Shown piece by piece: positions 1 to 64,000 of a stretch of DNA of 64,000 bases (position 1 is the stretch's first letter; every line of letters begins with the position of its first letter). The stretch comes from Auanema rhodensis. Lineage: Eukaryota > Animalia > Nematoda. Made by a program: the position numbers and the translations under genes. The notes beneath the pieces were generated by a model. That model saw only the letters and a program-made list of their open reading frames with translations. It had not been told where the DNA came from and ran no database searches. The stretch is from positions 7,254,001 through 7,318,000 of the forward strand of contig OZ059895.1 of the NCBI GenBank assembly GCA_964057225.1, written 5' to 3'.

Positions 1-3000
1 TATATAAATAATTAATTATAAATTATAATATTATATAATATTAACCTTAATATAAGATATTAGCTTATTTATATTTGTATTCAACTCTACAACAGATTTC
101 GACCATTTAGCTGCACTAGAAGCTTCTAATTCTTTAATAATCTTAGTTGTATCTATAGCTCGTTGTTGTAAGATAAGTGAAGATCTATATATTTCTAATC
201 TGAAAACAATGATTGAGATGAATCTTAAAGTAGAAAATTATCAAGTCAAAAGAAAAAAAAGGGGAAATGGAAGTGAGATTCGTGAGAAAAATAACAAAAA
301 AGGACATTTTGTGCAAACATAATTAGAATTGAATTTGAAAATTGTGCAACTATGTAGATGTAGATAATAAAATAAAAATAATTAATTGGCATAGCTGATA
401 AATGAAACAAAAAAAAGATAAAAGGAAGATGAAGTGATTGTTAAAACTAAGAAACATATTATCACAAAGTATATTTAAGAAGAAACAACTTAAAATATCT
501 GTTAATCTTGTTTTTAAATAGTCAAAGAATTAGCAAACGAGTGAAAAAAAAACAACGAAAAACAGAAGTGCTTCGTATCAGCTCAGAGCACTGCTGGTAT
601 AGGTCGTTTGTTTCTCGAATGCTTTTGGGGACCAAATTGAAAAAATATAGCAGCTTGTTCAATAAGAACAAGATAGGAAATAGAATCTTTCTACTATATT
701 ATTTTACTATATATAATATGCTAATATCATATAGTTTTCGTGAAAAAATGAATTATGAATGCATAAACATCAATTGATCTACAAATTAATGAGAAAAAAT
801 GCTTTGTTAAACTTCGAAGATGGCTAGACAAGGAATTTAAATTCAGAAAAGTTTTTCAACTTTTTTTTCATTTGATGAATTAGAAATAAAATCTTAAAAT
901 ATAACAAAGGCTTTGATGGGTGAGTTGACCCTCTTCAGCATTCAAATAATGAAAAGAGACAAGAAAAGAGTTATAGACTCATATAAAAAGAAAAGAGACG
1001 ACTTAGTTTAAGAATCAAAATTAAAACAAACTACTAAGCATTAGAAAAATGCTTTTCATCTTTTCTTGAAAATCGTATAAACAAGCATACCTGGGTTTAT
1101 ACTGTTTTCGAACTAGATATCCTCTCAAAGCAGCTTGAAGTTTTGTTACATATTCCGAACGATATTCAATCTTCTTTTTCACTAAAATATTAAATATAAT
1201 TTCTAATACTAAGATATAAATATGTTATTTGACATGTTCTTTTGGCTCATTTCTCATAATAAGTCAAATTCAGAGCAATTACCACGAGCTATTATTTAGA
1301 TTTTTCTACAAGCTGCCAGATCTATGTCACAAAAAAAATGGCAATTTGTCATTCTTTACATTAAAACTATTTCCTATTCTGGCGATGTCTTAGGTTGTTT
1401 CAGAACTGGCAAAAGCCAAAAAGAGGATGAGTTTAAGGGAACTCGATCACGAAAAAAAAATGCAAAATAGGTATTTGTAAGTATGATACATACGTATATG
1501 ATATAGTTAATATTTAAATTTGAACTTACATTTGATAACCATCCAACTACCATATTGTACCTTATGCCATCGACTACGTATAAGCCATGTACGTACTTGA
1601 CCAATTAGATATTTCATATGTTCAGGATCTTGCTTCATTAACTATACATATAATTATTAAAAAAATATTAAAATGAAATATAATACTTGATCGAATTCAG
1701 CAAATTTTCCTGAACGGAAAAACACCTTTGTTAATCCGAAACATGAGTCCGTTTCACTCATGCCCAAAGCACGAAACAAGCACTGTAAGAAAAGTGAAAA
1801 TAATTATTAAAATATTCAAAAATTAAATCCCACTTTACAGAATAGTCGTGGATGTAAAAGAGCTAAATCTTTAGGTAATAGAGACTTATACATTTCATAA
1901 AGCTCGTTGAATGATGTTCTAAAAATGTTTTTAATATAGATTAATTATATTAATTATTATATACCTATTTGGATATCCTTTCTGCATTAATTTTAGTACA
2001 GATGCCATCCCTGCGCATCTCAGCTGGTCTAATATAGCAGTGCTATCAAAATTATTTGGCTTCATAAGACTGTTAGGCTTGAGACAACGAATAAAGTGTG
2101 TTCCCTAATTATATATATAATTAAAATAATTAAAATAATAATATAAATATACTGTGCTTCTCAATTTATCTAATAGTATATTCAGTTGTGCACGGAATTT
2201 GCTACACACGCTCACGCCTTGTAGTTTTTTTGTTGTACGTTGAGGTAATTCAATGCTATTCGTCTCAAACAGTTTACAAATAAATTTAAAACTATAAGTA
2301 TATAATATTAATATAATATAATTTGTTATATAATAACTATACCTGCTTTCTTCAATTAAAAATTGAAGTGAATGATGAAGTTGATCATTATTTTTTTCTA
2401 AAAATTGTTGAGTATGATAGCATACAGAACCAGCATAATGTCTGATTAGAAATCCATCATCATCTCTCATTTCTCGATGATTGCGCAGACGAGATTTTCG
2501 AGCCATCTAGACATATATATATATAGTTTATTATAATAATTATCATAAAATATATGGTTACTAACCTCAATATGAAAATGATTCTTGTTTGCAGCTAAAG
2601 CTTGCTGCGTATAATGCTGTGGAGATGATCGAGGTAGCCGAGCTTCTTCATCCATAAGATCAAGCAAACCAGTTGATTTACGCTCAAACAAATCTACAAA
2701 TTGTATCTATTGTATTAAAATTTATATTCACGTACCTATACAGTCCTGATTATCATAAAATTCGATGCGTGGCACTTGAACACCTTCAGATTCATAAAGC
2801 TGTTGTTCTTGTTTCAAAATTCGTTCATTAAAGAAGTTTTGAAGTTTTTCATTACAGTAATTGATGCAAAACTGTTCAAATGAATTAATTGCAAAGAATT
2901 CTGTAATATAGCTAATTGTATATAACTATACATAACTATATATATATAATTAATAGACTACTTACCAAAACCCGCAATATCCAATACTCCAATGTAAAAA

Positions 3001-4949
3001 TGACTTCCATTTACACTACCATCGTCAGTATTGTTAATACAACTATTAATACGAGCAACAAGATAATCAAATAGCTTGCTGTAAATTGCTTTTGCTAAAG
3101 CATCTCGTGCAGATGCTGCTTCATGAGGTTTCAAAGGTACACTAAACATTAATTATTCAATCACTATTCCATAGATTTCTTTATTTATACCGTATAATAG
3201 TTCCTAGTACACCTCCACCTTTAGTTGCCTGCATAATTCGAGTAGTTAAGCCCATTCGAAACTCATTATGCTCTACGCCTAACAATTCCGAAGCATATTT
3301 TAGTGATAATTCTGTAGTTGGATCTAATGTGCTACCACCTTAACTATTATTATATTTAAATTATAATAATAATATAAATACCACGACTATCTGTTTCACT
3401 ATCAATAAATGATATATTTCCTAAATGTAAAACACCAGCTACAGTTTTCCATATATTCAAAATTTCTGTTTGATCCATTCCAATATTCTTTAAAGCATTA
3501 ACAAGATATTCAAAATCACGACGATCTTCAACTATTGGATCAGATAATGAATCCTAATATAATCAATTATTATAAAAAAAAATTATTTTGACAATGATAA
3601 CCTTATTTGATTTTCTTGCAGGATCAATAGTATCTTTTCCAGCAAAGAAGCTTGTTATCCCATGTTTCAAATACTAAATTATACTATATGTATATCATCA
3701 TGTTATAGATAATGTTTCTCTTACATTGAAATGCTTAACAGGAGCTAAGTGAAGTTTTTTGTATGTTTCTGAATCTAATCCCGCAATCATTTCATAGAAT
3801 ATATGGTAAGATCTTTCGCCTTCTGATTGCTTACAGACTCTTGACTTTTCAAGTAAATAATGTGACACAAATCCTCCCGCTACACGACCCTAAAATAATC
3901 AAATATCTATAACTGTACTGTAAAATATAATATTTACTTTGGAATCAAAATGAATTTCCACAAATTTTCCGAATCGACTGGAATTATTATTACGAGTTGT
4001 CTTCGAGTTACCAAATGCTTCCAAGATAGGATTAGCTACAATCGGCCGAATCAGTATTTTAAAACAGTGAAAACACCAACTTTCTTTAATTTTTCGACGA
4101 ATAAGATCAGCTTCTTCTCCCCAATTAGCACACAAATATTTCAGAATTGCTTTCTGTGATTCTGTTTTTCCCGCTCCACTTTCTCCAGACACAACAATAG
4201 ATTGTGACCATCTATTTCTCATCATATCACGATAAGCTTTATCAGCTAAATCATCATAGTTAGCCATTTGCAAAGCATTCATTAGAACAAACCAATAGCG
4301 TATACATGTGGAGGACGTTGCCCAATACTTTTACCACGATAATCTCTCATTGTTTCATGGCTGTATAATTGAGGAATTTGTTCATAAGGATTAATTGACA
4401 ATAATATGTTAGCTACATAACTCTAAATATTATTTTTTAAGTAAATTATAATAATTATTTTATTTAAATCTTACATATATTTGTTTTTTAGAATAACGAA
4501 GTTTACAATTATGTAATAGAGTGCCTTCATTTAGATACATTAATGAACCTTAAAAATAAGAAAATTGAATTACTATTTTTCTCTTTATACGAGTCTAGAG
4601 TACTTTCTTCTTGACCCCCAGCCTTCTTAAGCTTATAATACTGTTTCTCACTATATATAGTTGAGATCAAGCACATATATCACACAATTATATATAAAAC
4701 TTACAATTATCTTCGACTGTTTTAGTTTCATCTTCTTCAGCTAAAAATACTTCATCATATCTGGCTACAACCTAAGAAAAAACAAAAAATATGTTAAGGG
4801 AATTAATTATTTTATGCCTTTTTCGGATGTTTCTTATCGCGAATTGAGATTGTCATGCCATTAGTAGATATATCAGTTAATGTTCCAAGAGCATACCCTT
4901 GCTCTGCATCAGCAACCCATACTAATTTTCCAAAATCCTTTTCATCCAT
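1..4949 (-). CDS. Unconventional myosin class VI (SPE-15/HUM-8-like), multi-exon; 3' part lies outside the window
   Basis: ATG at 4949 ([19 protein letters not shown]). P-loop GESGAGKTE, switch [10 protein letters not shown] and switch II DIAGFE are present, plus myosin VI-type segments [25 protein letters not shown] and [27 protein letters not shown]. The last visible exon (~45-200) ends at a GT donor. Confidence 0.93.
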
Positions 4950-6988
4950 TTGGTTACAGTGAATCTACAAAAACGTTTATTCATATTACAAATAATGAAA
5001 TAATATATGCAAAGATTTTACAAAAAACTAACCGGTTAGTACAAAATTTAGTATAAAATAAGAATTTTAAATGACACGTGTGTTACGTGAAAGATAAAAA
5101 TGTTAATTTATGAGCTATGCAAGGAAATTTGAATGATGTCAACTAATTGATAGCAAGTGAGCTTGAGTTTGTGTGTTTTAAAGATAATTTGAGACCGGCA
5201 ACGTTCAATCAATTTTTGGTTTTAAAAAAATTGTCCTTGAGAAGAACGAAATACATAAATGTTCCAATGAACTTAATACTGAGGAATTAACAACGATGTT
5301 GTGCTGGAAATGGAACCAAACAATGTAAAAGACAAGGATATTTAGTATACAAGCCATTCTGTCATGAATTTTGAACGACTATAGCTAAAATAGTGTAGTG
5401 AAATGGTAAAACCAATTCCTTTAATTATTAGCAAACAATACGAATTTTTGAGAAGAAAGCTAAACTGAATAGGAAAAGATTGCATATATCAAATAACAGC
5501 CTTGGCAATAGTGGCACTATAGTTGTCAATATTAACTTAATATATATATGAATAAGCAAAGAAAAACCTAAAAGAAAGATGTTTGTTTTAGTTTTATATT
5601 CAAATGTTTCTTTAAGAATATAATAGATTATTTAGTTTTTTTTTCCATATATAAACAAAGATATATGTTAAATTAATCCTTTAAAAAATAAGCAGATTCC
5701 ATAAACATGCAAAAGAATGTGCAGAGTATTTATTGATTGAAGCTAGAAGAACATAGTCATTCTATTCCAGTTGACAAAACCTCTGTATTTGAAATATTAT
5801 AATCTAAAGTTGTAAACTGAAAAAGTGACTATGAATTCAAATGATGTTATAGAAATAGTTTTTAAAAAGAAATAATACTAAAATATGATATCATCGACGT
5901 TATTAAGCAGTAATTCAGTCAATACTTTTTCTAAAAACTTACTGAAATAGTTGTATTTGATTCAATCAAACAGCTTATGTCACTTAGATACCTGTTTCAA
6001 GACCTACAATAGATGATAAAATGAAAAAAAAGAAACAACTTTCAAACCTTTTCTATGGTAACAAGCGGATAATTTGAGAGAATTGTAAAAGCAGAAATAT
6101 AAAAGTACCACTGACACTACCATCATGAAGAAAAGTGAAGGACTATAAAAGAAAATTGAGTAAATATACCCTAGCTATTAGTTAAACATTGAATACAAAA
6201 GAGTACTGAATCAAACATATTTATATAAATATATATTGATAATCAAGAAATACTTACATATAAACAAAACTAGAAATATACAAATTTAAAAATAAAATAA
6301 AAACATATACGTATAATTAGTTAAAATTCTAATCAAATTATTTTATTTGTGAAATTGAATGTAAACCAATGTTTATTCGCATATAATATTGTAAATTGTT
6401 CTTCTATTATGAGCAAGAAATTTCAAAGTTTATAAAAGTACAGCATAGTAATGAGATTAACTATACATTTTGAAAATGAAATATAAATCTCTTTTGTTTT
6501 TTATTGGATATATCGTGAAACATTAGTATCTGTTAAATAATAATTTAATATAGTCTTATGAATTAAATAGATGAAATACTGTTTTCATTGTTTCAATATT
6601 CCCCTTTGCACCCTTCCCCCCCCCCCCCATATATTCTTCTTACAATATATATAATATATCAATAACTTTATTCAACTTTGATTTATATTTGTTTATAATA
6701 TGAATTTCCATCATTAGTCTAAGTTTTTCATGATAATTTTACATTGTTGTCACAATAGTTTTCCAAATAAAAGATAATTCGAGAATAAAATAATGATCAG
6801 GGATCACATAATTACTTTATTAAATGATTAATACTAAACTGAGATCAATGGAAGTACGATCAAACGTAGAATGAATTGTAGAGATTATATCGACCGGCTA
6901 TGGATAAGCCTGTCAAAAACCTCAATTTGTACATTTGTATCATAGAAAACTTTCAAACCTTGCCGCAGTAACACCTTTTTCTCCAACA

Positions 6989-7913
6989 ATGAGGTTTTTA
7001 TATTTATTATTTTCTTTTCTTTACTTTAATTTTTTCAAAATAACTAGTAGTAGTAAAGGAAAATATTTGAAAATATGAGAATGAAAGACTTGACTCCTAA
7101 ATTATTTCTTTTCAGATCATGTACAGCTTTTATATTTCTTGCCTCAATCTCTTGCGCAATAAATGTTGTACTTTCTTTGAATGTCGACGCTTTTAATCGC
7201 ATTTTTAACAGTACATCACTTACAACAACCCAAATCGAAGAGGTATAACAAGTTATTCTTCTATAGTTGTCACTTTATTTAAAAAAAGAATTTAATCTAT
7301 AATTTATAGTTGAATTTAGATGGCTCACATCTATAATGCAAAGGTTAAAGTAGGGACTGTTAAAAAATCCGTACTTGAATACATAGATAAGCAGAATCTT
7401 AAAAAAAAAGATGCAGTAAGAAGAATTAATAGAATACTATAATAAATTGAATATATGGTTAAGAAAGAGGTCAAGAAACTATTTAATGACATGTGGTCAG
7501 ATGAAGTATTTCTTCGCAAATTGTCCAATGAATCTTTCAAAAACATTGAAGACCTTATAAACAATGATCTTAAAATAAAGGTTAGAAAGACATTAAAGTT
7601 CGATTTCTTTTTAATTCTCTCAAACTCTTATTTTTAGATTGCTTCTAGAAGAAAACAGGCTGACGAACAGTATTCTGGAGATTTTGCTAAGGCTCAGCTG
7701 GATGTTGTACGCTTTATCGTAAATGAGGTTGAAATAAAATGAAGTTTAAATGAAAATTATGAATTTTAGACGCCTGCCGAGAAAAAATCTCAAGTGGAAA
7801 AAGAACTTAATAGACCACTGACGCAAATAAATACAAAAGAAAAACGGAAGCATCTTGTACAAGCTATTGGTCGATTTCAAGTCGATGATAAGGCGACGAC
7901 GACGTCAAAATAG
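6989..7913 (+). CDS. Small secreted helical protein, possibly SXP/RAL-2 (DUF148)-like
   Basis: Micro-exon ATGAG|gt at 6989 splices to ttcag|ATCATGT, giving the signal-peptide-like MRSCTAFIFLASISCAINVVLS. Later exons join in frame (TTTQIEE|MAHIYNAK...KDA|KEVKKLFNDMW...|IASRRK...|TPAEKK...TTSK*). The family call rests on resemblance only. Confidence 0.7.
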
Positions 7914-9258
7914 ATATGAAACACAACATTCTGATTTTACAACTATCTATTGTTTTGTGATAAAGATCACTTATTTGAAATCATTTTGGTTCTTAATTTG
8001 AATTTGAACAAGCAGTAATTCTTATATACTTGAGTTCAATACATTATTGCTTGTTTGAATGTCATAGCTGCTAGCTTAATTACTGCTATGTCGTGGTCAA
8101 TGTTTTGTTTTTCTTCAACAAGCAAGGTGAGACAATGAACAACTTGAATGAAAACAGACAAACATCATGATAAGTGCTAATAATACTGTTGTTATTTCTT
8201 CAATAAAGAATTGAAGTAATGGTCAAAAAAAAATTTAAAAAAACTCATAAAAACAATCTCGAATGGAATGAAATGATGTCGACATTAGCTTCGTTGTTAT
8301 GATGCTGATGTTGACAGTCATGTCAATGACTTAGATGAGAGTTGATGATATCACATTTTTCTATTATTATTCTGTCCTATAACATCAGGACAGATATACT
8401 TTGATCAGGCTGTAGTTTTGATATGATATCATTAATGTCCATTCTCGGATGTGTCTGAACTTTGATAATTTCTGAACCAACACAAAAAATAATTCGAAAG
8501 AGAACAGCATAGCTACACGTGGTATGTTGTTCTAGTTTGTCGTTTTTACAACAACATTTCGTTCATTAAAGGGGCTAATAGCGTCAAGTTTATACCATTA
8601 TGAAAAGTACTTCAAATTTTATTAAATGTTCAAGGACTTAGGACAAACATTTATAGAAGTCATGTTAGAAGGTAACAAAGTCTGTGACAGTAAGAAACCA
8701 GAATGCCATGATACTCCATTCTCTGTCTGTGACCGTCCTCACACAATTTTCAACTCTTTGTATCATATGAAAATATGATGGGTGCCTGGAAGTTCTCAAA
8801 ATATTTACGTTAAAAGTGAATCTGATAGTTCTTCTTAAAAGCAATAAATGAACTAAACAAGATCAGCCATCTATCGTCCCTAAAAGGTTAGCAAAGCGTG
8901 TTTTGGCCAACTCATGAGCTGATGGTCTACAAAGTCGTCGACAACGCTAGCGTTTCCATACCTCCCCCCCCCCCACACCATCATCATCTTCAGCCAGCCC
9001 CTCAGGTGATACTACGAACGCTAATATCAACTAACCGGTTCTTCTGTTGGCGCTTGTTATTTAAAAGAGCTACTAAGTTGGAAAATACACTCTCTGTCCG
9101 AACAGCGTTCGCTTGACTAGAGAAACTATAAGTTAAGTTAAGTTAAGTTAACCTAACACCCCTCAATATTTCTTCTTTTTTTTTCGAAATGTATGATTGT
9201 GCCTTTCTATATTCTTAATAAGTTTTCATACAATATCAAATACCTTACTGTTTAAGAT

Positions 9259-10143
9259 ATGCTGTTACTCTTTGTTGTTTGCACTAGCCTTGTCAGCTTT
9301 ACCATGGGGCAAATGGTCCCACACTGTACCTGCTCACAAGTTTCCCCATGTGAGAATGGAGCCAAGAGTAATATTATGCAATGTGCAGATCAATGTCAAG
9401 TATGTATAGCTCCTATATTAACTCTATTATGAATCTTTTTACAGAAGCACGTGTCCGACTTGGGAGCCAGCTATCCTGCAATGCGATCATGTCTTCTTGC
9501 CAAAGAGCCTATGTTGCAGTCCGTCATCAATTGTGAGAAGAACCAACTCAAGGGAGCGTGAGTTAACATCCAGCTTGCATGTTATATAAAAAAACATTTA
9601 GTTGTGCTGCTGGACCTGGCGGACAAGTACCAAAAAGATACCCAGAAACCTTGAAAATGGCAGCTTACACTGAAATAAACAGCATGCTTGCTCGTTCTGG
9701 TAACTTTTCATTTTTTTTATTTGTAATTTAAAATAAAATTTCAGGTATCCAGGCAGAAGCTAAAGCTTTCTTGGCTGCTGGTAAGAAGTTGGCTAGTTGT
9801 GTAATGAAGTGTATGCAACGCGGAACAGGACAATGCTTTAAGAAACTAGGGTAAGTGAAGTAGCCCAACAATTTTAATTTATAAACTAAAATACACAAAC
9901 TTTATTTTTTTTAATTGTAGATGTGGACTTGCTCTACCACCAGACAATGTCATAGTTCAATCTACAAAGACCTGTGCTATCCAGTCCGGATTTAATACTG
10001 GAGCTGTACAACAGTTATGCAATTGCGTCGCTAACGCTGGTGTTAGGTAAGAAACTACAACCACTACTATTACCGTACAACATCTAACTCTTTCTAATTT
10101 AAGAAATCTTGCCCCACTCTGCAACCGCATCCAGATCTCATAA
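9259..10143 (+). CDS. Secreted cysteine-rich nematode-type protein, uncharacterised
   Basis: Six exons with GT-AG introns give MLLLFVVCTSLVSFTMGQMVPHCTCSQVSPC...CADQCQ|KHV...VPKRYPETLKMAAYTEINSMLARSG...|CGLALPPDNVIVQSTKTCAIQSG...LCNRIQIS*. Signal peptide and many paired Cys. Confidence 0.85.
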
Positions 10144-10442
10144 ATTGATGACAACGACGTCCTACAACTTTTGTAAATATGACATATTTTGTAAAAATAT
10201 CTGTCTTTTCATTTTCATTGAGAGTGTTACAAATAATTTCTCATTAAATATAAGCATAATAAAAAAATTATTTCATGGTATTTCAATTTCAACAACAGTA
10301 ACAATAACAACGATGAGTAACTTATAGTTCAAGTACAGCGTTCAATTCACTAACATTATGGCAGTTGTGATCACAGTAATACCTAGCTCGATAATAAGAA
10401 ATCATGAGAACAACTGACCGTTATGACACAATCAAGTCAAAC

Positions 10443-11539
10443 TCAACCAAAAATCATTTTCATAACCTCTTCATCATCGGCCTTAGGCTTCTCTTTCTTG
10501 AACTTTTGTTTCACAGACTTAATATTCTTCTTTTGGCTCACTTGGCGTTTGAATTTTTCCCATTTACCTCCCTGTTTTAAGACCTGAAAACAAGGTTAAC
10601 TACCTATTTCTAATACTTCAAAAACCTTCTCCTCAAGTTTTCTCAGTCTTTCTCCTTTTTCAACTTGCTCTTCAAAGGCAGCAGCAATACGACGAGCTTG
10701 TTGAACCTAAATTATAAACAGAATACAGTACATGTAAAAGAAAAAAATTGAATTGAATTTTATATATTACCTCAACTTGCATTCTTTTGTCTCCAATAGC
10801 TTTTTCATAATTAAGCTGTTCTACAAGATGATACCATTTAAACCTTTAACATAGCAAATATATAAACATTAAAGAATTCATTACAACTAACCCGCTTAAA
10901 TATTTGACATTCCATAATACTGAACTGACATAATCTCGTTTTTTTCCACCCACAGGAGTAGCATTAATCGAATCGGCAATCCGTTTGGCTAACTTTTTTC
11001 TTTTTATCTCTAGCCATCCTTCAAGAAAACGAGTTTCATATGAAGTACTTTTCTTATTTTTCTACATAAAAAATTACTTTACTTTGAAAAATATATTCCG
11101 CTTACCGCTAAAAACACACGACCAATCATGCCTGGTGCAATTTTTTCAAAATATTCTTTAAATCTGACAGGGTTAAACTTTGGGGGAATGCTAGAGAAAT
11201 ACAGTACCTAAAGAACAAGAAGCTCAATAAATTAGAAGTTTAAAACTCACAGCTGTTTTTTTCAACGTTTTTTCTTTTTCGTCTTCATTTAGAGGTTCTT
11301 CTTCATCCTCTTGTTCTTCATTAAACTCATAAACTGAATCATCATTATCACCTTCTAACTCTTCTCCTTCTTCAATGTCACTGGCTTCGTGTTCTAAAAG
11401 CATCTTAATGAAACTCCGGACATACACAGTTGTAAATACCTTCATTTTCAGCTACACTTTCAGTCTCTACTTCTTCAACAGGAGTTTCCTCCTTCTTCTT
11501 TATATTTGCCTTTTTAGTCTTTTTGATTTTCTTAGCCAT
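10443..11539 (-). CDS. ABT1: Activator of basal transcription 1 / Esf2 pre-rRNA processing factor (ABT1 family)
   Basis: Basic/acidic N-terminus, then LYFSSIPPKFNP...IGRVFL...FLEGWLE...KRIADSINATPVGGKK...WNVKYLSGFKWYHLVEQL, which are ABT1/Esf2 motifs. Confidence 0.9.
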
Positions 11540-11991
11540 TCTTGACAATAAAATATAGTAAAATTAGCGTATATGAAAAATAAATACACGAGCTACCGTT
11601 ACTCAAGTGGAAAAAAATTTGTTTAAAAAAATATTTAATATCACAGCCAAATATGGAATCGCTTATGGAATCATTTATAAACAATAACTTTCTGAATACT
11701 CAAATGATTCTAATGTATTTCAATGAAAAAGTCAGTACGTATTGCGTATGGCCCGACTTGAGAAAGAGATGAAATTAAAAGAAATTATTTAAAAATATAA
11801 TTTTATTCTTTGAAATATATTGAATAGGCGTAAATATAAAGTTAACATTGCGTATTGAACTCTCCTTTTCAATCTGACGGAATGTTGCGAGCGCGAATTT
11901 TGCGGACTATCTTATTTTTCTAATTAAAAACTACTTGGTATGTATGACTTAAAAACAAAAAAAATAAGTACAAACACTTAGATAAAAACAG

Positions 11992-14958
11992 TCATTTTTC
12001 TTTCTTTTGTGAAGTTGACTCTTCTTTGCCTTTCAACGGGAGTGGTAATCCATCTTTATCTTGCATATTTAGTACAACCTGAAAATGATAAAAAAAGGTA
12101 ACCATACGTATCAAAATACCCACCTGAATTCCTGCTTTTTTTACCACTCTACTTGCACAACTACGTGGTCCAAGTTCCCATAACTGAACTGCTGCCATGC
12201 CACCATGACCAGCTGCGAATAAAGCATGATGAGTAGTATCGGAAGCTTCATCACCATATCTTCAAATACTCATATATCACAACAATATCTGTTCAACTTA
12301 CTTTATACGAACGTTTTCAACAGTTTCCCTCGCAATACTCTTACAAAGATTCTTGCTACCTTCTTCTAAAGCGATCCACACGGTAGCAACTCCGACAATA
12401 CCACCACCAAGCACATCTTAAATATGTGTATATATTAGTTGTGCAGTTAAAATGAGCCTATTTGAAAAATGAGTATGAGTAGAGTAAAACAAAAGATTTT
12501 TATTGAAGAGATTTAAATTATTAGGTGTGCACAAAAGTTCCTGGCCCTCCTCGCGAGCACATGCATTCACCTCATAATCTCAAAACGTGTTTCCAGAAAC
12601 TTATAAAAATAAAACCATTTATTTTCCGAGGCTTTCTGATCATTCTTAGCCAACTTTTTTATTTCTTTTTAGAAAACTGCTCTAGGCTTTGTGTGAAAAA
12701 AGTTGGTCAGGAAGGCTTTGACCTTCTCCCCTTCTCATCATTTAAAAAAAAAAAGAAGCAAGGTCTGGTGAATAGGTATATGCTTCAGGAGCTTTTGCGC
12801 ACACCTGATATATTTATTACGAGAATTTATTATTTTTTCTATTCATCACATGTAGTCGATTGTTTTACTATTTAAGAAATTTTCTATTTTTTGCCAGAAA
12901 TTCCTTCATTAAATTGGTGAAGAAGGGGCGCATAAGTGAAACATCTATAACAAAAATTAGAAAAAAAAGTTCGAAGAAAAAAAAGAATTTTTAAATATGA
13001 AGTTTTAAAATTTAAATGGCTTATATTTTTATTATATTAAAATATTTTAATTTTTGAACATTTTGTGAAATTTGCATAAAAGTTTGAATTATGACTGATA
13101 TTTTTATGTCAATTTTAGAAATCAATCTTTTAATATATTATATTAGAATTATCATTTTTATAGACCAAATATGGAAAAATCCACAGATTCTTTTAAATAT
13201 TTAAAAATGGGCCAAATGTGAAATCATTGTTTCTTATTAATTAAATAAGATAAAGCAGTATCATTTGTACTTCATGACATAATTACTAAGATATATGTTT
13301 TTACTCAGTACCTCACCAAGCCTACTGTAATAAATACATTTTACAAAGTAAAAGCTTCTGCCTGATAATTAACTCACCTATTGTTCCAGAGACAAGACTT
13401 CCACCTCTGCTCTCGCCGAATGTTTTTTGTGCTCCTGAAGCAATTGATTTACCAACTGACACACCAACAGATCCAATTTTATCGACTGAAAAAAATATTG
13501 AGTAATAAACCAAACACAGTGAAGCCTATTACGCAGTTTTCTTGTACACTTTGCCACAACCTTACTGCCTTTATGCATATACACCACACTAGTTCTTATA
13601 GCTGGAGTTATTGTTACAGGCTTTTCAGTTGGCTCCATATTGGATCGGTATCTAAAAAAATACTCATATGACAATAAAATAATTCATACATACTTCATTC
13701 CACTCTTTTCAACAGATGAAGCCCATTTTGACGATTTATTCTGTAGTCCAACAGCAATTTTTTGTCCACCTGAACAGATTTATATTTGAATGTTGTTAAA
13801 TTAAATATTGTTCTCATACTTGTAGCTAGAAATGCTGCAATTTTCTTGCCAACCGCCATATTTTCTTCCGGTGTTAATTCTTTCTTCAATTCTTGTTCTC
13901 GTAGCACAGCAAAGTATTGCAAAACTTCTTTAAACTCGTCTTCGAGCTTGGGTTCAATATTCAGAGGTAGCAAAATAGCTACCATCATATCTTAAATAAA
14001 ACTGCTACATAGTTGTCTTCAATACATCGACTTACTTGGATGGTCAGGAGTAGGATTAGGAACAACATAAGCTCCATAATCATTATGTAATATTGGAGTT
14101 TGATCCTTGATTAAAGGATACACCCAAGGCCCAACCTATATAACATTAGATTCAAAATATAATTTCCATTGCGATAAACCTGGATAAATGCCGTAGGTTC
14201 TCCAGCTTCCACTTTGAAAGAAAGTTCTTCATTCTGATTGAAACGAAACACTTGAAGAGACGTTGGATAAGTAGGTGCTGCTGTTTCATCCCCCTATAAG
14301 TAAAATATAAATTAGAATACCTATTCATTAGCTAGTTCGATATTTCAAAAACATTCAAGAAAGAAAGATAACTGTGCAAATAAGGAACTTAATGTTAAAA
14401 ACTTACATCAATTGTAAATAACTGAACACCGTCGGGTAAAAAGTACACGAGCTCTGCCTCCTGCTCCCCAACGGAGTCAAGGTTTTCTCGGATGTCAGAC
14501 ATGGCTTCTTTAGCTTTCTCCTTCTCAGAAACGTTAGGTGTTGCCGCAGTACCATCTTTGCGAATAGCAGTAATTCTAAAAAGCAATAAATCTTGATTAA
14601 TTAAAAATTTTAAAAAATACCGGTTTTGGACGCTTTTTTTAGAATCAGTCAAATTTTTATACATTTCGCTTTTTTTAGCATTTTTCTTTTTCTCAGCTGA
14701 ATTCAATAATTCAATTCCCTTCTCATACATATCCAAAGCATTAGCCTAAACGAAATGTCTTATTTTACTAATGAACTTATTGAATGATAACAGTTGGCAA
14801 TTTACAAAAAAATATTTGCGCTACTCTAGTAAAAAAATTTAACGAACCGTATCATTGACTTCATCATAACATAAACCTTGTTCGATACAAGCATAAGCTT
14901 CAGAGAATAATGCATCAGCTTCAGCAGTATCCGGTGGACCACGATTGAACAAAAACAT
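11992..14958 (-). CDS. spg-20: Spartin (MIT domain plus senescence domain)
   Basis: N-terminal AYACIEQGLCYDE...MYEKGIELL (MIT), middle IQVGPWVYPLIKDQTPIL...GAYVVPNP, C-terminal VATVWIALEEGSKNLCKSIARETVENVRIKYGDEA (senescence domain). A possible extra upstream exon at ~15186-15269 ends in a GTAAGT donor. Confidence 0.9.
12521..12808. mobile_element. Non-autonomous Tc1/mariner-type MITE (288 bp) in the large spartin intron
   Basis: Left end TA|TTAGGTGTGCACAAAAGTTCCTG; right end CAGGAGCTTTTGCGCACACCTGA|TA. This is a 23-bp terminal inverted repeat with 3 mismatches, flanked by TA. No transposase ORF inside. Confidence 0.8.
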
Positions 14959-15500
14959 CTTTAACTTTAAGAATGTTTAGAAGTAGCAATAAAATGAAAC
15001 AGAAGGAGAAATCAATAAAAATTAATATATCAATCAGAACTTTGAACAATTAGATGTAAACAATTCACTATTGAGTATTCCGATAATGTAAATATAAAAA
15101 AAAATAAAAGAAAAATATTAAAATATTTTGAAAATTGGAAAAAATGATGCGAATAACCTCGAAATTTTAAGTTTTTTCAACTTACTAACCAACTCAGACC
15201 ACTTTCACAAAATAAGTACCGATGACCCCCACTGTTGTTTTGTTCGTCTGGACTCTCCAACATCTGCATGATCTCTCAGTTCTTGTTACATGAGTTACAC
15301 GATTTCAAAACCAACAAGTGCATAATGAATATTGCTGACTCATAAACTTTTTATAAATTTCCATCAAAAGACGGCTATTTGAAATAACCAATACTCGGAC
15401 GTTTGCTCCGTGATAGAATAAAACAAGAATTGAAAGTTTCGAAAATCTTTATATCGACTAATCTAGAATTACATGAGTTCTCTTCTCTAGTCGCTAAAAA

Positions 15501-15769
15501 TCACTCGACGTAACGCTTGTTCCAAAGAGGGATGTATTGTCCAACAGTCTTCCATTCGCACAAGTAGATAGCCAAGAGGAATCCAGAAGCTCCATAGGCT
15601 CCGTAAGTAGGATAGCTGAAAATAAAAAACTTTAGCATATATTTACTTCATTTAAGAGGCAAAAATCAAGCGTTACGAGGCTATAAACCAAAAGAGCGAA
15701 AAAAAGAACGTACTAAATTGGATTGGTAACAGCATTCTTGATGAAGCGGAATGGTCTCATGTAAATCAT
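15501..15769 (-). CDS. ucr-11: Cytochrome bc1 complex small subunit (UQCR11/QCR10 family), ~56 aa, two exons
   Basis: MIYMRPFRFIKNAVTNPIY|YPTYGAYGASGFLLAIYLCEWKTVGQYIPLWNKRYVE*. Single TM helix followed by a W...IP motif. Absent from the ORF track. Confidence 0.85.
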
Positions 15770-16000
15770 GTTTAACCTAAACAACATATTGCAGTTATAA
15801 GGAATAATGAGAGGATCATGAAAGAAATATAAACTACGACGTTACGTCCATACTTTCTGCAATAATAAACTAAAACAAGCGTTTATTAAAAACCCAAGTC
15901 TAATAAATTAATATTAATAGTATATCACATTAAGGCATAAAGCCATCAACCCAAAAGTGTCAGGTACATAAATAAATAAGTAACACAACAGGATTTTTTC

Positions 16001-16428
16001 CTAACCAAGGAAATTAACAATAACAAGATGTAATACTACATGAGCAAGAATAAAATCAGCAAATGCACGTTCAGGAGAAATGTGGGAGAATTCGTTCTTG
16101 TTCTCAACATTAATCTGAATACGAAGGCAAGCTAAAATATATATATTATTCAAAATGTGATAATCCATGAAACTTACAAGCTAAAACAAAAGATGTTACA
16201 CAAGAAATAAATCCAGACAAGAATGAGTTGAATGGAAAAGTACCCACAATAACACAGTAAACGAACTGTAAACTCAAATTGAGAAAAACATTACAAATAA
16301 AATATAGATACCTGAATTACACCAGTCATGAAGATGTAAAACATGTAAGCATCAATAATTTTAAGCTTTTGAGGTGTGGTTTTCTGGTAATCACCAAAAA
16401 CCTTCTGAATAACATCTAGAAACTGCAT
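16001..16428 (-). CDS. dad-1: Oligosaccharyltransferase subunit DAD1
   Basis: [22 protein letters not shown]|[23 protein letters not shown]...LRIQIN...[26 protein letters not shown]. Confidence 0.97.
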
Positions 16429-16741
16429 TGTCTTACCTGAAATAAAATACAATTTTTATATTACAACAGAAAAAATTAATATAGAACGTAATTATCAGAT
16501 ATATATATACAACATAACGTCAAAAGCTAATATGTCCCCTTGCACATAGCCACGTCGAAAGTATTGTGCAATTTACAGTACCTACGATAATCTTTTACAA
16601 GTTTAGCATACTATTTATTTATGTTTAGTAACAATACAAGTCATAAGCCTGCCCATTAATCAATCAATATCAACAAGAAATACTTCAAATATTAAATCCA
16701 AATCTTAAAAAAAAATAAGAATCACACGTCAACGGCATTCT

Positions 16742-16925
16742 ATGGGCGGCGCAAAAGCGTGTCAGGATTTTTATCAAGTGTTCAAGCCGCCCTTTAATTT
16801 TTGTGTATTGGGTACGCGTGATGTGCGGTACAAACCTACAAAGAACAAGCATTGTGGGAGTGTCTGGATAATTTTGTCAATAGTTGTTGTACAACAGACT
16901 ATCAGTCTAGTTAAGATCCGCCCAT
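16742..16925. promoter_or_regulatory. Cluster of GC-box (CCGCCC) motifs in the dad-1/tre-1 divergent promoter
   Basis: ATGGGCGG at 16742, GCCGCCC at 16786 and CCGCCCAT at 16918, in otherwise AT-rich DNA. The same 8-mer occurs at 35307 in the TDP2/tfg-1 divergent promoter. Confidence 0.45.
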
Positions 16926-17030
16926 ATTCAGATCTAATTTAATAGAGTTGTCTGTTCGTTTCAAACTAGGATGGGCATGTGCGGTCAATTCTAAGTCTAT
17001 TTAATATTCATTTATCATTAGGAATTCATC

Positions 17031-19897
17031 ATGCTTTATGCTGTTCTTTCAGTTTTAAGGTATGATCAGTTTGAACAAACTTTTACCAAAAACTGATCAT
17101 TTTTTTCTAGTCAGATTTACTGCAATGGCCCTATACTTGAGACAGTGCAAGATGCTTATCTTTTCACTGACTCAAAACATTTTGTGGATATGTCATTAAA
17201 ATATGATCCAGGTAAAGAAATATTACTAAAATACAATTACGGGTGAATATGCCATTTATGCATAAATTCTATCGAAAGAAAACTATCTTATGTAATCAAA
17301 GAAAACCTAAAGAAGACGGGTTTTCGTTCAGTTTTCTCGACTGTCATTAATTTAGACAGTCATGTAAACATGATTTATGTCCCTCTTTTGCAGTCTCCAC
17401 TTTACGAGAGTTTGACATGTTGGGTGAGTCTGTTAACGACCCCGTAGTACTAAAAGAGTTCATCGCTGCTCATTTTAATCCTCCGGGTACTGAATTGATA
17501 GAATGGTTTGAAAAATATATTTGAAACGATATTAATTAAGTAGTTAAGGAATCCGCACGATTATGTGGATTTTCCATCAAATTTTCTAAATATTCAAGAT
17601 TATCATCATCGCAGATGGGCATTGCATTTACATCGTATTTGGAAAGAACTTTGTCGACGAGTTAGTATTTCTCTTACACTATTACAACCTTCGAAGAAAT
17701 CAATGGATGATTCGATTATCTTTAGGTTAAAGATGATGTTCGTTTGAATCAAGACCGTTATTCCCTTCTCTATGTACCTTATCCTTTTATAATTCCTGGA
17801 GGGAGATTTCGCGAGTTTTACTACTGGTTTGATATGCTGGCAAGCCAAAGAAAATCAATTCTTCAGGGATACATTTTGGATTCTCAAAGGCTTGCTTTTC
17901 TCTGAAATGTATGATACTGCCCAAGGTGTCATTAAAAATTTAGCTTACATGGTTGACAAGTATGCTTCACCTTCTTACAGTTTTATTTCATTATTTATTT
18001 AAGTAATGGCTTTGTACCCAATGGAGGTAGAGTTTATTATTTGTCGCGATCTCAGCCGCCTTTGCTTATCCCTATGGTTTATGACTATTATCTTGCCACT
18101 GGAAATTTGGATTTTGTACTTGATATTTTGCCTACCTTGGAAAAAGAATACAATTTCTGGGTTGACAAACGTTCAACCGATGTATTAGATGAAGAAGGCA
18201 ATATGAAGTTAGGTTTACGCTAATTCATACTGATTATTTCTTGTTATTAGGTACCCATATTATCAGTATAAAGCAAAACAAATTGTGCCTAGGCCAGAGT
18301 CTTATCGTGAAGATAAAGAGTTGGTCCAAGGATTGCCTGATGGTTTATATAAAAGTTTCGTACAAACATAGTTTCTTATTTTTTCAGAGGAAAAAATACG
18401 AATTTGGTCTGAAGTTGCTTCAGCTGCTGAAACCGGCTGGGATTTTTCAACACGATGGTTCGCTCAGAGTGGTGATTTAAAACATCATATGGAAAGTATC
18501 AGGTAATTAATTACTACAATGATAAAATATTATTTGGAGCAAAAGTAAATATTTTTAAAAAAATCATCAGTATTTGCAAAATTTAGTCGAATATCTTTTC
18601 TTTTAGGACATGGAGCATTATTCCTGTTGATCTCAATGCATTTTTATGTGCCAATTCTAGGATTTTAGCTAATCTGTTCGAAATACAAGGTGTTTTATAT
18701 ACACATTTATGAGATATATTCAATAACTATTAGGTAATACTGAAAAATTACGGATGTATACGCAAAGATATAAATGGGCGAAGCGTCAGATGCTTGAAAT
18801 CCATTGGAATCAAACCGATGGTATTTGGTATGACTTCGATTTGGAAACAAAAGTAATTTCAATAATTAGATCACATACTTTATATCTTTTAGCGCCATTC
18901 TAATACTTATTATGTATCGAATGCAGTGCCATTATATGCTAAATGTTTCGATGATGATGAAGATATCATACCCCATAGAGTGCATGACTATTTGAAGGTA
19001 ACGTAAATACGTTTTCACTTCTGAAACATGTGATGATCAAATGATTCTTGCCTTGAATGATCCGGTAACACGTTGTACTAAAACGAATTTTTGATCTTAT
19101 TACTTTTTCTTATTAGTTCATCAATCAAACCAATTCTTCCCAACAATTTTTTTCTTCTCCTAATTAAACCCGATGTTTAGCATTACGAATCACAAACCTT
19201 AAAAAACCTTAAATAAAACTGGAAAATAACAACTAACCATGTTTTTGACAGAGAGAAGGAGTTATGAATTTCACAAAGGGACTTCCTACTTCTCTTGCTA
19301 TGGGTAGTGAGCAGCAATGGGATAAAGATAACGCGTGGCCACCAATGATTCACATGGTTATTGAAGGCTTTCGCACTACAGGAGATCGAATTTTGATGCA
19401 GGTTTTTGTTTTCTATATTCATGAAGATTAGTACTTATTTGAAATTTTAGGTTGCAGAAAAAATGGCTACATCTTGGCTTTCTGTAACCTACAGGTCTTT
19501 TATTAGAACTCATGCTATGTTTGAAAAGTATAATGTTACTCAACACACGGAAGAAGCTGGAGCTGGAGGTGGTGGAGAATACGAAGTACAGGTAAGACTT
19601 TTTCTGTAGCCAATTAGTAATTTGCTGTAACCGTTTTCACACCTCGGGAATAACCTGTTGCTAGATTTATGACCTGTCTAGTTTAATATGGTGCCATTCC
19701 GTATCATTTTCAGAGTAAAAAATCTTTCTTAATTTTGATAATTTTAGAAAGGATTCGGATGGACTAACGGCGTAATCTTAGACTTATTAGACAAATATGG
19801 AGATAAACTGACGGTTACGGGTGAAAGCAGTAGTACATCTATCATTGGAAATATTTTTACTTGCTTAGTACCACTTCTTATATTATATATTCTATAA
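17031..19897 (+). CDS. tre-1: Trehalase (GH37)
   Basis: QIYCNGPILETVQ...DSKHFVDM, PFIIPGGRFREFYYWD, GFVPNGGRVYYLSRSQPPLL, AAETGWDFSTRWF, QQWDKDNAWPP, GFGWTNGVILDLL, and a hydrophobic C-terminal tail. Confidence 0.97.
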
Positions 19898-20008
19898 ATT
19901 GACAGATCATTCGCATATGTACAGTACAAATTAGTATTTTACAAACCGGTTATCTACAGTTGTGAGCAAATTTGAAAAATTATCAGATTAGATCCTTCGA
20001 GTAATGGG

Positions 20009-21226
20009 TCACAATATTTCGACAGATTCGGTAAAACTTTCTTCTACGTTATTCACAGCAGATTCCAATAGAGATTTAGCCTCTTCTATTAGTTTATATC
20101 CGTCGCTCAAAGTTAAGCATTTACGACAATCATTTTTCAACACGTTGTATTTCTGAAAAATCACGAGTAAAATACATTTCTAATCTCCTTTTGCAACCTC
20201 TTCAATTTCTCCTCTTTTACCTTCGGGTATTATTGCCAGTTTGTTTAAGAGCTGTTCTGTGTTTAAGTACATTTCACTTGTTAACTGTAAAATGTAAAGA
20301 CTTTGTTTGATAAATTGTTTTGTTCTCATATGTCTTACTAGCAATGTTACAAGCTTAGTGCTGCTGTGCCCACGGTGGATTGATGTTAAGATACAGCCTC
20401 CACACAGAGCCTCTCGCCAAGCCTTAATTAAAAATCGAATAAGTTGTGGATTTATAGCTATCACCAGCTCAGTGTCATTCATTATATAGGCATTTTTTCT
20501 TTTAGAGAATATGTTCTTTGTCAGACCACACTGCAGACATATACGAGCAGCATATTGGTTCATCATAACTTTACATCGACTACATTGGAACATCGATGAA
20601 CTCTTCGTGTTCTTTATACTTTCTTCTAAACTATCAACTTCTGACTTCTGTAAAAATCTCTTCACGCTTTAAAGAGGACAAAAAAGAATAGTTTACCATG
20701 GCTTCAATTAGCTTTCTTTGATTATTTCGTTTTTCTTCTAATTCTTTTGACAAATCATTTAATCTACGATCGCATACCACAAAATCACGCTTAACATCTG
20801 TGCATAAACTTAAATAAATTATTGGAAAATGATCCAACTTCGAATATTGTGAATGACAGAAGATCGTTGTGAAATCAATTCAGGTAGCTCATCTATAATA
20901 CTAAATATAAATATATTGGCAAATGATAACTAACCGACTAATTGCCAATTGCCTACTTTATCAAGAAATGATAAATCTAATTTACAGAAAGGGCATTTAC
21001 TATTAGATCTTAAAAAAACTGAAGATTAATGTTTTAGAGATATTTCTTACTGTAATAAAACTGAATTTCTACATTGTTCGCACAATGTATGTCCACATAT
21101 ACCTTTTACAGGTTTGTTCAAGAGATGGTCTAAAAATTAACACAATCACGTTGTAGTTGGAAATCATAGTCCAAAACCATAAGGGTGACTGCAGATATAG
21201 CAATTAAAAGGCTCTAAGTCATCCAT
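20009..21226 (-). CDS. RING finger protein with a downstream Cys/His (B-box-like) cluster
   Basis: MDDLEPFNCYICSHPY...CGHTLCEQC...CPFC (C3HC4 RING), a coiled-coil-like segment, then CSRC...CLQC...CGGC...HRGH. Confidence 0.75.
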
Positions 21227-21387
21227 ATTACTTACACAAAAATAAATTAAAACCTATAAATAACAAAGAAATTGAAAAATTAGGTCGAACATAGAAACCT
21301 TGTGGAATTGAATACAAACCATTAAAAATCAAGAAACACTAAAACTATAAAAATTTATTCAATTTCAACACCATGAACATGTTCATT

Positions 21388-22772
21388 TTACCGATTTTCA
21401 CCTTCCCAATCATAAGAACAATTTACATCACCTTTACAAATTTTTGCACACTAAATATTATAACTTTCATGAATCATTCACAAAATTATATAGCAATCGA
21501 TTGAAATAAAAAAAAAACTTACATTTTTTAATGTATCATAAGCAAGATTATAATTGATAGAGGTATTATAATATCTCAGGCTGTCAATGTAATCAAGCAA
21601 GTCACCTAATTCTCTTTTTGCGGGATTGTTTTGGAATAGTAATGGCTTAAAGACAGATATAATAGCAAAATACGTCTGATATTCTTCTAACTCACTCTTT
21701 TTTCTTTGCGACATTCCTCTTTACATTTAGCAACTTCGTGCCTGTCTACAATTTTTTTCCATGGAAGGCCTAAATTTCGTGGTATGACCAGAACGGCAAT
21801 TATAAAATACCTTCAGGGATCAAAATATCTATTAAAAGATAAAACCATGATTCACAATCATCCTTGAATCCTAACTCTTGATTTCTGTGACAAGCCAGGG
21901 AAGCAAAACGAACTGTTCCCTAAACATAGTAACTATAAACATGAAAAAGATTGAAACGTCAACTTTGAATCTAGCTTCCTTCCTCGGTCCCTTTAATTCA
22001 TTATTTTCATTCAAAATTTTTCGTGCTATACCAAAATCAAGCAAATAGATCTGAGATAAAAAACATGATATTAACTAGAACTTCGAGTTCATCGTACAAT
22101 TCTTCGGCGTTGGTTCAATCCACAAGCATAATTAGCAGGTTTCAAGTCGCGATGAATAAAGCCATGTTTGTGGATATCTTGCACAGCTTCAAGGCATTGA
22201 ATAGCAACTCCAAATGCGGTAGAAGGAGAAAATATCTGAAAGTTCACTGGAACTATATCTACTATCTCAAAAATATTCCGAACTCGTCCGGGTAGAGCAG
22301 CTTTAAGATCAGCTAAACTTTTCCCTACTAATTCCATTACAAGAAAAAAATAAGTTTCTTTCTTTCCACGATCAACTATTTGCGTGAAGTGAGAATGTTC
22401 TCTTTCCCCACAAACTAATTTCAAAATGGCAATCTAAATTCACAAAAAGAATAGCAACAGCTTTTTGTCTTATAATTACTTCCATACGAAGTTTTGAATG
22501 CTCCCTACTTTCCATTTTTTTTTCAATTTTCATAGCATATATTTTTCTATCATCTGTTTGTTCACAAACTCTTAAATAAACAATTCATAACATAATAAAA
22601 CAAGTACAACTTATATACTGCTCCAAATCCACCTTTACCCAAAAGTTCTACGATTGAATAATTGGCTTTCCCGGACGAAACAATAGTTCCCTTAAAGAAT
22701 GATGAACCTGACTCGTATCATGAAAATCAACAAAACTATGTGAATCACATCCTCTTCCTCTGATATGCTCAT
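21388..22772 (-). CDS. Tau-tubulin kinase-like Ser/Thr kinase (nematode-expanded CK1 group)
   Basis: LLGKGGFGAVY, YAMKIEK, HRDLKPANYACG, LLDFGIARK, FKGTVRFASLACH, DDCESWFY, LPWK, and C-terminal YDWE. Confidence 0.92.
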
Positions 22773-23041
22773 TACAGCTGGACTAACACGTGACAAAAGT
22801 GAAAATGAAATCTGGACACGCGTACATCTCACGTGAAATGAACTGTTGACCAAACAATATCGTAACTATTATGGAAATAATGCATCCTTTCAGGTAAAAA
22901 ACTAATGATTAAAAGCAGAACAACCTTCAAATTCCATACTCACATGTAAAGGTTGCAAGTAAACTCTTTTTTTTTGTATTTGTAACCATAATGGTGTAAA
23001 AAATAGAACGTAACTACAATACCATTCGTACAAAACTGTAC

Positions 23042-23118
23042 TTAACGACAAATCGCGTCAAAAAAAAGCAAGTATTACTTACCAAATATATGTATATTTT
23101 GACGCGATTTATTGTCAA
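23042..23118. repeat. Imperfect inverted repeat (~22-bp arms, 14-bp perfect core)
   Basis: AAATCGCGTCAAAA ... TTTTGACGCGATTT; the outer arms differ only by transitions. Confidence 0.55.
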
Positions 23119-24086
23119 ATTATTTAATATATACCTTTCATAAATTGTGTCTTCTTCTAATTCTTGTTTCTTTGTGTCTATCTCTATTCTATGGATAACA
23201 ACGGCACCAGCTTCTTACGGCTAAACTAATTTACCAGAAATACTCGGCTTTGAAAAAACTAGAATATTTTATGGGAAAAAGGGATGTTCTTTCCTACTCC
23301 TGATGGGGCCAACTGTAGACTTGTTCCACGCATCAATAATTTAGCATAATAACACAACTGCCCTTAGATAGCATTTTGAAGTGTAATTCATTTGAAAAAC
23401 GTAAAACATCATTAGTTTTTAAAAGTTTTATTTGAAGATTCACAAATAATTTTTCAAAAATGAGATTCATGAAGCGAAGTGCTTCGTAGGGATATAAAAA
23501 ATGATTCCTAAATCTTTTCATTCCATACAACTTAATGCTGCTCAATTCAAGTTTCCACGAAGAAGACGAAGACGTTTCTTGGCAAATACGTTTCTCTGGG
23601 CAATAATTGCTCCTATAATATTAGTCGTGTGTCGCATGACTAAACGATTAAGCGTGACTTTACAGAACATTCTTCAAATGTTTGTCGATCATTCTGTTGT
23701 CTTTTTAATGGGACCTTATAGATAATCATTAATTTTTACTAAACTTTTCTGAGCGTATCTGATCAAACTGTAGCTTATTTGCCTCTTTTCCTACCAGGTG
23801 AATCTTGTTCAGTGATCCATTTTACTTAATTTCTAAAATATGTTTGAGATCGCTGTTCCAATATTACTTTTATATACAAGATAATCAATTTTTTCAAATC
23901 ATACACTAGAACCAAACTGTTATTTTATCAGATTTAAGAGTATTTCGCATAAGTATCAGCACTTGTAGCTTTATTACATTAATATCGAGCATCAAAACCA
24001 GTTTCATTATTGCAAAAACATCCGAGTTTTCAGTTCAATTTTTAGCAACAACGTTCAAGTAAATAAAAACATGTTTCAATTCCTTG

Positions 24087-27000
24087 TTAGGAGTCGGATA
24101 AAGAGTGAAGTGCACTAATAGGAACAGTTGTGTCATCATCAGAAGAGGTTGAATCTATACTTAGTGTTCGAATAACACTAGGAATAGGTGGAGGAAGAGT
24201 TCGAATTATTCGTTGTGTAGGAGAATTGGATTCACAAGTTCCATGAGGAGGAACAATAGGAAGAGATAGTCGTGAGGAACTATGTAGATTACTGACAGAT
24301 GAATGAAGGGTGTCATCTGAATGATCATACAGCATTTCATCCTGAAAACATTGAAATAACTTTCTGATACAACGTGGGAAAACATGCGGAAGTGTCATGC
24401 TTTCGAGAAAAAAAAGATTTGTTTGAGAGTATAAGTTATGATTCGAAAAAAAATAAAAAACCGAAGGATTTAGTAATGCTCTCATAAATATAAGGATGCA
24501 TGTTAATCAACACAAAATTAAAATTTTTTGTTCATGCGTTATTTGTCTTATACCTATAGTATTGGATAATTCTCTGGAGTCTGAAATGTTTTCAAACATA
24601 TTAAAGAGAAGAAACAATTTGAACTACGATTGTCAGATTAGCATAAATGTAATTTAAAATTTAAAATACCTCGAATCTAACGACAGTCTTTTTCGGTCTG
24701 GGATCCAGCAGGTCGTCCTCCGAATCTACAAACATCGGGAACTGACCGTCCTGAATAGAAGTTTTTGAATATTAGAATTATATTAAAAGTATATACTTTC
24801 ATGAACAGTGGAACTAACTCCGGTGGCCATATTCCTTCTACGATCATATGTGTCTGCGGAACCCGTGCTAGCCGACCTAGCTTGACTTGTATAGCCGTCT
24901 AAATAAGTTGTTTGTTAAGAAATTGTAAAGCTTAGAATTAAAAGTAGAACAAACCAGGTTTAGAAGATATATTTCTTGTACCAATATAAAACATTTTGAG
25001 TATAAAAAAGAGAATGAGAGAAGACAAAAGAGTAGACAAAAGAGCAAGAATTTTTGGCCGTTTTATAACTGCGATCTTTGGAGTGTTTTGAGCTTATCTC
25101 CATGTTTCTCGTCATGAATAACGGAACTGCTGAGCAAGCAGGATAACAACAAGTGAATGAGATTTTCGATAATTTATGGAACCTAACGAAAAAGAGTTTA
25201 AACGTGCCTCAACAAGGTTATCAATATCCAAATCGGCAATGATAGTATGATCTAAACCAATATTTTGTCCTACGGCCGAAATCAACTCCCGTACTTCCAG
25301 ACTAAAAAGTATATAAGTTATAATAATTTGAATAATTATTAACTAACTTTCTTGAGCCGAACCATATACGAATATTGGCGATATTTTTCAGTTTTCGACC
25401 AATGTAATGCAATTTACGGACATAAAGCGATCCAATATCTGAATTTGGAGTTAAATGTATGAATTGTTATAACTAATACCCAACGCAATTGTTGAAATTG
25501 CTAATCCGATACATACATATATTATTATTAGTGGTATATACCAATTACTGTAAATATAGATATGCATTAGAATATATCATAAGAAACATCCATACTTGTC
25601 CGGTACCAGATCACCATATTCAATAGCAGTTAAGCAGATGAAAGCAAAATAGAGACCATTAAAGAAATCAAAATCACCCTGAAGAAGCGGAACTCCAATA
25701 GCACCGATTACCTAAGGGAGAATAAATTTAACATTAATTTACATCAAAATATTATACTAAATATAATACGACTATGAAGAATAGCATTGATCCGCTAACA
25801 CAAGCTTCTTCTTCTTTTTTCTATAATTACCATTAATTATTAATTTTATGAAATAGTATGATTAACCTTTCTGAAACATTGTTTAGTCCAACATGCAACA
25901 GTTTCTAAATATCTTCCAATATTCGTAAGTAAAATGACTGTTAAGGGAATTCCAAAAAATCCATAAATCACGGTGAATATTCTTCCGTTATAAGTGCGTG
26001 GCTCTACTTTTCCATATCCTGCAATGAAATCCTTTTTTATGATTCATGTATGAACAAGTAATCTATTTTAATATAAAAAAATAATTTAATTTCTTGCATA
26101 TGTCATAGTTTTTAAAAAAACATTTCTCTTTATTTTTCTTATCTTCAGATTTAATGCATAATTCAAAGTTCAGTGCAGCCAAGATTGATTGAAGAAGTAA
26201 GATGTTTACTATTTCGTCTGGTAATTGATTAAGATTGAGAAATTGAACCTAAAATTCACAGTTTTGTTTCATCAGAAAATGCAGTTTGTCAGAATTGTTG
26301 GTGGACTTCAGAAACAGCTTCATCCGTCATTCTGTTGTCCGGGCATCAGGGAATTATTTTAAGTTTCTTTAAGTTTTTGAAGTTCGCTTCCTGAAGCGAC
26401 GAGAACTAAAGAGTAAAACATGGAGATGAAAAAATTGAGAAGAATCTTCGCAGAGAAAAGCAAGATGATTTTCAGACGCCATATCAAACATGAGCAACTT
26501 GACCTTCATGTCATATGTTTCAGTTGTCGACGACGTATGACAAAGAACATATCTCCTGAGAATAGTTCAACAAAACTATTCTAAATATGATCTTTTTGAA
26601 ACTAAAAGAAGCATTAAATTGGCAACTGACCAGTATCTATTTTAATATAATAGTTTTTTTCCCAAAAATATCATAAATAATAATGAAAAAGACATTCAAA
26701 AGATTTTCACCTAGGGTTGTTAATATTCCAAATCCGTATAAAGCAGCCGTTTTATAAGACCATTCCAAACGGGGATCATTCTCCTGTTCAGTTAAACATC
26801 TCTCAGCAATTGTACGAGCAAAATCAGCATCACGTACATTTCTTAAGTTGCGATTTCTAAAATACAGTATTTTATATTAATTAAACTATTTTTTCTTCAT
26901 TAATATTTTATTTTGTATTGTTATAAATATATGTTTATATTAATTTTCCAAATAGATTTATCAAATTTAAAAGAAAAGAAAGAACAATTTTCTTATTTTC

Positions 27001-27889
27001 AATTGAATGTTTTTTCAAGATAATGTCAAAACAGAACAATGTTTGTTGTTTCAAATGACAAGCGCGGATAAATAAAAAGTTGAGTAAGCAATGAACCAAT
27101 AAGAATGTTCAAATTTCAAAAAAATGATAAGATATTGCTGAATGAATGTTATAAAATTTTGTTTATTTTAGAGATAAATTGAATCTATATAACATTGATT
27201 CAATAAGAACTTACTTAGTTAATATTATATTTATTCTCAAAATATATTTATAGCAATACTCGAAACTTTAAATATAAGTTATCGATTATGAAATACAATA
27301 TGAATTGTTTTATTTTCATTTGTTTGGAATAATCTGTTTGTATAGATAGGGAGAATACATTTTTTTGGTTAAAAACCAATCAATGTTGTTCATAATTTAG
27401 AAAACAAACTTATCAAAGCGATTAAATGGTAAATATATTATGTGTATAACTTACCCGGTTAATAGATGTTCTATACATCTTCGTTTAGAAAGCGTATCAT
27501 TATGCTTGATATATTGAGCGTAATTATATTCGAAATGAAGAAAGATAAATCCACCAATTAGAGTATAGCATATAAGAAATAATATGATGAGTAGATTAAT
27601 AGTTACAGCTTTTTGATGACGTCGAAAAAACTATAATAACAGATTATTTTATGAGAACAACTGTCTATGTTTCATATAATTATATTATTTGAGCATTATT
27701 CATTCTTTTAATTCCAATGGTCTTCACAAAAAAATAGAACAAAGCATTTTAGTTATGGTATTTTCTCATTTTCAATGGCACGATAAGGAAGATATCTGGT
27801 TATAATGTTCTTATTTAATTGAATTTTAAAACAAAAAAAAGTAGAATTGTACTAACCCGACAACATAGTATAGAATAGATTAATGCCAT
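24087..27889 (-). CDS. TWK-family two-pore-domain potassium channel
   Basis: TM1 LLIILFLICYTLIGGFIFLHFE; P1 WSYKTAALYGFGILTTLG|YGKVEPRTYNGRIFTVIYGFFGIPL; P2 FNGLYFAFICLTAIEYGDLVP; TM4 IIICICIGLAISTIAL; low-complexity tail ending at 24087. Confidence 0.88.
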
Positions 27890-29449
27890 TTTTTACTATA
27901 TCTGAATTGAAGAAACGTTTACGACAATTGAGGATTTTCCTCTGATAATCAGATATGATGCTGATTACAAAACTTCATATTGTATATAACAACGATTAAA
28001 TCTGAAATTTAAAAAATTCATATGCACTTTAATAGAATTTGAATATTGATTCTTTTAAGAGATTACACGATTACTTAAGTTCAAAGGGAATTAAAAAATA
28101 TAAAGATCGTCGTAGAATAAATTGCAACGAAAAATAAATCAAATTCAAACAAATATGAAATTTTTCAGACAGAACAAGGACGACAAGTTCAAAACTTTTT
28201 GTTATTTGTCATATATGTATATGAATGTAGTTAGACTATTATTTATTGTCTTGAAAACAATTCAAAGGTTCAAAATGAAAACAAATAGTAACTATCATGT
28301 AATATAGATTCTATAAGGCTATACATAATTTCTAGAATAGATTCGTTTGATTGGTATAGCTTCAAAGAGCTAGTTTGGCAGGACAAAATGCTGAGAATTT
28401 GAAGAGCCCAACAATCCCCCCCCACCATCATTTTCCTCTCTCTCTGCATCTTACATCTCATCTATTTCTCTTCTTTTCTTCAATATTTTGCATTTTGTTT
28501 TCTATATATGTACATATATACACTCTCATCTTAACCAACTACCACCCTTCCAGAAAAGTTACTAGTAACGCCCTCTGGATAGCTTAAATTCCCAGGAGAA
28601 TAATGTTAGCACAACGATAGGAGTCCGATATATTATGACCACATGCCCGGAGATGCAGACCTTTCTTAAGACATTAACACAAGTTGTTACCACATAAATA
28701 AAACAAGAATGCTTTAAAGATTATTAAAATAATCTTTGATAATATAAATTATTGCAAGCTTTTTTTCAAAAGACCTAATCGATTATCAATTTCTAAATTT
28801 CATTTTTTGCATTCATTAGTCTGGTGAGCGGTTGCAATTTTTTGCATACAGTGATTGAAAAAGTACATACTGATGCACTTTAGAATTATATTTTTTGTTA
28901 AATAAGTAGCTCTTAAGGAAAAGCTCCTTTTTGTGTACAATTTTTTTTTCTCAATGAGAAGTTGAGTGTCTGGTGGATTTGAAGCCCTCTTCCTTGTTGT
29001 CCAGAAGTGTAATTTCTCCTCATCCATCTAATGGAGTTCATGATTGGATGTCCACAGCTTCAAAAGATTAAAGGATAAACATAATTTCACTAACGAAGTG
29101 TATCACAAAGATGACATATTTGAAAATGTTTTCATGATTGAAAACTCATATTTAACTGTTTCAGATATAAATCAAATCTAAAGAATATACTGTTGTCAAC
29201 TCTATATGGCAGAAAAATGGTAAAGACGCTACGGATATTATTGAGAACTTCTTCACATTCAAGCAATTCAATAATTGTATATTAAACTGAAAAAAAGTAT
29301 GTCCTCTCCGGAAAATAGTAAATCATTCAGCAAGTGATTAGCGATCAAGCGCAATCAGTAACTGATTAGAATCAGTTTTTTACGTTTGAAACTCAAGCAA
29401 ACAATTAGAAAGGAGAGAAATAAAAACACAAAGCATGATACGGAAGTAT

Positions 29450-29457
29450 TATATAAA
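29450..29457 (+). promoter_or_regulatory. TATA box of the acidic secreted protein gene
   Basis: TATATAAA 65 nt upstream of the ATG at 29515. Confidence 0.55.
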
Positions 29458-29514
29458 GGTGAGGTAAGATGCTTGTGGTGTTACTACTACCAGTAGTCGC
29501 GAATTTCTGTCAAA

Positions 29515-30030
29515 ATGAAGTGGTATTTATTAGCTCCAGCTATAGCTCTTTTATGCTTTGTCTGTGATTCCAATCAGCAGAATGTAGAAATGCAGGGTAA
29601 GCTGAATAATTTAAAAAAAAAAAAAGTTTTTTTTCTTTTACAGGGCAGGGAATCCCAGTTGATGAACTGGCAAAAGCTTACATGAGTTAGTTTTCTCTTA
29701 TTCCTGAATAATACAATAATAATATAAAACAAATTCTTAGATTACGCCAGAGATGAGGAGGATGACGACGACGATGTTCTCGTCGATTTTTCCAACACGG
29801 ATCCTGATTATGAACTTGAAGATGAAATGGCTCGTTCTAATGATGACGATGAATATGATGATGAGTACTATGAGGATGATGGAGGTGATGAAGACTACGA
29901 TGACGGAGAAGACGAGGAAGAAGGTGATGATGACTATGAGGATGAAGATGATGATGATTACGATTATGACCGCAAGATGCCAGCACGTGAAGCTCATCCC
30001 TATTACCAACAATCAAATGTATATTTTTAA
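29515..30030 (+). CDS. Secreted hyperacidic Asp/Glu/Tyr-rich protein, three exons, unknown function
   Basis: MKWYLLAPAIALLCFVCDS signal peptide, then GT-AG introns join QGIPVDELAKAYM|NYARDEEDDDDD...MARSNDDDEYDDEYYEDD...YDYDRKMPAREAHPYYQQSNVYF*. Confidence 0.85.
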
Positions 30031-31478
30031 TACAAGCGAGCAGTTATGGATATGTGAGTGCTGTTGTTCTTTTCATTATGAAAATAAAACTAATGATTTT
30101 AGTGAAACCATGAGAATAGACTGCATAGCCATCAGCACCAATAACTGAAATCGTTGTGATGTTGACATATCTGTATATTCATGATTTTCATATAAACTCA
30201 TTATATCTTTTAGATTTTATCAATATTTGGGCATATGCTATTAATATTAAGAGCTTACAATTTCGCAGATTGTTTGCGAAATTCAATTGAAAAAACCCAA
30301 TGAATTCAACTGATTTTTTTTGACAGACTCAAGAATTAAAAGGAAAGCAAAAAATCTCTAGAATCTCATCTGAATAAACATTGCTCCCTTCGTTTCCTTT
30401 GGCCATTCAGCTCAAGGAAATTTGGATGTTTGAGTTAAAATGACAAGCTTGGGATCAAGTTTGAAACACAGATCAACAATGACGTATGGCAAACACATGA
30501 AAATCAATTAAATAAAAACCAAAATTAGCTAATATTCCATATTTGTAAGCGTATATTATTATACAAAAGTTTGAAAACTTTGTGATTATTTCAAAGAAAG
30601 TGAATATTAGCATCAATGTAAACAGAACTAAAAGAAATAATTGAAGTTTATAAACACTGAACGCACCATTTATTCTTGTAGTTGGACGAATTGGGAAAAG
30701 AGTCCGTTCAGAAAACATGAAGAGAATATTAGAGGATTCGACAAAATTGTGTATAACGAGGGAATCTTTAACATCAAAAAAAATAGTGTGGAATGAAGTT
30801 GAACGAGAATCTGTTGAATTTAATGTTCAACCAAAAGTTGAATATTACGCCTACATTTCGATTTTATGAAAATTCTAGCAAATGCGTCAAACACAAATAG
30901 ACTACCCATTACTTACAGCTTGGATGTTGTCAGCAAATTCTTGCTGACAACATTCTGAATCTGTTCGATATCCGGACGAATCCTGGGACATTAGACACCC
31001 ATTCAACCCATCAACACCATCAACCAAGAGTCAAACAGTTGTTGAAAACCAAAAAATGAGCAAAAGAAATGCAATATAGAAGTTGAAAAACTAAAAAATA
31101 CATCAAAAATATCAATTACAAGTTTAAAGTTGAAAACATTAATAAGCAAAAAAAGTATTTGTAAATAAGTTGTTTTACAACTCATCTGAGAAAAATACTG
31201 AACTAAAGTTTTAGCCTCGAATCAGTATATAAGTGTTTTTGCTTGAAAAAAACTAAATAGTAAAAAAATATTTTATTTATGAACTGTATAGATTATTATC
31301 CAAATTACTATTTTAATTTATACAGACTATGATGGTCAATATTAAAAAAAGAAAATCACAGATACCGCAAACCAATATTCAGAATGCACGAGAAATAAAA
31401 CTTTGCACTGTCCTAGGATAACATGCATTTAAGTAAGAAAATAAATAATAAATATCAAATACGGCCATAGTATTATGC

Positions 31479-33459
31479 CTATACAATTATGGCTGTAGTC
31501 TCCGGCTCAAACTTCTCCCATAATTTCATCAGCTAAAAAAATTGTATTTCTTTTTTAAAAATTAAATTATAATTACTTCAGAATGAGTCTTTATCAATGA
31601 TTCAAGATAATCCACCATGATTTTTTTCATATCTTGACGTCTTTGTACATCAAATCGTTGGACCTATATCCATTATTTCACTTCAATTTTAAGACTAAGT
31701 TACCTCCTCCCTAATTAACTTGCTCAAATCGCCAAATTCTGTTTCCAATTGATCCATTCTTCGAGCTGTATCTTCGATCTCATCTTTAATCTGATTTAAT
31801 CTCTCAGTTTTACCAGACAACTCCATTCTAAAAGAATAGTATGATGTCATTCGAAATATGAAAACTACCTAGCTTTAGTTTCACGTTTTTTCTGAAGAGT
31901 TTGTTGTGCATTCTGCCAAGCTTGCCAGACTCGAACGCGTTCATTGAATACATCTTTCAACGAAGCAATCAAGCCTACATACTCGTTAATAGCCTCAGAG
32001 AATCTGAATTCATATACGAAAGATGTACAAAAAACAGTTATAAACACTTACAAAACAGTATCACTCTCCGCCTGTTTAGCCCAAATAGCAGCAGCATTTT
32101 CTTCAGTTTCTGTTAAATGAGAGAGAGCCCTAGCTAATGAGGTTGAATTCTCACATGAGGCCAACATGGATAAACCCTTGAATACATTTAATGATACATA
32201 TATACTCGGCGTTTAACCTACTCTGCTCAAACTTTCTTGTGATTGAGCCAACTCTTTCCGTGAGTTCGCTAAATTGTTAGCTAAAGATAATAGTTTCCTT
32301 AAAAGGATATCTTGAATATGCAATAATAAATAAATGTAACTTTAATGATTCTTCAAGCTCATCAATATGAGATTGAGTTTGCTCAAACCAGCGATCTCCT
32401 TCTTCCATGTGAAAAGCCATCTTAGAGAAAACCTTTAAAATAGATCATAACAAATTCATAATGTAACAAAAACTCATTACTTCACCAACGCTCTTAAAAA
32501 TTCGTTTAACTCCCGCACTAGACAAGGCAGCAGTTTGAGTTGCGTGAGGAAGGTCAGTCTAAATTGATAAGTCATATATGAAAAAGCCATTAGTTTAATT
32601 AACCTCCATAGTTAGAAAATCTCGAACATCACAATCACCTCTCATTCTTGGATGTTGGACAACTCGTCTGAGGAATCTTTCAAGTTGTCGGGCCCGAATT
32701 GCAACCTCGTTAGAGGAATTTGGTTCGGTAGAGGTCTGAGAAAAAATATTAATTATCTTTTTTAATTTTTAAGCACCTTAGTTTTAGTCATTGCAGCAAG
32801 ACTTTTTTCTGGAGCAGCTGGAACAATAACCCCCTTAGTTTGATGCTTTTCTACAAGTTTGTCCCGCAATCCAAGAAAATCAGAAAAACGTCTCCAAACG
32901 TCATATGTGCGATTGCTATAACCGTTTACTCCTTCACACTAAAACAAAAAACGAACTTGAAAATAGAGTAATACAAATTCAAGCATACCGTAGTAATAAC
33001 ATTATAAACAATATAAGCACCCATACCATCTCCTTTTTTCTCAAAGTTTTTTACAGATATGGTCATTAGATAATTAGTATCCTGAGAAAAACTAGTATAT
33101 CCTTGGCTGTCTCCAACGCTACTACTTGCAGCAGAGCTGAAGATACTCGGAGTTCTACAACAACAAGTTCAATTTGTGAATGAAAAAATTAAAGAATACT
33201 GTTGCTTATTATCCGAGCTGGTATTCAAAATAGTGGCTGGTGGGCTGGAATCAGGTGTGTCATCATTACTCAAATTCAACGTTAATTTTGATGGAGTTTC
33301 ATCGTCCAAGTCATCATCCATGAGTGGTGATTCCTATAATATCAGTTTCATGTCAGAGCATAAAATAATATATCTAACATTCTGCATTCCAATTGGACTT
33401 GTATTGTCCTGCTCTTCATCAGAAAGAGGGACAGCAACGGTGGTGTCTTCTGATATCAT
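31479..33459 (-). CDS. snx-1: Sorting nexin 1/2 (PX-BAR retromer component)
   Basis: FEKKGDGMGAYIVY, VWRRFSDFLGL, VPAAPEKS, RQLERFLRRVVQHP, LSRALSHLTETEEN, VFNERVRVWQAWQ, WEKFEPE. Confidence 0.93.
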
Positions 33460-33711
33460 TACCTTAACATAGAAAGTAAGTTAATTGTCACATTTTCAAA
33501 CGGAAAGATAATATTATGAGTAATCGATAAATACGACTCAGGATAACAGAATGAAATACAATACCAATGTTTATATACATGATTAAAGTCTTGTTTTTCC
33601 AACAATTTTGTATACCTCGTATAATTTGACCTTATAATAAAACACTAAGCTAAAAAAAAAAGTTAGAAATTTTGAAAAATAACAAGTTCGATTGCATTAA
33701 CAGAGATCAAA

Positions 33712-35117
33712 TTAAGAGAATTTACAGTGAATGGCCCAATGATCACTTGGGAAACAGAGACAGGACCTAATTCTATTTTGCCCCTCCAATGAGAAATTTA
33801 TTTTCTTTAAAGATCCATACCAATACATTCTATCAAATCTGAATACAACAGAGAATAAAAATTTCAAAAATTTCAACTAACCTAGTTCTTGCTCCAAAGG
33901 CATGTTTGTTATCGTTTTTTCTGGTGTCCCATGTGAATTCAGTTTTTTTCTCTGAGCCAGCAGCAATCCATGCATCAGCTAAACCTCTAGGAACATTTGA
34001 TATCTAAAACGATGAAAAAATAATATATTTATAATTCTGTTTTTACTAACCTCAGTATCACGTAAATTCAAATCCCCTCCGAAAAATAATAAACAATGAG
34101 GATGTGCTTTGATAAGTTCACTAACAACATGCATGCATTGTTTGAACTGCTCTTTCCTGAAAACTAAATCTTTTAAAAAATTGTGTTAACGATACCTTTT
34201 ATCAGAATGTTCAGCCATACTTTCTAAATGAGTATTTAAAAGAAATACACACTGTTCGCCAATAGAGCCCTGTATATTAAAAACATCGAAATACAAAAAA
34301 AATGAAAAGGTACCTTAATGATTTGTAGTGTTCTCATCATGCCAGAGTTTCTATAGTGAATTACTTCATGCTTCTCCACTTGGAAAGCTTTACTAACCAA
34401 AATAGCAGTAAAATACAAAGCCCCTAAAAAAAATCACATCTACTCAAAGAGAAGTTGAATGTTACCTCTATTGGAGTAATAAATATTGTAGAACTTCTCT
34501 AATTTTTGGATTTCAGCAATTTCGCGCTCCACAACTTCTTGCAAGAAAAGAAAATCAGGATTATTCCTGCAAATTAATTCAAATACAAAGCTAACTAATT
34601 CCCTTACATTTTTATAATTTTGTACACAGCACGCATCCTAGTATTAATACTTCTACCATCAAGCCCATCAATATTCCAGCTCATAACCGTCACTTCTAAT
34701 CCCTACATAAGCAATAAATTAAATACCATTATCAATATCTTACATCTAAATCAACAGCTTTATCCTCTCCATTTTCAGTGAGAACTTCCAATACATTTTC
34801 ATCTTGCTCATCACTTTCACGATTAAAATATAATTCTAAAGCTGCCTGAATCACTGTTGATTTGCAATAATAACCCTAGCATTGAACGAACTTCAACATT
34901 AAAGTTCACATCTTGAAGAAAAGTTCTGGCAGTGGTTTCATCACATCCCGCAATCGATGAAAATGTTTCTACAGAACTCTGTGCTTGTTCAAAGTTGACA
35001 TCTACACGTGAAAAGTGAAACTGTAGTTTGACAAGTAAAAAGTTTACCATCCATATCAGCTTCAAACGAATTCGAAGTGTTATTAGAATCATGTTCACTA
35101 TGCGTAGAATTATTCAT
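33712..35117 (-). CDS. tdpt-1: 5'-tyrosyl-DNA phosphodiesterase TDP2
   Basis: N-terminal UBA-like segment (VETFSSIAGCDETTARTFLQDVNFNVE) plus EEP motifs SWNIDGLD, FLQEV, THLES, FGGDLNLRD, TWDT and SDHW. Confidence 0.93.
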
Positions 35118-35487
35118 GCTAAAAGAATTTCGATCGATCAAATTTGTGATCTTTGAGTAGTTAATGAATATGATTGCAAAATTATGAAACAATCCATGTT
35201 GAAATCAAGAATATAACGTGATATTCAAACCACTGTGCGTCTTGATGACTATTGTGGCGTGTTTATTGTGAAAGACGCCTCATAGTAGACGTGGAGCAGA
35301 CTGACTCCGCCCATTTAGTTGTCCAAATCCATAAGAATGACTGGATTTATATAATATTTTCTATTTGACTTACTTCTGTAATATTTGTTTTATGTGAATG
35401 CTAACTTTATTCATATGAAAAGCTTCTATCTTTGTAATTATTTATTCTGTTGTATTATAAGCTTCTTGTTGCAGATTTGTCTCATAC

Positions 35488-37168
35488 ATGGTGGTGAGTA
35501 GAAACGCAATGACAGTTCTTAAAGTTAAATTCGGAAATGATATTAGAAAGACTTCAATCCATCAAGATTTGACTTTCAATGATTTAGTTTTGATGGTTCT
35601 CAGAATATTTAACATTAAAAATGAAAGTGATCTTAGCTTAAAATACAGAGATAACGGTATAATCTTTTCCAAATTTTGCTTTACTATCATATTTTTGCAG
35701 ATGGTGACCTTGTTACACTCAGCGACGATTCTGACCTGCTTCTGGCTTTGAACGAAAGCTCTTTGACTGTTGAGGTTAGTTGAAGCTTTGTATTGTCTAT
35801 GGTACTTCATTCTTAAGGTATCTTATGGGTCATCTGAGAATGTAATCGGGGATTTGACCAAGCAACTCGCTCATATTCAAGTAAGGATAAGAATCTCCGC
35901 TCATATTATATATTTTTTTAGGAAAGTATTCAAGCTTTGGCCCAAAAATTAGCTGCCGTTGAACTCCCTTCTTACGTAAAGTTTTTTTTCTAGTTCTTGA
36001 TGTAATTTTTCTTTTAAGTCTGCTCATACGTCTAACTCACAAGCCGCCCCCGTTCATAATGTTCCTCCTTCACCTGTTCCATCGGAGAAGCCTGAAGTAC
36101 CGGCTACTATCCAGCCTTCACTCCAAGAACAAGTAATATTTGTTTAATAGTATGGTAGTTAAATAATGTTACGCTCCAGGCTGATGGTCATCATACTCGG
36201 GAAGTTTCAGCACCTCTCGAAGAAGATATTCCTCTCGAAGCTGGTGTTCCACATGATGGTTTCACCCAAAACTTTGTTCCTGACCCAATGCAAAGTCTTC
36301 CACCAACTTCTATTCCATCATTCCCTCAATCTAATATCACAGCTCCACCAACCCAATTCGATCAAAGAGGACCAAATACCCCACACTCTTCGGTATCTTC
36401 TACTCCTCTTCCTCAGCCTGTTCAACAATATTCGCCACCTCAGAACATTTCTGCTCCTCAGCAATTTGATGCTCCTCCAAGTCACCCAGGTTTCAATCCT
36501 CCTTCCCAGCAGGGATACGCACCACCACCCCAATCTTTTGCTCCTCCAACTGCAGGAGCCCCTCACCCACCCCATGGAGCTCAACTATCAGGATTCCCAC
36601 CTGCTCCAGGTAACTTCGGTCCTCCACAAGGCGTACCTCCTACTCAACCTCACTCTCAACCCCAATTTGCTCCACCACACAATATTGGAGGACCACCACA
36701 GTTCCAGGTAAATAATTTTTCCCTCACTTTTTAATTATTATGTTTTTGTAGGCTCCACCATCTGAACCTGCTCCTCCAAGTAATATGAATCAACAGCAAT
36801 TTGGTCCACCTCAAGGTGGATCAGTTGGACCAGGTGGATTTGGAGCTCCACCTTCGATGCCACCTCAAAACCAACCTATGGGCGGACATTCTATGGGAGC
36901 TCATGGTGCACCACCAGCAGGAGCGCCTCCACTTGGTGCTCCACCTATGGGCGGACCTCCAGGTGTTTCCCAAATGGGAGGACCTTCAATGGGAGGACCC
37001 TCAATGGGAGGACCTCCAATGGGCGGACCTCCCATGGGTGGACCTCCAATGGGTGGACCTCCAATGAATGGTCCTCCAATGGGCGTACACCCAGGCGCTC
37101 CTGGAATGAACCCATTTGCTCGCGGACCAGGAGGACCACCTTTCCGACAATCTCCTTATCATCAGTAA
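35488..37168 (+). CDS. tfg-1: TFG (TRK-fused gene), ER-exit-site protein
   Basis: N-terminal PB1 domain ([11 protein letters not shown]...LKYRDN|[17 protein letters not shown]), a coiled coil, a P/Q/G-rich tail and C-terminal NPFARGP...PYHQ*. Confidence 0.92.
36945..37084 (+). repeat. Coding 15-nt tandem repeat encoding ([10 protein letters not shown])n in tfg-1
   Basis: ATGGGxGGACCxxCx units repeated about 7 times with synonymous variation. Confidence 0.85.
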
Positions 37169-37470
37169 ATATCCAAACTAGAAACATTCTTCATTAATTA
37201 TTCTATCGATTGTGATGAGAACTGTGCTGTTATCTAGTTATGTGTTAATTTTTGTCTTCTTGTAAGATATGCAGTTTTTGTGAATTGAAAACGCGTGACA
37301 AATATATAACTAAAGATCTAATTTATTTTATTTATGCAAAGTTTTAGCTACTTTCTTTTTAAGTATTCATTTTTAATTTGGCGGCTAAGGCATATCTTGT
37401 TTGGAGTTTGGTATTAGAATAAAAATTTTTAGAAGAATTTATTGTCTTTCTCGCTTTTGTTGATGTATAA

Positions 37471-37714
37471 TTAATAGTTTCCATGGAGACCGTCGTATCT
37501 CGAACTCTGACGGTTGTTGTAGATGGCAGCTTGTGGCAATGGGTCTGATAATACGTCTCTCCCATCGAAGACTTGTCTGCATTGGGTAGGGCACACCTAA
37601 AACGTTTTTGTTTTGAAATCCTGAATTTGTGCTGATTAGACTTACTCTCATACTGAATGGGCGGGTAGAATGCTTAACAATTTGGCCACGATTCAATTGG
37701 TTTGTGTTTACAAA
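37471..37714 (-). CDS. Alternative distal terminal exons of the DOMON gene (isoform B)
   Basis: tatag|37714-37646 encodes FVNTNQLNRGQIVKHSTRPFSMR, then a 49-nt GTAAGT..TTTTAG intron, then 37596-37471 encodes VCPTQCRQVF...GLHGNY*. Phase 0, matching the TWN| donor at 38233. Confidence 0.7.
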
Positions 37715-37996
37715 CTATAAAGTTTGAATTTGCATAAAAAATAAGTAGTAGGCAACTTCATATCAATCTTCGTTCAAACTACATGCTGTGAAGAAGAAAG
37801 GTGATTACCCGAATCAACAAAATGATGTGACCACAAATAGTCATAGGCAAGTAATTAATAATTTTTAGAACATTTAGAATTTTAGAGACGAGAAAAGGGA
37901 AATAAACCTTGAAAAAACAGAAAATAGAACATGCAGGTTACAGAAGAAGAGAAAGAAAAACAAATCAAGAAAAAATAGTGTAATAGTGCCGATACT

Positions 37997-39048
37997 TTAA
38001 TTGGAACGCTTGCGGCACTTACGAGGGCAAACTTCTACTCCGATTGGTGATGATCTATGATATCCGACATCTTCATCTTCGTAATGACCGTTGGCAATGA
38101 ACTAAAAAGAGAAAGCCTAGAAGAAAAGGAAAAGAGAAGAGACTGGGTAGTGAAATCAGTCCAAGGCAGATGCGTGCATATATCATGCAAACGATACCAT
38201 GCAAAAATGAAAGTTTTTTAAATTTAACTTACATTCCAAGTCATACAGCTAGATAGATCGCTGTTACGAGGACCATTAGATCCCAAAGGACGAGTGAAAC
38301 GAGTAGCAAGTTGATTACCTCAAATAGTTAAAATAATATCCTTTTTTAGACACAAATGTGTATTTTTTCTTATAATATTTTCGGAATATTTTACTTACTG
38401 TTATACATGACTCTTTCAGGAACAACACTGACAGTTGAGTCCAAGGTTGGTGGTCCGTATCCCTTGGTGAAGCCAGTTTTAATTGAGGCTTTGTTGTTTT
38501 CGATGGTGAAAAGTACAACTTCCAAGTCACTCTGCAAAAAAACTTCTCAGGAAAGTTTGCAAAGAATCGAGCTTTTTTTGGCGCAAACGAAGAAATTATT
38601 CCGTGTTCAGGACCAGAGTCTGAATGAAATCTTGTCCTCTTTCCTTCTATCTTTTACGTAAAAAGAGAAGAAAAAAAAGGAAATGTGATGATGATTTAGC
38701 ATTTTCTTCTTGATAAAGATATCGTTGTGATAATTTCATCAATCTCTGGTTTTCTTTTTTTTTCCGGAAACGACTCAAGAACTAGGTATAATTTACGGTT
38801 CGCCCAAAATGTATAACGTAAACGTACCATGCTTTCTCCAAAAGCGATAGCTGTCCATTGGTTGTTACCAATATTCTTATTAATAAATTGTACAGTAAGC
38901 TCATTATTCACAACCTGAACGCTATGTTACAAATTTTATAAATTAACAATTAAGTTACCTGCCACCGAGCTGAGATATCACCACTCTCAAAAGAACATTG
39001 AGCTGTAACCGAGGATACAAAAAGAGCAGCCAATAAAAAGCGTAGCAT
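37997..39048 (-). CDS. Secreted DOMON-domain protein, isoform A (proximal last exon)
   Basis: Signal peptide MLRFLLAALFVSSVTAQC, then ARWQ|VVNNELTVQF...WTAIAFGESM|SDLEVVLF...GYGPPTLD...RFTRPL...CMTWN|FIANGHYEDEDVGYHRSSPIGVEVCPRKCRKRSN*. Confidence 0.85.
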
Positions 39049-40602
39049 CTACAAACAAATTATAAGGCTCGAAAGAAACAATCAAAGATATTTCAATAGA
39101 GTAAAGTTCATGGTAAATTATCTCGAAAAAATGACTGACAACTATGGTACCACGCTCTACGCACTTCAGGTTTATTTGATAAATCAGCGCGATTGCTAGA
39201 AACCTAGATGAAGCGCGCCAGTTATGGAAGAGAAACAGATGAACCAGATGTGATAAAAAGATAGCCGGAGAGATGCATGCTACTAATTCTTAAAATCTAA
39301 GAAATATCATGACACGTTAGCAACAATTGCTAATAGCTCCTCCCTTCTTTTTTCAATTTCTCTCAGCTATCTACCTGTTTCTCTTGATTTTCTACAATCT
39401 ATCACAGCTTCAGGAAAGAAACGAGAACGAAGAGACAATACCGTTAAGAAATCATATACGATTAAGCTTATTTCGTTCTTATATCTATGAAATGATCACA
39501 GGTTCAGAAGGCACCTGGTTTGGAAGCCTGCTGTTAGTTGTCTAAGTGATATTGAAGATAATAGATGAACATTGGACAATAATTCGTTGTGAAAAAATTA
39601 TTGGGGGTTTAAATAGTTAAAAACACAAAATTATAGAAAATAAGGTTTCGCTTTAGAACAAAAAATTGAATTTTTTATTTTTAAAGAAAATTTTCGAAAG
39701 TTGTTCGGAATTTCGCCAAAACTGTCTTTCCTATTTATACTTAGTTAGAGCCTTCACAACTTCTAACTTCAGAAGATGTTTGGCGGGATCTATCTATTAA
39801 GAGTTTTTGGAAATTTGGCACATGGTTACAGAGCTAACAGACTGAGAAGAAGTAAATAGATAAGTTGCGGAAGGAGGCCGTTTTCACTTTATATATATAC
39901 TTGCTCTCGACCTCCCGGTATTCTGGGGGCGGAGAGAATGCGTTGATACAATGAATCAGGCAAAAACGACCGGGAACCAGGAACCATATAGAACAACGAA
40001 AGCTTGTAACAAGGATTGTCACCAGAATCGCAGGTGAAAGTCCTCATGACTTTCATAAAATTTTTTCATTTGTTCGCCAACAATGTGTTCGTATTATTCA
40101 GTAAGAAAGAAAATCAGTCACTGAATTGATTAAAAGAACAAGTTACATATCAATAAGCACCTATGCATTTTAAGTTTTTCAATAACCTTCTATCTTTTCT
40201 GAAGGACTAGATATTACCATTTAAGAATGATTGGCAAACCAATATTTGACGATCGCATTCCAGAAATGTGATGCAGTTTTCTTGAATGGTCTAAAATATA
40301 TGAAATTGTTTAATTATTTGTTTAACAAAAATGTTTTAAAACAAACGGCGACTCACATTCATCGTCATCTTACATGTCATCACCGTTCAGCCGAAAAGGC
40401 CTATAATTCTAGGTGGTCGTTTTATTCCTTACTGTTAACAAATAATTCGCGGTCATATTTATGAGCGGATTCAAAAAAATGTTTATTACAGAAAGTTTTA
40501 ATCACATTCTTAACCCGTACGCATATAAAAAACAGTTTAAAAGTCAAAGCTCAGGTAAACACATTAATGAACCAGAGGAAGTTTAGAGAATAAATATAAT
40601 AT

Positions 40603-41345
40603 CTACAAATAAAGTGGTTGACTTGCCAACGTTCTTACAATCCATCGAACGCAGCGATCAATGTTTGTTCCTTCAATAGCGGACACAGGAATAACAGCCA
40701 AATCGCCAGTATGATGATCATCGTGTAATTTTAAACGTATCTAAACAAGTTAGGTTCATAAAAGCTTGAAAAAAATTAAAAACCTCGGCAGCCGGAGCTG
40801 CTCCATCCATTTCGCTTTTGTTGACGGCTACCAGCATGGGCATTTGCTGAATGAGTTCATTTGACATAACTTCGTCTAAACTGACAATATAATCAAAATA
40901 TAAACAACATTCCTTACTGAAAACATTAGCAACTGTATCGAATTGATCACTTCGCGTGGCATCAACCACAAATATCATAGCATTTGCCTCACTATAGTAA
41001 GTACTCCACAATGACCTGAGATCTTCTTGTCCACCCAAATCCCAAAAATTCAAGCACGTATTGTTCAATTCAATTTTTCCAACTATGAGTAACAGTTAAA
41101 ATAATTATTAGTTATACTTACTATTAAGACCGACTGTGCTAGTGATTTTAGATGGATTAACCATGCCATAATCTTTTATAAAATGAGATTTTGTTTGTTC
41201 GAGGAATGTCTGAATTGAAAAATTATTTAGTTATAATTAAGCAATATATTACCGTTTTCCCAGCATTATCCAGCCCAACGATTAAGACATAATAATCTTT
41301 TTTCTTAAAGAATTTTTCCCAGAGTCCAGCAGAAAGTGTGTACAT
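40603..41345 (-). CDS. ARFRP1: ADP-ribosylation factor-related protein 1 (ARFRP1/Arl3p)
   Basis: MYTLSAGLW start (Tyr2, no myristoylation Gly), GLDNAGKT, TVGLNIG, WDLGGQEDLRSLW, NKSE, SAIEG. Confidence 0.93.
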
Positions 41346-41697
41346 AACATCAGTACATTAAAATATTCTGATACTAAAAAGAAATCAGAATATTCCACTT
41401 TAAGCTATATCTATGCAAGAAACACAGTTTGTAATTATAAAAGACTTAAAATATATTGTCAATGTGTCAGATTAAAAATTTTCCGGACGGGACCAAATTC
41501 CAAATTTGTACGCTAAAAAAATATTTCTGCCGTTAAATAATTATGTTTTGATGCTTCTGCTGGTGCTGAGAAGGAATATTTGTATTTTCATATTATATTG
41601 AACAAAGCTTAATAAAACGTTTTAAATGTAACTGTATAACATTCTGTGAAAAAAAATAAAAGAATCCAATTATCTAATAATTTTTTTCATATTTTAG

Positions 41698-42398
41698 ATG
41701 TTTTTTCACTTGGCTTTAGAACATGAAGTATGCTTGCATCCTAAATATTTTGGACCTAATTTAAACGAAACAATTAAAATGAAATTATTTAATGAAGTAA
41801 GTAATATTTCTTTCTATAAATTTCAAGAATATGTTCAAAGGTAGAAGGCACATGTACAGGAAAACATGGATTTGTGATAGCAGTTACTACAATTGATACA
41901 ATTGGCCACGGAATCATTCAACCTGGTAGTGTTTTATTTAGTATTATAATTATATTATTATTTCTTTGAGGTAGAGGATTTGTAATTTACCCAGTAAAGT
42001 ATAAAGCTATTGTTTTCCGACCATTCAAAGGACAAGTGGTTGATGCAGTTGTTAACCAGGTACGTTATTTATTCACAATCTTTTGCAAAGAATTTGATGG
42101 GCAGGTCAACAAAGTTGGAATTTTCTGTGACGTTGGACCTCTATCTTGTTTCATATCCCGGCATTGTATTCCTCCGGATATGGAATTTGATCCTAACTCT
42201 AATCCGCCATGTTATAAAACTCAAGATGAATCTGTTGTTATCAAGCAGGATGATGAAATTAGGGTACTTTTATTATTTTGTTTAATGTTAGTTTTTTTTC
42301 TTAAGGTTAAACTTATTGGTACTCGAGTTGATGCTAACGATATTTTTGCCATAGGAACTTTAATGGATGACTATCTTGGACTTTGCGCAACAGAATAA
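41698..42398 (+). CDS. rpb-7: RNA polymerase II subunit RPB7
   Basis: [20 protein letters not shown]...[14 protein letters not shown]...[13 protein letters not shown]...[13 protein letters not shown]. Confidence 0.97.
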
Positions 42399-42527
42399 TC
42401 TTTGTTATATATTATTTTTTACTAAATCTTGATCTCCTAAGTTTTTCATAATTGTTTAGGGGTATTGACCCTCTTTTATCTTGGTAACCTTGGATATTAA
42501 AAATTTAATTTAGTTTATAGACTAATA

Positions 42528-43274
42528 ATGGGATTCAAGGATTGGGCTATGTTTGATGAAATCCGGCGAATGGATGTACGTCAAATCATATATCAGGTGC
42601 GTAATTTTTACTTGGTTTTTAATTCGTTTATGTTTTTCTCTCTTAATGAGTGTATGATTGAAGGGTTTGAATTTTGCTATGGTAGTTTCATCCGCTCTGA
42701 TGATCTGGAAAGGTCTTATGGTAGTTACCGGGTCTGAGAGTCCTGTTGTCGTTGTATTATCGGGTAAATTCGTGACTTTTTTCTTTCTTGATTTGTTGTA
42801 AATAGGATCTATGGAACCAGCTTTCTATCGTGGAGATCTTCTTTTATTGACCAATGATTATGCTGACCCTATCCGAACTGGTGATATTACTGTTTTTAAA
42901 ATTGACGGTCGTGATATACCCATTGTGCATCGTGTTATTAAGGTGTGTTCTGTTTTTTCTATTTCAGAACCTATTTTATAATTTCAGGTTCACGAAAAAG
43001 ACAACATGAACACTAAATTCTTAACAAAGGGAGATAACAACCAAGTTGATGATCGTGGTCTTTATGCACCTGGACAATCTTGGCTTACTCGTTCAGATGT
43101 CGTTGGCAGAACTAAAGGTATTCTTCCCTATGTCGGAATGGTCAGTTAGTTTTTTCTAACAAAAAAAAGTAAAACTTGTTTCAGGTGACTATTCTCATGA
43201 ATGATTATCCAAAGTTGAAATTCGCTATATTGGGCGTTTTAGCTTTATTCGTAATTCTTCACAGAGAAAAATAA
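42528..43274 (+). CDS. SEC11: Signal peptidase complex catalytic subunit SEC11
   Basis: [63 protein letters not shown]. Confidence 0.97.
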
Positions 43275-43386
43275 ATTTTCTCTTTCTTTCTCACGTGTTT
43301 TTGTTTATAACTTATTGGTTCTATAATTTGGGGGTATCTTGAATGAATATTTATTTAATTTAATTAAGTTTAATACAATCATATAT

Positions 43387-44945
43387 TTAATCAAGTTCTT
43401 CGATATCGATCATTCCACTTGGAGCAGACGGTGGATGTCGAGGCTAAAAAAATGATTATTACATTTGTTTTATTGAAATATCACTTACATTACTATTAGT
43501 CCACACAGAAGTGTCAACCATTTGCCTGAATTATATAATATAAGAAAACCAATCAGCAATACTCACCTGCATATAGGACAAGAACGTTGTTGTTTCAACC
43601 AGGGTTCAACGCATTGGTGATGAAAAATATGTTTACAGTTTAGTTCGGCGACGGTTTCATCTATACAATGCATTTTAAATAGCGTATTTTTGTCATTTGT
43701 ACCTAATTTGAACGTGTCAAAGCAAGTTGAGCATTGAGTTTCTTTTTCCACGTGTCCTTGGTTAACCTAATATCAATAAGAATCAAAATATGCCAAAAAG
43801 AAATTAAACCTTTATCATAGGGATATTTCCAAGTTCTTGTTCCGTGAGACCATTTTGAGGATGCTCTACCTGAAGTAACTTTTAAATAGAATATTAAATA
43901 AAGGTGCTTACAGCATTCCACAAGTCTTGCATTATACGATCCATGTTACTAAAAACCATATCATCCCCAAGTCTAAAGATAACAACATAATAAGAAATAG
44001 AATATGAAATAAACCTTATTCGACGACGTTCTGGTCCCATCTGTATTTCAAAAGACAAATTTGGTCGTTGTCCATTAAATATCTCTTCCATTGACACCTA
44101 AATTATGACTCTTAAGTCAACAATCATTTGCAAATTGAAAACATACTGGTCTTATAGTAGGACTATCTAAACTATTAAGATTAAAAAATATCCCCATAGG
44201 AGGAGCAGGGCCACGATTCTAAATGTTTTTTTGAACAGAAATACCGGAAATTATTCTATTTACCTGTTGATTAGTCCATGCAAATTCTTCCGTTGGCGGG
44301 TTTGGGTTTGGGTTTGGGTTTGCAGCATTGGTTCCTTGCTGCTCTGCACCATTGCCAGCTCCCGCAGCAGCTGCTTGCGTTGCTGCTGCTGGAGCTTCCT
44401 CGACATCAACTCTCATGACACCTTGATTTAAAACTCTCAAAACGTTACCCTAAAAAGAACGATTAACTTCAAATTATACGATATGATGTATAACAATACC
44501 AATATTGAGCCTGGAGTCGTAGGATTAACAGGAGCCGATGGATCTTGGGGAGGATCTGTTAACGCTCTAAGTGTATTGTTAAGTATGTGTCGGATATTCT
44601 GAAAGAATTATTATATTACTTATGCATAACAAAACAAACTCGAGGAAACACAGGAATGTTGATGTTCGCATTATTATTTGAAGCTGTATTATTACCTTGA
44701 GCGTTAGGTCTGTTCACCCCTCCTCTGAATCCGTGCTCTGAAAGGAATCACAAACATTGATGCTACTATATAATAAACAAGCCTGTTGGAATACTGCTTG
44801 ATGGAACATGCTCAATGAATTCACTACCGCATGAGAAACAAGATTGCTAAGAGATTCATGTATTTAGTGTATATATTGGTAAACATACCCGAATATCTAA
44901 TGTTGCACGACGACATTCATGGCACATTGTGGCCGTCGACGACAT
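43387..44945 (-). CDS. RNF115/RNF126-like RING-H2 E3 ubiquitin ligase
   Basis: N-terminal zinc finger CHEC...[10 protein letters not shown] and C-terminal RING-H2 CSTCFDTF...[24 protein letters not shown]. Confidence 0.88.
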
Positions 44946-45158
44946 TTTATAATATACAACTAAAAAAAATAGTAACACATTTATATGTGAAAATGAAAAG
45001 ATAGCTAGCTGTGATTCCACAGTTCATAAGGGTAACAAACGTGTTCTGCATGATATTCATTAACAACAAAACAACTTAAACATTTGGCGTTGACCAACAA
45101 CAACGATAACAGATAAACAGAAAAAAGTTAACAATATATATATATGAGTAAGTATGCT

Positions 45159-46926
45159 TTATTTCCTACGACTACCTCTACTCTCATTAGGATTCTTTCT
45201 TTTCCCATTTTTATTCAGATTTCTTATACCCAACATTGCAGATCTGAAAATCAGTATATTTTCAAATTTTCTAAGAGAACGGTTTACCTAGAATTAATAT
45301 CATGCATAGAAAATGGACCATCAGCTAAAGGGTCTGTTCTAACTTTGGCCATACGGTTTTGAGGCATGCGTTGATCTTCGAATAATTTTTCATTAGCCTA
45401 AAAAAAATATTTAAAATTTAATAAAAAGCTGCACGTATCAAGGTAGAAAAAAATTTGTTAAACGTTTAAAAAAATCATACGTTTTCTGAAAGGATTATCA
45501 GTTTATCACAACCGCATCGGGTAATATGCTCAATAAAAATGACGCGTATTCACGTCGCTTTTTCAAAAGAGCCACAAAATTGGAATATTGAAATAGTTTA
45601 AAAAAATCAATGAGGAAATAAAATATTATTGTTTTTAAAAAAATGAGATAGATAAATAAATATCAGAAAAGAAAATAAATTGAAACATACAGCATGTTTT
45701 CCACCTTTTGGAGCAGCAAGACTATATTTGAGTCCCCTTTTGTTGTGCAAGCGATTCCAGTTAATATGTAAAACTTGCTCTCCATTTTCATCAACTGATA
45801 CAGCACACTAAAAAACAAAAAGCGTTTTGATATTTTTTAAAAATATACCTTATGAAGAGACTTATTACCACAAGCAGGACAAAACTCTTTCACCATATTA
45901 GTTGTAGTACTAAAGCAGGCTCGGCATCTAAGAAAGAGAATTTATGAGATGATAAAAAAAATCTAACCTCAATAAGAATGATTTCAATTTACGAATTCTA
46001 TATCCAGTTAACGACACGAGGCCAAGATGCATACTGAGTAAAACATTTTGCAAAGCAAAATCAGTAGTTAAACATCCGACAACCAATTCTTCAGACACCT
46101 TAAAAAGGCTGTACAATTGCAAAAATTTCAATACTAACTTCGAAAGCTCCCATTTTTTTTAAAGCATCAGCTATATTATCCTCATTGATCCAACCTTCTT
46201 CATCATCACTATCAGCCTAAATGCTTATTAGAGTTTATGAGTAGGGGAGATTTTTTTCCTTACATCTTCACAGAATCCTTCTGGCAATTTTTCTTTATCA
46301 TTCTCTACGACTTCTTCATCTGTCATTTCTGTCTCTTCTTGAAGCTTAACAAAACAATATAATACATACACTTTGAATACAATACCTTTGTTTTTTCTTG
46401 TAATGCTTCCGTTATCTCCTGGATTTCAGTTTCTGTAACCTAAAATGTATCAAAACATTTTTACCTTTGGAAAATAATGAAAGGTACCTCGTTTTGTGCT
46501 TTATTTTGAAATCTATTTGCTAACTCAAATGTTAATGCAAGAACTTTCATATCAGGAGTTGAAAGTGATTTATAGTCTCCTGTTTTTTGGGAAGCATCAA
46601 TGACTAAATTACAATGCTAATGTAAAACAAGCAATATTGCTCACCTGCTTTAATTGATGAATGGGAAGGCTCTTGAATTTTCACGACAAAGGGTAACTTT
46701 TCATAACTAGCAAGAGCTTTCTTAGATTTTAGTTCTACAATTACTTCAGGTGGAGCATAATAATTATCGGCAATTTGCTTAAAAAATGATATAGAAAATT
46801 AACTATTATGATGCATACATGTAAGTTAACATTAGCGATAATAGCACCAGTATCCAGGACTAAATGTTGCACTAATTTTTGTGATCCTCGCTTCTGTCCT
46901 TCTGGGATACTCTTGTCGTTTTCCAT
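45159..46926 (-). CDS. NOB1: 20S pre-rRNA endonuclease NOB1
   Basis: PIN domain HLVLDTGAII...KTGDYKSLSTPDMKVLAL, GWINEDN, CLTTDFALQNVLL, and zinc ribbon CRACF...FCPACGNKSL. Confidence 0.93.
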
Positions 46927-47632
46927 TATTATTCTATAAAAGGTAATTTTTACAAGTTATTAATTTAACAATTACATGTATTATTTCTGAAAAACACAAT
47001 AGAAAACAAACGTTGTAATACTTCTTACAGCTTATAAGTTCTTCTAATGATCAAAACTGAAAGGTGACATAATATAAGGATTTTATTCAAGAACTCACGA
47101 GAAAATGCGGAAATTGCGTCAAGCCGGCTGACGTATTTTACGTGTATTTCATTCATTAAATTGGCTTGTTTTGAAAGTTGTTATTCATTAGTAATAATTG
47201 ATCCAAATAAGCTGTAAAATGATATTCAACAAATTCAATAAAGCTTGCTACATATTATCTAAGTAATAAGACATTGTCAATGGTATGACAACATAGTTTA
47301 CTTTCTTGTATTAAAGTTAACAACTCATAATTACTATATTTGCCTTAGTTTCTTGAATGTTGCCAGCTATCCTCCTTCCCTATTCTGAACCAAAGATGAT
47401 TATTTGATGAACCATTAATTTTTAGTGGTTTTCTTACTGTTTAATTTTAAATAATTAAATTATATTCTTTGGTTTGCGAAAAAAACACTGAAAATTGCTA
47501 AAATTATAATATATAACATGAAAAATGATTTTCAGATGTCATATTAGCTACACGATTTTGTTTTGTTGAGGAATCCACATTTATGCTTGCCTAATATACA
47601 CGTATAAGCCGTAAAGCTATTGTACATACAAA

Positions 47633-50600
47633 ATGCGAGTTGATCTTCATCCGGTATATTTGATTTCGTTAGAATATCATTCGCTTTTTAACGTCGATAT
47701 TAGTAATAAAGGATACTATCAGGTAAAAGATAATTTTATATTATAATACTTCGGTATACTGTAGATACGTTTATCTTCAAAACCTTCCAATGCATTTTCT
47801 TCAATTGATATACGGTGTCTGGAAAAAAATAATTCTGAAAGTTCAATTTTGCCTTTCGCAGTTTGTAATGGAATAGCTATAAGCAGAACTGTTGAATTGA
47901 CATTCGTTGAAGAACTTTTGAAGATAGGTGAGACTTGTCATATGTATTTAGTTTTAGTTGTAATTTTAGGTGATACATTTCATATCAAAGTTCAATTAGC
48001 CCCACAAAACAATTTTTCTAAGCCGGTTCGCTTACAATTCAACATAGAGTTATGGTATGTTCATTCGTTTGTTTGTTGTGTAATCCATCATCCCATTAGG
48101 TCTATGAGTTGTAGTAGGCCTCCTCGGCTAGACTTGTTTGAGATGGATTCTTGCCGTTCCATTGAAATTGAACTTAATCCCACAAGGTATTTAAAATCTT
48201 GTGAAGATATATCCCTCACTTTCAGATTAACCGCGGTTTCTCGATTTATTAGCTTTGACTATAAAGCTCCTTCAATCTTATCTTTATCTGTTTTTGTGTC
48301 ATTAGTTTCTATTATGCCGCGTAGAAGAAAATCGCCTCCTGATCCAGTATGCTATTTCCACCTTTTGGAATATATATTACATTCTGAACTTAATTCTAGC
48401 CAATATCTAACCGCTTACGGGAATATTATAAGAATATGACGAGTATACTACTGAAATCAATGAAATCTATTGAAATCTTCATAACACACTTTTCTAAACA
48501 TATAAATACAGTTGTAAAATTTGGTAAGGTTTGGTGATATCTATTATTGAATTATATTGAATAATTAAAGAAAATACGGATATTAGTACAGAAGAAGCCG
48601 TTTTGTTAGCCAACCTTGAATCATCAGGGCGGTCCTGGGTCACATTAGAAGTTACTGCTATAGAATTAAGTAACCGGTTGGATATAATTTTCAGACAGTT
48701 TTTGGATATCTTTTCTAGATCTCAAGGTTTTCTTATGTTAATATCAGTTATAAAAAGTATTATTTCAGATCTTCTCATGGAATTAAATCATCAATATTTT
48801 GAATGGAGACAACGTCTACTTGGAGAAGCATTTTTTTTCACTGAAAGACCTATAGAATCATTGAAATATGTTTTACCATATATGATACCTGATGTGAGGC
48901 GAATTATTTACTAGTACAATTTTTAGTTCTACGTTTTTAGCTTATTTCTCAATTGTTAAAAGGGAAATATATTAACAATCTAACTCAATATCCTGTTTCA
49001 TGTCCAGCAACCGATAGTCCATTCGAACTATGGTATGTCGGCCGATCTTTTCGATTTCTAATTTATTTCATTATTCTAGCTCTATAATTTTTGAAGAACG
49101 TTATGAGACAGGAACCAATATTTCACAGGATACCAGTTCTTCTGATGAAGTATCATATCAACTTGTACTTTATGCTATAATTCATGATTTTTAGCAAACA
49201 ACATCAAGAACGGACCAAGTTAATTTATTGAAGAGTAGCGGTTCTACGAAGTCATTACGCTTATTAAAGTTCCGAAGGAAAAGTGTTGATAGTCATGCAA
49301 ATAAGAGGCAAAACTTTTTTTTTTCTTTTTGGACAATATTTCTATTTGTAGAGTATCAAAACCTCGTTTAAGTGTCGATCTTGATGTCAACAACTGTTTG
49401 GTGAGCCCTAAATTTGATCAGGGTCATGGTGATCAGGGTAACTCATTTTTTGTTCAACATGTTTTTGTTCTTTTTTTCATAGAGTCTTCGAGCAATACAC
49501 AAAGTGAAAACTCGGAAACAAAAGCATGTTTTGCAACATATAATGTGCTGTCAACAGGTGACACGGTGTGTTTTTTTTTCTTCACAGAAACCATTAAATA
49601 ATATTCAGGACCAAATTATTAAATTGGTTGAGCTAGTAAAAGAACGGGAATCTATTAAACAGAAATTGAGATCCCATTTCGGATACGAAGGATTTCTTTA
49701 TAGGTTTCCTCTCCCTTTTAAGATTAAATGCTTCACATTATTTTCTAGTGAATTAGCTTGTCGATCATTAAGACCATCTCGATTTCCTTTCATAGACTCG
49801 AATAAAAAACGTTTAAGATATGAATCCCCACCACATCTTATTATTCTTGTTCATGGCTTAGAAGGTAAATACTCTCATAAAATTTGAATTTAACATTTAT
49901 GTAATAGGATCTTCCGATGACTTAATTTCATACAAAAATGCATTACGAAATGCTTCGCCTGATTCTTATTTTCAATTCTTGATGAGCTCATCAAATCAAA
50001 GACAAACATGGGCAGATTTCGAGACTCTTTCTTCAAATTTGTTGGGAGAAGTTAAGGATTTCGTTAACGATATGTCCCAACCTCCTGGACGCATAAGGTA
50101 TCTGACAGATTCATCAATTTTCCTCACATACTAATTAATGTTCTTTATTACATATCATTAAAAAAATTTCAGTTTTATTGCCCACTCAATGGGCGGGGTA
50201 ATCGTTCGAGCACTGTTGGGGTTAGCAGAGTCAGAATGGCTTTACCCAAAACTGCATACGTTTTTATCCATAAATTCTCCGCATATGGGTTTAGCATATG
50301 CAGGTCGGAGTATTAACTGGGGAGTTCAGTTAGTTCAATGGTACGTATACGCGAGAGTTGTTAAATATGTGAATAAGAAAAATACGAAAAAGAAGTTCTG
50401 GAAGTCTTATGACCTTCAGTTATGCCGATATCATTTTACCTTTTTTTAGGTGGAAAGGTTCAAAATCAATGGAACAACTGGCATTACGTGATGCTGTGTC
50501 TTTCAACGATTCTTATATAGTGAGACTGTCAGCTAACAAAGCTTTTGGACGGTTCAAGAATATTTTGTTGATCGGTTGTCCTTGTATGCATTTTGAACGT

Positions 50601-51255
50601 CTTTTTCTCAACACGAACAAAAACATTTATAGATGATTTGTTTGTACCACACCATTCTGCTTTGATTGATCAGTGTAAAACATCTTCAAAGGATGTATCT
50701 GCGTTGGGTTCAGCTTACAGGTCAGGCTCATAATACATGACGATATAATGATTTAATCAATATCGCTATCATCGTTTTTCCGTGCTGACGATCATGCTAA
50801 AGATTACAAACATCTGTGTAAATGAACGACCTTTTGTTTTCCCACAAGCAAGAATTTACGTGGTGGCATGACGATGAAGCGGCTGATCCCATGTTTTAGA
50901 TGAATGTTTGTTCTTTTTTCAGAGAAATGCTCGAAAATATCCATGGGGATATGCTGTCAAGCAAGATTACGGAAACTGTTGCCAAATTTTCTACATTTTA
51001 TAATGGAGTGTCAAATAAGACCAGCAAGATAGCGGGAAGAGCTGGTGGGTTAATGCAGTGCATATTGTTTTTCTGCTCGTTCGTTTTAGATCTTATCATA
51101 TAAAATTTGATTATTGATAAGACCATAGCGCGGAGACAAAGAAATGTCGACTAAAAAGTATACGCGTCATTTTTTCAGCACATCTAGCTGCAGTAGAAGA
51201 CGACATTTTCATCGAGAAACTTCTATCTATTTCAGCTTTGAGATACTTTGTATAA
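47633..51255 (+). CDS. FAM135-family protein with C-terminal putative lipase (DUF676) domain
   Basis: N-terminal FNVDISNKGYYQ|IRL; C-terminal HLIILVHGLEG, FLMSSSNQ, SFIAHSMGGVIVR, SINSPHMG, KIAGRA|AHLAAVEDDIFIEK. Confidence 0.88.
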
Positions 51256-51435
51256 ATTAATAAATTATTTGAACCTGAGGTTTCTACATGATTTTTATTC
51301 GGCCTTTAATGCAGAAAAAGATACAATAGAGAGAAAAAGGGCCAGTTAGATCGCAAGGATTAGATCAACCGCATTACTACAGTTTCAAGAATAGACGAGA
51401 GTTTGCTGATGAAAAGAATAAAGCGAGGTTTAGGC

Positions 51436-52040
51436 TTAGATAACGTAAGACATGGCAAAATATTTAGAAGTATCAATAGTCTCTGGAGTGGCATCTGGAG
51501 AGAGAACACGGAAACCAATGTAACGCAATGTACGAGGGAATCCATGTTCGATAGTATTTGAAGACTTCTCAAAAAGAGCTAAGACTCTTTCCAAGCCTTA
51601 AACAAATAATGTAATTATATGTTTGAAACTTTAGAAACTCACCTAAATCCTCTTCGCAGTATTCAAGCAAAGCGACAAAGCGCTGCTTAGATACAGCTAA
51701 AGGATCTTGAGATGATGGAATGACGATAGCAAGAGACTTTTCATCTGCCATACCCCACAACCATTCTTTTGAAACAGCAGCTACACGAGTTGATACCTAA
51801 AATTAGAAAATAGAGTGCTACAATACATAAAAAAATCTCACATCGTTCTTGCGACTTTCAATGCATGGGGGGACGTCAAAAACACCATCCGACCGCGGTG
51901 CCGCCGGTCTCACTGCTAAAAAAAAGAAGAATACATTGATCAAAATGATAACAAGTTATTATAAAATGCTGGTGTTCTTATGAAACTTACGTATTAAAGG
52001 ATTTACTGGAATTAGAATTACTTGAAATACTTGTAGCCAT
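51436..52040 (-). CDS. oaz-1: Ornithine decarboxylase antizyme, expressed by +1 programmed ribosomal frameshift
   Basis: ORF1 MATSISSNSNSSKSFNT|SETGGTAVGWCF ends TGG TGT TTT TGA (51887-51876). The +1 frame reads DVPPCIESRKND|VSTR...SKQRFVALLEYCEEDL|GLERVLALF...RTLRYIGFRVLSP...YFAMSYVI*, the antizyme domain. Confidence 0.95.
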
Positions 52041-52119
52041 TATAAATTCAGAATTGGAAGCGAAGAGAGAAAAATCAGTTGACTGACTGGTGAATGTGCG
52101 GACGGCCGTCGCGCCGCGC

Positions 52120-52127
52120 TTTATATA
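52120..52127 (-). promoter_or_regulatory. TATA box of oaz-1, within the GC-rich oaz-1/mat-1 divergent promoter
   Basis: Minus-strand TATATAAA followed by a GC-rich spacer and CATTC/TCAGT Inr-like sequences about 25-40 nt downstream. A TCTGCGTCTC motif lies at 52139. Confidence 0.6.
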
Positions 52128-52608
52128 CACTATGGTTGTCTGCGTCTCCTTGTGCCCTACACTCTCTATCTAGGTATCGACTCACTCAGCTGCGCGTTCT
52201 CACGCGCGTAGAATGAAAGGAGTACGGTAGTTTTGGAAATATTCCAAATTCCAGTATTGATTTTCTGTTTACCGTTGTTTATTTTCTTACGATTTTATCG
52301 TAGCGACTACATTGTCCTTAATTCCGGTTTTGGGATACGTCATAGACGATCGGTTCAGCTTCTGGGTCCAGAAACGATGAGATAGACCGTTTAGCTTGCC
52401 GAATCATGATGAAACAGGTCAAATTAGAGATACGCAAATGATTTGCCTATATAGGCGTCGTTTAAATTATGGGTTTATCATTATTCTTGATATCAATCGT
52501 ATAATTTCGTATTACTCTTTATTTAGTTTTTTCTTTAACACTAATTTTGTATTAGAAATATTATTTTAGAAAGGGTCTTAAAATCAGGGATTATATAAAT
52601 ATTTGGTA

Positions 52609-55451
52609 ATGTCATATTCAATTTTTGACGACATACCTCGAATAGACGGGTGTCCATCTTCACAAATTAAGGTAATTTATGATCAATTTTGTTTGTGTAT
52701 ATATATATATTTTTTTTTTAGTTTCTTATTCAAAGATATATCGAACATTTAATATTTGAAGATGCTTTGTTTCTGTCTGAATTACTATATGAACGAGGTG
52801 CTTATATCCTAATTTCTCATCTAAGTATTCAATTCTTTTCAGTGAAAACAGAAGAAAATCTTGTTATTCTGTGTGATTGTTTATTAAGACTATCTCGTAT
52901 TGATGAGGTACAATTTCTTTTTACATAATAATTTTATCGCTTGATGTTTTATAGGTTTACAATCTTTTAAAGCCATTGCCTAGGGAATTACCACATCTTC
53001 GCTACATTTTTGCTAAATGTTGTTACGATTTACAAAAGTATAATTTTCTTTTTTATTAATTTTATTAGTTCTGTTACAGATATGAAGAATGTGAAAACAC
53101 CTTATTAAACGAAAACCTTGAACTTCATGCTTCTATACGAGATTCCCCGTCTGCTCCGTTTGCTCGTCTGCTTTTATCGAGTATTTTCACGTGAGTTTCC
53201 TATATGATTTGCTTCTTGTGTATAAGAGGTTTCGAACTTTTGGTAGCTATTTTTTATTTTAGAGAGACAGGCAGAACTGAGCAATCAGTAGCTGAATGCG
53301 CTAAGGCAGTAAGAGCGAATCCCTTTTCTTGGTCTTCAATAACATCTTATATTAGAGTAGAATTTGACTGTTTTTTTCTAATTAATCGTTTTTATTAAGG
53401 TTGGTGGTAAAAAAGTTGCAGAATTAGTTGCGGAAAACGACGGATTAACGAAAGTATCCGATAAAGATGTTTCTTTAAATACTCCATGTGAAGATGATAA
53501 AACGGTAACCCCTGTAATTTTGTGCCCTGTTCCTAAAATTGGCATGGGAGCACCTAAAAAGTCGAGAGTATCAGAGGTACAATTAAGCATCATATTTCAT
53601 GACAATAGCTTGATGCAGGTCACAGAAACCAGGCGAAGTTCTCGTTTGGTTAATCAAGATAGAGAGAATGTTGGTGGTACTGTTTCGAGAGTTAGTGCAC
53701 AACCAAAGACAGGAAAGGTTGGTTCTAATAAATGCCATAGAATCCCATGGAAAATTTTCAGTTACGTGCTTTAACTCGTAATGACTTAACTCCAACAGTT
53801 ATTAGTACTCGGTCAGAACGCACTTCAACTTCCAGGTTTACTTTTGTCAATTTCCGCTTTAACCTTTTAATTCAAGAAAGTCGCGTGATGCGAAACAACC
53901 ACTGGCTTCTCGAAGCTCTAATGCTATGAGGTCGTTATCTTCATCTTCTACTAGTGTAGCATCTATATCAACATTATCAACCTCTGATAAAGAAGCAGTT
54001 GAGGAGTGTGTTAAAACTGTGAATCCTCTAAGTCCTTTAACTAGTAAGGTATAATGTGTTTATGCTTTAATTGTACATTACTTGAAGGGGAAATATACGG
54101 CAACATCAAGATTCTGTCAGCAATCGAAGAAGCAGTTAGTACTTATAAATGGACTGAAGCTGGAAATTTAATAGGTTCCCTCATTTAAATGAAAATTTTT
54201 GTAACCACTCAAATGTCTTTAGGAACATTGCCAAGTTCTGTGAAAGACCATGCTATTACTTTACATTTACTAGCCAGAATGAAGTTCGAACAAGCAGAGT
54301 ATGCTGCTGCTAGAGATATAATTCATAAACAGCGACAAATGTTTCCTCATAGATTGGAGGTATAAGAGAAAATTTGTTAATTATTGTGTACAAGCCATAT
54401 ATGTTTAGGGGACTGAATTATTGTCAACTGCTTTGTGGCATCTACAAGATAATTACCGCCTTTCTCAACTTGCTCAGGAGTTATGCACTAAAGCACGTAG
54501 GAGACCTCAGACTTGGTGTGTGGCCGGAAATTGTTTCTCTCTTCAGCGTCAAGTAAGACTAAATGTGTTGCCGTTTTTATAAAAGAAACTTCAGCATGCT
54601 CTTGCTGTGGAATGTATGGAGAGAGCAATTCAGTTAGACCCACATTTCGGATATGCATATACCCTATTAGGACATGAACTTGTTTTCCAAGAAGAGTTAG
54701 ATAAAGCTGCAAAAGCTTTCAGGTATTTCAGAATCCTGAAAATAGTATAACACACATATGGTTCAGAACTGCTTTGAGCATAGCTCCCAATGATTATCGA
54801 GCTTGGTATGGTCTTGGACAAGTTCATCAGAGAACGGAACAACTGCCTTTAGCTCAGGTTTTTATCTATAATTTTTGAATATTAATTTATTATTTAGCAT
54901 AATATGTCCGAAGCGCTATCAATTAACCCAACTAGTCGTGCCATTCTATGTACTTTAGCTCAAGTTGAACAAGCACTTAATCGTCCAACTAGAGCTATGG
55001 AACTCTTGAATACGGTAGTAGTTCCGGAGTATTAACACTTCTCAATGTAATGATTGTAGGCACTCCAACTAAATCCTAATGATGTAGCATGTAGATATAA
55101 TCGAGCAAGATTACTATATGAGATTAAGCAGTAAGTATTATTTTGCTTCATCTTCCAATAATATGTAATTGTAGGTATGATAAGTGTCTTAAAGAGTTGA
55201 ATGAGCTCAAAGGACTTTCACCGGATGAAGCACATATATTCCATCTTTTAGGTGAGTTCAATAATCATATATTTAAAATATCTCCAACTACTTCAGGCAA
55301 AGTACACCGGCGTTTGGGGAATACTCATACTGCTCTTATAAATTACAGTTGGTCTTCTGAGATGGATGCCGGTGGCGAGCAATTACTTGCTCATGCCGCT
55401 GGGGGAGAAAATGCTTATGATGATGATTCATATTCTCCTGAAGCCGATTAG
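52609..55451 (+). CDS. mat-1: APC/C subunit CDC27/APC3 (TPR protein)
   Basis: FEDALFLSELLYER, PHRLEGTELLSTALWHLQ, PQTWCVAGNCFSLQRQH, FGYAYTLLGHE, DYRAWYGLG, LGKVHRRLGNTHTALINYSW. Confidence 0.93.
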
Positions 55452-55965
55452 GTTTTTGCGATTCGGGTACCAATAGATAAATGCTCAGTTTTACAAATTG
55501 ATCTAGTTTTTATTACGGTCTTCAATATTTTTTTCTTATTGTTGGCTAATATAACCCTGTCATATTCATGTGCTTGCTAACTTACACTCATACATAACAT
55601 ATTGAAACTAACATGTAACCTTGTAAGACATTTTTTTCCTTTATTGCTTTCCTTCTTAATTAGAAGGATTTTTCTCCAAACCATGAACTCCCTTTAGTTC
55701 TTTCAATGTACACTAAGTTTTGTCATGAAATTACATGTTTGTAAATACGATAAGTAAAAGGAAACTTTCTTCATTTGTTTATTACTTCAATGGCCTTCAA
55801 TACCACATTTTATCTGTGCTTTTTTTATTTTTTAGGCAAATACTAGAATTGTTTGTTTCAGATCTTTAGATCGAATCTTTGAAATTTTTTAGTTGTTTTC
55901 AAATTTCACATATCAGGTAGTTTTAACCACTTCGGGTGCCATATGCTTTGGCTTTATCTTCAGAA

Positions 55966-58900
55966 ATGGTTGAATTTTATCCTAAAGCTATTGAAAGCGA
56001 TGGAGAGGAAATCCCAGAGGAGGAAGAAGAGATTGAGAGTGACGATGACATTGAGGTTGGAAAACATGTTAGTGAACATAGATCATCGGATGTTTAGGCT
56101 CTCTCCATGAAAAAGAAAAGAAAAATAGCTGGTGGTGCATCAGAATTTGCAGCTGATTTTTTTTTCGAAGGCTTTGCCGGTCAACAGGAAGATCGTGAAA
56201 CCGAGGATTTGAAAAAGTTTGAATAATATCGTATTTAAGAAAAACATTGTAATTCTTCCAGATATTTGAAAAAGTCTGTGGGGTCTACACTAGACGAAAA
56301 AATTGCAGAGGTTTTTTGGAAAATATATTTATTACTATTTTGGTTTTACTACTAGGTTCGAAAAAATAAAAACAGTGCTCGTGAAGTTGAAATTCTTGAT
56401 GATAATGATGATAGTGATAATGATGTAGAACAATTAGGAGGCAAAGAAGTGAAAGGTTCTGAGCATTATAATATATAAATTATGCTGATTTTATTATTTC
56501 AGACAGTGTGCGCGAAAAGAAAAAACTTGGTCGAAAGCAAAAACCAAAAGTTGATGATTTCTTTGAGGAGCATGTAAAAAAGGACGATGAAGTTAGCATC
56601 ACTTTTGACCAGATGAACCTATCAAGGCCTATATTGAAGGTAAAATAGTCTTTTGGAACGTCATTACTATTAATTACTATAACTCTTTTAGGCCATTGGA
56701 GCTGCTGGCTTTACTGAACCTACTCCCATTCAAGCTGCTTGTGTACCTGTTGCTTTAACTGGTAAAGATATATGTGCTTGTGCTGCAACCGGTACCGGTA
56801 AAACTGCTGCTTTTGTTCTACCCATATTAGAACGTCTGTTGTACCGATCAAATACTAGGTCTTGTACTCGTGTTTTGGTTTTAGTACCTACAAGAGAGTT
56901 GGCGATACAAGTGTTCCAAGTTTGTTATTTCATAAGAATTCTGTTTTGTATTCTTTTCCAGGTTTTTCGCAAATTATCCATTTATTCTCAGTTAGAAGTC
57001 TGTCTTTGTGCAGGTTTTTATATAATTCAAACTTTTTACAAATTATTTTATTCACAGGAGGGTTGGATGTTAAAGCTCAAGAGGCTGCTCTCAGAAGTGG
57101 TCCAGATGTTGTTGTTGCTACACCTGGACGTTTGATTGATCATCTTCACAACTCTCCAAACTTCACATTAAATACAATTGAAGTATGATAAAATCTAATT
57201 AGGAAATTTAATTTTTTGTTCAGGTTCTAGTATTGGATGAAGCTGATAGAATGCTTGAAGAAGCTTTCAAAGATCAAATGAACGAATTGATTCGTTTATG
57301 TTCTCCAAACAGACAAACATTACTTTTCTCTGCTACTATGACAGACCAGGTAACTAATTTGAGGAATAGCTGCTTGCCATAGCACGATTGCGTTCTATTT
57401 ATTTTATTTTCAATTATAAACTGTTTTTTTAGATCGATGAATTGGCTGCGATGTCTTTGAAGAAACCTGTAAAAATTTTCATTAATGAAAATACAGATAC
57501 AGCTTTGAAATTAAGGTGTGAAGATTTGAAACACTCGTTTTGTGTATCTATTTTTTCAGACAAGAGTTTGTACGTATTCGAGCCGGTAGGGAAACTGATA
57601 GAGAAGCGATTGTAGCTGCTCTTGTAACCCGTACTTTCCAGGTTATTATTTAACTAAACTGAGTATAAACAATTTTCATTATTTAAGGAGAATACTATTG
57701 TGTTTGTGAAAACTAAAAAGGACTGTGCTCGCATGCAAATTTTATTAGGTCTGCTGGGTATCAAGGTATAGCTATATATTTGATATTTAAAAAATATATA
57801 TTATTAGGTTGGACAAATGCAATCTAGTCTTTCTCAAGCTCAAAGAATAGAAGCCCTTTCGAAGTTCAAGAAAAGAGAGGTATTCCCATTAAGTGTTTAT
57901 CGAAGTTTAACAATTTCATTGCAGATTGATGTTATGGTGTCCACTGATCTAGCCTCCAGAGGTTTGGATATTGAAGGAGTTCAAACTGTAAATACTTCAT
58001 TTGTGTTATTTTATTCTATTATATATTTTAGGTTATTAATATGCATATGCCAAGGTTTATTAAACAATACATTCACAGAGTTGGAAGAACTGCTCGTGCT
58101 GGTAAAACAGGAAGGCAAGTTCTATCCTATCAAATATATTTATGACTTTTTCTAATTTAGATCGATCTCCTTAGTTGGAGAAGATGACAGAAAGCTTCTT
58201 AAAGAAATTGTTAACTCTAATGCTGACAGAACGTTGAAACAACGCCAAGTTGCACCAGGTATTTATGCGAATTTGTCGTGTGTTCAATAATTTTTGAGTT
58301 TTTTAGAAGTTGTTGAAGCATATAGACAACGAATTGATTCACTGGAAGATGATATCAAGCAGGTTCGAAATCTGAATAGAATTTTGTGCTTACTATTCAA
58401 TTTTCTAGATTGATATTGATGAAAGAGAGGAAAGAGAATTGCGCATAACTGAGGAAAATCTCAAAAAAACACAAGAACGACTAGAGAATCCGGAAGCTGA
58501 GGATAGGGTATGGTTCCAGAAGAAATCTGAATCAGGTTTAAATCAGTTGTCTAACCGTTTGGTCATATTTAATTATTCAGAAAAAGAAAAGATACGTCAA
58601 GAAAAGCGTGACGCTCGAAAGCAAGCTAAAAAGGATAAAGAAAATGCTAAAACTGTAATTAATAGCATTCGAATACCATAGTAACTTGATTTTTTCAGCC
58701 TGAAGAAGTTAAGGCAGAGCGTGAAGCTGCATTTTTGGTTCGCGAAGCTAAGCGTAAGAGAAGAGGAGCTCATACCCGTTTAAGAGCTGTTGTTGAAGAC
58801 TCCCAAGCTGTTAGTTTACATTTTCTTTTTGAAATAAGCGAAGTTATTAATTACCTATTCAATTTTAGAATAGAAAACAGCAAAAGAAAAAGAAGAATGT

Positions 58901-59262
58901 ATTATCTGCTGCTCTCTCAGATCTTCCATCAATTTCGGTATGTTTCTATTAAAGTTCAAAAAAACAGTTCTTGCCTTTCAGGGAGGAAAGATCACGAAGA
59001 AGAAGGGTCCAGGTGGTCCCAAAGCTGGACAATCGGCTAAGTCTGGTGCTGGTAAAAAATCGTTCACAGGAGCATTAGCCTCTGTTGGTAACAAGAAGGT
59101 TAAGATGGCTAGAAGAGGGTACGCATACTTACTTATATTTTTAAAATTTCTGTTATTATTGAATTATGGAATGGAAAGTTTTATTTTTACTTTTTCAGAC
59201 CGGAAGATTCTCAATTCATCAAGGCTCGCGTCGCTCATCGTATGAAAACCAAAAGAAGATAA
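55966..59262 (+). CDS. ddx-27: DEAD-box RNA helicase DDX27/Drs1
   Basis: Q motif [74 protein letters not shown]. Confidence 0.95.
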
Positions 59263-59789
59263 TTTCAGAATAATTCTCTTAAAAATCCTCGTTTTGTTTC
59301 TGTAGGATTAAAATCTCAAATTTTTATTTGTTGTTACACTTGTTATTGGATTGTTGATTTGTTGTTGAAACTTTGAAATTTATTCATGTTAATGTTCCAG
59401 ACTCAAATTCTGGAGAATAAAATTTATTTCTTGTATACCTGTTGGTATGTTTTCGAGATCGAGTTAAGATGACATAGTATCTTCCTAGTAACAAAAATAT
59501 TATAAAAAAAACCAGTTCTTGTAAGAGTTCAAAAAGAAAGTCATAAGAATTCATTGAAAACTTGTGTTTTCTTGAATTTATAAGCTTCAAATTATACTTT
59601 TGTTTTTGTAATCTGTTACTTAATGTTTTTTCATGCCTACTTTGATTTATGATGAATTGAGGAATTGAGGTAGATTTGAATTCTCAATAGAATAAATTGA
59701 ATAAGTTGCGATCTGTTCTTTCTCAAATGCTATATCTTCGAACTATATTTATCTGATTTCAACTTTCGATTTCACTATATCCCTCTGTG

Positions 59790-59913
59790 ATTTGGGTTCG
59801 TGTTCCTTAACGTAATATAGGTGAACATGCATTCTGAAATAGCGCTTTTGATGTTGGGTTTCTGAGAGCATCCCATGTTTGCAATCTCAGGATGCATGAT
59901 GGAAGCAACAAGT
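59790..59913 (+). ncRNA. Candidate box H/ACA snoRNA
   Basis: Two hairpins: CGTGTTC/GAACATG, then GCTTTT/GGAAGC with upper stem TTCTGAGA/TCTCAGGA. ACA at 59908-59910 lies just after hairpin 2; total length ~124 nt. The hinge AAATAG is an imperfect H box. Confidence 0.4.
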
Positions 59914-60584
59914 TTCTTTATAGTTTTCTTTCAATATTCGATGATTTCATATTTTTTCTTTTCTCTTTTCTTATCCTACTTGACTATATTTCTTGTCTAT
60001 CTATTAAAGATGATATGATATTGATAGTTATCTATCTATATCATTAAGATATACTTCTATGAAAATAAAATGTAATTTTTCATTTATAATCTCTCACAAA
60101 TATTATCAGTTTGCTTTATCGCTAGATATTATTTCTCCAATGAAAAGTGAAAATACTACTTTTCTTGGTTTTTCTTGATCAACACACGTGTTTGTATCAA
60201 CTTTGTATTGGCGTGTATACCATGCTAAGGGTCACCTGCGGCGAAATCATCTCCGGATCTCATACGACTAGCTGGTTTGCGCCAAACGCTCGATGAACAG
60301 CGAGTATGTGGATGGACGGGGTAGTAGAAATCTTGTTTTGCACAGGACTATGTCTTGAATACAAAGGATGTTATATCGATTTCGTTATTCTATGTCTTCA
60401 TCGAACGTTCAAAGAATTTGAAGAAAAAGTTTGTTATTAGAAGAAATCTCAAATAAATAACAATTCAGTACAAATATGAGTGCAGAGTTGGTAATGAAAG
60501 TGCGTTTGGTGACAGTTTTTAGCGCATTTCAATGCGCTAAATTGAGCTGGAAATGTCCGTGACACAGTACGGGGCATTTTCTGA

Positions 60585-62036
60585 TCAGTAAGAGACTGTT
60601 AAGCTGGGCAACAGAGATCCTACACGGTTATTCGTGTTCTTGGCAACAACAGACACGTAAATAAGAGAGAATGCAGCTAGAGCAGCAGAGGTATAGAAAG
60701 CATAGGTGAAGTGATAATGCTGGACAAGCTGAGCAGCATAGATTGGCAGAATGAAATGTGTCATCCATTGAACCATTGATGCTAAACCAGTAGCTTTTCC
60801 GAGATCAGTTGTTTCAACAGCGCTATAATATATTAACGTATTGATATGTTAAGTTTAAGTTTATATTACCTGGTGATTTGAGTACTGCTCTCGGCGTAGG
60901 CAATGGAGTAAGCTCCAGTTTGAACAGCAGTGATGACAAGCATTTGTTCGAAAGAGTCGACAAAGACAACAGCACAGTAACTGGTCAAGAGTCCAACCAA
61001 AGAAAATTGAAGAAGAGCTCTTGGACTGACGTTGCGTTGGAGAACTGGCAAGATGATGAACTGGACAACCAAAAGAGCAGCTGCCATGGTCATGAGAACA
61101 ATGGCGGAGTCATTAGAATCCTTCATGAAGTTTCTAAGCAAGAAGTTTCTTGAGATCATTTCATAGCATACGTAAGCTGAAACGATGAGACCTCTGATGA
61201 TCAATCCTTCCTATAAATTGGATGTGTATGCACAGACAAGGCGAGAAAGAGAGTTTACCTTAAGGGAGTTGTTCTTAGTAATCATTGGCCAATAGTCTTG
61301 TGGGCGAAGACGAGCACTAGCAAGCTTAGGAATGGAGTGGGTAGTTGGGAGTAAAAAGAAAAGAACTGGTAATAGAGTTCCGAGCAATGTTAATCCACAT
61401 ATGAATTGAGAAATGCGAAGACTGGTGAAGGCAGCAATTTTTGATCCGATAAGTGGACCAACAAACATGGCAGCAGCCTAAATTATTGATCGTATTTTTG
61501 GAATTTTCGATTTTAATTTTCTGACTTGGGGAACCGCGAGTCTCATAAGTGCCCCAGTTCTCTCTCTTTCAGTCGTAACGGTAGCCAGGTACATTTCGGC
61601 GGTTCCGTCAAGTTGATAGCCAATTCTTAAGATCTAAAGTTGCAATATTATTAGAATAATATGAAATATATTAATGTTGATACCTGAAGGACAAAGAACG
61701 CTAACCATGACTTAGCCACTGAAATACCAGCATAGTAAATGGCTGTAAGAATACAAGACAAGATGAACATAGTTTTTGGACCAGTAGTGTCAGCCATCTG
61801 AAGAATTCAACATAATATATATTTAAATGAAATTTGCATACTTGACCGAAAGCTAAAGCTCCAACTGCATTGCATAAACTACCAAAAGCTTGAATATATC
61901 CAAGATCTACAATAGTCATAACTTCTGTTGTATCCCATTGTAAGAATGAAAGAAGAGTTGTAGTCCATTGAGTTCCCATGTGCCATAATCCGAAGATTAG
62001 GCACAGGATATACATAACTTTCTGTTTTTTCTCCAT
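60585..62036 (-). CDS. MFS transporter (SLC22A18-like, DHA-type)
   Basis: 12-TM pattern; LGYIQAFGSLCNAVGALAFGQMADTTGPK, YLATVTTERERTGALMRL, FVGPLIGS, DLGKATGL. Confidence 0.85.
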
Positions 62037-62798
62037 ACCCTTGTCTGAAAGTTTAATAGGACATATTTGAGAAATACAGTAAAAACATGCGGAGAAATAA
62101 TAATATTAACAAATCAGTGGTTGAAAAAACTAAGAAATATAGTATTATAAGAAATTTATATAGTAGAGTAATGCAAATTATTATAAAAGTTAGGTATAAA
62201 TCAATTTGTGGAATGAATAAACATAGTGAGAAAAGACGAGCATAGTCAAGAGATGGCGTGTAGCAAAGAGTCCGCCTTCCTTGCCCTGTCGGCCTATTTT
62301 CACTTTCTCATCCAGCCCCTTCTTGCATCCGTTGACCAGATACAGGTTTCGTCGCGCCTTTTTCATCGGACCAATGCCTCTTTTTACAGTTTCAACATAT
62401 CTGCGTTTATCTATTTTCAGTTGTATTTCAAATACCACCTTCTTCAACAGATTGAAGGTACGCTATCCGCTTGAAGATATGCGAGGTGGTGACGATGTTA
62501 AAGGGGCCTATAGCTGGACGAACATCTTCCCAATCATACACGAGGAAGCTTATTGATGATCTTCTTTTTTGTCTGTATCTCTAAGAGTGTTCATTATATC
62601 GCTAGTGATAATGGCCTTGTTGTTCGCTTAGTCGTCTGTAATTCGAATCCAATTCGTCATTTTGAGGCGTTGAAACAGTAGTATGACGTTGTCGGGTGGA
62701 CAATGTCCAGATCGGTGTTCATGCAATCAGTACTTTTTACCAAAATCAAATTAATAATTGTAAATTGTTTTTATTTAGAACGTTAACAACAACTAATT

Positions 62799-64000
62799 TT
62801 AATCAAGTTTTCCACTGATAGGCAAGCTGGCAGCATGAGCCTTCATGAAAACGCAGTATTTTTTCAAAATGGGAACAGCTGCTAGAGATACGGCCGCACT
62901 AACGTAACATAGAATTGATGTCTCATCTCTCTCCACGTAGTATCTGAAAAGCGATAGGATTAGTGGATAAGGAGAGACGTTATTGGTTGATTGGGTTTCA
63001 TTCGGTCTGGTTCTCTTGTCTTTCATCTTGTTTCTTGCTTTTGCATCACTTACCCAGTAAGAAGAGGTACCATAGTCATAGCCAACATATGCGACATCCG
63101 AATGAGAGCTGACACTTTTCCGGCATCGTTCTTTCCAACAGTGCTTATGATTTGAGAAGACAGTTCTCCTATACAAACAGATACACCAATCACCTAAAAA
63201 CGTTCAATGTTGTTGTTAATTGATGTTGTATGTCAGTGTTCTCTTTGGTACAAGAAAGATGTATTGGTCAACTGTACGTACTTGAATCGGCATTCCAATG
63301 AAAAGACCTACGTGTGAGGTCATTGTAGATAAGTATAAGTACGAAGATGCAAGAAGTATAAAGGAGCCCATTAGAACATGCTGTGGACCAACACGAGCCT
63401 GTATGAACGGTACCATCCATGCATTTCCGATAAAAGATGCTCCACCAAGTATCAAAAACTATAAAAGCATAGACTTGAAATATATTGTTAAAGATAATCT
63501 AGCTATTCTCTAGTTTCTAATGTTGTCTAATTCTCTTGTAGCTTCAATAGAATTTCTAATATGATCAGCTATATGTTTGTATTTGAACGAGATAGCTAGC
63601 ACGTTTGCTAACATCACCAATACTATAGTCTTTTTCCAGTTCTCAGCTTAACGCTATTAGTTGGGAAGGAACCGATTGATGTAGATAAGAAAGAACTATT
63701 TCGACTCTTCGAGATGAACAAAATGACAGTAAGAAATACCAGTTTGGTAAGCTGTTGGGGATCGCTGGCTACCGTGGCTGAAAGCGATATCCTAACTACT
63801 TGATCATAAGCACTGTATGGTCCGATAACCATCTAGAAATAGAATTTTCATAGTTAACTATGTAATCGATATATGTATATAATATTTATATTTTATATAT
63901 ATAATTATAAATTTGAGTATTTTCTAATTGTTTTTATGCTATATGAAACGAAGATATATTATTAGCTAACCATTAAAAGGATTAAACACCATTTAGTTTT
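62799..64000 (-). CDS. Second MFS transporter, tandem paralog; 5' part lies outside the window
   Basis: Exons MVIGPYSAYDQVVR...|FLILGGASFIGNAWMVPFIQARVGP...|VIGVSVCIGELSSQIISTVGKNDAGKVSALIRMSH...|YYVERDE...GKLD*, which parallel the C-terminal half of the neighbouring MFS gene. Confidence 0.8.

Follow-up and report, generated by a model that had tools for sequence, protein, structure and literature searches.

How is a gene decoded when its spliced reading frame closes after 29 codons and its protein domain lies in another frame? The question is raised by a minus-strand locus in a 64 kb stretch of Auanema rhodensis DNA (the window; the whole stretch that was analysed), in which a programmed +1 ribosomal frameshift site had been proposed at 51842–51915. 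This segment is very probably exon 2 of a single-copy ornithine decarboxylase (ODC) antizyme gene, the orthologue of oaz-1, decoded by +1 frameshifting. The mechanism, the UUU-UGA variant of the site and its occurrence in the nematode clade are already known (published 2000–2007), as is an in vivo sensor (2026).

Reading of the sequence together with the spliced model gives an antizyme gene of four exons on the minus strand, 52040–51436 (Table 1). ORF1 opens at an ATG in good context (ATAATGG; A at −3, G at +4); exon 1 ends at 51991 and is followed by a GTAAGT donor. Exon 2, which coincides precisely with the interval named in the initial annotation, is bordered by an AG acceptor (51917–51916) and a GT donor (51841–51840). 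The 29 sense codons of ORF1 are spread over exons 1 and 2 (translation MATSISSNSNSSKSFN-T-SETGGTAVGWCF-stop, with the tail AVGWCF) and end, exactly as had been read, at TTT-TGA in the spliced exons (51881–51876); the minus-strand letters here are TGG (51887–51885), TGT (51884–51882), TTT (51881–51879), TGA (51878–51876) and C (51875). In the +1 frame exon 2 translates as DVPPCIESRKND and stays in phase through exons 3 and 4, which yields an ORF2 of 116 codons from GAC (51877–51875) to TAA (51438–51436). The upstream end of this frame is a TAA overlapping the ORF1 ATG, and its first ATG in the spliced model is codon 27 of ORF2. This is the layout of an antizyme +1 frameshift gene, a short AUG-bearing ORF1 followed by a domain-bearing +1 ORF2 that lacks a start of its own. 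The two translations predict the junction peptide that had been suggested for detection, ...GWCF/DVPP....

Table 1. Positions of the antizyme gene features in the window.
Feature	Position	Strand	Remarks
TATA box TATATAAA	52120..52127	-	in block conserved with L001; putative promoter element
Exon 1, coding part	51991..52040	-	ATG 52040–52038, first 16 codons + 2 bases; border 51991/51915 backed by 4 runs
Intron 1	51916..51990	-	75 nt, GT..AG; contig joint 51915->51991, 4/4 runs
Exon 2, frameshift cassette	51842..51915	-	74 nt: ORF1 tail, shift site and first 12 ORF2 codons
G+C-rich 5' block, candidate stimulator	51888..51915	-	71% G+C; anchored alignment
Core site UGG-UGU-UUU-UGA	51876..51887	-	module A (UGG-UGY), P-site codon UUU 51881–51879, ORF1 stop UGA 51878–51876
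ORF2 codons 1–12, +1 frame	51842..51877	-	GAC 51877–51875 first; C 51875 directly follows the stop
Intron 2	51797..51841	-	45 nt, GT..AG; contig joint 51794->51840 (cut +2), 4/4 runs
Exon 3	51643..51796	-	ORF2 codons 13–63 + 1 base; N-terminal half of ODC_AZ domain
Intron 3	51597..51642	-	46 nt, GT..AG; contig joint 51595->51642 (cut +1), 4/4 runs
Exon 4, coding part	51436..51596	-	C-terminal half of ODC_AZ domain; stop TAA 51438–51436
3' UTR	51283..51435	-	AATAAA 51299–51294; longest contig ends 51283

The identity of the product was examined with the exons searched one at a time, and these were joined only for local translation, folding and dN/dS. Exon 4 matches the Pfam family ODC_AZ (PF02100) with 26.9 bits against a cut-off of 24.2 (E = 4.7e-6, profile positions 60–113 of 114), and exon 3 lies just below the same cut-off of 24.2 with 22.1 bits (E = 1.5e-4, profile 23–57). 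The two matches are consecutive in the profile, with the split Gly codon spanning the two missing positions, and both are in the +1 frame, the only frame in which the domain had been expected. No in-frame ATG precedes it, as the initial annotation had also stated: the exon 3 match begins where the first +1-frame ATG stands. Searched exhaustively with phmmer, exon 4 gave 16 proteins, of which 14 align to antizyme sequence. Those with a name are ornithine decarboxylase antizymes (Caenorhabditis remanei, C. brenneri, C. tropicalis, C. japonica, C. angaria, C. briggsae and Nippostrongylus brasiliensis), and the Mesorhabditis spiculigera matches are partial entries without a name. Exon 3 is 59% identical to residues 30–80 of the N. 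brasiliensis antizyme, and exon 4 aligns with residues 83–132. A homologous-protein search with exon 3 (51 aa), subject to length and word limits, gave no match; neither did a PDB sequence search at E up to 1 with exon 4, a short and divergent query. No paper naming both Auanema and antizyme was found in a literature search. By analogy with known antizymes, the product would lower ODC activity and polyamine uptake.

The gene is expressed and spliced as modelled. Transcript data consisted of assembled contigs from four runs (four samples, one study) whose RNA nature was guessed; they were mapped to 51100–52300, with one contig of 590–670 nt per run. Each of the four skips exactly 51916–51990, 51797–51841 and 51597–51642, with CT..AC ends on the plus strand; contigs that lack introns at canonical borders must derive from spliced RNA. 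Over 51840–51915 the contigs of all four runs carry no other letters and no gaps, so that TTTTGA is kept in the mRNA, a point that the initial annotation had asked to be confirmed. These contigs represent the dominant form, in which rare isoforms and indels are hidden; in this form the stop is retained as expected of a frameshift gene, and neither a transcript with one T fewer nor a splice form removing the stop was seen in any of the four runs.

For comparison with relatives, homologous DNA was placed in an ungapped alignment with the ORF1 stop as its anchor. Six sequences form a UUU-UGA group: the window; L001, a Logan contig and the closest relative; C. angaria; C. remanei (two assemblies); a JGI metagenome contig pair; and N. 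brasiliensis. All share an invariant GGA-UGG-UGU-UUU-UGA, followed by Y, G, Y and CCC, and always at the junction of ORF1 and ORF2. The core GGAUGGUGUUUUUGA thus stands at the same antizyme position in C. remanei, C. angaria, N. brasiliensis, L001 and the metagenomic relative, and the cassette GGAUGGUGUUUUUGA-Y-G-Y-CCC is without variation across the relatives of this group; the comparison with nematode antizyme genes proposed beforehand places the same site at the same place in five other species. Module A, UGG-UGU (51887–51882), directly adjoins the shift codon and is likewise invariant in the group. The 15 nt around the junction do not vary across genera, synonymous positions included. The window (64 kb) contains the 13-mer TGGTGTTTTTGAC a single time; with at most one mismatch, 0.16 matches would be expected by chance. 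Judged from these sequences, conservation of the shift site is well beyond chance.

A second group reads UCC-UGA and consists of M. spiculigera (L002) and three metagenomic contigs (L010–L012); the site is UGG-UGC-UCC-UGA-C in three of the four and UGU-UGC-UCC-UGA-C in L012. Conservation of the 12 nt UGG-UGC-UCC-UGA in antizymes has been described, and both UCC and UUU are tabulated as shift codons for Nematoda (Ivanov and Atkins, 2007; PMC1874602, Table 1), so the UUU-UGA of the window (51881–51876) uses a codon given for the phylum. That nematodes have UUU-UGA in place of UCC-UGA, as the initial annotation put it, holds for this gene and for the C. elegans clade; as a phylum-wide rule it is too broad, because M. 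spiculigera, which NCBI places in the same family as Auanema (Rhabditidae), keeps UGG-UGC-UCC-UGA. For the same reason the change from UCC to UUU seems to have happened inside Rhabditidae. The ancestral UGG-UGC-UCC-UGA-C site of M. spiculigera lies at L002:3095–3106 (GCA_958295435.1). Its ORF1 starts with MSTSILSNSSK, similar to MATSISSNSNSSK in the window, and a second antizyme copy of 130 residues, which may be a haplotig, is found on another contig.

Alignment of the window to L001 for identity and dN/dS shows how selection is distributed over the locus. Identity is 88% in exon 2, 75% in exon 3 and 70% in exon 4, against 40–54% in the introns. The 12 ORF1 codons of exon 2 show 0 non-synonymous and 4 synonymous changes in frame 0, and ORF2 has a dN of 0.149 with dS saturated (pS 0.70); the counts underlying all the frame-specific values are small. 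The frame that appears to be protein-coding is frame 0 up to the site and frame +1 beyond it, which supports a change of frame rather than proving it. The switch falls exactly at UUU-UGA-C after UGG-UGU, where the initial annotation had put the frameshift site of the antizyme gene.

ORF1 might instead be an ordinary regulatory uORF, the antizyme being made without frameshifting, by leaky scanning or reinitiation at the AUG of codon 27 or at a non-AUG codon. Reinitiation is possible after short uORFs of some 30 codons. A +1-frame AUG exists 27 codons past the site, the Pfam match of exon 3 begins there, and gene callers pick such internal starts in C. remanei. Nevertheless, the stretch of 27 codons that separates the stop from this AUG evolves as protein (dN 0.10, dS 0.80 against L001) and contains D-V/A-P and AAVS..W motifs conserved in all relatives, whereas the Met of codon 27 is absent from relatives, being Ala or Gly in N. 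brasiliensis, C. remanei and M. spiculigera. That the AUG-less codons are protein-like and the AUG is not conserved argues against both an independent initiation of ORF2 and a pseudogene. The 15 nt at the junction are also invariant across genera, synonymous positions included, and C. elegans oaz-1 has been shown by experiment to be decoded by +1 frameshifting (PMC13222480). Translation of ORF2 from its own start is accordingly considered very unlikely.

Two further explanations would remove the frameshift from decoding altogether. One T of the T5 run could be a sequencing or assembly error, or the gene a pseudogene with a real frameshift mutation; homopolymer runs are error-prone, and the C. 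briggsae assembly (L006) has an aberrant homopolymer at the same site. Against an error, contigs of four independent samples match the window at every base of exon 2 and an identical TGGTGTTTTTGA is present in assemblies or contigs of five other species; against a pseudogene, ORF2 is expressed and under strong purifying selection. This explanation is extremely improbable and can be regarded as largely refuted already. A minor splice form or an RNA edit might otherwise take out the stop and join ORF1 to ORF2 in frame, and assembled contigs do drop rare variants. Each of the four runs, however, gives a single joined form with three canonical introns; exon 2 and its borders, with the stop inside, are conserved in L001 and N. 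brasiliensis; and no stop-removing isoform is known for any antizyme (PMC1874602). We give this possibility hardly any weight, and +1 frameshifting at UUU-UGA remains the preferred reading.

Under +1 frameshifting, ribosomes would initiate at AUG 52040 and read the 29-codon ORF1 until tRNA-Phe sits on the P-site UUU (51881–51879) and the A site holds UGA-C, a slowly decoded stop with poor termination. A fraction of them would shift one base forward rather than terminate. Because the run is U-UUU-U, five U, tRNA-Phe can re-pair in the +1 frame, and would do so perfectly with the +1 UUU. GAC (51877–51875) would then enter the A site to be read as Asp, and 116 further codons would complete an antizyme of 145 residues. 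If C. elegans and mammals are a guide, the shifting fraction would rise with free polyamines (chiefly spermidine), and the antizyme would lower ODC activity and polyamine uptake, closing a negative feedback loop. Both the frameshift with its mechanism and the polyamine stimulation in this species are inferred here. C. elegans oaz-1 shows +1 frameshifting that responds to spermidine in vitro (PMC13222480); the gene serves as an in vivo polyamine sensor, and its knockout leads to higher polyamine levels (PMC13222480).

The shift is probably stimulated by the weakness of the UGA-C stop and by primary sequence conserved on the 5' side of the site. A C after UGA is the weakest and rarest termination context in C. 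elegans, and in the worms of its clade, where the site is always UUU-UGA and module B is absent, the conserved 5' sequence runs about 34 nt past module A (PMC1874602). The G+C-rich block 5' of the site in the window is a candidate stimulator by analogy with these descriptions (Ivanov and Atkins, 2007; PMC1874602). In L001 the first 15 nt of the block recur unchanged, synonymous positions included, and the UCC-UGA relative L010 agrees at 12 of these 15; the final 10 nt of the block, CGCGGUCGGA, are identical in Nippostrongylus.

Searches for a structured stimulator gave no comparable candidate. The fold of exon 2 carries no structure signal (z = 0.53), nor do 60–150 nt of spliced mRNA 3' of the stop (z from −0.65 to 0.81, mononucleotide shuffles). 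A long-range CCCCCC...GGGG pairing in the minimum-energy fold was rejected as no better than shuffles. A 5' hairpin was rejected as well: the 34 nt that precede the shift codon have z = 0.08 in the window, and the nine sequences compared have no hairpin register in common. An Rfam scan of 51200–52300 with E up to 10 gave only unrelated sub-threshold matches; the best of these, to snoU49 on the other strand, reached 23.7 bits (E = 0.046) where the gathering score is 35, and was rejected. A vertebrate-type 3' pseudoknot was thus not detected by Rfam, in the exon 2 fold or in the spliced 3' folds, which is expected because descriptions of C. elegans-clade antizymes have none. With no RNA structure stimulator found, the efficiency and regulation of the shift cannot be argued from structure.

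By eye, the 5' block of the window is closer to the strongylid sequence and to the UCC-UGA contig L010 than to the two Caenorhabditis sequences, a likeness common to strongylids and this one UCC-UGA relative. It is conceivable, though rather doubtful, that 51915–51888 is a 5' stimulator particular to this lineage and separate from the ‘module E’ of Caenorhabditis, and that UCC was swapped for UUU inside Rhabditidae with the older element kept. If that were true, the group would be a natural experiment on the co-evolution of shift codon and stimulator.

Around the coding region, the alignment of the window with L001 keeps TATATAAAG and flanking blocks, and the remaining leader is about 40% identical. 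Within 52073–52140 the blocks kept in L001 are GGAGACGCAGA, TATATAAAG.GC.GCG and TCAACTGAT; the Mesorhabditis leader has TATAAAAGC, then CAGTCA repeats. The 5' ends of the contigs from three runs lie at 52118, 52144 and 52159, the latter two upstream of the TATA box (52127–52120), and the contig of the fourth run starts at 52075 with one differing letter. Within 51011–51262 on the plus strand there is a neighbouring gene with an intron at about 51045–51178, as contigs of runs X1 and X3 reveal by a loose end that matches 51011–51043; the 3' end of this gene, near 51262, is about 20 nt from the antizyme end at 51283, so that the two genes stand tail to tail. On the other side, 52955–53188 (plus strand) has weak tblastn matches (E = 1e-7 and 2e-6) to pieces of an ANAPC3/TPR (CDC27-like) gene. 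In both Mesorhabditis and Nippostrongylus such a gene is found upstream of the antizyme gene in divergent orientation, which suggests conserved microsynteny.

The warning that such a gene would be mis-annotated proved apt: every antizyme protein deposited for C. remanei, C. angaria, C. briggsae, N. brasiliensis and M. spiculigera is either cut short or wrongly modelled. The C. remanei model starts at an internal Met 9 codons past the site, and that of C. angaria runs in the +1 frame straight across the site from a non-ATG start. N. brasiliensis is represented by versions of 86, 133 and 166 residues, the M. spiculigera model is marked partial, and an Angiostrongylus entry is fused to a WD-repeat protein. 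In C. briggsae (L006:5039–5075; GCA_022453885.1, CP092624.1) the site has GGATGGTGTTTTT and then 15 C in place of the TTTTTGACGCCCCCC of C. remanei; ORF1 has no stop there, ORF2 is in frame +2 relative to ORF1, and the deposited protein of 177 residues avoids the site by splicing. Either the tract reflects an assembly error in a homopolymer, or it is a genuine strain variant, which would alter decoding.

The antizyme gene is thus out of reach of ORF finding and of standard gene callers and, given the truncated and mis-modelled entries of its relatives, should be curated as a +1 frameshift gene with a 145-residue product. Every testable defining sequence feature of the antizyme frameshift family is present. 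We regard the gene as a genuine further case of antizyme frameshifting, one that opens no new question and through which Auanema rhodensis has the antizyme arm of polyamine feedback.

Work on C. elegans oaz-1 as a frameshift gene is said to have been reported by Ivanov et al. in 2000. With the oaz-1 genes of the C. elegans clade the window shares the short ORF1, UGG-UGU-UUU-UGA-C and an ODC_AZ domain in the +1 frame (PMC1874602; PMC13222480), as well as a conserved primary sequence 5' of the site and the lack of a known 3' pseudoknot. The core nucleotides are those of C. remanei and C. angaria. Unlike Caenorhabditis, which has ..UCGUCG.CC..GCCUGGAGA.G.C at the same place, the window has CAGUGAGACCGGCGGCACCGCGGUC in the block 10–37 nt upstream, which resembles Nippostrongylus and the UCC-UGA metagenomic relative; and introns 37 nt before and 34 nt after the stop make the shift site part of a 74-nt cassette exon, again unlike Caenorhabditis. 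N. brasiliensis (L013, GCA_030553155.1) has 28 contiguous nt identical to the window, CGCGGUCGGAUGGUGUUUUUGACGUCCC, introns at the same positions on either side of the cassette exon and the same ORF1 tail AVGWCF; its ORF2 starts with DVPQC..RKDD, the common pattern being DVP.C..RK.D. It differs in the protein, which is only ~59% identical in exon 3, and is also without a frameshift annotation.

The +1 frameshift of mammalian OAZ1 was reportedly described by Matsufuji et al. in 1995. It too occurs at the last sense codon before UGA, with UGG-UGY on the 5' side and CG/UG-YCCC on the 3' side, in a gene for the same domain and a presumed ODC feedback. The mammalian gene differs in its P-site codon UCC, its 3' pseudoknot and its 5' modules B and C, for which no counterparts were detected here; UCC-U does not allow perfect +1 re-pairing, whereas the UUU-U of the window does. 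The bacterial prfB gene for release factor 2 (RF2), with CUU-UGA, is also comparable: it combines an autoregulatory +1 shift with a slippery NUU-U and a poorly read UGA, and re-pairing of the P-site tRNA is the accepted mechanism (PMC1874602). The protein is unrelated, however, the prfB site is aided by a Shine-Dalgarno-like contact of the upstream mRNA with 16S rRNA, and the sensor is RF2, not the polyamines.
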